From Myxococcota bacterium (GTDB taxonomy: Bacteria > Myxococcota_A > UBA9160 > UBA6930): a stretch of 64,000 nucleotides of DNA. Shown here piece by piece: positions 1-64,000 of this stretch. Below the pieces are notes generated by a model. That model saw only the letters and a program-made list of their open reading frames with translations, was not told the origin of the DNA and made no database searches. How positions within the stretch are numbered: the stretch's first letter is position 1; every line of letters starts with the position of its first letter. Where the stretch lies: positions 3,936,001-4,000,000 of the forward strand of contig OZ245002.1 in NCBI GenBank assembly GCA_965223415.1. The letters are read 5' to 3'. The position numbers and the translations under genes were made by a program.

Positions 1-168
1 TCCGCCGAACTCGACGATGGTCTTTGTCGTGTCCTCGGCGGTCGCTGCGTCGACGTCGCTGACGACGACCGTCGCGCCGGACCGGGCGAAGCGGATCGCG
101 CAGGCCCGCCCGATGCCCCGGCCGCTTCCGGTGATGATCGAGATCCTGCCGGCGAGTCGTTCGTCCAT
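1..168 (-). CDS. SDR-family oxidoreductase, N-terminal part (runs off window)
   Basis: Manual translation MDERLAGRISIITGSGRGIGRACAIRFARSGATVVVSDVD has the TGxxxGxG Rossmann motif. Confidence 0.85.
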   Translation of the reverse strand, partial: MDERLAGRISIITGSGRGIGRACAIRFARSGATVVVSDVDAATAEDTTKTIVEFGG

Positions 169-173
169 GGCGG

Positions 174-1958
174 CTAATCGTACACCGCGTCGATGGACCA
201 GCAGCGTCCGACGTGGTCGCATCGCAAGCGGAAGACCCAGCCGTCGCGGGTCTGCACGTCGTAGTGGTCGAAGGCGTAGCGCTCGCCCTCGGACCACCAG
301 CGGCCGGTGGTGCGCCAGGGGCCGGCGCAGTGGACGACGTCGCCGTTGGCCAGGGGGCTGCGGATCCGGCGCGGCTGGCCGCCCGGCGCGTCGACCTGGG
401 CGCGCACCGGCGGGCGCAGGGCGCGCAGCGCCAGGTGGGGGCGCGTGGGGTCCGGAGGCTCGGACGCTCCGGCTTGGGAGGGGCGGAAGGCGGCGACCTC
501 GTAGGCGTCCGGGCGGTGGTCGTCGGCGACGGCGGGGGCGCCGACGCGATCGGCGCCGCACAGGGCGCCGAGCTCGGCGAGGGTGTGGTCGAGGACGGCG
601 GGGCTCGGGCCGGGAGGACGGAAGAAGTCGAGCTGGTCGCCGCGCAGGGGCGCGCCGGGCGTCGCCAGGCGCACGTGGATGGGCGCCTCGCCCGGTGGCT
701 TCGACTCGAGGGAGAGGGCGACCAGCCGCAGGGCCAGGCGCGGATCGACGGTGGGGGCGGCCAGGCCGACGCGTCGCGCGTCGCGGCCGCCGCCCTCGAA
801 GCCGAGCTCGAGCTCGAGATCGCCCAGGGCCAGGCCGCGACAGGTGAGCCGCCCCTGCAGCCGCGAGAGCATGCCGCGCAGCACGAACAGCAGGGGCTCG
901 AGCTGCTGCACGGCGAACTCGAGCTCCATGGCCTCCTCGAAGCAGAGCGTGGCCTCGGCGGAAGGAGGCGGCGCGCGGTCGTGGCCGCGGGCCAGATCGA
1001 GGAGCGGCACCACCCGCGCGCCGAGGCGCTGGGTGAGGGCACGTTCGGACAGGCGCAGCAGGTCGGAGACCCGGCGCAGGCCGAAGCGGGTGAGTGCGCT
1101 GGCGAGATCGTCGTCCGGATCCAGCAGGTCGAGGGGGAGAGGGGCCAGGGCCTCCGCGTCTTCGCCCGGCGGCACGACGCGCACGCTCTCGCCGGCGAAG
1201 GCGAGCTGCCGGGCGAGGATGCGGGCGGCGCCGCGGGAGCCGGCCACCGCCACCACGCCGGGCAGTCCGAGTCGCGCCGCACGCTCGCCGAGGGCGCTGG
1301 CGAAGCCGGCCTCGGAGTGGAAGAGGGCGCTCGTGCCGCTCGCGTCCACGATGGCGGCGGCCTCGGCGGCGTGCAGGCCGCTTCCGGCCGGGGCGAGCTC
1401 GGCGCGGGGCGAGGTGGAGAGCGCCGCGTCGAGGAGCGCGTCCCGGGCGGCGCGCTCGAGCGCGGGCGAGGCGACCTGCACGTGGAGCTCGGCGCAGGCG
1501 GCGCGGGCGTGCACCACGGTCGTACCGGGGCGGACCGCCGCCCGCGCCGCTTCGGGCGAGACCGCCAGGATCTCGGCGCGGGAGCCCGCGGCGGAGGCGA
1601 CGGCAAAGGGGCGTCCCCGAAGCTCCGGGTGGGCGCGCAAGGCGGCGGCGAGGGGCATGGCCGGGATCAGGAGACACGCCAGTCTGTTGGGACTTCGCTC
1701 GCCGGTCGTTCGCTTCCGCTCACGGGCTCGCTGCGCGTGCCTCGCTTCGCGGGTCGCTTGCGGGAGGAGAGGTGCGCTGGGCTCGTCGCTGCGGGCGGGC
1801 TCCTTGCGCGGCTTCGTCGGCTCGCGTTTCGCCTTCGGCGGCGGCTCGAGCTCGGGGAGCAGCGCCGGCTGCTCGAGACGCTCGGTGAGTCGCTCGCGAC
1901 GGATGCGCTTGGCGCGCGGAGCCTCGTCGCGGGAATCGGGACGCGTGGGGGGGGACAC
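174..1958 (-). CDS. imuB: ImuB-like inactive Y-family polymerase (mutasome accessory)
   Basis: Y-family layout without catalytic acidic motifs; QLDFF clamp-like motif; C-terminal GPWR..WW..DHYDV..W..YD. Follows a RecA-like gene. The N-terminal ~90 aa are low complexity, so the start is uncertain. Confidence 0.8.
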   Translation of the reverse strand: MSPPTRPDSRDEAPRAKRIRRERLTERLEQPALLPELEPPPKAKREPTKPRKEPARSDEPSAPLLPQATREARHAQRARERKRTTGERSPNRLACLLIPAMPLAAALRAHPELRGRPFAVASAAGSRAEILAVSPEAARAAVRPGTTVVHARAACAELHVQVASPALERAARDALLDAALSTSPRAELAPAGSGLHAAEAAAIVDASGTSALFHSEAGFASALGERAARLGLPGVVAVAGSRGAARILARQLAFAGESVRVVPPGEDAEALAPLPLDLLDPDDDLASALTRFGLRRVSDLLRLSERALTQRLGARVVPLLDLARGHDRAPPPSAEATLCFEEAMELEFAVQQLEPLLFVLRGMLSRLQGRLTCRGLALGDLELELGFEGGGRDARRVGLAAPTVDPRLALRLVALSLESKPPGEAPIHVRLATPGAPLRGDQLDFFRPPGPSPAVLDHTLAELGALCGADRVGAPAVADDHRPDAYEVAAFRPSQAGASEPPDPTRPHLALRALRPPVRAQVDAPGGQPRRIRSPLANGDVVHCAGPWRTTGRWWSEGERYAFDHYDVQTRDGWVFRLRCDHVGRCWSIDAVYD

Positions 1959-1979
1959 GTCGCGCTCCGGGTGGTGGAA

Positions 1980-2735
1980 TCATGCGGCGCGCTCGTCTTC
2001 GGCGCGCGTTGGCCCGTTTCCGACGGTGGGCTCGCTCTCTGCGCGCCAACGCACGGGGACGGAGCGGCCGTCGGGGCCGAGGCGGTTGCGGACCAGGGCG
2101 ACGCGACCGTCGAGCCCTTCGAGCCAGGCCGGGCCGGCTTCGAAGCAGGGACGCGCCTCCCCCAGCTCGAGGGCGAGATCGGCGAAGGTGCCGATCAGCC
2201 GCTGGTGGCTGAGCGTGACGAAGGCGGCGGAGGTGGAAGCCACGAGCTTGCGCACGCGCGGCCAGACCGCCTGGGAGACCCGCGGCGTCTCGTGGGCCAT
2301 GGCCAGGTCGAGCAGCACCAGGGCGAAGCCTCCGGCGCGCAGCACGTGCTCGGCGCAGCGCAGGGCCTCGGGCACGCCAGGGGGCCGGGCCCAGAGCACC
2401 CGGGCCAGGTCGACGCCGCCGTCCCGGGCCGAGATCGGGTCGAAGGCGTCGGCGCGGTCGATCACGCAGGCCAGCCCGCCGCCGGCCGTGGCCCGGGCGA
2501 GCAGGGCATGGGCCAGGGAGGTGCGGCCGCAGGAGGCCGGGCCGGCGATCTCGCTCACGCGCCCGCGCGGGAAGCCGCCCCCGAGCAGCGCGTCCAGCGG
2601 CTCCAGGCCGGTGGGCTGGCGTTCTTCGGGCAGACCGGGGCCGCCGCCTCGTCGGACGGGGACGGGAAGGGAGCGCAGGAGTCTCTCAAGGCGGCCGTCC
2701 TCGGCGGGGGCGGCTGCCCGGGGGGGCGAGAGCAT
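1980..2735 (-). CDS. imuA: ImuA'/RecA-like protein
   Basis: TGLEPLDALLGGGFPRGRVSEIAGPASCGRT (degenerate Walker A), GVDLARVLW, and adjacency to imuB. Confidence 0.8.
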   Translation of the reverse strand: MLSPPRAAAPAEDGRLERLLRSLPVPVRRGGGPGLPEERQPTGLEPLDALLGGGFPRGRVSEIAGPASCGRTSLAHALLARATAGGGLACVIDRADAFDPISARDGGVDLARVLWARPPGVPEALRCAEHVLRAGGFALVLLDLAMAHETPRVSQAVWPRVRKLVASTSAAFVTLSHQRLIGTFADLALELGEARPCFEAGPAWLEGLDGRVALVRNRLGPDGRSVPVRWRAESEPTVGNGPTRAEDERAA

Positions 2736-2746
2736 GACTCGGGATT

Positions 2747-2762
2747 TTCGCTCTTTCTTCGC
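2747..2762 (-). promoter_or_regulatory. Candidate SOS-type operator: direct repeat GCGAA-N6-GCGAA before imuA
   Basis: Plus strand TTCGC-TCTTTC-TTCGC with 11-bp period in the short purN-imuA spacer. Confidence 0.35.
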
Positions 2763-2768
2763 CTCGGG

Positions 2769-3386
2769 TCAATCCGAAACGGAGACCCGCCCCTCCTCGA
2801 TCCGCAGCCGGCCCAGGGCGAACGCCCGCACTGCTTCCGGCACCAGCCGTCGCTCGGCCTCGGTCACCCGGGCCTGCAGGGTCTCGATCGTGTCGTCCTC
2901 GCGCACCGTCACCGCCTCCTGGGAGACGATCGGTCCGTGGTCGTACTCCTCGTCGACGAAGTGCACCGTGGCACCGGTGACCTTCACGCCCTTGGCGAGC
3001 ACCGCCTCGTACACCCGACGGCCGTAGAAGCCCCGGCCCGAGAAGGCCGGGATCAGCGCCGGGTGCACGTTCAGGGCGCGGCCCTCGTAGCACCCGCGCA
3101 GCTGGAAGGGCGAGAGGAAGCCCAGCAGGCACACGAGCTCCACCTCGTGCTCGGCCAGGAAGGCGTGGATGCGGTCGTTGAACGCCTCGAGGTCGCGATG
3201 CCGCTTGCGCGGGACCGCGAGGGCCGGGATGCCGCGCTTCTCCGCCCGGCGGAGCCCGCCCACGTCTTCCTTGGAGCTCACCACCGCGACCACCCGCGCC
3301 GGCACGCGTCCCGCGTCGATCTGCTCGCACAGGTTCTCGAGGCTCGTGCCCTCGCCGGAGAGGAGCACGCCCACACGCAGCGTCAT
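2769..3386 (-). CDS. purN: Phosphoribosylglycinamide formyltransferase
   Basis: VLLSGEGTSL, LNVHPALIPAF, GATVHFVDEEYDHGPI. Confidence 0.95.
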   Translation of the reverse strand: MTLRVGVLLSGEGTSLENLCEQIDAGRVPARVVAVVSSKEDVGGLRRAEKRGIPALAVPRKRHRDLEAFNDRIHAFLAEHEVELVCLLGFLSPFQLRGCYEGRALNVHPALIPAFSGRGFYGRRVYEAVLAKGVKVTGATVHFVDEEYDHGPIVSQEAVTVREDDTIETLQARVTEAERRLVPEAVRAFALGRLRIEEGRVSVSD

Positions 3387-3437
3387 TCCGCACCCACGTG
3401 CAGCGTCATTCCGCACCCACGTGCAGCGTCATTCCGC
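3377..3437 (-). repeat. 23-bp tandem repeat (~2.6 copies) encoding two chained mini-ORFs MTLHVGAE (3406-3432 and 3383-3409)
   Basis: gcagcgtcattccgcacccacgt at 3377-3399 and 3400-3422, partial at 3423-3437. Each copy carries an ATGA stop/start overlap on the minus strand. Confidence 0.9.
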
Positions 3438-4298
3438 GAGCAGCCGCTTCATCACGCGGCGCGAGGCCGGCGACTTGTTGAGGGTGTAGAGGTGGATTCC
3501 CGGAGCGCCGCCCGCCAGGAGCTCCCGGCACTGGGCCGTCGCCCAGGTGACGCCCACCTCGAGGGAGCGCTCCGCATCGCCGGAGGCTTCGGCGAGGGCT
3601 TCCTCCAGCTCCCGCGGCGTCTTCGAGCCCGGTGAGAGCCGCATGGCCGCCCGCAGGTTCTGCAGGGCCACCATCGGCATGATGCCCGGCACGATCGGGA
3701 CGTCGATCCCCGCCGCACGGGCCCTGCGAACGAAGGCGAAGTAGTCCTCGTCGTCCAGGAAGAGCTGCGTGATCAGGAACTCGGCGCCCGCCTCGACCTT
3801 GTGCTTCAGGTTCGCGAGGTCCTGCTCGAGGCTCTCCGCCTCCGGATGCTTCTCCGGGTAGCAGGCTCCGCCCACGGTGAGGTCGAAGTGGCCCTTGATG
3901 AAGGCCGTGAGCTCGCTCGCGTGGCGGAAGCCGCCGGGCACCGGGCGCCACTCCGGCTGGTCCTTCGGCGGGTCTCCGCGCAGGGCCAGCACGTTGCGGA
4001 TGCCCTCGGCGTGCAGCCGGCCTAGCGTGACCGCGAGCTCCTCCCGGGTCAGGCCGGTACAGGTCATGTGGGCCATCGCGGTGAGGCCCAGCTCGTTCTG
4101 GATGCGAACCACGAGGTCGGTGGTCTTGCTGCGGGTCGAGCCCTGGGCGCCGCAGGTGACGGACACGAAGCCCGGGCCCAGCTCCTTCAGATCTTCGATC
4201 GTGCGGTAGAGGGCGCGGTAGCCCGCGTCGGTCTTCGGCGGGAAGAACTCGAAGGAGAAGACGGGCCCTTCCCCCTGGTACAGCTCTGCGATGCGCAT
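3429..4298 (-). CDS. metF: 5,10-methylenetetrahydrofolate reductase
   Basis: FSFEFFPPKT, LALRGDPP, YPEKHPEA, GAEFLITQLF, HLYTLN. Confidence 0.95.
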   Translation of the reverse strand: MRIAELYQGEGPVFSFEFFPPKTDAGYRALYRTIEDLKELGPGFVSVTCGAQGSTRSKTTDLVVRIQNELGLTAMAHMTCTGLTREELAVTLGRLHAEGIRNVLALRGDPPKDQPEWRPVPGGFRHASELTAFIKGHFDLTVGGACYPEKHPEAESLEQDLANLKHKVEAGAEFLITQLFLDDEDYFAFVRRARAAGIDVPIVPGIMPMVALQNLRAAMRLSPGSKTPRELEEALAEASGDAERSLEVGVTWATAQCRELLAGGAPGIHLYTLNKSPASRRVMKRLLAE

Positions 4299-4377
4299 CC
4301 GGTGGAGTGTACCCGACGGCCCATTGACGCTACGGGGCCATGGGCGAGACTGCCCCGCGAGCAGCCAGGAGGGTCGG

Positions 4378-5319
4378 ATGTCGGTGTTGTGTACAGGATC
4401 GGTGGCGGTGGATCACATCATGGTGTTCCGGGGCCGATTCCGGGACGTGATCCTGCCGGACAAGGTCCACATGCTGAACGTCGCCTTCCACGTGCCCGAG
4501 CTGCGGCGCAGCTTCGGCGGCACCGCGGCGAACATCGCCTTCAACCTGCGCCTGCTCGACGTGGATCCCCTCATCCTCGCGACGGTCGGCGGGGCCGACT
4601 TCGCCGCCTACGCCGAGTGGCTCGATCGGCACGGGCTGCGCCGGGACACCATCGTGCCCCTGGCGGACGAGTCCACGGCCGGCGCGTACATCACGACGGA
4701 TCTGGACGACAACCAGATCACCGGCTTCCATCCGGGCGCCATGGATCGGGCCCACGAGGCCGGCCTGGATCTCGTCCGGGCTCCCTACGAGATCGCCGTG
4801 GTCTCCCCCAACGGCAAGCAGGCGATGATCGACCACGCCCGCGGCCTCAAGGAGCGGGGCGTGGCGACGATGGTCGACCCCGGCCAGGGCCTGCCGCTCT
4901 TCGAGAAGGAGGAGCTGATCGAGCTACTGACCGGAGCCGACCTCTACGTCGTGAACGACTACGAATGGCAGCTCACCCAGGAAACCACCGGCCTCAGCCG
5001 GGAAGAGGTGGAGGACCGGGTCGGCGCCCTGGTGGTCACCCGCGGAGAGAACGGCTCCACCATCTACCACGACGGTGCGAGCGTCGAGGTGCCCGTGGTG
5101 CGTGCGGAGCAGGTCATCGATCCCACCGGCTGTGGGGACGCCTTCCGTGCGGGCTTCCTCGCCGGCCGCCTGCGCGGCCTCGACCTCGAGGCCAGCGCTC
5201 GGCTCGGAAGCGTGATGGGCTCGTTCCTGGTCGAGCGCGCAGGAACCCAGAACGCGGACTTCGGGCAGGGCGACGTCCGCGCCCGCCATCGCGAGGCCTT
5301 CGGCACGGACCCGGAATGA
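4378..5319 (+). CDS. PfkB-family carbohydrate kinase, probable adenosine kinase
   Basis: GSVAVDHIM, GGTAANIA, DPTGCGDAFRAG; AGGAGG upstream. Confidence 0.85.
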   Translation: MSVLCTGSVAVDHIMVFRGRFRDVILPDKVHMLNVAFHVPELRRSFGGTAANIAFNLRLLDVDPLILATVGGADFAAYAEWLDRHGLRRDTIVPLADESTAGAYITTDLDDNQITGFHPGAMDRAHEAGLDLVRAPYEIAVVSPNGKQAMIDHARGLKERGVATMVDPGQGLPLFEKEELIELLTGADLYVVNDYEWQLTQETTGLSREEVEDRVGALVVTRGENGSTIYHDGASVEVPVVRAEQVIDPTGCGDAFRAGFLAGRLRGLDLEASARLGSVMGSFLVERAGTQNADFGQGDVRARHREAFGTDPE

Positions 5320-6512
5320 CGGGCGGGCAGGCGGGCGCATGGCGGGACTGGCTGTGGCTGGCGATCTCGCTGGCGATTCCGCTGCCCTGGATCGTCGTAC
5401 ACGTCCGCGGCGCCCATCCGGCGCCGGAGCTCGTCGCGCTGCTCGCCGGCGCGGCGATCCTCGGCTCCGCCATGCTGCTCTCCTGGGCGACAGAGCTGGC
5501 GGAGAAGGACATTCCCCAGTCCCTGGCCCTGCTGGTGCTCGCCCTGGTGAGTGTGCTGCCCGAGTACGCCGTCGATCTCTCCTTCGCGATTCGCGCCGCC
5601 GAGGATCCGGAGTACGCCCAGTACGCGGTCGCCAACATGACCGGCGCGAATCGCCTGCTGATCGGACTCGGCTGGGCCACGGTGGTGCTCGTGGCGTGTC
5701 GGCGCAGTCGTACGTCGGAGCTCGAGCTACCGCCGACGCGGATCCTCGAGCTCCGCTTCCTGCTGGCCGCGACCGTCTATGCCTTCCTGATCCCCCTCGA
5801 TGGAAGGCTCTCGCTCCTCGACGCCGCGGTGCTGATCGGCCTCTTCCTCGCCTACGCCTTCCGGGCCTCCCGCGGCTACGCGGAAGACGTCGAGCTCGTC
5901 GGCCCGCCGGCGCGCCTCGAGGCCCGCTTCGGCGACACCGGTCGCCGCGTGTGGGCCCTGGTCCTCTTCCTGTTCGCCGGTTACGCCATCTGGGTCGCCG
6001 CCGAGCCCTTCGCCGAGAGCCTCGTCGCGGTCGGCAAGCGCACGGCCATCGACGAGTTCGTGCTCGTGCAATGGGTGGCGCCCCTCGCGTCCGAGTCGCC
6101 GGAGTTCATGATCGCGCTGCTCTTCGCCTTCCGGATGCGCGGTGAGGTGGGGCTCGGGGCGTTGATCTCGTCGAAGGTGAACCAGTGGACGCTCCTGGTC
6201 GGGGCGCTCCCCATCGCCTACTGCGTGGCGGCCGGGACCCTGAGCGGCCTCCTCCTCACCCCACGCCAGAGCGAGGAGCTGTGGCTGACGGCGGCCCAAT
6301 CGCTCTTCGCCGTGCTCGTGGTGGCGGATCGGGTCTTCCGGGTCTGGGAGGCCGTGGCGATCGCCGGCCTGTTCGCCGTGCAGCTCGTCTTCCCGAGCCC
6401 GGAAGTCCGCATCGCCTTCACCTGGCTCTACCTGGTGCTGTTCGCCGGCTTGCTGGCCCACTCGTCGGCGCGACGCCGGGCGATGCTCCGGCTCCTTCGG
6501 TTCCGGCGCTAG
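5316..6512 (+). CDS. Sodium:calcium (CaCA-family) antiporter
   Basis: About 11 TM segments; alpha-repeat motifs VLPEYAV, ANMTGANR, ASESPEF, ISSKVNQW; ATGA overlap with the kinase. Confidence 0.8.
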   Translation: MTGGQAGAWRDWLWLAISLAIPLPWIVVHVRGAHPAPELVALLAGAAILGSAMLLSWATELAEKDIPQSLALLVLALVSVLPEYAVDLSFAIRAAEDPEYAQYAVANMTGANRLLIGLGWATVVLVACRRSRTSELELPPTRILELRFLLAATVYAFLIPLDGRLSLLDAAVLIGLFLAYAFRASRGYAEDVELVGPPARLEARFGDTGRRVWALVLFLFAGYAIWVAAEPFAESLVAVGKRTAIDEFVLVQWVAPLASESPEFMIALLFAFRMRGEVGLGALISSKVNQWTLLVGALPIAYCVAAGTLSGLLLTPRQSEELWLTAAQSLFAVLVVADRVFRVWEAVAIAGLFAVQLVFPSPEVRIAFTWLYLVLFAGLLAHSSARRRAMLRLLRFRR

Positions 6513-7327
6513 CGGGCGTCCGCCAGCCAGGCGACCGCGGCTGCCACGTTGTCCCCCGCCCGCTTCTCGCGATGGGAGCCGCAGGCGCGCTCGCAGACCG
6601 CCCGGGCCAGGGCGGGGGCGCGCAGGTCGGCGGGCTCCCGCCCGGCGCCTTGCACCGCGGCGGCGACGGCCGCCGCCGGGTCCTTCACCCCGATTCCTTG
6701 CTCGCTCAGCCCGTCGGTCACGCACACCACCGCGCGAACGCCCGCCAGATCGTGACGCCCGAGCTGGCAGCGGGTGTGGAGGCTCTCCGGGGTCTCCTCG
6801 CGGGTGCCCAGGAAGGGGGTCGGTCGGCCGATCCGGGAGCCCAGCTCGTGCACGCTGCCCTCCGCTCCCACCACGAAGAGGTGGCTGTCGCCGACGCAGG
6901 CGTAGAAGAGATCCCCGGTCTCGGGGCGGACGAGGGTGGCGACCAGGGTGGTCTCCGAGTCCAGGTGCAGGCCCTGAGCCTTCTCGCGGAGGATGTCCAG
7001 GTTCGCGTCGCAGAGGGCGGCGAGGGCGTGACGACCCCAGCCGGTGAGGAAGCTCGCGTCGTCGCCGGTCCACTGGGGCGCCGGGTGGGCGAGCAGGTGC
7101 TCGACCGCCACCTCCGCCGCCTCGAAGCCCGAATGGCCGTCGGCCACGACCAACAGGGCGCCACCGGTCCCGCGGAAGAATCCGGCGGTGTCCTCGTTGG
7201 GATCGGTGTGCAGGTAGCTCTTGGGTGCGCCGCCCCGGGAGTTGGCGATGGCGACGGGTCCCTCGGCGACCACGTCCACCGCGCCGAGGTGGTCATGCTC
7301 CCGGCCACGAAGGACCGCGGACTTCAT
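6509..7327 (-). CDS. PP2C-family Ser/Thr phosphatase
   Basis: NED, VVADGHSG, CVGDS, VTDGL, GDN motifs. Confidence 0.85.
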   Translation of the reverse strand: MKSAVLRGREHDHLGAVDVVAEGPVAIANSRGGAPKSYLHTDPNEDTAGFFRGTGGALLVVADGHSGFEAAEVAVEHLLAHPAPQWTGDDASFLTGWGRHALAALCDANLDILREKAQGLHLDSETTLVATLVRPETGDLFYACVGDSHLFVVGAEGSVHELGSRIGRPTPFLGTREETPESLHTRCQLGRHDLAGVRAVVCVTDGLSEQGIGVKDPAAAVAAAVQGAGREPADLRAPALARAVCERACGSHREKRAGDNVAAAVAWLADAR

Positions 7328-7413
7328 GGGTCGCAGGATATCGGCGCCGTCGCTGGCCTGCGAGTGATCCGGCGCGGTGTATCGGAGGAACCCCTTAGAT
7401 ACTCCCTTCGTCG

Positions 7414-8409
7414 TCAACCCTTCGTGGCGAAGAATTTCTCGCCAAGGAAGTCCTGGTCGTGGCGGAGCATGCCGTAGATGGCGTGGAGCAGCTTCCGCAT
7501 GACGGCGACGAGTGCTTGCATCTTGGTTTTGCCCTTGGAGAGCAGCTTCTCGTAGAAGGCCTTCACGTTCGGTTCCCAGCGTGCAGCGACCATCGCAGGA
7601 AGAAAGAGTGCGCGGCGAAGGTGGGCGTTGCCGGTCTTGCTGATGCGAGCTGGCTTGTGCACAGAGGTGCCCGATTGAAACTGTCGGGGGTCGAGGCCCG
7701 CATGCGCGACCCATTGCCGGGTCGTCATGTCCTTGGGCAAGGTGCCTAGCTCGGCGAGCAACTGGATGCCGGCTGCGTCGGCGATACCCTTGATCGATGT
7801 GATGTGGCCGAAGTCTCTGGCGAGCTCGGGGCTCTGCTCGATCACCTTCAACGCTTGCTTGCGCAGCCGATCGATTCGCCCCTCCAGGAGCTCGATCAGT
7901 TCGCGGATGTCTTGCTTCACGAACTCACTGAGCTCCTCGCTCTGGTCGTTGGCATGGAGCCGGTTCTTCTCCTGCGTCACGGTCTTGCTCAGAGCCTCCA
8001 CGCGGCGGGAGAGGGCCCGTACCTCCAGAATTCGGGGGTCCGGCGGAGTCCAGGCGGAAAACTCCATGCGCATTCCGAACTCGAGAATCGTTTCCGCATC
8101 GAGCGCATCCGTCTTGGAGCGTTGAAGCGATGCCTTGGCGAACGCGGCAATGGCCCGCGGGTTCGCCACCATCACCTGGGACGCCTTCGCACGGTGAAGC
8201 GCGAACGCGAGGTCGAGGCCGTACACCCCGGTCGATTCCAGGACGACGCGCGCCGTCGCATTCCCCTTCGTGGCCCACCGAATCAGCCTCTGGTGGCCCT
8301 TGGGATCGTTCGCAAAGACCAGCCCGCCCTCGCGAGTTCCGTTCCGGTCGATGGCGACGACGAGCTCCTTCGCCCCGACGTCCACGCCCACGTAATGACA
8401 CTTCTTCAA
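7414..8409 (-). CDS. IS110-family DEDD recombinase/transposase
   Basis: YVGVDVG, LESTG, KTDALD (DEDD), GLDPRQFQSG (catalytic Ser), RISKTGNAHLR. TTG start after GGAGGAG. Confidence 0.95.
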   Translation of the reverse strand: MKKCHYVGVDVGAKELVVAIDRNGTREGGLVFANDPKGHQRLIRWATKGNATARVVLESTGVYGLDLAFALHRAKASQVMVANPRAIAAFAKASLQRSKTDALDAETILEFGMRMEFSAWTPPDPRILEVRALSRRVEALSKTVTQEKNRLHANDQSEELSEFVKQDIRELIELLEGRIDRLRKQALKVIEQSPELARDFGHITSIKGIADAAGIQLLAELGTLPKDMTTRQWVAHAGLDPRQFQSGTSVHKPARISKTGNAHLRRALFLPAMVAARWEPNVKAFYEKLLSKGKTKMQALVAVMRKLLHAIYGMLRHDQDFLGEKFFATKG

Positions 8410-8419
8410 GGTCTCTCCT

Positions 8420-8630
8420 CCCCGTGATAAGCTGGGACCCGGGTCTCCCGACCCTGCACATTCACCTACGGACCTTGTAGACGCAGGCTCTCGGGCCTCG
8501 GATACTCCACGGCATGGGTGACGAGGGCGGGAGGCCCATCTAACGGACAAGCTCTCTGGCTTCAGGCAGCGACGGCCTTTCCCGGGAACCCATCTCGGAG
8601 TCTCACTCAGGCCCGAAGAGCCTGCTCAGA
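8420..8630 (-). ncRNA. Predicted IS110 bridge RNA (5' hairpin, target-binding loop, donor-binding loop)
   Basis: 5' cUUCGg hairpin followed by two internal loops whose single-stranded segments match the flanks and the reconstructed end-to-end junction. Ends are approximate. Confidence 0.8.
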
Positions 8631-8727
8631 GGTACAAGAGCAGCGCGTGCCGGCCCGGATTATCCTGCCCCCCTGATCCGCATGGACGCGGATCCGCCTC
8701 AGCCGAACGCAAGGGGATGCTTCGCCC

Positions 8728-9360
8728 ATGGACTGGGTCCGGCCGGTCTGCCACGAGCTCGGGAACCTGCTGGCAGGTGTCCAGCTCTCGGGGCACTTCC
8801 TGGGCGGCGAGCTCTCCGATCGCGATCGCCGGCAGGTGGCCCGGGACGTCCAGCTCCTGAGTGCCCAGGCCGGCGCATGGGTCGCGCTGATCCGTCCGCT
8901 CCAGCTGCGCAAACCGCCGCTCTCCCGGGTGGCACCGGCCGAGATCCTGGCCGCCCTGCGCCGGAGCGTCGATGAGCTCTTGTGGAAGCCCGACCAGCTC
9001 AAGGTGTCGAAGGGCACGCGGCAGTCGGACGTCCGGGTCGACTCGGACGCGGTCCACCATCTGCTGGCGCTCCTCGTGAGCGCCGCCCTCGCCGACGGGG
9101 GCGCGACCTCCCAGCTCCGCCTGGGCACCCGCCAGCAGTCGCGGCACCTGGTGCTGGCGCTGACCGATACGGGCCCGGTCCTGCCCAAGCCCACGGCGGT
9201 GCCCGCGGCCCGCGGGCGGGAGCTGGCGCTCCAGGTGGGCGACGCGATCCTGCGGGCCGGCGGCGGAAGGCTCGCTCTCGTGTCGCGCCGCGTGGGCAAT
9301 CGCATCGAGCTCTACCTGCCCTGGGCGCCTCGCCGGGCTCGGGCGGCGCGGCGCGGCTAG
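8728..9360 (+). CDS. Sensor-less histidine-kinase-like protein (H-box plus degenerate ATPase domain)
   Basis: CHELGNLLAG H-box and LTDTGP G1 box; N-box and G2 box degenerate. Confidence 0.6.
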   Translation: MDWVRPVCHELGNLLAGVQLSGHFLGGELSDRDRRQVARDVQLLSAQAGAWVALIRPLQLRKPPLSRVAPAEILAALRRSVDELLWKPDQLKVSKGTRQSDVRVDSDAVHHLLALLVSAALADGGATSQLRLGTRQQSRHLVLALTDTGPVLPKPTAVPAARGRELALQVGDAILRAGGGRLALVSRRVGNRIELYLPWAPRRARAARRG

Positions 9361-9403
9361 CCCCGTTCCGGCGCGACCGCGTTCCTGGAACCGGGCTCCG
9401 TCG

Positions 9404-10327
9404 TCAGGCGGCCCGCGCCAGGGTGGCCTTGGCGGCGCGGCCCGCCCGGATCGCCCCGGTGGGCTCGCGGAGGTCCCAGACGAGCCCCACCCATGAGAGC
9501 GCCTTCAGCACGTACCAGGTCACGTCCACCTCCCACCAGAAGAAGCCGTTGCGGGCGGCCGCCTGGTAGTAGTGGTGGTTGTTGTGCCAGCCTTCGCCGC
9601 AGGTGAGCAGCGCGATCCACAGGTTGTTGCGGCTGGTGTCCGTCGTCTCGTAGCGGCGCGAGCCCCAGAGGTGGGCCAGGGAGTTCACGCAGTAGGTGGC
9701 GTGCCACAGGGCCGTGGTCGAGACGGCGAAGCCCCACACCAGGCCCGGGAAGCCCGCGACCAGGCCGCACAGCACGGCGAGGGTGAGCGGCGGTACCCAG
9801 TGGTGCTTGTTCAGCCACACGAGCTCCGGGAAGCGCGCGAAGTCCTTGATCACGTCCTCCGGCGTGCCCTCCCAGCGGGAGTCGAAGATCCAGCCCTGGT
9901 GGGAGTGGTACCAGCCGTCCTTCGGACTGTGGGGGTCGCCTTCCTGGTCGGAGAAGCGATGGTGGCGCCGGTGGTTGCCCGCCCACCAGAGCGGCCCCTT
10001 CTGGGTGGCGGAACAGCCGATCCAGGCGATCACGAACTGGAAGATGCGGCCGGTCTTGTAGCTCTTGTGGGAGAAGTAGCGGTGGTAGGCGCCGGTGATG
10101 CCGAGGACCCGCACCACGTAGGTGGCCACGCCGAGCAGTACGGCCTCGACGGGCGCGCCGACCACCAGGACCAGGAGACAGGCGGCGTGAATGCCCCAGT
10201 AGACGGCCCTGGAGAGCACGTCCGTGCGGGTCAGCCAGCCGTCGGAGGCCTCGAAGCCCTGGCGGTAGCTCTCGGGCTCGGGCGTCCCGGGGCGCGGATC
10301 TTCCTTGGCCGGTGCAGCGCTCGCCAT
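9404..10327 (-). CDS. Membrane acyl-CoA (delta-9-like) desaturase
   Basis: Three His boxes: HRYFSH, HRRHH, GEGWHNNHH. Confidence 0.92.
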   Translation of the reverse strand: MASAAPAKEDPRPGTPEPESYRQGFEASDGWLTRTDVLSRAVYWGIHAACLLVLVVGAPVEAVLLGVATYVVRVLGITGAYHRYFSHKSYKTGRIFQFVIAWIGCSATQKGPLWWAGNHRRHHRFSDQEGDPHSPKDGWYHSHQGWIFDSRWEGTPEDVIKDFARFPELVWLNKHHWVPPLTLAVLCGLVAGFPGLVWGFAVSTTALWHATYCVNSLAHLWGSRRYETTDTSRNNLWIALLTCGEGWHNNHHYYQAAARNGFFWWEVDVTWYVLKALSWVGLVWDLREPTGAIRAGRAAKATLARAA

Positions 10328-10492
10328 GTTCCCTCCGGATGAGCGGTCGCGAGGATACGGACCCTTTCGGTGGCCGGGGCGCCTGGCCTGTGAAACTTGC
10401 GTAAATCCCCGGTTCGATGGGGTATCGGCCCCACGGCTGCCGACGGGAAGCGCTGGCGGGGGCCCGGAGCTTCCCCCACAATCGGGCGCGCC

Positions 10493-11308
10493 ATGGCGAC
10501 GAACCCCATCGAGCCCCTGGGACTGTCCCCGCAGGAACGCGACGCCTACCGGGAGGACGGCTTCTTCTTTCGCGCGGCCGTGCTGAGCTCCGACGAGGTG
10601 GACGGGCTTCGCACCGCCGCCGAGGAGGTGGTGAAGCGAGCCGAGCAGGCCGTGGCCGGGAGCGAGGACTGCTACGCCATCGACGGCAACCAGTACGTGG
10701 AGGTCCGGGAGCTCGGTGACGGCTCGACGGTCCAGCTCGAGCACGCGCCCGGCTCGCGCACGATCCGGGTGATCGAGCCCTTCCACTTCCTGCACCCGGT
10801 CTTCGACCGGCTCGTCGACGATCCCCGCATCGTCGAGCCCATGCGGGGACTCGTGGGAACGGAGAGGATCGCCCTCTTCTCGGACAAGATGAACCTGAAG
10901 CGTCCCCGGGAGGGCTCGCGCTTCGACTGGCACCAGGATTCGCCCTACTGGGCGCACTTCTGCGACCACCTGGACCAGCTCCCCAACGTGCTCGTCGCCC
11001 TCGACGACGCCGATGCGCAGAACGGATGCTTCCGCGTGGTGCGCGGCAGCCACACCCAGGGCTGCCTGCCGGGACGCGAAGGCGAGGGCACCCTGGGTCC
11101 GCTCTTCACCCATCCCGATCACTTCGACGAGACGGAACAGGTCGCCCTCGAGGTGCCGGCGGGCTCCCTCGTCTTCTTCAGCCCCCACACCGTGCACGGC
11201 TCCCAGCCCAATCGCTCGGGCCGCGCCCGTCGCGCCCTGGTCCTGACCTACCAGCCCGGCGGCCGGCGCATGTTCAAGATCGACCGGGTGCGGGGCGTCG
11301 GACGTTAG
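10493..11308 (+). CDS. Phytanoyl-CoA dioxygenase family 2OG-Fe(II) oxygenase
   Basis: WHQD, NGCFRVVRGSH, VHGSQPNRS..RR. Confidence 0.88.
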   Translation: MATNPIEPLGLSPQERDAYREDGFFFRAAVLSSDEVDGLRTAAEEVVKRAEQAVAGSEDCYAIDGNQYVEVRELGDGSTVQLEHAPGSRTIRVIEPFHFLHPVFDRLVDDPRIVEPMRGLVGTERIALFSDKMNLKRPREGSRFDWHQDSPYWAHFCDHLDQLPNVLVALDDADAQNGCFRVVRGSHTQGCLPGREGEGTLGPLFTHPDHFDETEQVALEVPAGSLVFFSPHTVHGSQPNRSGRARRALVLTYQPGGRRMFKIDRVRGVGR

Positions 11309-12156
11309 GCGATCAGCACCTCGCGGCACCACGAGTGCAGCCGGGTGTCGTCCACGGCCCAGGCCCAGAACGCCGCGAGCCAACGCTCGGCTGCATCCCG
11401 GTAGGCGGCGAGCCCGTGCTCGGCGAGCCAGCGGCCGGCGAAGGCGCGATCCGCGTCGGTGGCGGCCGGTGACATCGCCGGCGCCAGGTAGATCGCCGCG
11501 CCCAGCGGGTCGAGGCGCCGATCGCCGATCAGGGTGACCGGACCGAAATCGAGGACGGCGCTGATCCCGTCGCCGTCGACCAGGACGTTGCCCGGGAAGA
11601 AGTCCATGTGCACGAGGTCGCCGCGCGCGGGCTCCGGGAGCGCGCGGGCCAGGGCCGCCGCGTCGACCGCGTCGAAGCCGGGGCCCGCCCTCGCCAGGCT
11701 TCGCGCCGCACGCGCCTCGAGATAGTCGCGTTGGGTCGGCGTGTGGATCGGATCCGCCGCCAGCAGATCGCCGAACCACGGGCGCGGGAGGGGGAGGTCG
11801 CCGATGCGGTCCGCAGCGGTCAGGTAGGCGTCGAGGAGTGCCTCACGGCGGTCGCCCCGGGCTTCCCGGAGCACGTCGCACATCGCTCGCCCCGGAAGCC
11901 GGCGCTCGACCGAGACGATCCAGTCGTCGCGGGCTTCGGTCTCGAGCACCTCGGGAAGCTCGAAGGGCACCGCGTTCCGACCCCGACCCAGCTCGGCGTA
12001 GAGCTCCGCCCGGCGTTCGACGGCCGCGCGGCTCGTTCCCGGCCGATGCACGCGCAGGACGCGAGACCCGTTCAGGGCGTACACCTGCGCCTCGCCGCCC
12101 TCTCCCAGCAGCGCGTCCGGACCGAGGCCGAACGCCCGAAGCGCCTCTTCAGGCAT
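11305..12156 (-). CDS. APH/choline-kinase-like phosphotransferase
   Basis: LGEGGEA, HMDFFPGNVL, LDFG. Confidence 0.8.
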   Translation of the reverse strand: MPEEALRAFGLGPDALLGEGGEAQVYALNGSRVLRVHRPGTSRAAVERRAELYAELGRGRNAVPFELPEVLETEARDDWIVSVERRLPGRAMCDVLREARGDRREALLDAYLTAADRIGDLPLPRPWFGDLLAADPIHTPTQRDYLEARAARSLARAGPGFDAVDAAALARALPEPARGDLVHMDFFPGNVLVDGDGISAVLDFGPVTLIGDRRLDPLGAAIYLAPAMSPAATDADRAFAGRWLAEHGLAAYRDAAERWLAAFWAWAVDDTRLHSWCREVLIA

Positions 12157-12916
12157 CCGGGTCGGTGGCCGCGCCCCGCCGCAAGGCGAGCACGAGCACC
12201 GTCGCACCGACGGCGCCGGCCAGCACCATCAGGCCCTGGGCCGGGGTCCAGCCGAAGTAGCGGGCATCGCCGGTGCGCAGCCCATCCAGGGCGAAACGGC
12301 CGGGCGCGTAGAGCAGGAAGAAGAGGCCGAAGAAGAAGCCGGTCGGCCGGGGCCTGCGCGCCAGTGCCACGAACACGAGGGCGATGACGCCCACGAACAG
12401 GAACTCGAGCAGCCCCAGGTCGAAGCGCGGGCCGTCCGGGAAGGCGACCGCCAGTGGGTGGGTCGAGGCCACGCCCAGGTGGTCGTGCTGGAGTGCACAG
12501 CCGAGGCGCCCGGTGGCCAGGGTGAAGGGCAGGGCGAAGACGCAGAGGTCGAACAAGCGCAGCGCGTCCCGGGGGCCGGTGCCCTGCCAGCGCATCACGA
12601 GGAGCAGGCCGAGCAGCCCGCCGACCATGCCCCCGGTGGAGGAGAGGCTTCCCCAGACGGCGAGTAGCACGAGCGGGTTCTCCCGCAGCTGCTCCGGGAA
12701 GTAGAAGAGCACGTCGAAGACGTGGGCCGAGACCAGACCGATGCCGATGGCCCAGATGCACAGGCTGCCGGCGCGCTCGGAGCTGAGCGCGAAGCGGGGC
12801 GCCGCCCGGACGACGACCTGGTACTGCACGATGACGGCGGTCAGGGTCAGGACCCGGAAAGCGGTCAGTTCGTAGCCGCCGAGCTCGAGGGTGGGGTGCG
12901 GGATGTAGGGCAGCAC
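12149..12916 (-). CDS. Prolipoprotein diacylglyceryl transferase family protein
   Basis: LSSTGGMVG, GRLGCALQHDH.G, YAPGRF; multi-TM; GTG start inferred. Confidence 0.75.
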   Translation of the reverse strand: MLPYIPHPTLELGGYELTAFRVLTLTAVIVQYQVVVRAAPRFALSSERAGSLCIWAIGIGLVSAHVFDVLFYFPEQLRENPLVLLAVWGSLSSTGGMVGGLLGLLLVMRWQGTGPRDALRLFDLCVFALPFTLATGRLGCALQHDHLGVASTHPLAVAFPDGPRFDLGLLEFLFVGVIALVFVALARRPRPTGFFFGLFFLLYAPGRFALDGLRTGDARYFGWTPAQGLMVLAGAVGATVLVLALRRGAATDPDA

Positions 12917-12949
12917 GGGAGCGGAGCGTAGACGATACGATGGGCGTCC

Positions 12950-13657
12950 GTGAGCGCGCCGTCCCGCAAACCGCCTCGCGAGCAGCTCGGCCAGACCGTC
13001 GGGCTCCTGCTCTTCGGCCTGCTCGTGCTCCGCCAGGTGTCGCTCTTCCCGGACCCGCTGAATCCCATCGACGGCCTGCGCTGGCTCCTGATCAGCCTGT
13101 TCTTCCTGCTGGCCTGCTCCGCCTACGCGACGCGCCACGCCGCCCGGGTGCTCGCCCGCGGACCGCTGGACGTGCTCCTGCCCCTCGTCTGCGCGGCCCT
13201 TCCGCTGGTCCAGAGCCAGGTGCCCTCCGACCTGGCCCGGGAGCTGGGCGCCGGGCTCGCAGCCTTGGGCCTGCCGCGGGACGGGCTCTGGGTCCGCCGC
13301 CTGGACGCCGGGCCGGGGTTGGGCCTCGGCCTCGCCGCCTTGGGCGAGCTCGTCATGCTCGCCGGGTTGATCAGCCTGCGCCGCTCCTTCAGCATCTTCA
13401 CCGAGGCGCGGGAGCTCGTGACGACGGGGCTCTACCGCTGGGTGCGTCATCCCCTCTACCTGGGCGAGATCGCGACCGTCTGGGGTATCGCCCTCTCCTG
13501 GCCGACGCTCTGGGCCTTCGGCCTGGCGGGCGTGTTCAGTGGGCTCCAGCTCTGGCGGGCGCGCCGGGAGGAGCGGCTCCTGGCGAGCGTCTTCCCCGAG
13601 TACGCGGGCTACCGCCGGGAAGCGGGGTTCCTGTGGCCCCGCCGCGGTGCGCCCTAG
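12950..13657 (+). CDS. Isoprenylcysteine carboxyl methyltransferase (ICMT/PEMT-like) family protein
   Basis: LVTTGLYRWVRHPLYLG and REERLL..F.EY..Y. Confidence 0.82.
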   Translation: MSAPSRKPPREQLGQTVGLLLFGLLVLRQVSLFPDPLNPIDGLRWLLISLFFLLACSAYATRHAARVLARGPLDVLLPLVCAALPLVQSQVPSDLARELGAGLAALGLPRDGLWVRRLDAGPGLGLGLAALGELVMLAGLISLRRSFSIFTEARELVTTGLYRWVRHPLYLGEIATVWGIALSWPTLWAFGLAGVFSGLQLWRARREERLLASVFPEYAGYRREAGFLWPRRGAP

Positions 13658-15182
13658 CCCTGATCCGGCATTGAGATCACGGATCCGAGCGTAGGTCTGG
13701 CGGGCTCACGCGGCGAGCGCGGTCTCGGCGGCCCGGATGGTGGAGCGGCTGCGCGAGGACGCGGCGATTCGGAGCGAAGCGCGTCCGGCAGGCCGAGCGA
13801 TGCGGCCAGGGAGCTGGATCAGCTCGAAGCGGAGCGTGCGGAGCGAGGGGAAGCGGAGCCGGGCGGTCCGCTTTCGGCCGTTGGGTCGCTCTGGCAGGCC
13901 AAGCGTGGCTTGGAAGTCCCGCACCAGGTTGTGGGTCAGGGCACTGAGCAGCTGCCAGTTGCTGTTGGCGTCCCAGTCCTGGGTCGGGATGGTGGCGAAC
14001 GCCAGGTGCTGTTTGAGCTCGGCCAGCGTCTTCTCGTGGCCGCCGCGTCCGGCCATGAAGGCCCAGACGGCGGCCTCGCTGGTCCGCTTGTTCGTCGCGA
14101 CCATCGAGTACTCGTAGTGGCCATCGTCCGGGGTGAAGAGGTCGAGCTGGAAGTTCTTCGCGCTTCGCCCGGAGACCTTCTTGCGGAACACCACGATCCG
14201 CTCGCAGCGCTTCCACTGTGGGATCCGGTGGACGACGGAGAAGGCGTCGACGCTCGCGTTGACGCGGTGCCAACGCTTCCGGGCGGCGATCTTCTCACGC
14301 ACGCCGAGCCAGCGCCACATGGGGACCTTGAGGGCGTACTCCACGCGAGAGGCCGTGAGAACCTCGAGAACGGCCTTCTGGAAGAAGGCGCCATCGAGCC
14401 GCACCTCGATCGGGACCCGATCGAGGCGCCGCTTCGCGTCGCCCAGGAGAAAGGCCAGCTTCTCCGCAGCGCCCACCGCATCGTTCACATTGCCCGGCCG
14501 GTTCCATACGCCGAGCAGCTGGCTCGTCTGCGCCAGGTGCGCCGTCAGCGGGTAGTAGGACGGGTCCTTCGGGTGATGTGGGTTGAAGCCGCGCTCGGCG
14601 CCGTCCACGTACTCGCCCGTCCGAAGCACGGTGCCGTCCAGCTCGATCGTGGCCCGCTCCAAGCCGAGCCCTGTGTGGGTTCCATAGGCCATGTCCCGCA
14701 GCAGTTCGTTCAGACGATCGCGGTAGCCCGACGTCAGCTCCTTCAGGTTCCTCGCCAGGGTCCGCTCGTCCGGAAGCCGCTGCAATCGGACGAACCGCCG
14801 AAACAACGGATCCCGATCGAGCACCCGGACATGCGAGAGACGGCTCCCTCCCAGCAGCAGCATCCCCACCACCACCAGCATGCAGCGGAAGGATCCGTAG
14901 TCCGAGTCGAACGCCCGATCCGCAAAGGCCGCTTTCAGGCGCTCTGCCCAAAAGCGGTCGAAGAAGCGCCGGAACAGCTCCAGCCCGCCGTAGCTCGTCA
15001 GCGCCTCATCCGTGAAGGCGATCGACAATTCGCCCTTGACGCGGGCTCGAATCCGGTGTCTGCTTAGCTTCACGAATGTGGCTCCTCGGAGGCATGATGG
15101 TGGTTGGCACTTCCATCAAGCACACCGACGGAGCCACTTTCAATTCCGGGCTTTCCCTACACCTCGCAATGCCGGATCAGGG
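13658..15182 (-). mobile_element. Complete IS1380-family element with 16-bp TIRs and CTAG target duplication
   Basis: CCCTGATCCGGCATTG (13658-13673) and CAATGCCGGATCAGGG (15167-15182); CTAG at 13654-13657 and 15183-15186. Confidence 0.92.
13706..15073 (-). CDS. IS1380-family DDE transposase
   Basis: LTSYGG, IELDGT, SYYPL, RPGN, RLDGAF, RGGHEKTLAELK, TLRFELI..PGRI. Confidence 0.88.
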   Translation of the reverse strand: MKLSRHRIRARVKGELSIAFTDEALTSYGGLELFRRFFDRFWAERLKAAFADRAFDSDYGSFRCMLVVVGMLLLGGSRLSHVRVLDRDPLFRRFVRLQRLPDERTLARNLKELTSGYRDRLNELLRDMAYGTHTGLGLERATIELDGTVLRTGEYVDGAERGFNPHHPKDPSYYPLTAHLAQTSQLLGVWNRPGNVNDAVGAAEKLAFLLGDAKRRLDRVPIEVRLDGAFFQKAVLEVLTASRVEYALKVPMWRWLGVREKIAARKRWHRVNASVDAFSVVHRIPQWKRCERIVVFRKKVSGRSAKNFQLDLFTPDDGHYEYSMVATNKRTSEAAVWAFMAGRGGHEKTLAELKQHLAFATIPTQDWDANSNWQLLSALTHNLVRDFQATLGLPERPNGRKRTARLRFPSLRTLRFELIQLPGRIARPAGRASLRIAASSRSRSTIRAAETALAA

Positions 15183-15803
15183 CTAGCTCTCGCCCTCGAT
15201 CGCCCGGGCCGCTTCGTCGAATGCGGCCGAGAGCTCGTCGTATCCTCGGGTGACCGGGAACTGGGGGAACTCGCGGATCACGTTGTCCGGCGGGCGGAAC
15301 AGGATGCCGCGATCGGCCTCGCCGAGCATGGTCGTGTCGTTGTAGGAATCGCCGGCCGCGATCGTCTGGAAGTTGAGGGAGCGGAAGGCCTGGACGGCCT
15401 TGCGCTTCGGGTCCTGCTGGCGCAGGTGGTAGTTCGCGATCCGGCCGTCGCCTGCGATCTCGAGATCGTGACAGAAGAGGGTGGGCCAGCCGAGCTGCTG
15501 CATCAGCGGCTTGGCGAACTGGTAGAAGGTGTCCGAGAGGATCACGACCTGCATGCGCGCCCGCAGCCGGTCCAGGAACGCGCCGGCGCCCTCCAGGGGC
15601 GTGAGGCCGGCGATGACCTCCTGGATGTCGGCGATGCCGAGGCCGTTCGTCTCCAGGATGCCGAGCCGGCGGGTCATCAGCTCGTCGTAGTCCGGGATGT
15701 CGCGGGTGGTGAGACGCAGCTCCTCGACGCCCGTTCGCTCGGCCACGCCGATCCAGATCTCGGGAACGAGGACCCCTTCGAGGTCCAGGCAAGCGATGAT
15801 CAT
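15183..15803 (-). CDS. thrH: Phosphoserine phosphatase / homoserine phosphotransferase
   Basis: [38 protein letters not shown]. Confidence 0.95.
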
Positions 15804-15812
15804 GGCGGCGGC

Positions 15813-17354
15813 CTACTCGGGAGCCGGGCCGGGGAACTGCTCGCGCAGGATCCGCTTCAGGATCTTCCCCGTCGGGTTGCGGGGGATCTCGTCTATGAAG
15901 TGCACGCTCCTCGGCTGCTTGAAGCGGGCGAGCTTGGTCTGACAAAACTGGATGACGTCGTCCTCCGTGACCTGCGTGTCCGGCTTGCGGACCACGATGG
16001 CGGCCGCGGATTCTCCCCACTTCGGTGACGGCATGCCAATCACGGCCACGTCGGCCACGTCCGGATGGGCGGAGATCGCGTTCTCCACCTCGGCCGGGTA
16101 CACGTTCTCGCCGCCGGAGATGATCATGTCCTTCTTCCGGTCCTGGATGTAGACGAAGCCCTCCTTGTCGATGGTCGCCAGGTCGCCGGAGTGGAGCCAG
16201 CCGCCCTGGATCGTCTCCGCCGTGGCGTCGGGCCGGTTCCAGTACTCCTTCATCAGGTGGCGGCCGCGGATGATCACCTCGCCGATCTCGCCGGGGGCCA
16301 CGTCGCGCCGGGCCTCGTCGACCACGCGCACGTCGGTGTGGAAGAAGGCCGGGCCCGTGGAGCCGGCCTTGGCGATGGCGGCCTCCGGGCTGATCAGGCA
16401 GGCGGGGCCGCCGGTCTCGGTGAGGCCGTAGACCTGGTGGATCTCGGTGCCGAGCTCCGCGTACTGCTCGATCAGCGGGACCGGCACGGGCGCGGCACCG
16501 GACATGAACCAGCGCAGGGTGGAGCGGTCGTGCTGGCCGTGGTTGCCCGCCGCGAGCATGAAGCGGAGCATCGCGGGTACGGCGAGGCCGACGGTGATCT
16601 GCTCGCGTTCGATCACGGGGAAGACCTGGGAAGGGTCGAAGGCGCGCATCAGCACCAGAGCCATGCCACGGTGGATGCCCGAGGTCAGCGGCGTCAGCGC
16701 ACCCACGTGGAAGAGCGGCAGCATCTGCAGGTAGCGATCGTCGAGCCGCATGTCCGCGGTCATGTTGATCGTCGTGGACGCCCACAGCATCGAGCTGTGG
16801 GTATGCACCGCGCCCTTGGGGAGGCCCGTCGTGCCCGAGGTGTACATGATGAAGAGGAGGTCGTCGCCTTCGGCGGCGATCTCGGGCTCGGCGTCGCTCG
16901 CGTCCGAGGTGAGTGCGTCGTAGCTCTGGGCGAAGCCCGCAGCGTCGCCCGGGCCGCCCGCGCGGATCCAGGTGCCGACGGGGGTGTCGCCTGCGTGAAG
17001 GGCCGCTGCGGCGTCGTCGAACTCCTGGTCGAAGAGGAGCACGGTCGATCCGGAATCGCCGAGGATGAACGACAGCTCGTCGGGGACGAGGCGCCAGTTG
17101 AGGGGCACCATCACCGCGCCGATCTTGGCGATGGCGAAGTAGGCCTCGACGTACTCGACGCCGTTCATCATCAGCACGGCGACCCGGTCGCCCTTGCCCG
17201 TGCCCTGATCGCGCAGGACGTGGGCGAGGCGGTTCGCGCGGGCGTTCAGCTCGCCGTAGCGGAACCGACGGCCCCGCTCGAGCTCGATCAGGGCCTCCCG
17301 GTCGGGGCCGAGGGCGGCGCGCTTGGTCAGGAAGAGTCCGAGATTCTCACGCAT
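15813..17354 (-). CDS. Long-chain fatty-acid--CoA ligase
   Basis: YTSGTTGLPKG, YGLTE, GWLHSGD, DRKKDMIISGGENVYP, GKILK. Confidence 0.92.
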   Translation of the reverse strand: MRENLGLFLTKRAALGPDREALIELERGRRFRYGELNARANRLAHVLRDQGTGKGDRVAVLMMNGVEYVEAYFAIAKIGAVMVPLNWRLVPDELSFILGDSGSTVLLFDQEFDDAAAALHAGDTPVGTWIRAGGPGDAAGFAQSYDALTSDASDAEPEIAAEGDDLLFIMYTSGTTGLPKGAVHTHSSMLWASTTINMTADMRLDDRYLQMLPLFHVGALTPLTSGIHRGMALVLMRAFDPSQVFPVIEREQITVGLAVPAMLRFMLAAGNHGQHDRSTLRWFMSGAAPVPVPLIEQYAELGTEIHQVYGLTETGGPACLISPEAAIAKAGSTGPAFFHTDVRVVDEARRDVAPGEIGEVIIRGRHLMKEYWNRPDATAETIQGGWLHSGDLATIDKEGFVYIQDRKKDMIISGGENVYPAEVENAISAHPDVADVAVIGMPSPKWGESAAAIVVRKPDTQVTEDDVIQFCQTKLARFKQPRSVHFIDEIPRNPTGKILKRILREQFPGPAPE

Positions 17355-17403
17355 GGGGGCATTATTCTTCGTGCGGCTGGGAAGGGGAAGGGGGGAGCGA
17401 GGC

Positions 17404-18186
17404 ATGCAGCCGCTCGAGGCGGTGTGGCTGGGGATCGTGCAGGGGTTGACCGAGTTCTTCCCGGTCTCGAGCTCCGGCCACCTGGTGATCGCCGAGACCC
17501 TGCTCGGCCACCTGGGCGAGGGCGTGCTCTTCGAGATCGCCGTCCACGTCGGCACGCTGATGGCGATCCTCGTCTTCTACCGGGAGCGGATCGCCGGGCT
17601 CCTGACCGGCCTGCTGGCCCGGGAGAGCGAGGCCTGGGTGTATTCGGGAAAGCTGGCCCTGGCGACGTTGCCGGCCGTGGTGGCCGGACTCCTGGCCAAG
17701 CCCTTCATCGAATCGCTGTTCGAGAGCCCGCCGGTGGTGGTGGGGACGCTGGCGGCGACGGGGGCGTTCCTGCTCACCATTCGATTCACCCAGCCACAGG
17801 CCGCCGCGCCGGCGCCGAGCTGGTCCCAGGCCTTCTGGATCGGCTGCGCCCAGATGCTGGCGATCGCGCCGGGGATCTCGCGCAGCGGCGCCACCGTCGC
17901 CGCGGCCCTGGCGCTGGGCGTGGCCCCGCTGGCGGCCACCGAGTTCTCGTTCCTGATGGCGGTGGCAGCCATCACCGGCGCTGCGGTGCTGGCGCTCCCG
18001 GAGGCGAACGCCGCCGACGCGAGCACGCTCTGGGCCTGCGCCATCGGCGCCCTCGCCGCCGCCGCATCGGGCCTGCTGGCGCTGCGCGGCTTCGTGCGCC
18101 TGCTCGAGAGCCAGCGCTTCCACCTCTTCGCCTACTACTGCTTCGCCGCCGCCGCCGCCTTCGGGACGTACCTGCTGTCAAGTTAG
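17404..18186 (+). CDS. uppP: Undecaprenyl-diphosphate phosphatase
   Basis: QGLTEFFPVSSSGHL, PGISRSGAT, EFSFL. Confidence 0.95.
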   Translation: MQPLEAVWLGIVQGLTEFFPVSSSGHLVIAETLLGHLGEGVLFEIAVHVGTLMAILVFYRERIAGLLTGLLARESEAWVYSGKLALATLPAVVAGLLAKPFIESLFESPPVVVGTLAATGAFLLTIRFTQPQAAAPAPSWSQAFWIGCAQMLAIAPGISRSGATVAAALALGVAPLAATEFSFLMAVAAITGAAVLALPEANAADASTLWACAIGALAAAASGLLALRGFVRLLESQRFHLFAYYCFAAAAAFGTYLLSS

Positions 18187-18204
18187 GTTCCTGGAACCCA
18201 ACTT
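18180..18204. terminator. Hairpin between convergent uppP and the sigma gene, possible terminator
   Basis: AAGTTaGGTTC-ctg-GAACCcAACTT. Confidence 0.35.
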
Positions 18205-18222
18205 AACGAATCGAGTCGGCGG

Positions 18223-19599
18223 CTAGGGCTCAAGGATGGGGTGGAGGCGCTGGGCCGGCATGGTGTCGCGCAGCTTCTTGAGGGCGCGGGCCTCGAGCTG
18301 GCGGACGCGCTCACGGGAGAGCCCGAGGCTCTGGCCGATCTGCTCGAGGGTGTGCTCCTCCTCGCCGCCGAGGCCGTAGCGCAGGCGCAGGATCAGCTGC
18401 TCGCGGTCGGAGAGGGCGCCGATCAGGTGGCCGACCCCGGAGCGCATGCGGTCGTCGTCGATGCCGCCGTCGGGGATCTCGGCACCGGCGTCGGCGACGA
18501 AGTCCTCGAGCCGCTTCTCGGTGCCCGCCACCGACGACTCCAGCGAGATGGCCTCGCGGCTGAGCCGGTCGAGGGCCTCGAGGCTCTCGGTGTCGGTGCC
18601 GAGGGCCGGGGCCAGCTCGGCGGGCGTCGGCTCGCGGCCCAGCTTGCCCGTCAGCTCGGCCTTCACGCGCTGGCTCCGCTGGAGCCGATCGTGCACGTGG
18701 GAGGGCAAGCGGATCGTGCGGGAGTGGTTCTGGATGGCCCGCACCAGGGCCTGGCGGATCCACCACACCGCGTAGGTCGAGAATTTGAACCCGCGTCGGT
18801 GATCGAACTTCTCGACGGCGCGGATCAGCCCCAGGTTCCCCTCCTGGATCAGGTCGGGGAAGGAGAGGCCCAGGTTCCGGTAGTCCTTGGCGATGGCGAC
18901 GACCAGCTTCAGGTTGTGCTCGATGAAGCGGTTCTTGACGGCGGTGAGCCGATCCTGGGCCGCTTCCACATCGTTCCAGCGGGACGAGAACGTGGTCTTG
19001 TCGTGGCCCGCGTGGATCTCGAGCTCCTTCAGCCGGCGGCTGCCCTTGCGGGCCCGGCGCATGTTGCGGCCGAGCCGCCGCACGTCCTCGCGAAGCTCGG
19101 CGAGCACCGCGAGGGAGAGCTGGGCGTTGTCCATCTCGGTCGCGATGCCACGATCGGCGCGCGTCCACTGGGCCTTCGGCGAGCGGGTGTTGAGGCCGTC
19201 GCGCCGCTTCACGTGGCGGCGCAAGCGGGTGACGGCCGCTTCCACCCGGGCCGCGATCTCGCCCGTGTCCTCGTCGCCGGCGGACTCGGAGAGCTTCGCG
19301 CCGGTATGGGACATGGCGCGCAGGGAATCCCAGCGGTCGATCACGAAACGCGCGCAGGACGGGATGGCGTAGAGGGCGGCCCGCAGCTGGGCCGTGGCGG
19401 CCTCCAGCTCCTTCGCCAGCACGACCTCTTCCTCACGCTTCAGCGTGCGGGTTCCGCCGATTTCCTGGAAGTAGGACTCGAGGGGGCGCCGCTCGCGGGC
19501 GGCGTCGTGCTCTTCGATGGGGAGGGCGGGCTTGGCACCCTTCGCCGCCCGAGCGGGCTCGGTCGGCGTGGTGGCGGGGGCTCGCGTGGTCTCGTCCAA
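18223..19599 (-). CDS. RpoD/SigA-family sigma-70 paralogue (no region 1.1)
   Basis: [57 protein letters not shown] start after AAGGAG inferred. Confidence 0.9.
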
Positions 19600-19951
19600 G
19601 GTCGGAGGCTCCTTGCAGGTCGGGGAGGGGGGGGAGGCGATCGAAGGGTCGGGTGGCCGAAGGCGTGCGCCTCCGACCAGGGGCACCGGCGGAGAGCTAC
19701 ACGAGGCCCTCCGGGGCGGCAGGGGGGAAGATCGCGGTCCTCATGATCTCTGGGATCTGGCTCCGGCTCGCTGGGCGCGCTCGCCCCGGGGGAGATGACT
19801 CGAAGTCGGCCAGGGCAGGCGATCCGATATCTTCTTACGTCCTTCCTCGCATTTCCAGAACTTTCTTCGACGTCGATGTCAATTCCGGTCCCGCGGGGGT
19901 ACCTCGCCACGGTCCCGGCTCGCAGCAGCGGCCCCAACTGACCGGGATTCC

Positions 19952-20371
19952 TCACGGGACGACGAAGATCAGCTCCAGTCCCAGATCCGCGACCCGGAAC
20001 GGAACCGAGGCGAAACGGGCCGACACATGGCGCGTCCGGCCCCGTGAGATTCCCCCGAATGGGAGCCGGCCGCTCCGTTGCTCCCCGCCGGGGCCGTACA
20101 GAATGACCCGTAGCATCCCCTGCTCGAGATCCCGGGAGCTGCCGTTGGTGAGGGTGAGGTCGATCCGCAGCTCCTCTCCGACCCGCTCGACGTCCCCCGG
20201 GCGCCAGGTGAGCTCACCACTGCGGGGATGGCTCGACCGGGTCAACGGAGTTCCGTGCCCGCGCTCTTCCAGGGTCTCGTAGGGAAGGGTGGCGACGCCG
20301 CAGCTTGGGAGCAGGCCGAGCAGCACGACCAAGACGGCCAAGCGACGCGCGAGCGCGGGCATGCGAGCCAT
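19952..20371 (-). CDS. Putative lipoprotein
   Basis: MARMPALARRLAVLVVLLGLLPSC lipobox-like signal; GGAGG upstream. Confidence 0.6.
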   Translation of the reverse strand: MARMPALARRLAVLVVLLGLLPSCGVATLPYETLEERGHGTPLTRSSHPRSGELTWRPGDVERVGEELRIDLTLTNGSSRDLEQGMLRVILYGPGGEQRSGRLPFGGISRGRTRHVSARFASVPFRVADLGLELIFVVP

Positions 20372-20393
20372 CCTACCTCCAGCCCGGGCTCGG

Positions 20394-20436
20394 TTGACGC
20401 CCATTGCGGGCCGCGGTAGTACTGACCAGTCAGTAC
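20394..20436 (+). promoter_or_regulatory. Sigma-70 promoter with overlapping TetR-type operator
   Basis: TTGACG(20394)-17 nt-TAGTAC; perfect palindrome GTACTGAC-CA-GTCAGTAC at 20419-20436. Confidence 0.7.
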
Positions 20437-20462
20437 CGCTCGCGCCCCGAGCCGCTCGCTTC

Positions 20463-21140
20463 GTGCCCAGCCCCGAACCCGATCCTAACGGCGCACCCGC
20501 TCGGCCGCCGCGCGCGCCGGCCGGCGAGCGGCGTCGCCAGATCCTGGCGGCCGCCCGGGAGGTGAGCCTCGAGCGGGGTCTCGCCGCCGTGCGTATGGAA
20601 CAGATCGCCGCGCGGGCCCGGGTCTCCAAGGGCACCCTCTACAACCACTTCGAGAGCAAGGAAGATCTCCTGCTCGCGATGCTGGAGGACCGGCTCGCCC
20701 TCGGCACCGAGATCGTCGCCCGGGCCGTCGGCACCGAGCCCGACCCGGCCCGTGCCCTCGAGCGCACCCTCGACGGTCTGGTCCAGCTGATCGGTGTCCA
20801 GGCCCAGACGACCTCGCTGCTCTACCAGGCCTGGGCCCTGGTGGCCGACGCGCCGCCGCTGCAGCAGCGGCTGGAGGAGGCGCTGCGGCGCTTCTTCCAG
20901 CTCTGGGCCCGCAGCACCCACCAGAACCTCCAGGTCGGCCAGGCCGCCGGTGCGTTCCGGGCGGACGCGGACGCGGAGGCGTTCAGCGCGGCGCTTCTCG
21001 CCCTGGTCTCCGGCTTCATCTTCCGCGGCGCCTTCGATCCGGGCGCGATCGAGCCCGCCGCCCTGCGCGCCGCCTTCCAGGCCCTCGTGGCCGACCAATT
21101 GCTCGCCGAGCCCGCCGCCCGCTCCGGAGGACCCCGATGA
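20463..21140 (+). CDS. TetR-family transcriptional regulator
   Basis: RRQILAAA..MEQIAARARVSKGTLYNHFESKEDL; start inferred. Confidence 0.9.
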   Translation: MPSPEPDPNGAPARPPRAPAGERRRQILAAAREVSLERGLAAVRMEQIAARARVSKGTLYNHFESKEDLLLAMLEDRLALGTEIVARAVGTEPDPARALERTLDGLVQLIGVQAQTTSLLYQAWALVADAPPLQQRLEEALRRFFQLWARSTHQNLQVGQAAGAFRADADAEAFSAALLALVSGFIFRGAFDPGAIEPAALRAAFQALVADQLLAEPAARSGGPR

Positions 21141-22321
21141 ACGAGCCCCTGGCTTCCCGCGCACCGGCCGCACGCGCGCGCTGGATCTTCCTCGGCGCGG
21201 CGGGCCTGCTGCTGCTCGGGACCTTCGCGCTCTTCGGCTCGGCCCCGGAGCCCGAGCGCGAGGGAGCCGCCCGCACCGACGCGAGCGCGGTGGCCGTGTC
21301 GATCTGGACCGTCGCGCCCCGGCCACTGGCCCGCACGACCCGCCTCTCCGGCGTCGTCGAGGCGCGCCGGCGGGTGGAGCTCTTCGCCGAGGTGGGCGGC
21401 CGCGTCACCGAGCTCGGCGCCGAAGAGCTCGACCAGGTCGAGGCCGACCAGCTGCTGGTGCAGCTGGATCCCCTGCTGACGGAGGTCGCGGTCGAGCGTG
21501 CCCTGGCCTCGGTGGCGCGTGTCGAGAGCCAGCTGGCCTTGGCCGAGAGCGAGCGCAAACGCTTCGAGAGCCTGGCGACCCGCGACGCCGCCAGCGCGTC
21601 GCGGCGCGATCAGGCCGTGAACGCCCAGAAGGTGGCGGCGGCGAACCTGCGCGAAGCCCGTGCGAACCTCTCCCAGGCCCGGGACCAGCTCGCAAAGAAG
21701 ACGATCCGCGCGCCGTTCGCCGGCGTGCTCCAAGGCTTCCCGGTCGAGCGCGGCGAGGTGCTCCAGCCCGGCGAGCGGGTGGGCGAGCTGCTCGACCTGA
21801 CCACCGCGCGGCTCGAGCTCGGCGTGACGGACCGCGAGATCGTGACGGTCGATACGGGCGCCGAGGTGAGCGTCGAGCTCGAGGCCTACCCGGGCGAGAC
21901 CCTCGAAGGGCGAGTGATCCGGGTCGGTGCGGCCGCTGACGTCACGAGCCGCAAGTTCCCCGTCGAGGTCGAGCTCGAGAATCCGGAGCGACGGATCCTG
22001 CCCGGGATGATCGCCCGGGTCCGTCTCGGTCTCGGCCCGCCGACGCCGGTCCGGGCGCTGCCGCGGGACGCGACCCTCGACCAGTACGGCGTGCGCCTCG
22101 TGTACGTCGTCGAAGAAGGGGAGGGCGGCACCGTCGTGCGCCAGCGCCGGGTCGAGCTGCGGGACATTCCCTTCCAGCCCGAGGAGGTGGAGGTTGTCTC
22201 CGGCCTCCGCGACGGAGAGCGGGTGGCGGTGAGCGGGATCCGCGAGCTCCGCGACGGCGCCTCGGTGCGGGTGCGGGGCGAAGCCTCGGTCGCCCGCGCC
22301 GCCGAGGAGGAAGGCGCATGA
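21137..22321 (+). CDS. RND efflux periplasmic adaptor (MFP)
   Basis: N-terminal TM, helical hairpin, IRAPFAG, LPGMIAR, VSGL.DGERV. Confidence 0.9.
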   Translation: MNEPLASRAPAARARWIFLGAAGLLLLGTFALFGSAPEPEREGAARTDASAVAVSIWTVAPRPLARTTRLSGVVEARRRVELFAEVGGRVTELGAEELDQVEADQLLVQLDPLLTEVAVERALASVARVESQLALAESERKRFESLATRDAASASRRDQAVNAQKVAAANLREARANLSQARDQLAKKTIRAPFAGVLQGFPVERGEVLQPGERVGELLDLTTARLELGVTDREIVTVDTGAEVSVELEAYPGETLEGRVIRVGAAADVTSRKFPVEVELENPERRILPGMIARVRLGLGPPTPVRALPRDATLDQYGVRLVYVVEEGEGGTVVRQRRVELRDIPFQPEEVEVVSGLRDGERVAVSGIRELRDGASVRVRGEASVARAAEEEGA

Positions 22322-25300
22322 GCCTGCCCGAGTTCTCGGTCCGCCAGGTCGTCCTGGTGAACATCCTGTTCGTGATGGTGATCGGCGCCGGGCTCTTCGC
22401 CTGGGCCCGGATCCCGATCGAGGTCTTCCCGGACATCTCCTTCAACTCGGCCGTGGTCAATACCGTCTGGCCCGGCGCCTCGGCGGACGAGATGGAGCGG
22501 CTCGTCACCACCAGGCTCGAGGAGGAGATTCAGGACGTCGACGGCATCAAGGAGATGGTGAGCTCGTCGTTGGCCGGCCTCTCCTCGATCGACATCGAGT
22601 GGGACGAGACGCTTTCCGCCGCCGAGCAGGAGAGCTCGCTGAACGAGCTGCGCGCGGCCATCGACCGGGTGAACGACCTGCCGGACGACGCCGAGCGGCC
22701 CTTCGTGATGGAGCTCTCGGTCCACGAGGTGCGGCCATCGTGCATGATCGCCGTGGCGGACGTCGGCGGGGTCGGCGAGTACACGATCCGCGAGGTGGCC
22801 CGGAGCCTGGAGGATCGGCTCGAGCGGCTTCCCGGCGTGCGCAAGGCGGTGCTGCGCGGCGAGCGCGAGCGGGAGCTGCGGGTGTACGTGGACCGGCGGC
22901 TCGCGATGCAAGCGGATCTCACGCTCCCCGAGATCAGCGCGGTGATCCGCAGCAACAACCAGAACATCCCGGCCGGCAACTTTCTGAACGCCCAGTCCGA
23001 CGAGATCACCGTGCGCGGCCTCGGCAGCTTCGCGACGCCGGCCTCCCTGGCCGCCACGGTGGTGAAGAAGGATCGGGACGGGCGGCACATCACCCTGGGC
23101 GAGATCGCCACGATCGAGGAGGGCTTTGAGACGCGGCGCGTGTTCGGCCGCTACAACGGCAAGCCCGCCATCCAGATCGGCGTGGCCCAGCAGAGCGGCG
23201 TCGACGTACGCAAGCTCGTGGCGCGGGTGCGCGAGCTGGTCGAGAAGGAGCAGCCGCAGCTTCCGCCGGGTGTCGAGGCCACGGTCACCTGGGACAGCTC
23301 GACCTACGTCGAGTCCCGCATGGCGCTGCTCCAGTCGAACCTGGTGATCGGCATCCTGGCGGTGATCGGCGTGCTCTGGTTCACCGTCGGCTTCCGCAAC
23401 GCGCTGCTCGCGATCCTGGCGGTTCCGTTCTCGTTCCTGTTCGCGATCTACGCCTTCCCGTACATGGGGATGAGCCTGAACAGCCTGACGCTGATCGGCT
23501 TCATCATGGTCTCGGGGATGCTGGTCGATCACGCGATCATCATCATCGAGAACATCTACCGCCACGTGGAGGAGGGCAGCCCGCTGCGCACGGCCATCGT
23601 GGAGGGAACGCGCCAGGTCATGTGGCCGGTGATCGCCACTGTCGCCACAACCCTGGCGGCCTTCTTGCCGATGCTGCTCGTCTCCGGCACCTCCGGCGAG
23701 TTCTTCTCGCTGCTGCCGAAGGCGGTGATCATCACCCTGGTCGGCTCGCTGATCGAAGCGCTGATCATCCTTCCGGCCCACTACCTCGATTGGGGAAGCC
23801 GTGCCGGTGCCGCGGCGGCGGGCGACGCCGCCGAAGGGCCCGGTGTCACGGCCTTCTCCCAGCGGGCGCGCGCTCGCGTGGACGGGTGGCTCGGCCAGGC
23901 CCGGGAGAGCTACCTGCGGGCCCTGGAGCCGGTCCTGCGCCACCGGGGGAGCTTCTTCCTGGCCTGCTGCGCCGCGCTCGCCTTCTCCTGCGGGCTCACC
24001 CAGCATGTCGACGTCGCGCTCTTCAAGTCCGATTTCAACCAGCTCTTCGTGAACGTGGACGCGCCGATCGACGCGGGCATCGACCAGACCGGCGAGGCGA
24101 TGGCGGCTGTCGATTCGGCGCTCGCCGAGTTCGGCGGCGAGCTCACCGACTACCTCTCCTACGCCGGCATGAAGATGTCGCCCAACGGTGGGCCGACGAA
24201 CGGTGTGAACTACGGCGTCTTCTACGTGCAATTCCCGGACACGCCGCACAACGTCGCGCATCCGGAGGCCATCTTCGAGCGGATCCGCGAGCGGGTGGAA
24301 GGGACGGCGCGGGAGCAGGCCGGAATCGAGAAGGTGTTCGCGATCGCGCCCCGCAACGGCCCGCCGGTGGGCAAGCCCGTGGCGATCCGCGTGTACTCGG
24401 ACGACTACGACGAGGCGAAGCGGGCCGCCGCGGAGCTCAAGGCCGAGCTGGCAGCCATCCCCGGTGTCTACAACATCGAGGACAACATGCCGATCGGTCC
24501 GCGGGAGCTGCGCGTTCGCCTGGACGAGCACCGGGCGTCCCTGCACGGCCTCACCTTCCAGGACGTGGGTATGGCGCTGCGTGCCGCCAACGACGGCCTC
24601 GTCCCCGGGACCTTCAAGGACCCGACCGCCGACGAAGACGTCGATATCCGGGTCATGTATCCCGAGGCCCAGCGCAGGAGCATCGCGGACCTCCTCGACG
24701 TGGAGATCCGCGCGCCCGCCGGCCACACCGTGAAGCTCGGAGACGTGGCGCGCATCGATGTCGAGCGCAGCTACCACACCCTCACCCACTACGATGCCCG
24801 CCGGGCCGTCGTGGTCTACGCCGAGGTGGACGGTGACCAGGCCACGTCGTTCTCGGCGAACCGGGAGATGGCGGCGCGCTTCGCCGACGCGAGCCAGCGC
24901 TGGCCCGGCGTAACCCTGGTCTTCGGCGGCGAGGCCCAGGAGACCGAGCGAAGCATGTCGGAGCTGCTGGGCACGCTCTTCATCGCGCTGATCGCCATCT
25001 ACGCGATCCTGGCCGCCCAGTTCCGCTCCTACCTCCAGCCGGTAGTGGTGATGAGCGTGATCGGCTTCGCCTTCATCGGCGTCGTGCTCGGCATGTTCGT
25101 GCTCGACTACCCGCTCACCATGTACGTCTTCTACGCCATGGTGGGCCTGGCGGGCATCGTGGTGAACGACTCGCTCGTGCTGATCGACTTCGTGAACCAG
25201 GGCCGCGCCGGCGGCCTTCCCGCCCTGGACGCCGTGCGCGCCGCCTGCCGGCTGCGCTTCCGGCCGATCCTGCTGACGACGGTCACCACCATCGCAGGCC

Positions 25301-25500
25301 TGCTGCCGATGGCGATCGGCCTCGGCGGCACCCATCCCGTGTACGGGCCCTTTGCCGCCGGTATCGTGTTCGGCCTGGGCATCGCGAGCTGCCTCACCCT
25401 CTTCACGGTCCCGGCGCTCTACCTGATGGTGGAGGGGGCGAAGGACCGGGTCGTCACCTGGCGCGGAGGAGCCGAGCCCGTCGCAGCGCCAGGACGCTAA
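22318..25500 (+). CDS. RND efflux permease (AcrB/CusA superfamily)
   Basis: 1060 aa; GMLVDHAIIIIENI, GIVVNDS, RFRPILLTT. Confidence 0.93.
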   Translation: MSLPEFSVRQVVLVNILFVMVIGAGLFAWARIPIEVFPDISFNSAVVNTVWPGASADEMERLVTTRLEEEIQDVDGIKEMVSSSLAGLSSIDIEWDETLSAAEQESSLNELRAAIDRVNDLPDDAERPFVMELSVHEVRPSCMIAVADVGGVGEYTIREVARSLEDRLERLPGVRKAVLRGERERELRVYVDRRLAMQADLTLPEISAVIRSNNQNIPAGNFLNAQSDEITVRGLGSFATPASLAATVVKKDRDGRHITLGEIATIEEGFETRRVFGRYNGKPAIQIGVAQQSGVDVRKLVARVRELVEKEQPQLPPGVEATVTWDSSTYVESRMALLQSNLVIGILAVIGVLWFTVGFRNALLAILAVPFSFLFAIYAFPYMGMSLNSLTLIGFIMVSGMLVDHAIIIIENIYRHVEEGSPLRTAIVEGTRQVMWPVIATVATTLAAFLPMLLVSGTSGEFFSLLPKAVIITLVGSLIEALIILPAHYLDWGSRAGAAAAGDAAEGPGVTAFSQRARARVDGWLGQARESYLRALEPVLRHRGSFFLACCAALAFSCGLTQHVDVALFKSDFNQLFVNVDAPIDAGIDQTGEAMAAVDSALAEFGGELTDYLSYAGMKMSPNGGPTNGVNYGVFYVQFPDTPHNVAHPEAIFERIRERVEGTAREQAGIEKVFAIAPRNGPPVGKPVAIRVYSDDYDEAKRAAAELKAELAAIPGVYNIEDNMPIGPRELRVRLDEHRASLHGLTFQDVGMALRAANDGLVPGTFKDPTADEDVDIRVMYPEAQRRSIADLLDVEIRAPAGHTVKLGDVARIDVERSYHTLTHYDARRAVVVYAEVDGDQATSFSANREMAARFADASQRWPGVTLVFGGEAQETERSMSELLGTLFIALIAIYAILAAQFRSYLQPVVVMSVIGFAFIGVVLGMFVLDYPLTMYVFYAMVGLAGIVVNDSLVLIDFVNQGRAGGLPALDAVRAACRLRFRPILLTTVTTIAGLLPMAIGLGGTHPVYGPFAAGIVFGLGIASCLTLFTVPALYLMVEGAKDRVVTWRGGAEPVAAPGR

Positions 25501-25566
25501 GAAGCGGGGCCAGAGTTAAGAATTCAGTTGTCCACAACTGAATTCTTAACTCTGGCCCCGCTTCTT
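25499..25566. repeat. Perfect inverted repeat, 33-bp arms, AT-rich
   Basis: AAGAAGCGGGGCCAGAGTTAAGAATTCAGTTGT-CC-ACAACTGAATTCTTAACTCTGGCCCCGCTTCTT between convergent genes. Confidence 0.9.
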
Positions 25567-25570
25567 CATT

Positions 25571-26191
25571 TCAGGAGGCGACGGCGTCGCGGACGAACTG
25601 CACCACTGCGTCGAGGATCTTCGGGGTGTCCGGGAAGCGCGGGTCGCGGCGGTAGGCGCGGCCGGAGTAGTCGCTCTGGAGCTGGCAGATCACGTCGGCC
25701 ACCGAGGGGACGTCCAGGTCCGGGCGGAACTCGCCGCTCTCGATGCCGCGGCGCAGGATGGAGGCGACCAGGTCCCGGTGGGGCTGCACCCGGTCGGCGC
25801 TGGCGGCGGAGATGCGCGGCAGGTCGAGGGAGCGCTCGCCCCGCAGCAGGGCGGGCAGGAGGGGGTGGCTGCGGCAGAACTCGACCGAGCGGCGGAACAT
25901 GCCCTCCAGGGTCTCCCCGGCGGGCTCGTTCTCCGCGTCGCGAGGGACCATCGCGCGGACCCAGTCGCGGATGATCTCCTCCATGACCACCTCGTAGAGG
26001 TGCTCCTTGTCGCGGAAGAAGCGGTAGAGGAGGCCGTTGGAGACGCCGGCGTCCCGGGCGATGGCGCCGATGGTGGCGCCGGCGTAGCCGTGGGAGCCGA
26101 AGCAGGAGCGGGCGGCGGCCAGGATGCGCTGACGGCGGGCCTCGCTCTCCTGCTGGCGTCTTCCGGTCTTCTCGGCGGTCTCGGATCTCAC
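25571..26191 (-). CDS. TetR-family transcriptional regulator
   Basis: RRQRILAAA..GAIARDAGVSNGLLYRFFRDKEHL. Confidence 0.88.
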   Translation of the reverse strand: MRSETAEKTGRRQQESEARRQRILAAARSCFGSHGYAGATIGAIARDAGVSNGLLYRFFRDKEHLYEVVMEEIIRDWVRAMVPRDAENEPAGETLEGMFRRSVEFCRSHPLLPALLRGERSLDLPRISAASADRVQPHRDLVASILRRGIESGEFRPDLDVPSVADVICQLQSDYSGRAYRRDPRFPDTPKILDAVVQFVRDAVAS

Positions 26192-26274
26192 GGTGAACGA
26201 AATCTATCAGAAATTCATTGAAAAATCGCTCCAAATCGTTCATCTTACGACTCGCCCCGCAAAGGAGACCCGCC

Positions 26275-27222
26275 ATGGCCGAGCTCGCCTTCCGCGCCTT
26301 CGACGCCGACCACCACTACTACGAGCACGAGGACGCCTTCATCCGCCACATCGATCCGCGCATGAAGCGGCGCTGCATGCAGTGGGCGGAGGTGAACGGG
26401 CGCAAGCGGCTGCTCGTGGGCGGGAAGGTCAACTCGTTCATCCCGAACCCGACCTTCGACCCGGTGGCCAGGCCGGGTGTGCTCGACGAGTTCTTTCGAG
26501 GCAAGAACCCGGACGGCAAGGGCATGGTCGAGCTCTTCGGCGAGCTCGATCCGATCAACCCCGCCTACCGGGATCGCGATGCCCGGGTGCGACTCCTCGA
26601 CACCCAGGGCCTCGACGGCGCCTACCTGTTCCCCACGCTCGGCGTCGGAATGGAGTTCGCCCTGGCCGACGATCCGGAGGCGGCCCTCGCCGCCTTCCGC
26701 GCCTTCAACCGCTGGATCGAAGAGGACTGGGGGTTCGCCTACCAGCTCGCCTTCCACTCGGGCGACGCCGGCTACAACCGCTTCGCCGACGAGTGGGGCG
26801 CGCTCTCGCCGGAGCCCATCGCCGACACCCTCGCCGCCGTGATCTGCCACGGCGTCCTCACCCGCCACCCGAACGTACGAATCGCGACCATCGAGACCGG
26901 CAGCATCTGGGTGCAGCCCCTGCTGCGGCGTCTCAAGAAGGCCTACGGCCAGATGCCCTTCGCCTTCGAGCACGACCCGGTCGAGCAGTTCAAGCGGAAC
27001 GTGTGGGTGTCGCCGTACTACGAGGACGACCTGGAAACGCTCCGGAACACGATCGGCGCCGACCACGTGCTTTTCGGCTCGGACTATCCCCACGCCGAGG
27101 GCCTCGCCGAGCCCACCGACTTCCTCTACGACTGCAAGGGCTACGACGAGGACGAGATCCGGCTGGTCATGCGCGAGAACGCGATGGGACTCATCGAGCC
27201 CCGCCCGGCGAGCCGCGCCTAG
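26275..27222 (+). CDS. Amidohydrolase_2-family protein, apparently internally shortened
   Basis: DADHHYYE, FIPNPTFDP, AFNRWIEEDWGF, LFGSDYPHAEG; AAAGGAG upstream. Confidence 0.75.
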   Translation: MAELAFRAFDADHHYYEHEDAFIRHIDPRMKRRCMQWAEVNGRKRLLVGGKVNSFIPNPTFDPVARPGVLDEFFRGKNPDGKGMVELFGELDPINPAYRDRDARVRLLDTQGLDGAYLFPTLGVGMEFALADDPEAALAAFRAFNRWIEEDWGFAYQLAFHSGDAGYNRFADEWGALSPEPIADTLAAVICHGVLTRHPNVRIATIETGSIWVQPLLRRLKKAYGQMPFAFEHDPVEQFKRNVWVSPYYEDDLETLRNTIGADHVLFGSDYPHAEGLAEPTDFLYDCKGYDEDEIRLVMRENAMGLIEPRPASRA

Positions 27223-27288
27223 GACACGCGCCGGGGCGGGCGCCCCGGCGCTCCGTCTGGCACCCTCGGGCGCCCACAGGGAGGCCCG

Positions 27289-28257
27289 ATGACCGACTAC
27301 GCCACCGAGCTCGACGTCGCTCTCGAAGCCGTGCGTGCGGCCGCCCGCGTGTGCCGGGCGGTGCAGCAGCGCCTCGTCACCGCCGAGACCCTCGAGAAGA
27401 AGGACAAGAGCCCGGTCACGGTGGCCGACTTCGCCTCCCAGGCGATCGTCTGCCAGCGGCTGGCGGCGGCGCTGCCGGACGACCGGGTGGTCGGCGAGGA
27501 GGACTCGGCGGAGCTGCGCGCACCGGACCAGGCGGCGCTCCGCGCCGCGGTCGCCCGGGAGGTGGCCGCCGAGGTGGACGGCGCAGCCGACGAGGAGGCG
27601 GTGCTCGGCTGGATCGACCGGGGCGGCGCCGCCGCCGACACCGCGCGCTACTGGACCCTCGACCCGATCGACGGGACGAAGGGCTTCCTGCGCGGCGAGC
27701 AGTACGCGGTGGCCCTGGGCCTGATCGAAGGCGGTCAGGTGGTGCTCGGCGTGCTGGGCTGCCCCAACCTGGACGGCGGCCTGCTCTTCTCCGCTGTGCG
27801 TGGCCAGGGCGCCCGGGAGCACGCCCTGGCGCCCGGCGGGGCCGGCACGCCGATCCGGGTCGCCGGTGTGACCGCGCCGGCGCAGGCGCGCTTCTGCGAA
27901 TCGGTGGAATCGGCCCACTCCGACCAGAGCGAGTCCGCCCAGATCGCGAGCCGCCTCGGCATCACCCAGGAGCCCTACCGCATCGACAGCCAGTGCAAGT
28001 ACGCCGCGGTCGCCCGGGGCGACGCCTCGATCTACCTGCGTATGCCCACCCGCAAGGACTACCGCGAGAAGATCTGGGACCACGCAGCGGGAATGCTCGT
28101 CGTGCAGGAGGCGGGCGGGTGCGTGTCCGACGTGCTGGGGCAGGAGCTCGACTTCAGCCGGGGACGCACCCTCGACGCCAACCGCGGCATCGTCGCCACC
28201 GCGGCCCCGATCCATGCCGACGTGATCGCCGCCGTGCGCGCCGTGCGGGGCGAGTAG
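27289..28257 (+). CDS. 3'(2'),5'-bisphosphate nucleotidase, HAL2/SAL1 type
   Basis: KKDKSPVTVADF, LDPIDGTKGFLRG, ESVESAHS, DSQCKY, EKIWDHAAG. Confidence 0.9.
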   Translation: MTDYATELDVALEAVRAAARVCRAVQQRLVTAETLEKKDKSPVTVADFASQAIVCQRLAAALPDDRVVGEEDSAELRAPDQAALRAAVAREVAAEVDGAADEEAVLGWIDRGGAAADTARYWTLDPIDGTKGFLRGEQYAVALGLIEGGQVVLGVLGCPNLDGGLLFSAVRGQGAREHALAPGGAGTPIRVAGVTAPAQARFCESVESAHSDQSESAQIASRLGITQEPYRIDSQCKYAAVARGDASIYLRMPTRKDYREKIWDHAAGMLVVQEAGGCVSDVLGQELDFSRGRTLDANRGIVATAAPIHADVIAAVRAVRGE

Positions 28258-28263
28258 CTCCGC

Positions 28264-30027
28264 TCAGCCGAGCGGCCAGACCCAGGGAATGACGGTGAGC
28301 GCGACGACCGCGCACACCACGTCCAGGGGCAGGCCCGCGCGCACGAAATCGGTGAAGCGGTAGCCGCCGGGCCCGTAGACGATCAGGTGGGTCTGGTAGG
28401 TCACCGGGTTCGCGAAGGCGCAGGCGGCGCCCAGGGCCGTGGCCATCACGAAGCCTCTCGGCTCGGCGCCGACCTGGGCCGCCGCCTGGATCGCGATCGG
28501 GAACATGATGGCGACCGCCGCGTTGTGGTGCAGGAACTCCGAGAGGAGCACGGTGAAGCCGTACACCGCGGCGAGGGTGAGCCACGGATCCATGCTGCCG
28601 GCGCTCCCGACCAGCAAGCTCGCCACCGCGGCGGCAGCGCCGGTCTTGTCCATGGCCAGGGCGATGCCGAGCCCGGCGCCGATCACGACGAGGACGTCCC
28701 ACTTCACGGCCTGGCGCGCCGTCGGGCCGTCGATGCAGCGGGTGCCGATCAAGGCGCCCGCGGCGACGAAGGAGGCGATGGAGATCGGCACGACGCCGAG
28801 GGCGGCGACTGTGACCATCGTGACGAGGATGACCAGGGCCACGCCGGCCTTCTCCGTGCGCGGTGCGACGTGGCCACCGATCTCGCTGACCAGGTAGAAA
28901 TCGGGGCTGCCGCCGTGGGCGCGCATGAAGCCCGGGGCGGTCTGCATCAGCAGGGTGTCGCCGGGGCGCAGGACGATCTCGCCGATCTTGCCGCCGACGC
29001 GCTCGCCATTGCGGTGCACCGCGACCACCGCCGCGTCGAAGGTCGTGCGGAAGTTGACGTCGCGGATGCTCTGGCCGCGCAGGGGCGAGCTGCTCGACAC
29101 CACCGCCTCGACGAGCCGACGCTCCCGGGTGCCCGCCACGTCGTCCGTGTCCGGGACCAGGCCGGGGAAGCGCTGCAGGTCGACGATCGTCGACACCACG
29201 CCGGCGAACACCAGCCGGTCGCCCTCGCGGAGCCGCTCCTGGGGCCCGACCGGCGTGACCGTCTGCCCGTCCCGATCGATCTCGACCAGGAAGAGGCCCG
29301 GAAGCTGGCGCAGGCCCGCCTCCTCCACGGTCTGACCGGCGAGTCGGCTCCCGGCCTCGACCCGCATCGCCGCCGTGTACTCGCGCCAGCGGTCGCCGAG
29401 CTGCTGGGCCAGGTCCTGGCGGGCGGGGATGAGCCGCGGGGCCACGACCACCACGTACGCCAGGCCGACGATGCAGATCGGGAGGCCGACCGGCAGGAAC
29501 TCGAAGAAGCGGAGCGGCGGCATGCCGGCCTGGTCGACGAGGCCCGCCGCGGTGAGGTTCACGCTCGTGCCGATCACCGTCAGCACGCTGCCGAGGATCG
29601 TCGCGTAGGAGAGGGGGATCAGGAAGCGGCTCGGGGAGAGGCCGGTGCGCCGCGACCACTCGATCACCACCGGCGTCATCATGGCCACGATCGGCGCGTT
29701 GTTGAGGAAGCCCGAGAACGCGGCGAGGGGCGGGCACATGCGCACCAGGGCCGAGAGCTCGCTGCGCGCCCGGCCGAAGAGCCGCACCACGGCCCCCTCC
29801 AGGAGCCCCGTCTCGCGCAGGCCCGCGGAGACGATGAAGAGCGCGCCCACCGTAGCCATGGCCGGGTTCGCGAAGCCCGAGAAGGTCTCGCCGGGGGTGA
29901 GGACGCCGGTGATGGCGAGGGTGAACAGGCCCGCCATCACGATCAGGTCGGGCCCGGCCAGCTCCTTGGCCATGGCGGCGACCATCAACACGAGGACGCC
30001 CACGGTCAGCCAGCCGTCGAATCCCAT
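28264..30027 (-). CDS. SLC13-family permease with TrkA-C domains
   Basis: SGFLNNAPIV, TVIGTSVNL, two RCK_C-like repeats, YQTHLIVYGPGGYRFTDF. Confidence 0.88.
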   Translation of the reverse strand: MGFDGWLTVGVLVLMVAAMAKELAGPDLIVMAGLFTLAITGVLTPGETFSGFANPAMATVGALFIVSAGLRETGLLEGAVVRLFGRARSELSALVRMCPPLAAFSGFLNNAPIVAMMTPVVIEWSRRTGLSPSRFLIPLSYATILGSVLTVIGTSVNLTAAGLVDQAGMPPLRFFEFLPVGLPICIVGLAYVVVVAPRLIPARQDLAQQLGDRWREYTAAMRVEAGSRLAGQTVEEAGLRQLPGLFLVEIDRDGQTVTPVGPQERLREGDRLVFAGVVSTIVDLQRFPGLVPDTDDVAGTRERRLVEAVVSSSSPLRGQSIRDVNFRTTFDAAVVAVHRNGERVGGKIGEIVLRPGDTLLMQTAPGFMRAHGGSPDFYLVSEIGGHVAPRTEKAGVALVILVTMVTVAALGVVPISIASFVAAGALIGTRCIDGPTARQAVKWDVLVVIGAGLGIALAMDKTGAAAAVASLLVGSAGSMDPWLTLAAVYGFTVLLSEFLHHNAAVAIMFPIAIQAAAQVGAEPRGFVMATALGAACAFANPVTYQTHLIVYGPGGYRFTDFVRAGLPLDVVCAVVALTVIPWVWPLG

Positions 30028-30076
30028 GCGGGGGCGACCATACCGGGATCGGGGCCCATCCGCGACAATGCGCCGG

Positions 30077-31180
30077 ATGCCCTTCGGCCCCGACGCCCCT
30101 CCCCGCGCCTTCTCGGAGCGCGCCTTCTATCAGCGCGAGTTCCGCGCGCGCACCCTCGCGGTCGCGTCGCTTCGGGCCGACGACTTTCGGCATCCGGGCC
30201 TGGCCCAGGGCCTCGATGTCCTGCACGACGGGGGAGGTCGGGCCGTCGTCGTCGGTCCGGACGAGGAGGCCCTTGACGCGCACACCGGCGGCGCCACCTG
30301 GGCGATCGACGACGACGGGCTGGAAGGCGCGCTGTGGCGGGCGCTCGGCAAGGCCTCGCCGGTGGGGGTCGTCGCGCCGGCGCAGGGTTTCGACGCGTCG
30401 CTCCGCGGCCTGGCCGCAGGCCTCCGCTTCTTCAAGGTGGTGCGGCTCGATGCCGGGGGCGGGCTCCGATCGAAGCGCGAGGGCCGGCACTCCTTCGTGC
30501 ACCGGGAGGAGCTCCGGGCGTGGATCGCCGGCGGCGGCGAGGGGTTGGCCCGGGACGATCGGCTGCCGCTGTGGCGGGAGGTGGTCGCGCTCCTCGACGC
30601 CGGGGTGCCGGCGGTCAACGTGTGCGATGCGGCCGGGCTGACCGACGAGCTCTTCACCTACGCGGGCGTCGGCACGCTCTTCACCAGCGAACGCTATGTC
30701 GGCGTGCGAGCCCTCACCATCGACGACTACGCCGCGGCGGCGGACCTGATCGCCCGCGGCATGGAGGAGGGCTACCTGGCGCCGCGCAGCGACGCGGAGA
30801 TCGACCGCATGCTCGGCAGCGGCTTCGGGGCCTTCGTCGAGGGGCGCTACCTGGCCGGGATCGGTGCGCTCCTGCGCTGGGGCGACACCGGCGAGATCAG
30901 CTCGCTCTACACGCTCACCCGCTTCCTGGGCGAGGGCGTGGGGCAGCACCTGGTGGCCCACGCCGTGCAGCGCGCCGCCGAGCTGGGCCTGGGGAGCATC
31001 TTCGCCTGCACCACCTCGGAGCGGGTCGCGAGCTTCTTCACACGACAGGGCTTCGTCGAAGCAGACCCCGCCGAGCTGCCGCCGGAGAAGTGGAGCGGCT
31101 ACGACCCGGCGCGTCGGGCAAAGCTCCGCTGCCTGCGTCGGGAGATCCGCGGCGACGGTGTGGCCGGAGGTGGACTGTAA
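30077..31180 (+). CDS. ArgA-like amino-acid N-acetyltransferase (reduced kinase-like domain plus GNAT)
   Basis: ELFTYAGVGTL linker, GYLAPRS, EISSLY..GEGVGQHLV, FF..GF. Confidence 0.65.
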   Translation: MPFGPDAPPRAFSERAFYQREFRARTLAVASLRADDFRHPGLAQGLDVLHDGGGRAVVVGPDEEALDAHTGGATWAIDDDGLEGALWRALGKASPVGVVAPAQGFDASLRGLAAGLRFFKVVRLDAGGGLRSKREGRHSFVHREELRAWIAGGGEGLARDDRLPLWREVVALLDAGVPAVNVCDAAGLTDELFTYAGVGTLFTSERYVGVRALTIDDYAAAADLIARGMEEGYLAPRSDAEIDRMLGSGFGAFVEGRYLAGIGALLRWGDTGEISSLYTLTRFLGEGVGQHLVAHAVQRAAELGLGSIFACTTSERVASFFTRQGFVEADPAELPPEKWSGYDPARRAKLRCLRREIRGDGVAGGGL

Positions 31181-31596
31181 GCCGGGTTCTGTTCCGGCCC
31201 GCGGTCGCCCGCGAGCCGGCGAGGATCATTCATCTAGGCGACGCATTGCTGCGCCACTCGAGCGCTCTCACCCGGACGTCGGTTCCTTGCGGACGCTCGG
31301 GCGGACCACCCTCGGCGACGTCCCTATTCGAGCTTGCTCCGGGAGGGGCTTGCCCCGCCGCCGGTCACCCGGCAGTCGCGCGTGGGCTCTTACCCCACGA
31401 TTTCACCCTTGCCTGTGCCTCCTCCGGCGGCCCCTCTCAGAGCCTCCGGGATCGCGGGCCATCGGCGGTGTGGTTTCTGTGGCGCTTTCCCTCGGGTCAC
31501 CCCGGGTCGCCGTTAGCGACCTCCCTGCCCTGTGGAGCCCGGACTTTCCTCCCGCGGGCGATGCCCGCCCGCCGGCGATCCTCCGTCCACCTCCGG
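31164..31596 (-). ncRNA. rnpB: RNase P RNA, type A
   Basis: Minus strand GAGGAAAGTCCGGGCTC and ACAGAACCCGGCTTAC; P1 pairing 31164-31175 with 31585-31596. Confidence 0.97.
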
Positions 31597-31691
31597 CCCC
31601 GCAAGCCTAATCCGGAGCGGAGGCCTGGCAAGCGCACGCCAGCCGAGTTCCCTGGGTCCGGGAGCCACCCCGAGGGGACTTGATTCGTCAG

Positions 31692-31712
31692 TCAGTATCC
31701 GATAGATACTGA
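31692..31712 (+). promoter_or_regulatory. Palindromic operator upstream of the HxlR-SCP2 gene
   Basis: TCAGTATC-N5-GATACTGA, with TTGATT at 31680. Confidence 0.6.
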
Positions 31713-31717
31713 TCTCC

Positions 31718-32449
31718 GTGTCCGAACACGTCTCCCCCACCCCGATCCTCCGTCCCGGCGAGATCTTCGATCCGGTGGCGCGGGCCCTCGACTGGATCGG
31801 CGACAAGTGGACCCTGGTGCTGGTCCGCCACCTGCTGCGCGGGCCCCGCGGCTTCCAGGAGCTGCGCCAGCGCACCGGCATCACGCCGCGGGTGCTCTCC
31901 AACCGGCTGCGCCAGCTCACCTCCGCCGGCTTCGTCGAGGCGACGCAGACCGAGGCCGGCCGCCCCGCCTACGCCGCCACCGAGAGCGCCCGGGAGCTCG
32001 AGCCGGTCATCTCGGCGATCGCCCGCTGGTACGTCCACCACGCCGTGGACGAGCTCGATCTCGACATCCAGCAGTTCACCGAGACGTCCCCGCTCTCGAT
32101 CCTCGAGTCGCTGCCCTTCCTGCTCCGGGAGGAGCGGGCGAAGGAGGCGGACGTCGTCTTCGAGCTGCGGCTCACCGGCGAAGGGGGCGGCGTGTGGGCC
32201 ATCCACATCCACGACGGCCAGTGCCGCGTCGAGCCCGGCTTCGCCAGTGGCGCCGATGTCCGGTACACGGCCGACGCCCGCGTCTGGTGCGCGGTCGCCC
32301 TCGGGCTCCTCGACGCCCGGGACGCCGCGAAGCGCGGCCTCCTCGAGAAAGAGGGAGGCCGCGAAGCCATGGACCCCTACTTCCACCAGCTTGCCCGTCC
32401 CCTGGCTCCGAGCACGTTGCCGGAGACCGGGGAGGGAACCCAGGAGTGA
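31718..32449 (+). CDS. HxlR-family winged-helix regulator fused to an SCP2 lipid-binding domain
   Basis: ALDWIGDKWTLVLVRHLLRGPRGFQEL..L.NRL, then VVFELRLTGEGGGVWAIHI. Confidence 0.85.
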   Translation: MSEHVSPTPILRPGEIFDPVARALDWIGDKWTLVLVRHLLRGPRGFQELRQRTGITPRVLSNRLRQLTSAGFVEATQTEAGRPAYAATESARELEPVISAIARWYVHHAVDELDLDIQQFTETSPLSILESLPFLLREERAKEADVVFELRLTGEGGGVWAIHIHDGQCRVEPGFASGADVRYTADARVWCAVALGLLDARDAAKRGLLEKEGGREAMDPYFHQLARPLAPSTLPETGEGTQE

Positions 32450-32453
32450 CCCC

Positions 32454-33569
32454 ATGATCTCGTTCGGACCTACCGAGGAGCAGGAAGTCGTCCGCGACGC
32501 GATGCGCGAGTTCGCGGAGCAGGTGCTGCGTCCCGCCGCCCGCGACGCCGACGAAGCCAGTGCGCTGCCCGACGGCGTGCTGGACCAGGTGTGGGAGCTG
32601 GGCCTGACCAACACCCAGCTCCCCGAGGAGTACGGGGGCGGCGGCGAGGTGCGCTCGCCGATCACCAACGCCCTGATCCTGGAGGAGCTGGCCTTCGGTG
32701 ATCCGGCCCTGGCGATCGCTTCGACCCATCCCTCGGCCTTCGCCTTCGCCGTGAACGACTTCGGCACCGAGGAGCAGAAGGCGGCCCACCTGCCGCGCTT
32801 CTGCGAGGCGCGCGTCGCGCCGGCCAGCCTGGCGCTGATCGAGCCCTCGCCCACCTTCGACGCGGTGGCGCTGCAGACGACGGCCGAGGCGAAGGAGGGC
32901 GGCTTCGTGCTCTCCGGCCGCAAGCGCTTCGTCGTCCTGGGCGACCGGGCCGAGAACTTTCTCGTGCTGGCCCGCAACGCCCAGAGCGCCGACGCCGGCG
33001 CCCGGTCCCTGGACGCCTTCATCGTGCCCCGGGATGCGGCCGGCCTCAGCGTCTCCGATCGGGAGCTGAACCTCGGCATGAAGGCGCTTCCGACCGTGAG
33101 CCTGGAGCTCGAGAAGGTGGAGGTGCCGGCGGAGGCCCGGCTCGGCGGCGACGCCGGCATCGATGCGGCGCGGTTCCTGGCCGGGACGCGCACCGCGAAC
33201 GCGGCGCTGCTCGTGGGCCTGGCGCGGGCGGTGCGCGAGTACGCCATCCCCTACGCCAAGGATCGTCACGCCTTTGGCGAGGCGATCGCCCAGAAGCAAG
33301 CCGTGGCCTTCATGCTCTCGAACATGAAGATCGAGACCCACGCCATGCGTTGGCTCACCTGGAAGGCCGCCGCCACCCTCGAGAGCCGGGAGGACGCGAC
33401 CCGCGCCTCCATCCACGCGCACACCTACACCGCGGAGCAGGGCATGAAGCTGGCCGACGACGGCCTGCAGGTGCTCGGCGGCCACGGTTTCATCCGCGAG
33501 CACCCGGTCGAGATGTGGTACCGCGCCGCGCGCACGCTGAGCGTGCTCGAAGGCGTCGCCGCGGTCTGA
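32454..33569 (+). CDS. Acyl-CoA dehydrogenase (FadE24-like)
   Basis: LPEEYGG, RHAFGEAIAQKQAVAF, QVLGGHGFIREHPVE. Confidence 0.88.
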   Translation: MISFGPTEEQEVVRDAMREFAEQVLRPAARDADEASALPDGVLDQVWELGLTNTQLPEEYGGGGEVRSPITNALILEELAFGDPALAIASTHPSAFAFAVNDFGTEEQKAAHLPRFCEARVAPASLALIEPSPTFDAVALQTTAEAKEGGFVLSGRKRFVVLGDRAENFLVLARNAQSADAGARSLDAFIVPRDAAGLSVSDRELNLGMKALPTVSLELEKVEVPAEARLGGDAGIDAARFLAGTRTANAALLVGLARAVREYAIPYAKDRHAFGEAIAQKQAVAFMLSNMKIETHAMRWLTWKAAATLESREDATRASIHAHTYTAEQGMKLADDGLQVLGGHGFIREHPVEMWYRAARTLSVLEGVAAV

Positions 33570-33600
33570 CCCTCTGCATCTCGACTCCCTGGAGAACCCG

Positions 33601-34782
33601 ATGATCGACTTCAACCTGACCGATACCGACCAGAAGATCTTGGACTACGTGCGCAGCGAGGCCCTGGTGGCCCGCAAGTACGCGCGCCACTACGACGAGA
33701 ACGAGGCCGAGTTCCCGCCCGAAGAGCTCGACGAGGCGAAGGACTACCCCGGCGTGTGGTCCCTGATGGGCGAGCGCACCGAGGAGGACACCAGCCAGAC
33801 GGTGATCGGCATGCTCGTCACCATGGCGGAGACCTGGGGCGACTACTCCGTGCGCATGCGCAAGGGCCGCGGCGTCGGCCTGGGCAACGCCGCCCTCGGC
33901 GCCGCCGGCACGCCCGAGCAGAAGGAGAAGTGGGGCGGCCTGCTCTTGTCGATGGCCATCACCGAGCCGGGCTGCGGCTCCGATCCCTCCCTGGTGCAGA
34001 CCACCGCGGTCCTCGACGAGGAGACCAACGAGTGGATCATCAACGGCGAGAAGATCTTCGTGACCACCGGCTGCCGCGCCGACGGCGTGGTGCTGTGGGC
34101 GACGTTGGATCGCAGCGCCGGCCGCGCGGGCATCAAGAGCTTCCTGGTCGAGAAGGGCACCCCGGGCTTCGAGGTCTCCCACAAGGAGAAGAAGCTCGGC
34201 ATCCGCGCCGACGACACCGCCACCTACGTGTTCACCGATTGCCGTATTCCCCGCGACAACCTGCTCGGCGGCAACGAGGAGATCCCGAAGGCCGGCTCCG
34301 GCGGCTTCCGCGGCGTGATGAAGACCTTCAACATCACCCGCCCGATGACCGCCGCCTTCGGCCTCGGCATGTCGAAGGCCGCCCTCGACTTCACCCGCGA
34401 GCAGCTCGAAGGGGCGGGTGTCGACCTCTCCTACGGGGCCGGCACCCACGGCCAGTCGGCGGCGGCCGCGAAGTTCCAGCGCCTGGAGGCGATCCAGGAG
34501 GCGGCGGAGCTGACGGTCTGCCATGCGGCCTGGCTCTCGGACCAGGGCCAGCCGAACAACATGGAGTCGTCGATCAGCAAGGCGAAGGGCGGCTCGGCAG
34601 TCCGGGAGATCACCCAGGGCTGCATCGAGCTGCTCGGCCCGATGGGCATCAGCCGCGAGCACCTGCTCGAGAAGTGGTTCCGCGACGTCCGTATCACCGA
34701 CATCTACGAGGGCACCGGCCAGATCCAGAACCTGATCATCGCCCGCGAGATCCTGGAGTACGACCGGACCCAGCTCAAGTAG
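33601..34782 (+). CDS. Acyl-CoA dehydrogenase (FadE23-like)
   Basis: MAITEPGCGSD, NGEKIFVT, KLGIRADDT, EKWFRD..DIYEGT.QIQ. Confidence 0.9.
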   Translation: MIDFNLTDTDQKILDYVRSEALVARKYARHYDENEAEFPPEELDEAKDYPGVWSLMGERTEEDTSQTVIGMLVTMAETWGDYSVRMRKGRGVGLGNAALGAAGTPEQKEKWGGLLLSMAITEPGCGSDPSLVQTTAVLDEETNEWIINGEKIFVTTGCRADGVVLWATLDRSAGRAGIKSFLVEKGTPGFEVSHKEKKLGIRADDTATYVFTDCRIPRDNLLGGNEEIPKAGSGGFRGVMKTFNITRPMTAAFGLGMSKAALDFTREQLEGAGVDLSYGAGTHGQSAAAAKFQRLEAIQEAAELTVCHAAWLSDQGQPNNMESSISKAKGGSAVREITQGCIELLGPMGISREHLLEKWFRDVRITDIYEGTGQIQNLIIAREILEYDRTQLK

Positions 34783-34912
34783 CGGCCGGAAGCCCGGTCG
34801 GGATCGGGGACGGGCCTCCAGGCCATCTGCGCCAGGGAACCCGTCCCGACCCTCCCGGGCGCCGGTGTGGCTCTTCGTGCCGCCGTCGCGACCTCACGCA
34901 GGGATCTCGAAT

Positions 34913-36259
34913 CTACCTCGCGGAGGAGCGCCCAGGCCGCGCTGATCCGCGTTGTCGTGGAGAGCTCGCCGTCCTGCCGGCGGCAGACCGCCCGAGGCCG
35001 AACAACCCGAGGCCAAGCAACATCGCTGCACCCGGCTCGGGAACGGCGCTGACGTAGGTGCGGAAGTGAAAGTCGCGGGTCGCGCTGCAGGCGAAAGGGC
35101 CTCCGTTCGACCCGCAGCTGTCTCCGAGCGCGTAGAGGGGGTCCCCCGCCGAGTCGAAGCCGGCGGCCCATGCGTACTGGTAGACCGGCCCGGTCGTCGG
35201 CACCGACAGAACCAGCGCCAGGAGATCGCCCGGTGCGACGGCGATTCCGTAGACACTGACGTCCAAGCTGACCCAGGAGAAAGTGGTCGGGACACCCGAG
35301 ACCACGATGCTCGCCAACGCTGGACCCGTCGGGACCCCGCCGGCCGCCGAGAAGATCTCGACTGTGAGGTTGGAGACGCTGTTCCTGGAGACTTCGAACT
35401 CGATCCTGTCGAGAGTTCCGGAGGCCCCCACCTCGAAGACCTGCGCAAGATGGGTCGCCGTGACCCCGAGGGCAGCATTCCCCGAGCCGAGGTCGTAGCT
35501 CTGGTCGAGAATGGGGACGGCACGCGCACCTCCGCTCGCCATGAGTGAGAGCGCCAGGACCGCGGACGCGCGGCTGGCCGGCGAGCGCAGGACGCCAGAG
35601 GCCGCACCGAGAGGACGCACCTCTCGCTTCCTCCGTCCTCCAGCGAACAGCAGGACGCCGCCGGCAACCAGCATCAAGAGACTCGTGCCAGGCTCCGGGA
35701 CGACCTCAGCGAACGTGTGACTGATCGTGCCGGCGACGAATATCGGCGAAGTCGAATTCCCGGTGTGGTACCAGAACGTGTGGTTGGTCGACCCATCGAC
35801 CAGGAAGCGAGCGATCATGTCGGCGGGGCCGCTGACAGCGCCCATCTGCGGCCCGAGGTAGACGCCGTAGATCTCCACCAGCCTCGGCGCACCGTTGGTG
35901 TACCAGAACTGGGCGCTCGCGTTGGAGGGCGTGTAGGCCAGTCCACCAAGCGTCAGCGTGATCGAGTCGATCGTTGCCGAGAGCTTCTCCGTCCCGATTC
36001 CCGTGATCGCCGAGTCATCGAAGGTGATCGTCGCGGAGCCGATCGCTGGATCGGTGGGAGCTGTACACCCGCCCGAACAGGTGAACCCGGACGCCGAGAA
36101 GCTCCCCGAGTAGGTGGTTGCATGAGACACCGCGGCCGAGAGAACACCCGCTGCCGCGACCGTGACGAGCGAAACCCGGAAAGCTGCCCGTCCCAAGAGA
36201 CCCGCCGCCGCCACGAACGCAACTCGACACGACGTGCCATCCCACGTGAAGACACTCAT
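34913..36259 (-). CDS. Secreted protein with two PEP-CTERM sorting signals and an internal signal peptide
   Basis: VPEPGTSLLMLVAGGVLLFAGGRRKR mid-protein (35690-35701) and VPEPGAAMLLGLGLFGLGR near the C-terminus (35033-35044); no stop between them. Confidence 0.75.
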   Translation of the reverse strand: MSVFTWDGTSCRVAFVAAAGLLGRAAFRVSLVTVAAAGVLSAAVSHATTYSGSFSASGFTCSGGCTAPTDPAIGSATITFDDSAITGIGTEKLSATIDSITLTLGGLAYTPSNASAQFWYTNGAPRLVEIYGVYLGPQMGAVSGPADMIARFLVDGSTNHTFWYHTGNSTSPIFVAGTISHTFAEVVPEPGTSLLMLVAGGVLLFAGGRRKREVRPLGAASGVLRSPASRASAVLALSLMASGGARAVPILDQSYDLGSGNAALGVTATHLAQVFEVGASGTLDRIEFEVSRNSVSNLTVEIFSAAGGVPTGPALASIVVSGVPTTFSWVSLDVSVYGIAVAPGDLLALVLSVPTTGPVYQYAWAAGFDSAGDPLYALGDSCGSNGGPFACSATRDFHFRTYVSAVPEPGAAMLLGLGLFGLGRSAAGRTASSPRQRGSARPGRSSAR

Positions 36260-36422
36260 CCACATCTCCTTCCCAAGAGCTGCTGCCAAGGCGGCAGCAC
36301 GAGCACCCTATCCCCGAGTAGGCCCCGGCCGCATGACCCATTCGTACCAGCAGGTCGGATCTCGGCGCTCCATGGCCCAATCGGGCCATGGAGCGCCGGG
36401 CCGGTCTGATACCCTGGGACCC

Positions 36423-37559
36423 ATGGCGCCTCCCGAGATCGGAGCCCAGGACCTCACCCGCGCCCACGCCCTTCTCGATCCGCTCTACCGCTCCGCGACC
36501 GAGCCCGAGGCCCTGGAAGAGTTCCTGGTCGGGCTGGGAGAGCTCACGGGTTCGGTCATGCCCGGCATCGCGACGGGCGGGCCCTCCCCACGCGTGCTGG
36601 CGATCGACACGCAGGAGAGATGGAGGCGGGACTTCGAGCAGCAGTACGCGTCGGGGCTGGAGGCCTGGGCTCGGGCGAACCGGGTCTGGGGCGTCTTCTG
36701 CTACTCCGATGTCGGTGGTCCGGTCGTGGAAGGGCTCCTCCACGAGTGGGCGAGACCCATCGGCGTGCGCGACTGCCTCTCGGCCCACGTCTCCGTGGCC
36801 GGTTCGCTCGCCGGGCTCGGCGTCTATCGGGAGCTCGGGCGCCCGACCTTCAGCGAGCGGGACCGGGAAGTCATGAGGATCCTGTCGCCTCACGTCGGGA
36901 GTGCGCTGCTCCTCTCGCAGCGCCTCGGGGCCGGGCCCTCGCACCAGGCGTTCGCGCCTGCGGTCCTCGACCGCTGTTCGAGCGCCGTCGTCGTGCTCGA
37001 CGCGCTCGGGCGGGTCGGCGACATGAACGACGCGGCGCGCGCGATCCTGGAGGCCGGGGACGGCCTGGCGGTCCGTGACGCCATGATCGCGGTCTCCGAC
37101 CGGGAGGCTTCGCGGCGGTTGCGTGACCACCTCCGAGAGGCCATTGCGACAGCGATGCACGGTGGGATCCAGGCGGGCGGCGCGCTGAGGTGTCCTCGTG
37201 CCTCCGGCCGCCGGCCGTACGAGCTGTGGGTGGTCCCCCTGGCCGTCAGTGACCCGGGCCGCCTCGGGGATCGCATTCCGAGCGCGGCGCTCTTCATCGC
37301 CGATCCCGACACCGAGATCGCCTCCTTCCCCGAGCGCCTCGCTTGCCTGTACGGGCTCACGCCCGCGGAGAGTCGTCTGGCGGCGGGTCTTGCCGAGGGG
37401 TGGGGCCTGGCAGAGCTGGCCGAGGCGTTCGGCGTGACGAGGCAGACGCTCCGCAACCAGCTCAAGTCGGTGTTCGACAAGACCGGCTGCCGCCGCCAAG
37501 GGGAGCTGGTCTCGCTGCTGCTCCGCGGCGTCGCGAGTCGTTTCCGCGAACGGGGGTGA
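36423..37559 (+). CDS. LuxR-type HTH regulator with PAS-like domain
   Basis: YGLTPAESRLA..LA..FGVTRQTLRNQLKSVFDKTGCRRQGELV; start uncertain. Confidence 0.8.
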   Translation: MAPPEIGAQDLTRAHALLDPLYRSATEPEALEEFLVGLGELTGSVMPGIATGGPSPRVLAIDTQERWRRDFEQQYASGLEAWARANRVWGVFCYSDVGGPVVEGLLHEWARPIGVRDCLSAHVSVAGSLAGLGVYRELGRPTFSERDREVMRILSPHVGSALLLSQRLGAGPSHQAFAPAVLDRCSSAVVVLDALGRVGDMNDAARAILEAGDGLAVRDAMIAVSDREASRRLRDHLREAIATAMHGGIQAGGALRCPRASGRRPYELWVVPLAVSDPGRLGDRIPSAALFIADPDTEIASFPERLACLYGLTPAESRLAAGLAEGWGLAELAEAFGVTRQTLRNQLKSVFDKTGCRRQGELVSLLLRGVASRFRERG

Positions 37560-37705
37560 CCTCAGCGCGCGAGGCCCGCCGGAGCGCGAGCCGGCCCGGT
37601 GGTTTCGGCGCCGTCGTCGCCCGGAGACGCTCGCCACCGAGGCGATGGCGGTCGTGGCGCTCCGGTCGCGCGCAACCCTGGCCGCGCGCGCTAGCTTTCG
37701 CGGCC

Positions 37706-38692
37706 ATGCGCGCCGTCGTCGTTGACAACCCGGGCCGTGACTCCACGCTCCGCGTCGCCGAGGTGCCGGCGCCGGAGATCGGCGCCGGCGATGTCCGAGT
37801 GAGCGTCCACGCCTTCGCGCTGAACCGCGGCGATCTCCTCCAGCGCCAGGGCCTCTACCCCCCGCCGCCCGGCGCGTCTGAGATCATGGGCCTCGAGTGC
37901 GCCGGCGAGGTGATCGAGGTCGGCGCCGAGGTGCAGGCCTGGAAGCCCGGCGACCGGGTGATGGCGCTCCTCGCCGGCGGGGGCTACGCGGAGGAGGCCG
38001 TCGCCCCGGCTCCTTGTCTCATGCCGGTGCCCGAGCGGCTCTCCCTCACCGAGGCCGCGGCGATTCCCGAGGTCTTCCTCACCGTCCACCAGAACGTGTT
38101 CCAGCACGCCCGCCTCGCCGAGGGCGAGTGGCTGCTCGCCCACGGCGGCGCCAGCGGCATCGGCACCGCCGCCATCCAGCTGGCCAAGGAGGCCGGGGCG
38201 AAGGTGATCGTCACCGCCGGTGGCGACGACAAGTGCGCCCGCTGCCGGGAGCTCGGCGCGGACGTGGCGGTGAACTACCGCGAGGCCTCCTTCGCCGAGG
38301 CCGTGAAGGAGGCCACCGGGGGCCGTGGCGTGGACGTGGTGCTCGACCACATCGGCGCCGACTACCTCGCCGACAACCTGGCGAGTCTCGCCCCGGACGG
38401 ACGCATGGTGCTGATCGGGCTGATGAGCGGCGCCAGGACCGAGATCAACCTCGGGCTCGTCGTGGGCAAGCGGCTCACGATCCAGGGCTCGACGCTGCGG
38501 GCCCGCAGCGTGCCCGACAAGGGAGCGCTGGTCGACGCCTTCCGCGAGCGCTTCGGCGCGGCCCTGGAGGAGGGCCGGATCGGCCCCGTGATCGACCGGG
38601 TGCTGCCCATGGCCGGGATCGAGCAGGCCCACGCCCACATGCGGGCCAGCGGGCACGTCGGCAAGATCGTGCTCGAGGTCTCGGGCGATTGA
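37706..38692 (+). CDS. NAD(P)H-quinone oxidoreductase (PIG3-like)
   Basis: LNRGDLLQRQGLYPPPPG, GLECAG, HGGASGIG, GKIVL. Confidence 0.92.
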   Translation: MRAVVVDNPGRDSTLRVAEVPAPEIGAGDVRVSVHAFALNRGDLLQRQGLYPPPPGASEIMGLECAGEVIEVGAEVQAWKPGDRVMALLAGGGYAEEAVAPAPCLMPVPERLSLTEAAAIPEVFLTVHQNVFQHARLAEGEWLLAHGGASGIGTAAIQLAKEAGAKVIVTAGGDDKCARCRELGADVAVNYREASFAEAVKEATGGRGVDVVLDHIGADYLADNLASLAPDGRMVLIGLMSGARTEINLGLVVGKRLTIQGSTLRARSVPDKGALVDAFRERFGAALEEGRIGPVIDRVLPMAGIEQAHAHMRASGHVGKIVLEVSGD

Positions 38693-38712
38693 GGCTGAGC
38701 GCCCCGGAAGAC

Positions 38713-38830
38713 GGAACAAGCGTTCCCTTCCCGCGGAAGCGTCGTTCCCTCGCGGCGCCGGCGGCCTCTCCAAGCCCGCTAGAAGATCAGCGACTTGCAG
38801 CCGCCGCGCGGGCTGGCACGCTGCTTGCAT
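38713..38830 (+). promoter_or_regulatory. Sigma-54 promoter with IHF-like site and two candidate activator sites
   Basis: TGGCACG-N4-TTGCA at 38814-38829; GATCAG-N4-TTG at 38785-38797; GGAA(C/G)-N4-GTTCC at 38713 and 38735. Confidence 0.75.
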
Positions 38831-38866
38831 TAGGTCTCGCCGCGGGGCGATCTCGGAGGTGTATCC

Positions 38867-39379
38867 ATGCGCGTGTCCGTCCTCGCAGCCTTCGTGCTCG
38901 GCTGCGCTCTGCTCGGCGCTCCGACCGCGGGCTCCGCGGCGATCATCCAGCTGGCGGCCACGATCGACGGTGCTCAGGCCAACGCGGGCGCGGGGACGGG
39001 CTCCCCGGGAACGGGCAGCGCCACGCTGACCTTCGATGACCAGACGAACCTGCTGAGCTGGTCCGGCAGCTTCACCGGACTGCTCGACGATTACACCCTG
39101 TCCCACTTCCACGGGCCGGCGCTTCCCAGCCAGAACGCCGGTGTGACCGTGGGGTTCAGCGTCGTGTTGAACCCCGACAATCGCTCCGGCACATTCAACG
39201 GCGGTGCCACGCTCAGTGCAGGCCAGGCCGCGGACCTTCTGAACGGGCTCTGGTACATCAACATCCACAGTCAATTCGCTCTCGGCGGCGAGATCCGCGG
39301 CCAGGTCCTCGTGCCCGAGCCCGGGCTTGGGGCCCTGCTGCTCTTCGGCCTGGCTTCGCTCCTGCGCCGCCGCGCCTGA
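38867..39379 (+). CDS. CHRD-domain PEP-CTERM protein
   Basis: Signal peptide, SHFHGPA, WYINIHS..GGEIRGQV, VPEP-TM-RRR. Confidence 0.9.
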   Translation: MRVSVLAAFVLGCALLGAPTAGSAAIIQLAATIDGAQANAGAGTGSPGTGSATLTFDDQTNLLSWSGSFTGLLDDYTLSHFHGPALPSQNAGVTVGFSVVLNPDNRSGTFNGGATLSAGQAADLLNGLWYINIHSQFALGGEIRGQVLVPEPGLGALLLFGLASLLRRRA

Positions 39380-39471
39380 CGCCGCGCGCCTCGCTCCTGC
39401 TGGAAGTTTGCCCGGGCGACGGCTAACGTCCCGCGCCTTCGCCCCCGCCAACGAAACGCCAGGAGGGCCCC

Positions 39472-39909
39472 GTGGCCGTCGAGCGAACCCTGTCCATCGT
39501 GAAGCCCGATGCGGTCGCCAAGGGCGCGACCGGCGAGATCCTGCGCCGCTTCGAGGAGGCCGGCCTTCAGCTCCTCGCGATCAAGAAGCTCCGACTCGAC
39601 GAGGAGCTGGCCCGCGGCTTCTACGTGGTGCACAAGGAGCGGCCCTTCTTCGGCGACCTGGTCAAGTTCATGACCTCGGGCCCGGTGGTGGTGAGCGTGC
39701 TCGAGGGCGAGGGCGCCATCGCGAAGAACCGGGAGCTGATGGGGCCCACGAACTCCACCGAGGCCGAGCCGGGCACGATCCGCGGCGACTTCGGCACCGA
39801 CATCGAGAAGAACGCCGTCCACGGCAGCGACGCGCCGGAGACCGCGAAGATCGAGATCTCCTACTTCTTCAACGCCAGCGAGATCGCAGGGCCGTGCGAG
39901 GCGCTCTGA
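39472..39909 (+). CDS. ndk: Nucleoside-diphosphate kinase
   Basis: [27 protein letters not shown]. Confidence 0.97.
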
Positions 39910-40124
39910 GCATGGTCCTGGCGGCCGGGCTCGCCCTGGGCGCCGCCGGCTGTCGCGAGGAAGGCCCGGCCGAGAAGGCGGGCAAGAAGCTCGACGAGGT
40001 CGTCGACCGGGTGCGCCACGGCGACGAGGGCGCGCTGGAGAAGGCCGGACGCAAGCTCGACGAGGCGGTCGACGAGGTGGGCGAGGCCCTCGAGGATCTC
40101 GGCGAGGAGATCCAGGATCGCTGA
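39894..40124 (+). CDS. Small lipoprotein
   Basis: LALGAAGC lipobox followed by repeated EKAG(K/R)KLDE.VD helices. Confidence 0.65.
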
Positions 40125-40141
40125 GCCCGGTGCGCCTGGAA

Positions 40142-40228
40142 TCAGGCGTAGCCCCTCGCGATGAGCAGGATCAGGCCCACGTAGGCCACGGTGAGCCAGA
40201 GTCCGTGGCTCTTGATCGCTTGCTTCAC
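40142..40228 (-). CDS. Candidate 28-aa single-TM small protein
   Basis: MKQAIKSHGLWLTVAYVGLILLIARGYA; GTG start with a G-rich SD-like run upstream. Confidence 0.4.
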   Translation of the reverse strand: MKQAIKSHGLWLTVAYVGLILLIARGYA

Positions 40229-40335
40229 GACGTCCCCCCGGTGCGTCCGTTCCCCGCGCCGCCTTCCACTCGTTTCGAACGAACCGGCGCAGACTTGAGG
40301 AATAGCGAATGGGATTCGCCGTGGCGTGACGAAGC

Positions 40336-40761
40336 TCACGGCTCCGAGGGGGGCTCGCGCAATCCGTCCAGGCGCTTCTGCTGCACCGGCGTGAGATCCC
40401 GCTTGATCCGGGCCAGCAGCCGCAGGTGGGCGAGCTTGATCCGGGCTTCGTAACGGAAGACCTGCTCGGCGGTGGCGACCAGGGCCTCCTCGTCGGCCTG
40501 CCGGGCCGCTTCTTCCAACCCCTGCATGGCGTCCTGCACTTCCCACTGGATCTCGAGCACCTCGTCCTGGGTGGCACGGACCGCTTTGGTGATGGCCCGG
40601 CGCTGATCGGTGCTGAGCTGGATCTCCCGGGCGAAGCGCATCACCACGTCCGGCGGGTAGAGGTGGCGCATGAAGGCGGGCTCGGGCTCCTCGGCCGCGC
40701 CGGCTCGGGGGGCGAGCAGGCCGGTCAGCAGGAGCAGGATGAGGGTGGCGCTGCGGGTCAT
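40336..40761 (-). CDS. Periplasmic Spy/CpxP-like protein
   Basis: Signal peptide, LSTDQRRAI, LTPVQQKRL (LTxxQ motif); AAAGGAG upstream. Confidence 0.75.
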   Translation of the reverse strand: MTRSATLILLLLTGLLAPRAGAAEEPEPAFMRHLYPPDVVMRFAREIQLSTDQRRAITKAVRATQDEVLEIQWEVQDAMQGLEEAARQADEEALVATAEQVFRYEARIKLAHLRLLARIKRDLTPVQQKRLDGLREPPSEP

Positions 40762-41114
40762 CGGGGTTCTCCTTTCGGGGCGAGGTCGCCGATCAGGCCG
40801 GCAGTGGGGTCGACCATGGCGGGCTCCAGGAGCCAGGCGCCGGGGGTCTCGAGCAGGAAGTCGGTGGGGGCGTGCCAGGCGAGCTGGAGCGGGGGGGCGG
40901 GGTCCGGGCCGTCGGCCCAGAGGAGGAGGCCCGCCGCGGCGGCGGCCGCCGCTCCTGCGAGCCAGGGCCCCCATCGCAAGGGGGCGGGGGCCGTCCTCGC
41001 CTCCGGGGTCGGATGCGCCGGCAGGGCGCTCCGGTCCTCCCGCCGGAGCGTCTCGAAGGCACTCTCCAGCTCCCGTTCGAAGCCGTCGTCAGGTCGCTCG
41101 TCGTGCGTGCTCAA
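40758..41114 (-). CDS. Putative anti-sigma factor (single TM)
   Basis: Lies between the ECF sigma and CpxP-like genes; one TM; WHAPTDFLL. Confidence 0.6.
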   Translation of the reverse strand: MSTHDERPDDGFERELESAFETLRREDRSALPAHPTPEARTAPAPLRWGPWLAGAAAAAAAGLLLWADGPDPAPPLQLAWHAPTDFLLETPGAWLLEPAMVDPTAGLIGDLAPKGEPR

Positions 41115-41616
41115 GGCCGCGATCCTCCAGAAGGGTGCGCAGGCGGCGTTTGCCCCGGGCGTAGTGGACCCGGGCGGAGCCCAGGCCGATGCCCAGGGTG
41201 CGGGAGGCCTCCTCGATGCTCAGGCCGGTGTAGAAGACCAGGTGGAGCACCTCCCGCTGGCGCGGGGACAGCTCGCCCAGGGCCGCGATCAGGGCCCGGC
41301 TGGTCTCCCCGCGCACGATCTCGCCCTCCGCGCCCGGCACGCCCGGTGGCGTCTCCCGCTCGCGGACGAAGCGGCCGAACAGGAGCCGCCGGGCCCCGGC
41401 CCGCCGCCGGCGCTCCGCAGCGACGCGGCGGATCACCCCGAACCACCAGGTCCGCAGGCTCGACCTCCCCCCGAAGCGGGCCCGGCCGTCGAGCACCCGC
41501 AGGTACGCCTGCTGGAGCACCTCCTGGGCCTCGTCCCCGTCGAAGCGGCAGCAGGCCAGGGCCCAGCCCCAGGCGGCTTCGTGGTGACCGACGAGCTCCC
41601 GGGCGGGGGACGTCAC
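41089..41616 (-). CDS. ECF sigma factor
   Basis: AQEVLQQAY, FGGRSSLRTW, LSPRQREVL..LSIEEA..LGI.LGS..HY.RG; GTGA overlap with the upstream gene. Confidence 0.85.
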   Translation of the reverse strand: MTSPARELVGHHEAAWGWALACCRFDGDEAQEVLQQAYLRVLDGRARFGGRSSLRTWWFGVIRRVAAERRRRAGARRLLFGRFVRERETPPGVPGAEGEIVRGETSRALIAALGELSPRQREVLHLVFYTGLSIEEASRTLGIGLGSARVHYARGKRRLRTLLEDRGLEHARRAT

Positions 41617-42798
41617 CCAACGGCACTCCGCCACCGCCGCGCCAGGCCGGCCAGGGCGAGGGCTCCGAGCCAGGCCGCCTGGGGCTCCGGAACCGGCAGC
41701 GCCGCCCCGGTCTGGCGGATGTGGAAGAGGCTCGGGAGGTCCGCCAGCACGAGCTGGTTCACCAGCAGCCCGCCTGCCGTGTTGCCCTCGTGGTAGTCGG
41801 CCTGGCCCCCGCCCACGTCGTTGTCGTAGCCGCCGTCCGGCAGGACGTGGGCGAGCACCACCGGGGCACCGCTGGCGTCCCGCACGAGGGTGCCCGCGGC
41901 CAGGTCGGCGAACTCGAACACCAGGGTGCCGTTCCGCTTCCGGGTCGGCGAGCCGGGGGAGGCGAGCAGGAAGGTCCGGCCTCCCTGCCGGGCGATGCTC
42001 GTCCCGTCGAAGTCCGTGTAGCCGAGCAGGCTCGCGTCCTGGCTGGAGAGCGCGGCCCCGACGAAGCGCCAGCTCCCGGCGTGGTCGTCGGAGGCGACCA
42101 TCACGATCTGGTCCGAGCCGCTCTGCACCAGCCCGGTGAGCGAGACGTAGAGGGTGCCGCCCTTCGCGATGGCGCCGGGCTCCGAGTAGAGGAGCAGGTG
42201 ACCGAGGCTCGCGTCGAGGCCGCTCACGTTCACCTGCGCCGAGCCGCTATCCGGAAGAGGGATCGCGCCCTGGAAGAGGGCGACCTCCGGCGACCAGCTC
42301 CCGGCCGGGTCACTGGCGGTGCGGTAACCGATCCAGCTCGCCGCCGGCACCTGCCTTGAGGTGCCGTTGGGCAGCAGCTCCCGGAAGATCCGGTGATAGA
42401 AGAGCTTCCAGGGCGCCGCCGCGTCGGTGGGATCGTGGACCAGGCTCGGGACCTCGTAGTTCCACTGGCCGTGGACGACCTTGCCGTCGGCCAGGGTGAC
42501 GGTGGTGGGTGGTGGGCGCCGACGAGGGGTTGATGGGCTGGACGAAGCTCCAGCTGGCTCCGCCGTCCTGGCTCTTCGCCAGGTGGGTCTGGACGTTCGG
42601 GCCGAAGGGGAGCTCCGGGCCGGACACCGCCGAGTAGGCGAGCCAGCCGGTGCCGCCGACCGAGGCGTACTCGACGCTGGGGTCGTAGATGCCGCCGTTC
42701 CCCTTCTCCCCCGCGACCGTGACGTCGGCGAGGGGCAGGGCGGCGGCCGCGGCGGCGAGGGCCAGGACGAGGGGCAGGAGCAGGGATGCGGGTCGCAC
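41613..42798 (-). pseudogene. Frameshifted Asp-box (sialidase-like) PEP-CTERM protein
   Basis: Signal peptide and SQDGGASW in one frame; SDDHAGSW and VPEP-TM-RR in another. They join cleanly if one GGTGGTG copy at 42501-42514 is removed. Confidence 0.8.
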
Positions 42799-42880
42799 GG
42801 TGTCCTCCGGACTCCCCTTCCTTCGGTCCATGAGTGACCTGGGGGCTCCGGACATAGGACGGGCCGGTGCGGAAGTCGTG

Positions 42881-43693
42881 CTAGGGCCCCTCGAAGCGCG
42901 GCGGCCGCTTCTCCCGCGCCGCCGCCAGGCCCTCGGCCAGGTCGGCGCCCTCGTAGCAGAGGCTCTGCTCGTGGGCCTCCGTGGCGAGCTGCTCGTCCAG
43001 GCGGGCGGTGGGGGTGGCTGCCAGGGAGCGCTTCGTGCCGCGGACGGCCAGGGGCGAGGCCTGGGCGATGGCCACGGCCACGGCCCGGGCCTCCGGCAGC
43101 ACCTGGTCCCGGGGGACGCTGCGGTTCACCATGCCGATGCGCGCAGCCTCGGGGCCGTCGACCAGCCGGCCCGTGAAGAGCAGCTCGGCGGCGTGGGCCG
43201 GGCCGACCAGGCGTGGGAGGGTCCAGGTGGCCGCCATTCCCGGGTGGATGCCCAGGCGGGTGAAATTGAGGCCGAGCTTCGCCTCGTCGGCCGCGATGCG
43301 CAGGTCGCAGGCCAGCCCGACGCAGCAGCCGGCGCCGATGGCGTGGCCGTTCACGGCGGCGATCGTCGGCTGGGGCAGGTCGCGCACCGAGAGGTAGAGC
43401 CCGTAGAAGCGCCGCATGAAGTCGCGGTTCGCTGCGCGGGTGGCGCCGCCCGGGTCGGCCCGGCCCGCGGCGCCCATGCGGTCGATCATGTCGAGATCGC
43501 CGCCGGCGGAGAAGGCGCGGCCGGCGCCGGTGAGGATCACCGCCCGCAGGTCGTCCTGCTTGGCGAGGCCCGCCATCTCTGCCGAGATCGCCTCGCCCAT
43601 CGCCTCGGTCATCGCGTTGAGCCGGTCCGGATCGTTGAACGTGACCGTCGCAACGCCGCCGTCGCGCTCCACCAACAGAAGGGGCTCCGTCAT
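42881..43693 (-). CDS. Enoyl-CoA hydratase/isomerase family protein
   Basis: AFSAGGDL, PTIAAVNGHAIGAG, REKRPPRF. Confidence 0.9.
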   Translation of the reverse strand: MTEPLLLVERDGGVATVTFNDPDRLNAMTEAMGEAISAEMAGLAKQDDLRAVILTGAGRAFSAGGDLDMIDRMGAAGRADPGGATRAANRDFMRRFYGLYLSVRDLPQPTIAAVNGHAIGAGCCVGLACDLRIAADEAKLGLNFTRLGIHPGMAATWTLPRLVGPAHAAELLFTGRLVDGPEAARIGMVNRSVPRDQVLPEARAVAVAIAQASPLAVRGTKRSLAATPTARLDEQLATEAHEQSLCYEGADLAEGLAAAREKRPPRFEGP

Positions 43694-43739
43694 GCCCGTA
43701 GGCTGACGGAGCCCCTCGGTTCGGGCAATGGACGCCGAC

Positions 43740-45098
<1,359 letters not shown>

Positions 45099-45185
45099 CT
45101 TCACCCCCCTTGTGGGCGCCATCCTAGCGGGAACTTTCCCGAGAGGAAACGCCCATTTAGCTCAAAAGTTGCGAGTCCGTGGGCT

Positions 45186-46421
45186 CTACTCGAACTCCCC
45201 GTAGAACCAGTCCCGCATGCGCTGCTTCACGCGCCGGAAGATCGAGTCGTCCCGGATCCGGAAGCGGCTCGGATGGCGGCCGATACGGGCGTGGCCGAAC
45301 AGCACGAGGCCCACGCCGGTCGCGTACATCGGGCTGCGCACCACGTCCTGCAGGCCGCCCACGTGGGTGGGCTGGCCCTGGCGCACCGGCGATTCGAAGA
45401 TCTCCTCGGCCAGGTCGGTGGCGCCGGTGAGCGCCGACGCGCCGCCGGTCAGCACCACGCCGGACGGGATGCGGTCCTCGAGGCCGGCCCGCACCAGCTC
45501 CTGCCGCGCCAGCGACAGGATCTCGTCGATGCGCGGCTCGATGATCTCGCACAGGATCTTGCGCGAAACCTCCCGCGGCCGGCGCCCCCCGACGCTCGGC
45601 ACCGTGAGCACGTCGTCGGCGCCCAGGTAGCGCGCCGACGCCACGCCGAAGCGCTTCTTGATGCGCTCGGCCTCGTCGAAGGGCGTGCGCAGCCCCACCG
45701 CGATGTCGTTGGTGATGTGGTAGCCGCCGAGGGACAGCACCGAGGTGTGTTTGATCGAGCCCTCGGAGAACACCGCGATGTCGGTGGTGCCGCCTCCGAT
45801 GTCGATCAGGCACACGCCCAGGTCCCGCTCGTCGCCGGCCAGCACGGCCTCCGCCGAGGCCAGGGGCTCGAGCACGATGTCCACCACGTTCAGGCCGGCC
45901 TTGTTGGCGCACTTCACGATGTTCTGGGCGCTGGTCACAGCCGCCGTCACGATGTGGATCTTCGCCTCGAGCCGCACGCCGCTCATGCCGAGCGGCTCCC
46001 GGATGCCGTCCTGGTCGTCGATGATGAACTCCTGGGGGATCACGTGGATCACCTCCCGGTCCATCGGGATGGCCACGGCCTTGGCGGCGTCGATCACCCG
46101 ACGCACGTCGTTGTCGGAGACCTCCCGGTCCTTCACCGCCACGACGCCGTGGGAGTTGAGCCCGTCGATGTGGCCGCCGGCGATTCCGGCGTAGACCGAC
46201 GAGATCTCGCAGTCGGCCATCAGCTCCGCCTCTTCGACGGCGTGCTTGATCGACTCCACGGTGGCGTCGATGTCGACCACCACCCCCTTGCGCAGGCCCT
46301 TGGACGGGTGGGTTCCGATACCCACCACGTCCACTCCGGTCTCGGTTCGTTCTGCGACGATCGCGCAGATCTTGGTGGTCCCGATGTCGAGACCGACGAT
46401 CAGGTCGTCCTTGCGTGCCAT
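45186..46421 (-). CDS. ftsA: Cell division protein FtsA
   Basis: GLDIGTTKI, DIGGGTTD, C-terminal amphipathic helix. Confidence 0.98.
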   Translation of the reverse strand: MARKDDLIVGLDIGTTKICAIVAERTETGVDVVGIGTHPSKGLRKGVVVDIDATVESIKHAVEEAELMADCEISSVYAGIAGGHIDGLNSHGVVAVKDREVSDNDVRRVIDAAKAVAIPMDREVIHVIPQEFIIDDQDGIREPLGMSGVRLEAKIHIVTAAVTSAQNIVKCANKAGLNVVDIVLEPLASAEAVLAGDERDLGVCLIDIGGGTTDIAVFSEGSIKHTSVLSLGGYHITNDIAVGLRTPFDEAERIKKRFGVASARYLGADDVLTVPSVGGRRPREVSRKILCEIIEPRIDEILSLARQELVRAGLEDRIPSGVVLTGGASALTGATDLAEEIFESPVRQGQPTHVGGLQDVVRSPMYATGVGLVLFGHARIGRHPSRFRIRDDSIFRRVKQRMRDWFYGEFE

Positions 46422-46436
46422 GTCCGTGCTCCCCCC

Positions 46437-47258
46437 TTAGGCTCCCGAGCCCAGCGGCCGGTCGCGTTCTTCGGCCGTGTCCGCCACGGCCTCCTCTTCC
46501 TGCGGGCGCAGAATCACGCGCCCGCCGAAACGCAGGTCCAGTCGCGCGGCCTCCCGCGCCTGACGCAGGTCGGCCTGCATCAGGCGCGCGAGCCGCGCCA
46601 GCTTCGGTTCCAGGCGGCCTGGGCCGAGCACCACCCGCTGCAGGCCGCCGCCGCGCCGCCAGGTGAAGGCCGGTCGCGTGCCCTCGTCGTCGGCGCCCAG
46701 CTCCACGTGCAGGGGCGCCGGCAGGCCCTCTCGCGCCAGGGCGTCGAGGATCTGGATGCCCAGCACCAGGTCCGGATCCGGCGCATCCGGCCGCCCAGCG
46801 CGGGCGCCGCGCAGCTCCGGGATGCCGCCGGCCGCCGGCGCCGGGGCGAAGGCCACGCCGCTGCCGTCGACGAAGGTCATGCCCTCCGCCGTGCGCAGCA
46901 GGGCCCGGGGCGTTCGCTCCTCCACGCCCACGAGCAGGCGTCGCGGCGGGAGCGCCGTGACTCGCGCGCTGGCGATCCACGGATGGCTCGCGATGCGCCG
47001 GCGCACCCCCTCCAGGTCGACCCTGCCCAGCGGTGTGCCAGGCACGATGCCGGCCAGGGCCGCCAGCTCGCCCGGCGCCACGCGCAGGTTGCCCGAGAGC
47101 TCGAGTGTGGCCACGGCGCTGCGTTCCGGTGCCACGCGGCTCACGAGCTGGTGCCAGCCGAACACGCCCACCGCTACGCCCGTGAGGGCCGCCGCCAGCC
47201 AGGTGAGCCAACGCCCGGCCCGCCGGGCCCGGCTGCTGAAGCGTCGTCGGGACTTCAT
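46437..47258 (-). CDS. ftsQ: Cell division protein FtsQ/DivIB
   Basis: TM plus POTRA (PWIASARV...VEER), LDLRF; position in the cluster. Confidence 0.9.
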   Translation of the reverse strand: MKSRRRFSSRARRAGRWLTWLAAALTGVAVGVFGWHQLVSRVAPERSAVATLELSGNLRVAPGELAALAGIVPGTPLGRVDLEGVRRRIASHPWIASARVTALPPRRLLVGVEERTPRALLRTAEGMTFVDGSGVAFAPAPAAGGIPELRGARAGRPDAPDPDLVLGIQILDALAREGLPAPLHVELGADDEGTRPAFTWRRGGGLQRVVLGPGRLEPKLARLARLMQADLRQAREAARLDLRFGGRVILRPQEEEAVADTAEERDRPLGSGA

Positions 47259-47334
47259 CGGGATGTCCTCCCCCGGGTTCGTCGGCTGGACTTCATGCGT
47301 GTGTCCTCCCCAGGACCGGTCGTCGGGACTTCAT
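47243..47334 (-). repeat. Degenerate 38-bp triple repeat encoding two chained 13-aa mini-ORFs (47293-47334 and 47255-47296)
   Basis: GGACTTCAT ends at 47258, 47296 and 47334. Translations are MKSRRPVLGRTHA and MKSSRRTRGRTSR, each joined by ATGA. Confidence 0.85.
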
Positions 47335-48251
47335 GAAGGTGTCCTTCCGAGGATCTGGACCTCGGCTTCCAGCTCGATGCCGGTGCTGCGCTTCACCTCC
47401 GCGCGGGCGCGCTCGATCAGCGCCAGCACGTCGGCCGCGCGGGCGTCGCCGGTGTTGACGATGAAGTTCGCGTGGACTGGCGAGATCACGGCGCCGCCGA
47501 CCCGGGCTCCCTTCAGGCCCGCCCCCTCGATCAGCTGGCCGGCGAAGCCGCCGGGCGGGTTCTTGAACACGGAGCCGCAGGAGGGCACGTCGAGGGGCTG
47601 GGTAGCCGCGCGATGGGCCAGCAGCCGATCCACCTCCGCGCCCACTTCCTCCGCCGTCGCCGGCTTCACGGCGAGGAGTGCCGAGACCACGACCGTCCCG
47701 GGCGCGAGACCGCGCAGGGCCCGGTAGGCGAAGTCCAGCTCGACCCGCGGTACGCTCCGCGGCGCGCCGCCGGCCGGGCCGATCACCTCGACCTCGTCCA
47801 CGACGTCCTTCGCCTCCCGGGTCCCGATGCCCGCGTTCATCGCCACCCAGCCGCCCAGGCTGCCTGGGATGCCGGCGCCGAACTCGAGCCCCGAGAGGCC
47901 GCGCTCGCGGCAGAAACGCGTCAGGCTCGCGTGGCTGACCCCGGCCTCGGCGAAGACCCGCGGGCCCGGGCGCTCCTCCAGCCGGCGGAAGCGGGAGAGC
48001 TGGATCAGCACGCCGTCGAAGCCGTCGTCTTGCACGAGCACGTTGAAGCCACGCCCGATCACTCGCTGGCGAAGGCCATGGGCGTGGCAGACGGTGAGCA
48101 GGCGGCCCAGGGCTTCGCGGTCGTCGGGGACGGCGAGGGCATCCGCCGGGCCGCCCACGCGCAGGGAGGTGAGGCGGCTCGTGTCCGCGTCGAAGCGCAC
48201 GGCGTCGCCCAGGGCTTCGCGGAGGGCCTCGCGGGCCGCGGCGCCGATCAC
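47331..48251 (-). CDS. murB: UDP-N-acetylmuramate dehydrogenase
   Basis: RVGGPAD, GIPGSLGG..MNAG, SCGSVFKNP, HANFIVN. Confidence 0.95.
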   Translation of the reverse strand: MIGAAAREALREALGDAVRFDADTSRLTSLRVGGPADALAVPDDREALGRLLTVCHAHGLRQRVIGRGFNVLVQDDGFDGVLIQLSRFRRLEERPGPRVFAEAGVSHASLTRFCRERGLSGLEFGAGIPGSLGGWVAMNAGIGTREAKDVVDEVEVIGPAGGAPRSVPRVELDFAYRALRGLAPGTVVVSALLAVKPATAEEVGAEVDRLLAHRAATQPLDVPSCGSVFKNPPGGFAGQLIEGAGLKGARVGGAVISPVHANFIVNTGDARAADVLALIERARAEVKRSTGIELEAEVQILGRTPS

Positions 48252-49648
48252 GAACGCGCCCCCAGTGCGGCCAGGAGCCGCGGGCCCAGCTGGGTGATGT
48301 CGCCGGCGCCCAGGGTCAGCACCCAGTCTCCAGCGCGCAGCTCCGCGGCCATGGCCTCGGGCAGCGTCGTCAGGTCGGGCGCGAACCGGACGTCCCGATG
48401 GCCCCGGGCGCGCACGGCATCGGCCAGGGCCACGCCCTCGACGCCGGGGAGCTTGGCCTCCCCGGCGGCGTAGATCTCCGTGATCCACAGCAGGTCCGCC
48501 TCGTGGAAGGCGGCGGCGAAGTCTTCGAACAGGTCGCGGGTGCGCGAGTAGCGGTGGGGCTGGAAGACGACGACGAGGCGTCCCCCGTGCACCGCGCGGG
48601 CGGCGCCCAGGGTGGCGCGGATCTCCGTCGGGTGGTGGCCGTAGTCGTCGATCACGCGCACGCCCGCCGCCTCGCCCTTCGTCTCGAAGCGGCGCTCGAC
48701 GCCGGGGAAGCGGGCCAGGGCTTCACGGATGCGGGCGAAGGGCACGCCCGCCTCGTCGGCCACCGCGATGGCGGCCAGGGCGTTCAGCACGTTGTGCCGG
48801 CCGGTGAGCGGGAGCGCGACCTCGCCCAGGGCCCGCTCTCCCCGCCGCACGCCGAAGCGCGCGCCCGAGGCCTCGAGCAGCGGCTCGGCGGCGCCCCACT
48901 CGGCCTGGGGGGAGAAGCCGTAGGTCGCGCGGCGACGGGTGAGGCGGGGCAGCAGCTCCTGGATGCCCGGGTGGTCGAGGCACACCACGCACAGGCCGAA
49001 GAAGGGCACACCATTCGCGAACCGAACGAAGGCGTCCTGCAGGGCCTCCTCGCTGCCGTAGTGGTCGAGGTGCTCGGGCTCCACGTTCGTGATCACGGCG
49101 ATCACCGGCGCGAGGCGCAGGAAGGAGCCGTCGCTCTCGTCGGCTTCGGCCACGAGGAAGGTGCCGCGGCCGAGCCGGGCGCCGGTCCGCTCGCCCGAGG
49201 GCGCCCCGGTGGCGATGCGTCCGCCCACCACCGCCGTGGGGTCGAGGCCCGCGTCCTCGAGCACGTGGGCGACGAGCGAGGTGGTCGTGGTCTTGCCATG
49301 GGTGCCGGCCACGGCGATGCCGTCCTGCAGCCGCATCAGCTCCGCCAGCATCTCCGCGCGGGGGATGACCGGGATGCCGCGGCGCTCGGCTTCGCGCACC
49401 TCCGGGTTGCCGGCCCGGATCGCCGAGGAGACCACCACCACGTCGGCCGCCCCCACGTGGGCCTCGTCGTGTCCCACGACCACGGACACGTCGAGCTGGC
49501 GGAGCCGCGCGACGGTCGCTCCCTCGGAGAGATCCGAGCCGGTGATCGTGTAGCCGAGCCCGTGCAGCAGCTCGGCGATGCCGCACATGCCGATGCCGCC
49601 GATGCCCACGAAGTGGATCCGGTCGATGCCGCGGAAGCGTCGGGTCAT
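48248..49648 (-). CDS. murC: UDP-N-acetylmuramate--L-alanine ligase
   Basis: HFVGIGGIGM, GTHGKTTT, EADESD, DDYGHHPTE. Confidence 0.97.
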   Translation of the reverse strand: MTRRFRGIDRIHFVGIGGIGMCGIAELLHGLGYTITGSDLSEGATVARLRQLDVSVVVGHDEAHVGAADVVVVSSAIRAGNPEVREAERRGIPVIPRAEMLAELMRLQDGIAVAGTHGKTTTTSLVAHVLEDAGLDPTAVVGGRIATGAPSGERTGARLGRGTFLVAEADESDGSFLRLAPVIAVITNVEPEHLDHYGSEEALQDAFVRFANGVPFFGLCVVCLDHPGIQELLPRLTRRRATYGFSPQAEWGAAEPLLEASGARFGVRRGERALGEVALPLTGRHNVLNALAAIAVADEAGVPFARIREALARFPGVERRFETKGEAAGVRVIDDYGHHPTEIRATLGAARAVHGGRLVVVFQPHRYSRTRDLFEDFAAAFHEADLLWITEIYAAGEAKLPGVEGVALADAVRARGHRDVRFAPDLTTLPEAMAAELRAGDWVLTLGAGDITQLGPRLLAALGARS

Positions 49649-50742
49649 GCGGCGTCTCCGGCGATCTCGCGACAGGCGTCGACGACGGCGCGAGCGGCGT
49701 CCGGCCGTGCCAGCCTGGCCGCACGTCGTCCCATCTCCCGGAGCGCCGCCGGATCGTCGAGCAGCTCGAGGAGCACGTGCTGGAAGCCAGCGTCGTCGAG
49801 GTCCCGGCTGTCGAGCACCCGGGCCGCGCCCGCCTCCTCGAGCGGGCGGGTGTTGGCGAACTGCTCGCCGCCTCCGACGTGGGCCAGCGGCACCAGCAGC
49901 GCGGCCCGGCCCGCGAGGGCCAGCTCGGCGATCGTGATGGCGCCGGCGCGGCACACCACCAGCTCGGCATCGCGGTAGCGTCGCGGCATGTCGCGCTCGA
50001 AGGCGACCACCTGGGCGTCGATGCCCGCCGCCGTGTAGGCGTTGGTGACACGCTCGCGATCCGTCTCGCCGGTCTGGTGCACGACCCGCAGCTCGCGCTT
50101 GGCCAGCTCCGGCAGCGCCGCGAGCATGGCGTCGTTGATCTGGCGCGCGCCCTGGGAGCCGCCGAACACGAAGAGCTGGCGCGTCGCCGCGGGCGTCGGC
50201 GCCGCGGCCGACGGCTCCGTGAACGCTTCCACCAGGGCCCGGCGCAGCGGCACGCCGACCACCTGCACCCGGTCGGCGAGCCTGCCGAAGGCGGGCTCGC
50301 TGCCGGCCACGCCGGCGAAGATGCGCCGCGCGAACCGGGCCGAGACGCGATTCGCGGCGCCGGGCCGCGCGTCGGTGTTCACCAGCACCATCGGCGTCCG
50401 TTGCCACACGGCGGCGAGGGCCGCCGGCGCCGAGGCGTAGCCGCCTACCGAGATCACGAGGTCCGCGCCGAAGCGGGCCAGCACGCCCCGGGCGCGCCAG
50501 GTCGCGGCGAGCAGCGCGAGGATCGCCCGCGCCCGCTCGCCGAACGAACGACCCACCAGGGGCCGGGAGTCCAGGGCGACCAGCTCGAAGCCCGCCTCCG
50601 GCACCATCCGCTTCTCAAGGCCCCGCTCGGTGCCGACGAACAGCACCGGATCGCCGTCGTCCCGCAGTACCTCGCCCAGGGCCAGGGCCGGCGTGACGTG
50701 TCCGCCGGTTCCACCGCCCGCGATTACCCAGCGCAGGGTCAT
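49645..50742 (-). CDS. murG: Undecaprenyl-PP-MurNAc-pentapeptide GlcNAc transferase
   Basis: GGGTGGHV.P, GGSQGA, RAGAITIAEL. Confidence 0.96.
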   Translation of the reverse strand: MTLRWVIAGGGTGGHVTPALALGEVLRDDGDPVLFVGTERGLEKRMVPEAGFELVALDSRPLVGRSFGERARAILALLAATWRARGVLARFGADLVISVGGYASAPAALAAVWQRTPMVLVNTDARPGAANRVSARFARRIFAGVAGSEPAFGRLADRVQVVGVPLRRALVEAFTEPSAAAPTPAATRQLFVFGGSQGARQINDAMLAALPELAKRELRVVHQTGETDRERVTNAYTAAGIDAQVVAFERDMPRRYRDAELVVCRAGAITIAELALAGRAALLVPLAHVGGGEQFANTRPLEEAGAARVLDSRDLDDAGFQHVLLELLDDPAALREMGRRAARLARPDAARAVVDACREIAGDAA

Positions 50743-51881
50743 CGGCGGCGCCTCCGCCCCGAGGGCGGCGCGTGCTCGCGGGCCACCGCGAGGAGGATTC
50801 CGATCGCCACGCAGGAGACCAGCAGCGAGGTGCGACCGTAGGAGAGGAAGGGCAGGGTGAGTCCCTTGGTCGGCAGCAGGCCCATCACCACGGCCGCGTT
50901 CATCGCCGCCGGAACCGCGATGAGCGACGTCATGCCGAAGGCCAGCAGCATCGGGAAGCGCCGCTTCGCGCGCAGGGCGATGCGAAGGCCCGCCACCCAC
51001 AGGGCGGCGAAGCCGCCCAAGGCGATGAGCACGCCGACCAGGCCGAGCTCCTCGGCCACCACCGAGAGGACGAAGTCCGTGTGGGCCTCTGGCAGGTAGA
51101 AGAGCTTCTGCCGCCCGTCGCCGAGGCCGACCCCCAGCCAGCCACCGCGGCCGAAGGCGACGAAGGACTGCACGAGTTGGAAGCCCTCGCCGCTGGCCTT
51201 GCCCCAGGGATCGAGGAAGCCCACCCACCTCCGCAGGGCGTGGGGCTGGAGGACGCTGTACAGGGCGATGCCCGCCGCGCCGGCCAGGGCGGGGCCGACC
51301 AGGATGCGCAGGGGGGCACCGCCGACGAAGAGCAGGAGGCCGGTCAGGGCGACGAGGAGCACCGCGTTGCCCAGGTCCGGCTGGGCGACGCACAGGGCTG
51401 CCGGAACCAACGCCAGCCCGAGGGCGCCCAGCACGCCGTGGCGGGTGAGGGCGGCCTTGCCGTCCTGCCCCGAGAGCCAGGCCGCCGCCGCGAGGAGCGT
51501 CGCGAGCTTGGCGAACTCGGCGGGCTGGAAGGCGACGGCGGTGCCGGGCACGACGAGCCAGCGGCTGGCGCCGTTGGCTTCGTGGCCGAAGAGCGCGGTC
51601 AGCACGAGGAGCACGACGGCGCCGAGCCACAGCAGCGGCGCGAAGCGGTACCAGATCTGGAGCGGCACCCGCGACGCCAGCCAGCCGAGTCCGGCGCCGA
51701 TCGCCAGGGCGCCGGCGTGGCGCAGGAAGTGGGGCGGCAGCGTCGCTTCCAGATCGAGGGGCGCGGTGGCGCTGAAGACGGCAACGGCGCCGAGGGCCGC
51801 GAGCACGGCGACGGCCATGCCCACCGCCGCCACGGTGTCCGCGCCCGCGGGGGCCGGCTCGGTGCCTGCGCGGCCCCTCAC
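50739..51881 (-). CDS. ftsW: Peptidoglycan glycosyltransferase FtsW
   Basis: QPAEFAK, QPDLG, LPEAHTDF, LPFLSYG. Confidence 0.95.
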   Translation of the reverse strand: MRGRAGTEPAPAGADTVAAVGMAVAVLAALGAVAVFSATAPLDLEATLPPHFLRHAGALAIGAGLGWLASRVPLQIWYRFAPLLWLGAVVLLVLTALFGHEANGASRWLVVPGTAVAFQPAEFAKLATLLAAAAWLSGQDGKAALTRHGVLGALGLALVPAALCVAQPDLGNAVLLVALTGLLLFVGGAPLRILVGPALAGAAGIALYSVLQPHALRRWVGFLDPWGKASGEGFQLVQSFVAFGRGGWLGVGLGDGRQKLFYLPEAHTDFVLSVVAEELGLVGVLIALGGFAALWVAGLRIALRAKRRFPMLLAFGMTSLIAVPAAMNAAVVMGLLPTKGLTLPFLSYGRTSLLVSCVAIGILLAVAREHAPPSGRRRRR

Positions 51882-53188
51882 GCGCCCGCCTCCCCGCCGA
51901 TCTCTCGGGCGAGCTCGGCGAACCGTTCCCCCCGCGCCTCGAAGCTCGAGAACTGATCGAAGCTCGCGCAGGCCGGTGCCAGCAGCACCGCGTCGCCCGG
52001 GCGGGCCAGCTCGGCGGCCCGCGCTACGGCGGCTTCGAGGGTCCCCACCTCTTCGCTCTCCACCCCATCGCCCAGGGCTGCGGCGAGGCTGCCCGCCGCC
52101 TCGCCGATCAGGAGCGCGAGGCGTACGTGGCCGCGGGCCGCGCCGCGCAGCGCGTCGAAGGGAAGCCCTTTGTCGCGCCCGCCCGCGATCCAGAGCGTGG
52201 GGCGCTCCATGCCTTCGAGGGCGCGGGCGGCGGCGCCCGGATTGGTCGCCTTGGAGTCGTCGATCCAGGTGACGCCGCCGGCCTCGGCGACGGTCTGCAG
52301 GCGGTGGGGAAGGGGAGTGAAGTCGCCCAGGGCGCCCAAGGCCAGCACCGGATCCGCGCCCACCAGCAGGCTCGCGAGCCAGGCGGCGAGGGCGTTGCTG
52401 CGCAGCGGCTCCTGCAGAGGCTGGCCGCCGGGCAGCGGGACCCGTGAGCCTTCCTGGTGCACGAAGCAGCTGCCGTCGCAGCTGGCGCCGCGCTCCACCG
52501 GTGCGGACCCGTCGAACCAGTCGACCGGGGCCTTGAGCGTCGCCGCCAGCTCCCGCAGATGCAGATCGGCCTGGTTCAGCACCGCGTGATCGCTCTCGTC
52601 CTGACGGGCGAAGAGCCGTGCCTTCGCCGCCAGGTAACCCTCGACGCTGCCGTGGCGGTCCAGGTGGTCCGGGCTCAGGTTCAGCAGCACGCCGACCTTC
52701 GGCCGGAAGGCGTCCACTGCCTCGAGCTGGAACGAGGAGACCTCGAGCACCGCCACGTCGAGGGCGCGCCCGACCAGCTCGAGGGCGGGCTCGCCCACGT
52801 TCCCGGCGGCCGCCGCACGCAAGCCGCTGGCCTGCAGCATGGCCTCGGCCAGCCGCACCGTCGTCGACTTGCCGTTGGTGCCGGTCACGGCGATGACGGG
52901 CACCGCGAGGGCGCGGTAGGCCAGCTCGATGTCGCCCCACGCCCGGCGCGCCCCCGCATAGCGTTCGCGGGGGATGCCCGGGCTCGGAACGACCAGGTCG
53001 AAGTCGCCCATGTCCGGGAACCCGCCGGTGCGGACGTCGATGCCCGGCGGCACGCCGGAGCCGTCGGCCCCGGCGCGCTCGTCGGCCACCACCACGGTGG
53101 CGCCGCGCTCGCTGCAGAAGCGGGCCGCACTCGTCCCGGTCATGCCCAGGCCGAGCACCAGCACCGTCTGTCCGGCGAGGTCGAGCAT
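51878..53188 (-). CDS. murD: UDP-MurNAc-L-Ala--D-glutamate ligase
   Basis: TGTNGKST, EVSSFQL, DDSKATN, PACASFDQF. Confidence 0.96.
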   Translation of the reverse strand: MLDLAGQTVLVLGLGMTGTSAARFCSERGATVVVADERAGADGSGVPPGIDVRTGGFPDMGDFDLVVPSPGIPRERYAGARRAWGDIELAYRALAVPVIAVTGTNGKSTTVRLAEAMLQASGLRAAAAGNVGEPALELVGRALDVAVLEVSSFQLEAVDAFRPKVGVLLNLSPDHLDRHGSVEGYLAAKARLFARQDESDHAVLNQADLHLRELAATLKAPVDWFDGSAPVERGASCDGSCFVHQEGSRVPLPGGQPLQEPLRSNALAAWLASLLVGADPVLALGALGDFTPLPHRLQTVAEAGGVTWIDDSKATNPGAAARALEGMERPTLWIAGGRDKGLPFDALRGAARGHVRLALLIGEAAGSLAAALGDGVESEEVGTLEAAVARAAELARPGDAVLLAPACASFDQFSSFEARGERFAELAREIGGEAGA

Positions 53189-54261
53189 CAGCGGAGCTTC
53201 AGTGACGAGAGCGCCACCAGCGCGAGGATGATCGAGACGATCCAGAAGCGGACGACGATCTGTTGCTCGGGCCATCCGAGCTGCTCGAAGTGGTGGTGGA
53301 TCGGCGCCATCCGGAAGACGCGCCGGCCGGTCATCTTGAAGGAGGCGACCTGGATCATCACCGAGAGGGTCTCGACGACGAAGATCCCACCGACCACGGC
53401 CAGGAGGATCTCCTGGCGGATCACGACGGCGATGGCCCCCAGGGCACCGCCCAGCGCCAGGGCGCCGACGTCGCCCATGAAGAGCTGGGCCGGGTAGGTG
53501 TTGAACCACAGGAAGCCGAGCCCGCCGCCGACGAGGGCGCCGCAGAAGATCGCGAGCTGGCCGCTCCCCGGAACGGACTTGATGGCGAGGTAGTCGGCGA
53601 TCTGGGCGTGGCCGGCGGCGTAGGCGAGGAGCAGGAAGGTGCCCGCGGCGATCATGACCGGGCCGATCGCGAGCCCGTCCAGGCCGTCGGTGAGGTTCAC
53701 GCCGTTGCTGGCGGCGACGATCACGAAAGCGGCGAGGGGCACGTAGATCCAGCCCAGGTGCGGCGTGAAGTCCTTGAAGAAGGGCACCGCGAGCTCGCCG
53801 TCGAAGGCCGGGTCCGCGTAGATCAGGAGCGCCACGCCGATCGCCAGCAGCCACTGCCAGAAGAGCTTGGCCCGCGCCGAGATGCCCGCCGAGTGGCGAT
53901 CGCGCACCTTGCGGTAGTCGTCGACGAAGCCCAGCAAGCCGTAGCCCAGGGTGAGACCGAGCACGATCCAGATCGCGCGGTTGGTGAGATCCGCCCACAG
54001 CAGGACCGAGACCGCGAGGGAGAGGAGGATCAGGAGCCCGCCCATCGTGGGCGTGCCCTCCTTCTCCTGGTGGTCGGGGCCGATCTCGCGGATCGGCTGA
54101 CCGACTCGCAGCCGGCCCAGCGCTCGGATGATCGGCGGGCCGAGCAGGAAGCAAAGGAAGAGGGCGGTGAGCGTCGCGCCGGCGGTGCGGAAGGTGATGT
54201 AGCGGAAGACGTTGAAGGCGGAGACCTGGTCCGCGAAGGGAACGAGCAGGTGGAACAGCAT
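53188..54261 (-). CDS. mraY: Phospho-N-acetylmuramoyl-pentapeptide transferase
   Basis: GTPTMGG, NLTDGLDGLA, MAPIHHHFE. Confidence 0.98.
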   Translation of the reverse strand: MLFHLLVPFADQVSAFNVFRYITFRTAGATLTALFLCFLLGPPIIRALGRLRVGQPIREIGPDHQEKEGTPTMGGLLILLSLAVSVLLWADLTNRAIWIVLGLTLGYGLLGFVDDYRKVRDRHSAGISARAKLFWQWLLAIGVALLIYADPAFDGELAVPFFKDFTPHLGWIYVPLAAFVIVAASNGVNLTDGLDGLAIGPVMIAAGTFLLLAYAAGHAQIADYLAIKSVPGSGQLAIFCGALVGGGLGFLWFNTYPAQLFMGDVGALALGGALGAIAVVIRQEILLAVVGGIFVVETLSVMIQVASFKMTGRRVFRMAPIHHHFEQLGWPEQQIVVRFWIVSIILALVALSSLKLR

Positions 54262-55650
54262 TCAGGCCCTTTCCTTCGCGTCCGAGAGGCGCGCCACCAC
54301 CTCTTCCATGCCCATCGCCCGGGAGCCCTTGACCAGCACCCAGTCGCCCCGGCGCAGCCGTCCGCGCAAGGAGGCGGCGAGCTCTTCGTGGCTCTTGCCG
54401 ACGAGCGACTCGAGCCCCGCCTCGGCGGCGCCGGCCGCGAGCGCCTCCGCGTGGTCGCCGAAGGCCAGGAGCGCCGTGACACCCAGCTCGCCCGCCAGCC
54501 TGCCGACCCGTCGGTGGGCCTCGGCGGCGGTCGCTCCCAGCTCGCCCATGCTGCCGAGCACCGCGAAGGCCCGCCCGCCGTGAGCGCGGCGGGTAAGGCT
54601 GCGCACGGCGGCCTCCATCGACTGGGGATTCGCGTTGTAGGTGTCGTCGATCAGGGTCACGCCGCCGGTCAGGGCGACGCGGGCCATCCGCCCGGCGACG
54701 CCGGCGTAGGCGGCCAGGCCCGCGACGACGTCGTCCGGCGTCGCGCCGGCGGCGCCCGCGGCGGCGGCGGCGGCCAGGGCGTTGATCACGGTGGGCTCGC
54801 CCAGCCCGGCGACTTGCACGGCCCGGCGCTCGGCGTTCCCGACGAGATCGAAGGCGTAGCCCTCGTCGCCGGCGACGACGTTCTCGGCCCGGACGTCCGC
54901 ATCCACGCCCAGCCCGAAGGTCACCACCCGGGCGGCGGTGCGCTCGGCCTGGCGCAGCACGCGCGGGTCGTCGGCGTTCAGCACGGCCACCGCGTCCGCG
55001 GCCAGCGCCGCGACCAGGTCGCCCTTCTCGAGGGCGATCTCTTCCTGGCTGCCCAGGTGCTCGATGTGGGCCGTGCCGACGTTGGTGACCACGCCGATCG
55101 TCGGTCGGGCGATCGCGGCGAGCGGCGCGATCTCGCCGCGGTGGTTCATGCCGAGCTCGACCACCAAGGCCTCGTGCTCCGGCTCCCGTTCGAGAAGCGT
55201 GAGCGGCAGGCCGTAGGCGTTGTTCAGGTTGCCGCGGTTCTTGAGGCACGGGCCGCGCTCGGCGAGGATCGCCGCGCACATCTCCTTCGTGGTCGTCTTG
55301 CCGTTGCTGCCGGTGATCGCGACCACCGGCCCGGCGAAGCCGCGCCGGTGGCCCGCCGCCAGGGCGCCGAGGCCTGCCGTGGTGTCGGGCACCGCGACGA
55401 CCGGGACGCCCGCTCCGGAGGGCACGGCGGCGGCGCGCTCCACGAGCAGCGCGGCGGCACCGGCCGCGAGCGCGGCCTCGAGATGATCGTGGGCGTCGTG
55501 CCGAGGACCGCGTATCGCCACGAACAGCGCGCCCGGAGCGAGCGTGCGGGTGTCCGTCGACACGGCGCGGAGCTGTAGCTGCGGGTCCCCGGAGACGAGC
55601 TGGCCGCCGGTCCAGGCCAGCGCGTCGCCCACCGCGAAGGGAGCGCTCAC
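54262..55650 (-). CDS. murF: UDP-MurNAc-tripeptide--D-Ala-D-Ala ligase
   Basis: TGSNGKTTTKE, ELGMNHRGEI, DDTYNANP, KGSR. Confidence 0.96.
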   Translation of the reverse strand: MSAPFAVGDALAWTGGQLVSGDPQLQLRAVSTDTRTLAPGALFVAIRGPRHDAHDHLEAALAAGAAALLVERAAAVPSGAGVPVVAVPDTTAGLGALAAGHRRGFAGPVVAITGSNGKTTTKEMCAAILAERGPCLKNRGNLNNAYGLPLTLLEREPEHEALVVELGMNHRGEIAPLAAIARPTIGVVTNVGTAHIEHLGSQEEIALEKGDLVAALAADAVAVLNADDPRVLRQAERTAARVVTFGLGVDADVRAENVVAGDEGYAFDLVGNAERRAVQVAGLGEPTVINALAAAAAAGAAGATPDDVVAGLAAYAGVAGRMARVALTGGVTLIDDTYNANPQSMEAAVRSLTRRAHGGRAFAVLGSMGELGATAAEAHRRVGRLAGELGVTALLAFGDHAEALAAGAAEAGLESLVGKSHEELAASLRGRLRRGDWVLVKGSRAMGMEEVVARLSDAKERA

Positions 55651-57170
55651 GAGGCCCTCCGCGCCAGGGCCCGCGCCGCCTCTTCGCGGTCGTCGAAGGG
55701 CAGCATCTCGGTGCCGATGATCTGGTAGTCCTCGTGGCCCTTGCCGGCGAGCACCACCGTGTCCTCCGGGCGCGCCAACGCGATGGCGCAGCCGATCGCG
55801 TCGCGACGGTCCACGAGCATCGCGTAGCCCTTGTCGGTGGCGTCGAGCTTGGCCGCCTCGCAGCGCTCGAGGCCACCGAGCCCCGCTTCGACGTCGCGCA
55901 GGATCGCCTCCGGGTCCTCGGTGCGCGGGTTGTCGCTGGTCGCGACGGCCCGGTCGCTGAAGCGCGCGACGGCCTCGGCCATGAGCGGTCGCTTGGCCCG
56001 GTCGCGGTCGCCGCCGCAGCCGAACACCGTGACGAGCCGTCCCGGGGTGAGGGGCTTCAGCGTGCGCAGCAGCTTGTCGACGGCGTCCGGGGTGTGGGCG
56101 TAGTCGACGAAGACCGTCGGCGCGCCCTCGCCGCCGCGGACGCGCTCGACGCGCCCGGGAACCTGGCGGCAGCGGGCGATCCCGCGCGCGATGGTCTCCG
56201 AGGGAATGCCGTAGGCCGTGGCGACGCCCGCCGCGACGACCAGGTTCTCCAGGTTGAAATCGCCGACCAGCGGGAGCTCGACGTCGACGGGGCCGCCCGG
56301 GAGCGCGAGGCGAGCGCGGGTGCCGTCCACGCGCACGTCGGCCGCGAGCACCCGCAGCTCCGCCTCCGCGTCCGGGCGCCGGGACACGCGCAGGATCTGG
56401 GCACCCACCTCCGCCGAGGCTTGGAGGAAGCGGGCCGCGGAGGGATCGTCCACGTTCACGACCGCCCAGCCCCCCGGCGCCAGGTGCTCCCGGAAGAGGC
56501 TCGCCTTCGCTTCCGTGTAGGCATCCATGCTCTCGTGGAAGTCGAGGTGGTCCTGGGTGACGTTGGTGAGCGCACACACGCGGAAGCGGCAGCCCGCCAC
56601 CCGCCGGAGCGCGAGGCCGTGGGACGACACCTCCATGGCCACGGCCCGCACGCCGCGGGTCGCCATGGCGCGGAGTGTGCGCTGCAGGTCGAGGCTCTCG
56701 GGCGTGGTGTTCACGGCCCGCTCGCGCTCGTCCGCGTAGCGCACCTCGACGGTTCCGATCAGTCCGGTCGGGACGCCGGCCTCCTGCAGGATCGCCTCGA
56801 GCAGGAAGGTGGTGCTGGTCTTGCCGTTCGTGCCGGTGACGCCAAGGAGCGCGAGCTCGCGGGCGGGCTCGCCGAAGAAGTGCGCGGCGATCGGGGCCAG
56901 GGCGAGGCGGCTGTCCGGCACCACCGCCCAGGGCAGTTCCTGCGCGGCCGGGACCGGCTCCTCCACCAGCACCGCCACGGCCCCCAGATCGCGGGCCTGC
57001 TCCAGGTAGCGATGGCCGTCGGCGCGCTCTCCCTTGAGCGCCACGAACAGGTCGCCGGCGGCGACGGCCCGCGAGTCGTAGTGGATGCCGCGCACGACCG
57101 GGTCGTCCCCCTCGACCCGCGACGCGGCGAGCTCGGGCGGCAGGGCGGCGAGGAGCTCGTGGAACCGCAC
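55647..57170 (-). CDS. murE: UDP-MurNAc-dipeptide--meso-DAP ligase
   Basis: TGTNGKT, DYAHTPD, DNPR (DAP-type), AGKGHE. Confidence 0.97.
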   Translation of the reverse strand: MRFHELLAALPPELAASRVEGDDPVVRGIHYDSRAVAAGDLFVALKGERADGHRYLEQARDLGAVAVLVEEPVPAAQELPWAVVPDSRLALAPIAAHFFGEPARELALLGVTGTNGKTSTTFLLEAILQEAGVPTGLIGTVEVRYADERERAVNTTPESLDLQRTLRAMATRGVRAVAMEVSSHGLALRRVAGCRFRVCALTNVTQDHLDFHESMDAYTEAKASLFREHLAPGGWAVVNVDDPSAARFLQASAEVGAQILRVSRRPDAEAELRVLAADVRVDGTRARLALPGGPVDVELPLVGDFNLENLVVAAGVATAYGIPSETIARGIARCRQVPGRVERVRGGEGAPTVFVDYAHTPDAVDKLLRTLKPLTPGRLVTVFGCGGDRDRAKRPLMAEAVARFSDRAVATSDNPRTEDPEAILRDVEAGLGGLERCEAAKLDATDKGYAMLVDRRDAIGCAIALARPEDTVVLAGKGHEDYQIIGTEMLPFDDREEAARALARRAS

Positions 57171-59230
57171 TAGATGTCGCCCTCGAAGCGAACGCGCACC
57201 GCGGCCGTGCCGGCGACGATGGTTCCCGGAGCCGGGTCCTGGGCGACCGCCTGTCCGCGGCCCTCGAGCCGCACCCGCAGTGAGACGCCCGCCGTCATGT
57301 TCTGGACCTGGCCGCGGGAGAGGCCCCGGAAGTCCGGCAGCAGCACCCGATCGCCGAGCTTCGCGAGGGGAGCCGGCGGCGTGGGACGCGGCGCCGCCGT
57401 CGTCGCGGGCCCGGGCGGAGCCGGGGCGCGCTGCGCCAGGCGGGCGGCGGGCCTCTTCGGGGCCGGCGCCTTCTTCTTCGTCTTTGCGCCGGGCTCCTCC
57501 GGCAGGTCGACCCGCGCCAGGTCCGGCAGGCCGAGCGTCGGAGCGGCCACCACGCCGCGCTGCGCCAGTGCCGCCGAGGCGACCCGGGCGAACAGGGGCG
57601 CGGCCACCGAGCCGCCCCCGTGCACCTTGCCCCGCGGCTCGTCGAGCATGACGGCCATGGCGAACATCGGCTCCTTGGCCGGGGCGGCGCCGATGAACCA
57701 GGCCCGGTAGTCGTCGTGGGAGTAGCGGCCGGCGACCAGGTCGAGCTTCTGGGCCGTTCCGGTCTTGCCGACGACGGCAACGCCGTCGAGGGCCGCGCGG
57801 CGCCCGGTACCGCCCTCGGCAGCGACGACGCCCTCGAGCATCGACATCACCTCGTCCGCCACGTCGGCCCGCAGCACGCGATGGCCCTCGGCCGCCGCCA
57901 CCGGCTGCCAGCTCCCGCCGGGCCGCCGGCGCGCGGCCACCAGCCGCGGCGGGTAGCGCACGCCGCCGGAGGCGACGGTGGCCATGGCGCTCGCCATCTG
58001 CACGACGGTCGTGTTCAGCCCCTGGCCGAAGGAGACGTTGGCGTGATCGACCGGCCGCCAGCGCCGCCAGCCACGCAGCAGGCCCGCGGACTCGTCCGGG
58101 AAGCCGCTGCCGGTCGGCTGGCCGAAGCCCAGCGCGCGCAGCATGTCGTAGTGCGCACGGGCGCCGAGCTGGAAGCCGATCTTGGCGGCGCCGATGTTGC
58201 TCGACACCCGGAGGATGCCCGCCGGGTCGAGGAGGCCGTGGCCCTTCACGTCGTGGATCAGCTTGCCCGGCACCTTCCAGCGGCCCTGCTCACAGTCGAA
58301 GAGCTCGTTCCGGCGCACGGCACCGCGCTGCAGTGCGGCCGCGACGACGAAGGGCTTCAGGGTCGAGCCGGGCTCCGGCGCGTCGAGGAAGGCGCGGGAG
58401 GCGGTGCGCGGGTAGGGCGTGGAGCGGAAGGCCGTGGGGTCGAAGCCGGGGGCTTCGGCGAGGGCGAGGACGTCGCCGCTCCTCGGATCGAGCACGACGA
58501 CGAAGCCCGCCCGGGAGCCGGTCTGCCGGACGAACTCGGCGAGGGCCGTCTCGGCCTCGGCCTGGAGCGCTGCGTCGAGGGTGAGGGCGACGTCGCCGCC
58601 CACGCTCTCCCGGAGGTCGACGCCGGCCTGGGGCAGGAGCCGCTGGCGCGCATCCCGCTCGACGACGACGGTCTGGCCGCGACCCGCGACCCAGCCATCC
58701 TCCATCTGCTCGATTCCGCGGGCGCCGCGGCCGTCGATGTTGGCGAAGCCGACCAGCCGCCCGGCGAGGGCCTTGTGCGGGTAGGCCCGGCGAGGCTCGT
58801 CCACCAATCCGACGCCCGGAATCGCCAGCGCCTCGACTGCCGCCGCCTGGGAGGCGGTCAGCCAGCGGGCGACGTAGACGAAGGGCGAGCGCTTGCCGAG
58901 GCGCTCGCGGATCGCCGCCGGGCTCCGCCCCAACGCCTTCGCGAGCTGGCGCGCTGCCGCCTCCCGGTCCTCGAGCTGGGCGGGAATGGCGTAGACCGAT
59001 GGGGCCTGCACGGTGATGGCGAGCTCGGCGCCGTGGCGATCCGTCACGGCGCCGCGGGCCGGCGCGACCCGCAGCACGGTGGCGATCTGCATGTCGCCGC
59101 GAGCCACGCCCCGGTCGTCGACGACGGTGAGATGGGCGGCCCGCACCGCCAGGACGCCGAAGGCCAGCAGCAGGCCCACGCCCACGCCGAAGGTTCGTCG
59201 CCCGGAGCGGCGCAGGTCCGCGGATCTCAT
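57170..59230 (-). CDS. ftsI: Penicillin-binding protein FtsI with C-terminal PASTA domain
   Basis: STLK, SSN and KTG motifs; LPDFRG..QDPAPG. Confidence 0.93.
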   Translation of the reverse strand: MRSADLRRSGRRTFGVGVGLLLAFGVLAVRAAHLTVVDDRGVARGDMQIATVLRVAPARGAVTDRHGAELAITVQAPSVYAIPAQLEDREAAARQLAKALGRSPAAIRERLGKRSPFVYVARWLTASQAAAVEALAIPGVGLVDEPRRAYPHKALAGRLVGFANIDGRGARGIEQMEDGWVAGRGQTVVVERDARQRLLPQAGVDLRESVGGDVALTLDAALQAEAETALAEFVRQTGSRAGFVVVLDPRSGDVLALAEAPGFDPTAFRSTPYPRTASRAFLDAPEPGSTLKPFVVAAALQRGAVRRNELFDCEQGRWKVPGKLIHDVKGHGLLDPAGILRVSSNIGAAKIGFQLGARAHYDMLRALGFGQPTGSGFPDESAGLLRGWRRWRPVDHANVSFGQGLNTTVVQMASAMATVASGGVRYPPRLVAARRRPGGSWQPVAAAEGHRVLRADVADEVMSMLEGVVAAEGGTGRRAALDGVAVVGKTGTAQKLDLVAGRYSHDDYRAWFIGAAPAKEPMFAMAVMLDEPRGKVHGGGSVAAPLFARVASAALAQRGVVAAPTLGLPDLARVDLPEEPGAKTKKKAPAPKRPAARLAQRAPAPPGPATTAAPRPTPPAPLAKLGDRVLLPDFRGLSRGQVQNMTAGVSLRVRLEGRGQAVAQDPAPGTIVAGTAAVRVRFEGDI

Positions 59231-59613
59231 GGACGCGTCGCCCCGGTGCCCAGGTCGATGACCTTCTCGGGCCGCACGAAGTCGCGCTCCTCGGCCAGTC
59301 CCTTGAGGCGGGTCGGGTCGCGCAGCTCCCGCAGGCGGACGGTGGCTTCGGCCTGCCGCTCCATCAGGGCGGTCTCCCGCTGGCGAGCGGCCTCCAGGTC
59401 GTAGCGGAGACGCAGGATCGAATTGCGCAGGGCGACGAGGAAGAGGGCTGCGGCCACCGCGCCCACGAACAGCGGCAGCCAGGCGATGCGGCGGCTGCGG
59501 CCGCGCCCCTGGGTGCGCTTCAGGTCGCGACCGACCAGCACGCTGCTCCGGCCCTCGCCCTCGCTCGCCCCGTCGAACAGGCGCGCGCGCTTCTGGCTCC
59601 AGGCCCGACTCAT
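59227..59613 (-). CDS. ftsL: Cell division protein FtsL
   Basis: TM plus coiled coil between rsmH and ftsI. Confidence 0.8.
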   Translation of the reverse strand: MSRAWSQKRARLFDGASEGEGRSSVLVGRDLKRTQGRGRSRRIAWLPLFVGAVAAALFLVALRNSILRLRYDLEAARQRETALMERQAEATVRLRELRDPTRLKGLAEERDFVRPEKVIDLGTGATRP

Positions 59614-60599
59614 GCGGCCAGCCTCTCGGCGGCCCGCAGCCGCGCCGAGCGCGCGCGCGGGTTGCGCTCGATCTCGTCCGGGCCGGGGCGCGCCGGGCGG
59701 CGGGTCAGTCGTCGCAAGGTCGGCGTCCGTCCGCAACGGCAGACCGGGTCCTTCGGCGGGCAGACGCAGCCGCGCTCGGCGTCGCGCAGGTGGTGCTTCA
59801 CCAGGCGGTCCTCCAGCGAGTGGTAGGCGATCACGCACAGGCGCCCGCCGGGTGCGAGCATGTCCACGGCGGCGGCGAGGCCTTCCTCCAGGGCTCCGAG
59901 CTCGTCGTTGACGGCGATGCGCAGGGCCTGGAAGACGAGGGTGGCGGGGTGATGGCGCCGTCCCGCGCCGACCCGGGCCTCCCGGGTCACGCGGATGAGA
60001 TCGGCGGCAGTGCGCAGCGGCGTTTCGCCTCGCGCCCGCACGATAGCCCGTGCCAGGCGTGCGGCACCCGGCACCTCGCCGTAGCGTCGGAACCAATCCC
60101 CCAACGTCTCCTCGGAGGCGCGAGCGAGGAGCTCCGCCGCCGTCTCGCCGCGGGTCGGGTCCATGCGCATGTCGAGGGGCGCCTCGTCCGCCGTGGCCTC
60201 GGCGAAGCGGAAGCCGCGCTCCGCCCGGTCGATCTGCACGGAGGACACGCCCAGGTCGAGCAGCACCCCGTCCACCCGCTCGATGCCGCGGGCCTTCAGC
60301 ACGTCGCGGAGCTCGCGGAAGGAGGCGTGGAGGAGGACCGCACGGTCGCCGAAGCCGGCCAGCCGCTCCGCGGCCGCGGCCAGGGCCTCGGGATCCCGGT
60401 CGAGCCCCACCAGCCGGCCGTCGGGGGCCGACTCGCGGAGCAGGGCCTCCGCGTGTCCTCCGAAGCCGACGGTGCCGTCCACGTAGGTCCGACCGGGCCC
60501 CGCGCCCAGGAGCGAGAGGCACTCGGCGACGAGTACCGGTTCGTGGAGAGTGTCGCGGCTCAACTCGGCCCTGGGCCCGGCATCTCGCTCGAGGCCCAC
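59610..60599 (-). CDS. rsmH: 16S rRNA m4C1402 methyltransferase
   Basis: HEPVL, DGTVGFGGH, DLGVSS, FQALRIAVNDEL, NPRARSARLR. Confidence 0.97.
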   Translation of the reverse strand: MGLERDAGPRAELSRDTLHEPVLVAECLSLLGAGPGRTYVDGTVGFGGHAEALLRESAPDGRLVGLDRDPEALAAAAERLAGFGDRAVLLHASFRELRDVLKARGIERVDGVLLDLGVSSVQIDRAERGFRFAEATADEAPLDMRMDPTRGETAAELLARASEETLGDWFRRYGEVPGAARLARAIVRARGETPLRTAADLIRVTREARVGAGRRHHPATLVFQALRIAVNDELGALEEGLAAAVDMLAPGGRLCVIAYHSLEDRLVKHHLRDAERGCVCPPKDPVCRCGRTPTLRRLTRRPARPGPDEIERNPRARSARLRAAERLAA

Positions 60600-60896
60600 C
60601 TTGGTGGGGATCGCCGTGCCGCGATCCCCCGTTGCCTTGTTCGCCCGGACAGCATCCGCTGCCCGGGCCCTGCATCGAGTGGAGAGCTGGTGGTTCGGAA
60701 CCGCTCAGCTGCGGTGCGGTTCCGGGGGCCAGGGCCCCGGGAGGGAGGAGAGACTGGGGTGCTCCGGAGCGCTTTTCCGAGCCGCGGGGGCACGCCCCCC
60801 AACGATTCCCGCGCGTCTCAGGTCGGCACTCCGGAGACACCCCATCTCTGTTGCCCGGGGGCTTGCGCCGCCCGGGACCCCCCCAATCACTTCCCC

Positions 60897-61343
60897 CTAC
60901 AAGCCCAGCTCCGCTGCGACGTCGGAGACCTCGTGACCCTTCTGGCGGATCGAGCCGAGCTCCTCGTCGAAGCGGGTCTTGTCCCAGATCTCGATCCGCG
61001 GGCCGACGCCCGCGATCGTGACCTCCCGATCCAGATGCGCGTGCTCGCGCATGTGGGGCGGGATGAGAATGCGCCCGGATCGATCGATCGGGGCCTCGAC
61101 GGCGCCGGAAATGATCATGCGCCGGAGGGATGCGATCTCGGGCTTCATTTGCGAAACGTTGGAGAGGCGATCCTCGATCGCCAGCCAGTCGTCGTGGGCG
61201 TAGAGGCCGATGGCCGGGCTGTCGACGAGGGTCGTCAGGAAGGGCGGGGCGTCCGTCTTGGCTTGGAGTTCGGTTCTCAGCACGGCGGGGATACTCACTC
61301 GCCCTTTTTCATCGAGGGAATGGAAGAAACGACCGCGTGCCAC
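60897..61343 (-). CDS. mraZ: Transcriptional regulator MraZ
   Basis: DEKGRVSIP and DRSGRILIP repeats, IEIW. Start inferred at GTG 61343. Confidence 0.95.
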   Translation of the reverse strand: MARGRFFHSLDEKGRVSIPAVLRTELQAKTDAPPFLTTLVDSPAIGLYAHDDWLAIEDRLSNVSQMKPEIASLRRMIISGAVEAPIDRSGRILIPPHMREHAHLDREVTIAGVGPRIEIWDKTRFDEELGSIRQKGHEVSDVAAELGL

Positions 61344-61360
61344 CGCTCGATACCGCCCTT

Positions 61361-61422
61361 CCACTCCATGCCACTTGATGCCACGACATCCCCCTTATAG
61401 AGACCCACCCGCAGCTTGCCAA
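61361..61422 (-). promoter_or_regulatory. dcw promoter with three MraZ-type GTGG direct repeats
   Basis: TTGGCA(61422-61417)-17 nt-TATAAG(61399-61394); CCAC at 61361, 61371 and 61381 (10-bp period). Confidence 0.8.
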
Positions 61423-61456
61423 CCAATATCTTCGTCTTCATTGAACTTTTTGAATT

Positions 61457-61506
61457 CACCCCAAGATCTTGGGGTGCCCCACCCCCGCAAACACGAGATG
61501 TGGGTG
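61457..61506. promoter_or_regulatory. Two NrdR-box-like sites 32 bp apart
   Basis: CCCCAAGATCTTGGGG (61459-61474) and ACACGAGATGTGGGTG (61491-61506). Confidence 0.5.
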
Positions 61507-61598
61507 AGACAAAGGGACGTTCCTGACTGTCTCACCTGAGCAGGTTGCTCGAGCAATCCTGGCGGAGTGAGACAGTCAGGAACGTCCCTTTGTCTCAC
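61504..61598. repeat. REP-doublet (REPIN-like) element: two inverted 32-bp self-palindromic units
   Basis: GTGAGACAAAGGGACGTTCCTGACTGTCTCAC at 61504-61535 and its exact reverse complement at 61567-61598. Confidence 0.85.
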
Positions 61599-61600
61599 TC

Positions 61601-62653
61601 CTAGGCTGCGCCGAGCCCCGGGATGGCGCGGCCGTGGGCGTCGACCACGCGGTCGACGACCTGGCGCAGGACCGTCCCCTCCGGTGCGTCCACGGCGGGG
61701 GCCAGGGGCGGGGCCGGGTGGAGCGCCGTGGCGAGGACGGCCTGGATGCCCTCACGCAGGCCCGAGAGCGCGTAGCCGCCCTCCAGGACGAAGGCGAGGC
61801 GGCCGCCGCACAGCTCCTCGGCCAGGGCGCGCAGGACGGCGGCCATGGCGACGTAGCCGCCGGCGCCGACGTTCATGGCGGCCAGGGGGTCGTGCTCGTG
61901 GGCGTCGAAGCCGGCGGAGACCAGGATCAGATCCGGGCGGAAGGCCCGGGCGGCCGGGGCCACGAGCCGCTGGACGGCGCCCACGTACTCCGCGTCGCCG
62001 CAGCCGGCCGGCAGGGGAACATTGAGGGTGGCGCCCTCGCCCCGCCCCAGCCCCACCTCGCCGAAGCTGCCGGTTCCCGGGTAGTACGGGAACTGGTGGG
62101 TCGAGACGTAGAGGACGTCCGGGTCCGTCTCGAAGCTGTGCTGGGTGCCGTTGCCGTGGTGCACGTCCCAGTCGAAGATCAGTACCCGCTCGGCGCCCTC
62201 GGCCTGGGCCGCCCGGGCCGCGATGGCGACATTGTTGAACAGGCAGAAGCCCATGGCCCGATCGCCCTCAGCGTGGTGGCCCGGGGGCCGGACCGCCGCG
62301 AGTCCGCCGTCGAGCTCGCCGCGGGCGACGGCGCAGGTCAGATCGACGCACGCGCCCGCCGCGAGGCGTGCGACCTCGAAGCTGGCGGGGGAGACGTAGG
62401 TGTCCGGGTCGAGCTGGGTGGGCGCCCGCACCGCCGCTGCTTCGACCCCTCGCAGGTGGGCCTCGTCGTGAATGGCGAGGATCTCGCCGGGCTCGGCGAG
62501 CCGGGCGGGCAGGGGCACGAGCTGTTCGCGCACCCCGTCGATAGCGTCGGAGACCGCGCCCAGGCGCTCGGCGCGCTCGGGATGGCCGTCAGGCTCCCGG
62601 TGCTCCCGGTAGCGCCTGTCCTCGACGATGCCGATGCGGCGCGGGGAGGCCAT
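61601..62653 (-). CDS. Histone deacetylase family protein
   Basis: HPE..ERL, RPPGHHA, GFCLFNN, DWDVHHGNGTQ, SAGFDAH, LEGGY. Confidence 0.95.
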   Translation of the reverse strand: MASPRRIGIVEDRRYREHREPDGHPERAERLGAVSDAIDGVREQLVPLPARLAEPGEILAIHDEAHLRGVEAAAVRAPTQLDPDTYVSPASFEVARLAAGACVDLTCAVARGELDGGLAAVRPPGHHAEGDRAMGFCLFNNVAIAARAAQAEGAERVLIFDWDVHHGNGTQHSFETDPDVLYVSTHQFPYYPGTGSFGEVGLGRGEGATLNVPLPAGCGDAEYVGAVQRLVAPAARAFRPDLILVSAGFDAHEHDPLAAMNVGAGGYVAMAAVLRALAEELCGGRLAFVLEGGYALSGLREGIQAVLATALHPAPPLAPAVDAPEGTVLRQVVDRVVDAHGRAIPGLGAA

Positions 62654-62729
62654 GGGCGGAGAATAACATCCACGGGTGGCGAAAATCGTTCGCGAGCCAG
62701 CGTTCGGTGGGGCACCATCCGCGGGGCGG

Positions 62730-63929
62730 ATGTGGGCACGAACGCGCTTCGACATCGGTTGGTCCGACGTACTGAGCGCTCTGGGCTACGTGCTCTTCGA
62801 GCGCGATGCGAACGAGCGAAAGGGCCGGATCGAGCGCTACTGGGCGCCCCAGGGCGACGGAGTGGCGTGCCTCTCCGTGCGCAGTGCCTTCGACCTGCTG
62901 CTCCGTGCGCTCGAGCTGCCGGCTGGGAGCGAGGTGCTGTTCTCCGCCCTCAACATCAAAGGCATGGTGACCGTGGCGCGCCGCCACGGCCTCTTGCCCG
63001 TGCCGGTCGATCTCGATCCGGAGACCCTGCTTCCGCGCGTCGAGCAGCTGGAGCGCGTCGTCACCCCGCGCAGCCGGATGTTCGTCGTCGCGCCGCTCTT
63101 CGGCGCCCGACCGGAGCTCGGCGAGCTGGCCGCGTTCTGCCGCCGGCACCGCCTGATGCTGGTGGAGGACTGTGCTCAGGGCTTCCTCGGCCCCCGCGAC
63201 CGGGGTGGGCCGAGCGACGTCAGCCTGTTCAGCTTCGGGCCGCTCAAGACCTCGACAGCGCTGGGCGGCGCCCTGGCGCGGGTGGACGACCCGGATCTGT
63301 GCGCGCGAATGCGGACACTCCAGGAGGGCGACTCGCAGCAACGCCCTCGCGCCTTCCTCGTGCGTCTGCTTCGCTTCGCCGGGCTCAAGCTCGCTACCTA
63401 CCGGATCCCCTACGCCATGCTGAGTCGCCTGCTGGGCCGCGGCGGCGATGCCGAGGCGAGGCTCGGCCAGGCGGTGCGCTCCATCGCCCGTCAGAAGACG
63501 TCGAAGTCGCTTCGCTTGCGCCCCTGCGCCGCGCAGCTTGCGCTGCTCGAGCGGAGGCTGCGCCACTTCCGGGAGGATCGCATGGCATTGCGGATCTCCC
63601 TCGCCCGCGGGCAGGAGCGTTCGCTTCGCGGCCGTGTCGCCTGCCCCGGGACCCGGCACGTCCGCCACGGCTTCTGGGCTTTTCCGGTGCTCGTCAAACA
63701 GCCGGCCCTGGCGATCCTGGCTCTGCGCGCGGCGGGCTTCGACGCGGCTCCCGTCACCAGCCTCCGCGAGGTTCCCGCGCCGGACGAGCGGCCGGAGCTG
63801 CGCCCGGTGGCTGCGGAGCAGATCCTTCGCCAGCTCGTCTTCCTACCCTGCGATCCAGTGCTGGGTGCAGCTGAGCTATCACGGCAGGCCGCCATCCTGA
63901 CGCTGGCCCTCGGGGAGAGCGGAGCATGA
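62730..63929 (+). CDS. DegT/DnrJ/EryC1/StrS-like PLP-dependent aminotransferase
   Basis: LVEDCAQG and SFGPLKT (PLP Lys). Confidence 0.75.
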   Translation: MWARTRFDIGWSDVLSALGYVLFERDANERKGRIERYWAPQGDGVACLSVRSAFDLLLRALELPAGSEVLFSALNIKGMVTVARRHGLLPVPVDLDPETLLPRVEQLERVVTPRSRMFVVAPLFGARPELGELAAFCRRHRLMLVEDCAQGFLGPRDRGGPSDVSLFSFGPLKTSTALGGALARVDDPDLCARMRTLQEGDSQQRPRAFLVRLLRFAGLKLATYRIPYAMLSRLLGRGGDAEARLGQAVRSIARQKTSKSLRLRPCAAQLALLERRLRHFREDRMALRISLARGQERSLRGRVACPGTRHVRHGFWAFPVLVKQPALAILALRAAGFDAAPVTSLREVPAPDERPELRPVAAEQILRQLVFLPCDPVLGAAELSRQAAILTLALGESGA

Positions 63930-64000
63930 GTCTCACTGGAGAGGTCCGGCGCCGCCGCCGGCGTATCGTCAAAAAACTCGGCAAGCGGCTCGTGCGACGG
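63926..64000 (+). CDS. Start of a downstream gene (runs off window), product unknown
   Basis: ATGA overlap; MSLTGEVRRRRRRIVKKLGKRLVRR. Confidence 0.5.
   Translation, partial: MSLTGEVRRRRRRIVKKLGKRLVRR

Follow-up and report, generated by a model that had tools for sequence, protein, structure and literature searches.

The window, that is, the whole 64-kb stretch of DNA analysed here, contains on its minus strand an insertion sequence of the IS110 group at positions 7397-8636. The element measures 1240 bp, including one CT dinucleotide (the right-hand one), and is composed of a left end of 227 nt (8636-8410), a recombinase gene (8409-7414) and a right end of 17 nt after the stop codon (7413-7397). 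It is placed between a PP2C phosphatase gene (7327-6512, minus strand; PF13672, 8.9e-14) and an open reading frame of the plus strand (8728-9360) that has no Pfam match. The features described below are read on the minus strand. With a probability of roughly 0.85, as judged from the sequence, the element is an intact IS110-group insertion sequence with its own bridge RNA, which by homology would use the mechanism of IS621 from E. coli. The bridge-RNA systems of IS110 elements have been known since 2024. The element is a fresh example of this already known kind, and its mechanism is nothing new.

Boundaries and recombinase of the element

A scan of a genome collection returned three loci: a Gemmatimonadota MAG (L001), an uncultured-bacterium MAG (L002) and a Dehalococcoidia MAG (L003). 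L001 is cut inside its left end, the N-terminal reading frame of L002 is broken, and L003 holds the C-terminal part and the right end only. The element is delimited as 7397-8636 because the similarity to these relatives stops at those points. On the right side, the similarity of the window, L001, L002 and L003 stops at the same CT. On the left side, the window and L002 have CT followed by TGTACCTCT in common and diverge immediately before it. With a slash at the border, the left junction reads GCGCTGCT-CT/TGTACC (also CT/TGTACC in L002) and the right junction GGAGTAT-CT/AAGGGG. The CT core dinucleotide is found at both junctions, at 8638-8637 on the left and at 7398-7397 on the right, where it follows the left donor GGAGTAT (together 7405-7397). 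An earlier, sequence-only reading had recognised the same CT/TGTAC and GGAGTAT-CT ends, with which the boundaries in the three relatives agree. The range that it gave, 7391-8650, contains the element and takes in 6 and 14 flanking bases.

The recombinase gene starts with TTG, preceded by the ribosome-binding site GGAGG at 8421-8417, ends with TGA and encodes 331 amino acids. The protein carries both IS110 Pfam domains (PF01548, 3.8e-26; PF02371, 1.5e-20), and its sole sequence matches in the PDB are ISCro4 (E 4.2e-49) and IS621 (E 2e-46). The ISCro4 recombinase (PDB 9t56), matched over residues 3-320, is the best sequence match among solved structures, a comparison of the protein alone. The identity to IS621 is 36%, and the two have in common the two-domain DEDD and Tnp organisation as well as the CT core. 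A DEDD motif and a catalytic serine are described for IS621, where the mutation of any one of these residues abolishes recombination (PMC11208158). When the IS621 protein, translated from the plasmid locus L006, is aligned with that of the window, its residues D11, E60, D102, D105 and S241 correspond to D10, E58, D101, D104 and S246, and all five are kept. The description of the element as intact holds at the level of sequence.

The same protein family includes the IS1111 group with the seekRNA elements, which are reported to be RNA-guided as well (PMC13604230). According to PMC11208160, elements of the IS110 group have a long left and a short right end, and those of the IS1111 group a short left and a long right end. 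The element of the window does not belong to the IS1111 group, because its left end has 227 nt and its right end 17 nt.

The predicted bridge RNA in the left end

The left end contains a predicted bridge RNA with the same order of parts as in IS621, namely a 5' hairpin, a target-binding loop and a donor-binding loop. The 5' stem-loop (8624-8608), also found in L001 and L002, is formed by CAGGC and GCCUG around a loop containing UUCG; CTTCGG (8618-8613) lies inside this hairpin. The target-binding loop and its closing stem extend over 8583-8529. The stem pairs GGGA (8583-8580) with UCCC (8532-8529) and GGCC (8577-8574) with GGCC (8536-8533), and is recovered by folding with the guides forced to be unpaired. 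The inner hairpin of this loop (8562-8549) consists of AAGC (8562-8559), the loop CAGAGA and GCUU (8552-8549). The donor-binding loop with its closing stem (8520-8463) is closed by the pairing of CACCCAUG (8520-8513) with CGUAGGUG (8470-8463), which includes one C/A mismatch; the C at 8470 is an A in L001 and L002. Its inner hairpin (8498-8485) consists of AGGC (8498-8495), the loop CCGAGA and GCCU (8488-8485). These elements of structure (the AGGC/GCCT and AAGC/GCTT stems, the GGCC closure and the cUUCGg hairpin) had all been proposed by the sequence-only reading and are all readable in the sequence.

The dimensions of the RNA differ slightly from those of IS621. In the window, the target loop has a 5' strand shorter by one nucleotide, and the strand of the right donor guide is shorter by two, with 6 contiguous pairs. 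A spacer of 53 nt (8462-8410), which contains the GGAGG and is 79-85% identical to those of L001 and L002, separates the RNA core from the start codon. IS621 lacks this spacer, and in its case the match to the covariance model described below ends 5 nt before the coding sequence.

A search of positions 7000-9000 against Rfam 15, at E values up to 10, gave two miRNA matches due to chance and none to a bridge RNA family; a covariance model was therefore built. The recombinase was searched by tblastn against plasmids, with matches in 3086 records, and 15 of the 40 records listed were taken for organism diversity (L004-L018, including IS621). The model, R1, was made from 14 plasmid-borne left-end cores, IS621 among them. 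The window, L001, L002 and L004 were left out, the latter (from Salinibacter) because its target loop looked aberrant. The alignment of 18 left ends with MAFFT, followed by RNAalifold, was abandoned after recovering three of the four helices; the inner stem of the target loop was missed through register shifts. For this reason the structure of R1, which has four helices and 15 pairs, was set by hand from the counts of column pairs. Helices 1 and 2 are the closing stem and the inner hairpin of the target-binding loop, helix 3 is part of the closing stem of the donor-binding loop and helix 4 is the inner hairpin of the latter.

In the 64-kb window, R1 finds a single significant match, on the minus strand at 8585-8466, which covers all 141 model positions with 51.9 bits (E 1.3e-13). 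This is exactly the stretch that holds the two loops of the sequence-only reading. The next-best match in the window reaches 8.2 bits (E 0.34). Two of the 15 modelled pairs are flagged by cmsearch as non-standard in the window row, and the GGCC/GGCC pairing is perfect by eye. Over 19 sources, 18 matches pass an E value of 0.001, none of them in L003.

In the resulting alignment A5 (18 rows, 264 cells), which is fitted to the model and in which 14 of the 18 rows trained R1, 87.1% of the cells hold standard pairs, compared with 65.3% after shuffling, a level that none of 500 shuffles attained. Each of the 15 pairs has compensatory changes, with both partners substituted, including four of four in each of the two inner hairpins. 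When the partners are slid by 1-3 columns as a control, 24-52% of the cells are paired. The fraction of paired cells increases from helix 1 to helix 4 (75.4%, 89.9%, 90.7% and 93.1%).

The folding of single sequences was also considered as an identifier of the loop architecture and failed to single it out. The folding of the 242-nt stretch is not distinctive (z = -1.02; equalled by 28 of 200 shuffles). Left unconstrained, the core folds at -36.8 kcal/mol and pairs parts of the guides, whereas the loop architecture, at -27.1 kcal/mol, is 9.7 kcal/mol costlier.

The bridge RNA of IS621 was demonstrated experimentally (PMC11208160, PMC11208158), and thousands of orthologous bridge RNAs were already predicted by covariance model (PMC11208160). 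The assignment of the window element to this IS621-type architecture, first made from the sequence alone, is strengthened by protein homology, by a covariance match blind to the clade, by helix covariation and by the covariation of guides and flanks in the relatives.

Guides, element ends and target site

As described in PMC11208160, the left guides of a bridge RNA bind the bottom strand and so have the sequence of the top strand, the right guides bind the top strand and have the sequence of its reverse complement, and the core is part of every guide. The putative left donor guide of the window, GGAGUAUC (8508-8501), is identical to the right end at 7405-7398, a match of 8/8 that covers the first core base. 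The right donor guide, UACAAG (8479-8474), is the reverse complement of CT plus TGTA in the left end (8638-8633) and matches in all six positions. The donor so defined, GGAGTAT-CT-TGTAC, is nearly the same as that of IS621 in L006 (ACAGTAT-CT-TGTAT).

The five motifs named by the sequence-only reading were found where it had placed them: GGAGTATC at 8508-8501, TACAAG at 8479-8474, TCGCTGCCT at 8572-8564, CCGTTAG at 8546-8540 and TTGACG at 7417-7412. A search of both strands of the window found two copies of GGAGTATC, both on the minus strand inside the 1.24-kb element; 0.60 copies were expected over 128 kb in shuffles, and 7 of 100 shuffles had at least two. The position of the guides is a stronger argument than these chance counts, as the motifs stand in the same alignment columns as the guides of IS621 and 13 other relatives. 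In A5, UCGCUGCCU, CCGUUAG, GGAGUAUC and UACAAG of the window share columns with AUCGGGCCU, UGCGUAG, ACAGUAUC and a sequence ending in GCAAG of IS621, respectively.

On the target side, the two arms differ. The right target guide, CCGUUAG (8546-8540), corresponds to the DNA reading CT-AACGG. The right flank of the window (AAGGG, 7396-7392) gives CT-AAGGG and matches in six of seven positions, whereas L001 and L002 have CT-AACGG and match in all seven. The left target guide, UCGCUGC-CU (8572-8564), lies in the columns of the left target guides of the relatives and shows C/U variation at position 2 in L001 and L002. The left flank of the window, CGCGCTGCT (8647-8639), agrees with it in register at two of nine positions, which are the core bases alone. 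With CGCTGCT-CT set against UCGCUGC-CU, the block CGCTGC is perfect if shifted by one base; T8639, which looks surplus, sets it one base too far from the core. The reading of the left target guide thus relies on homology, and the flanks do not confirm it. Accordingly, of the guides once called fully readable, both donor guides and the right target guide deserve the term, and the left target guide is known through its columns. The predicted target TCGCTGC-CT-AACGG agrees with the site CGCTGCT-CT-AAGGG in six of seven positions of its right arm, core included, and its left arm is out of register.

The same comparison in the relatives ties the target loop to the flanking DNA. For the right arm, over 15 loci, guides match their own flank in 6.27 of seven positions on average and other flanks in 3.63, and 12 of 202 cross pairs reach six. 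For the left arm, also over 15 loci, the means are 7.93 of nine for own flanks and 4.07 for others, and one of 206 cross pairs reaches eight. L001 was dropped on the left, where it has no left flank, L004 because its ends are unclear, and L018 on the right, as the stretch used has no right end. L017 was also dropped from this test, since its left flank is the end of another element and its right end is cut by IS26. Cross pairs inside the window clade and between L006 and L009 were excluded. In each relative, the right end was defined by its match to the element's own left donor guide, allowing one mismatch; consequently, their donor matches arise by construction, and the target comparisons are independent.

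The displaced left flank may be a secondary event, due to a 1-bp insertion after integration or to an error of sequencing or assembly, so that the original site would have been GCGCTGC-CT-AAGGG and not GCTGCTCT. This account stands at slightly less than an even chance. Dropping T8639 gives six of seven matches plus the core against the left target guide, and in all 13 more distant relatives the left flank is in register, with 7-9 of nine matches, which indicates that a displaced match is not a habit of the family. On the other hand, L002, the only other left flank of the clade that was compared, is also poor (six of nine in register, the three mismatches all being transitions) and has no indel to explain it.

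Less probably, the insertion shows that the element reads its targets loosely in nature, having entered a site that matches in the right arm and the core and is displaced by one base in the left arm; we regard this as unlikely. Either a bulged nucleotide would then have been tolerated in the pairing of the left arm, or the core and the right arm would have sufficed, in which case the insertion would be a natural 'half-match'. A preprint (10.64898/2026.08.31.748434) reports half-match recombination by IS621 in vitro and in a re-analysis of editing data.

That the element has its own target specificity, as the sequence-only reading supposed, is a fair inference, because its target guides (TCGCTGC-CT-AACGG) differ from those of IS621 (ATCGGGC-CT-ACGCA). 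The predicted target TCGCTGCCTAACGG, with up to three mismatches, has five matches in the window where 9.3 are expected, and no repeated target was found there. The possibility of a stem-loop in the empty site, a feature reported for ISPpu10, was considered and rejected: the empty sites reconstructed in silico fold no better than shuffles, of which 160 of 200 were as stable for the window and 19 of 200 for L002.

Proposed expression, relatives and mobility

By homology to IS621, the element would be excised as a circle in which GGAGTAT-CT is joined to TGTAC. At the joint, TACCTC would follow the -35-like hexamer TTGACG of the right end at a distance of 17 nt, and transcription of the bridge RNA would start from there. 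Subsequently, the donor loop would pair with the joint through GGAGUAUC and UACAAG, the target loop would pair with a site near TCGCTGC-CT-AACGG through UCGCUGCCU and CCGUUAG, and a recombinase tetramer would carry out strand exchange at the CT core. That the RNA is transcribed and bound, that the circle forms and that the recombinase is active are steps that we infer.

The hexamer TTGACG (7417-7412) overlaps the stop codon and scores 5/6; its distance to the end of the core, 15 nt, is that of its counterpart in IS621. Of 15 loci, 11, including IS621, have a TTG-type hexamer at this position, and the earlier placement of a -35 element in the right end agrees with a conserved position. TACCTC (8634-8629), at the -10 position of the would-be circle-junction promoter, scores 2/6 against TATAAT, the weakest of the 14 loci scored by a sigma-70 consensus that may not be that of the host; IS621 (L006) has TATTAT there and scores 5/6. 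The caution of the sequence-only reading about this -10 was justified. L002 has the same weak -10.

The comparison of the window with L001 and L002 reveals the constraint on the RNA. The recombinases of L001 and L002 are 83% and 82% identical to that of the window over the best tblastn segment, and the elements have the same ends and the same guides, apart from a single C/U difference in the left target guide; the right target guide fits the right flanks of both without mismatch and that of the window in six of seven positions. Among the three, identity is 96.7-97.5% in the 120-nt RNA core, 76.9-80.1% in the coding sequence and 79-93% in the spacer that precedes the start codon; the genes of the window and L001 disagree at 131 of their 331 third codon positions. 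Therefore, the RNA, guides included, is constrained far more tightly than the gene. Such a constraint is in keeping with an RNA that has to fit donor ends that do not vary and a target that it prefers.

The protein of the window was seen once, on a contig of 5.83 Mb, and there is therefore no sign of recent copying in the source genome. A search of plasmids with the DNA of the whole element gave matches in two records, restricted to the 3' part of the coding sequence. More than 100 relatives at 64-88% identity are listed, most of them on contigs of 1-3 kb. The copy in the window could be stranded, that is, intact in sequence and no longer mobile here, after a single insertion at an imperfect site where it stayed. 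The lone protein points in this direction, as do the left flank out of register with its guide, the -10 with 2/6 and the integrated copy, in which a sigma-70-like promoter was sought and none was found. The open frame with all five catalytic residues and the perfect match of the donor guides to both ends argue against it. Moreover, the RNA core differs at three of 120 positions from elements whose coding sequences are about 20% diverged, which decay would not leave, and the weak -10, being present in L002, belongs to the clade and does not reflect damage in the window copy. The more than 100 relatives on mostly short contigs are what is expected of multi-copy elements elsewhere. Taken together, the stranded state appears rather improbable, and an intact bridge-RNA element remains the preferred reading.

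Far less credible still is a left end that acts as a cis-acting leader for translation of the recombinase, with ordinary terminal repeats behind the end matches: the stretch does lie directly upstream of the start codon and single-sequence folding gives other, lower-energy structures, but the matches follow the strand pattern of bridge guides (one arm sense, the other antisense, each with the core), fall in the columns of the guides defined experimentally in IS621 (PMC11208160) and, in the target loop, track the flanking host DNA across loci, as terminal repeats would not.

The element comes from a high-G+C uncultured lineage (G+C 0.65, against 0.50 for IS621), and its nearest relative found in the genome collection is the Gemmatimonadota MAG. 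Bridge recombinases are under development as programmable tools for DNA insertion, and the activity of orthologues varies widely. The compact RNA and the readable guides make this orthologue, 36% identical to IS621, directly screenable. For basic biology, the out-of-register left flank bears on how strictly natural elements read their targets; otherwise there is nothing new in kind.

Searches with the 3-kb flanks (blastn and tblastn), the PP2C gene and the left-hand open reading frames against L001-L003 returned nothing that would indicate a shared insertion locus. The flanking genes of the window, L001 and L002 are unrelated, and the three therefore go back to separate insertion events rather than to a single inherited locus. 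Directly beside the right end, the flanks show a weak resemblance: the score of 15 between the window and L001 is reached by 3 of 300 shuffles, that between L001 and L002 by 10 of 300 and that between the window and L002 by 196 of 300.

Core dinucleotide and target guides

The guides of these bridge RNAs, the segments that match the element ends (donor) or the host flanks (target), include the core dinucleotide, which is CT in the element of the window. The plasmid-borne relative of Candidatus Paracaedimonas (CP008939.1) carries CA, not CT, at both of its junctions (460-461 and 1679-1680). In the same element, the left target guide (…GCAA-CA) and the right target guide (…CUG) both contain a change that matches the CA core. 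Core dinucleotide and guides thus covary.

Other plasmid-borne relatives

The closest plasmid relative among the matches listed is found on the Salinibacter ruber plasmid pSR118 (437-600), with 50% identity. The inner hairpin of its target loop is much longer and the apparent junction dinucleotides are TT and AT. This element scores only 26.9 bits against the bridge RNA model, and its guides have no confident reading. In the Salmonella enterica plasmid NZ_CP130092.1 (476-494, 1781-2351), the IS110-family element has ACAGTAT-CT as its left flank. This sequence forms the right end in IS621-type elements, and it is mismatched with the left target guide of the plasmid-borne element itself; IS26 then adjoins the right side of that element. 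Judged from these flanks, the element looks as if it was inserted beside, or into, the end of another element.

Other features of the window

In the window, the hit of the bridge RNA model that ranks second (35793-35891, minus strand; 8.2 bits, E 0.34) lacks most of the donor loop and was taken as a chance match. A fatty-acid desaturase domain (PF00487, 1.1e-20) occupies the C-terminal part of the long ORF left of the element (9404-10180, minus strand) and is unrelated to the IS110 element.

Close relatives from metagenome-assembled genomes

The recombinase gene of L002, the relative from an uncultured bacterium, is out of frame across roughly the first 100 codons (3000-3330). The long ORF begins at 3009 in a different frame and its N-terminus fails to align; the break comes either from a frameshift or from faulty assembly. 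The right flanks of L002 (4013-4035) and of L001, the Gemmatimonadota relative (1228-1250), are alike over about 22 nt; the two insertions are independent. They share the pattern AACGGATCGG.CGT.CAGC, and the likeness extends well past the 5-7 nt that the guide spans. The score between both flanks was equalled by 10 of 300 shuffles, and the likeness could be that of a preferred, repeated target sequence.
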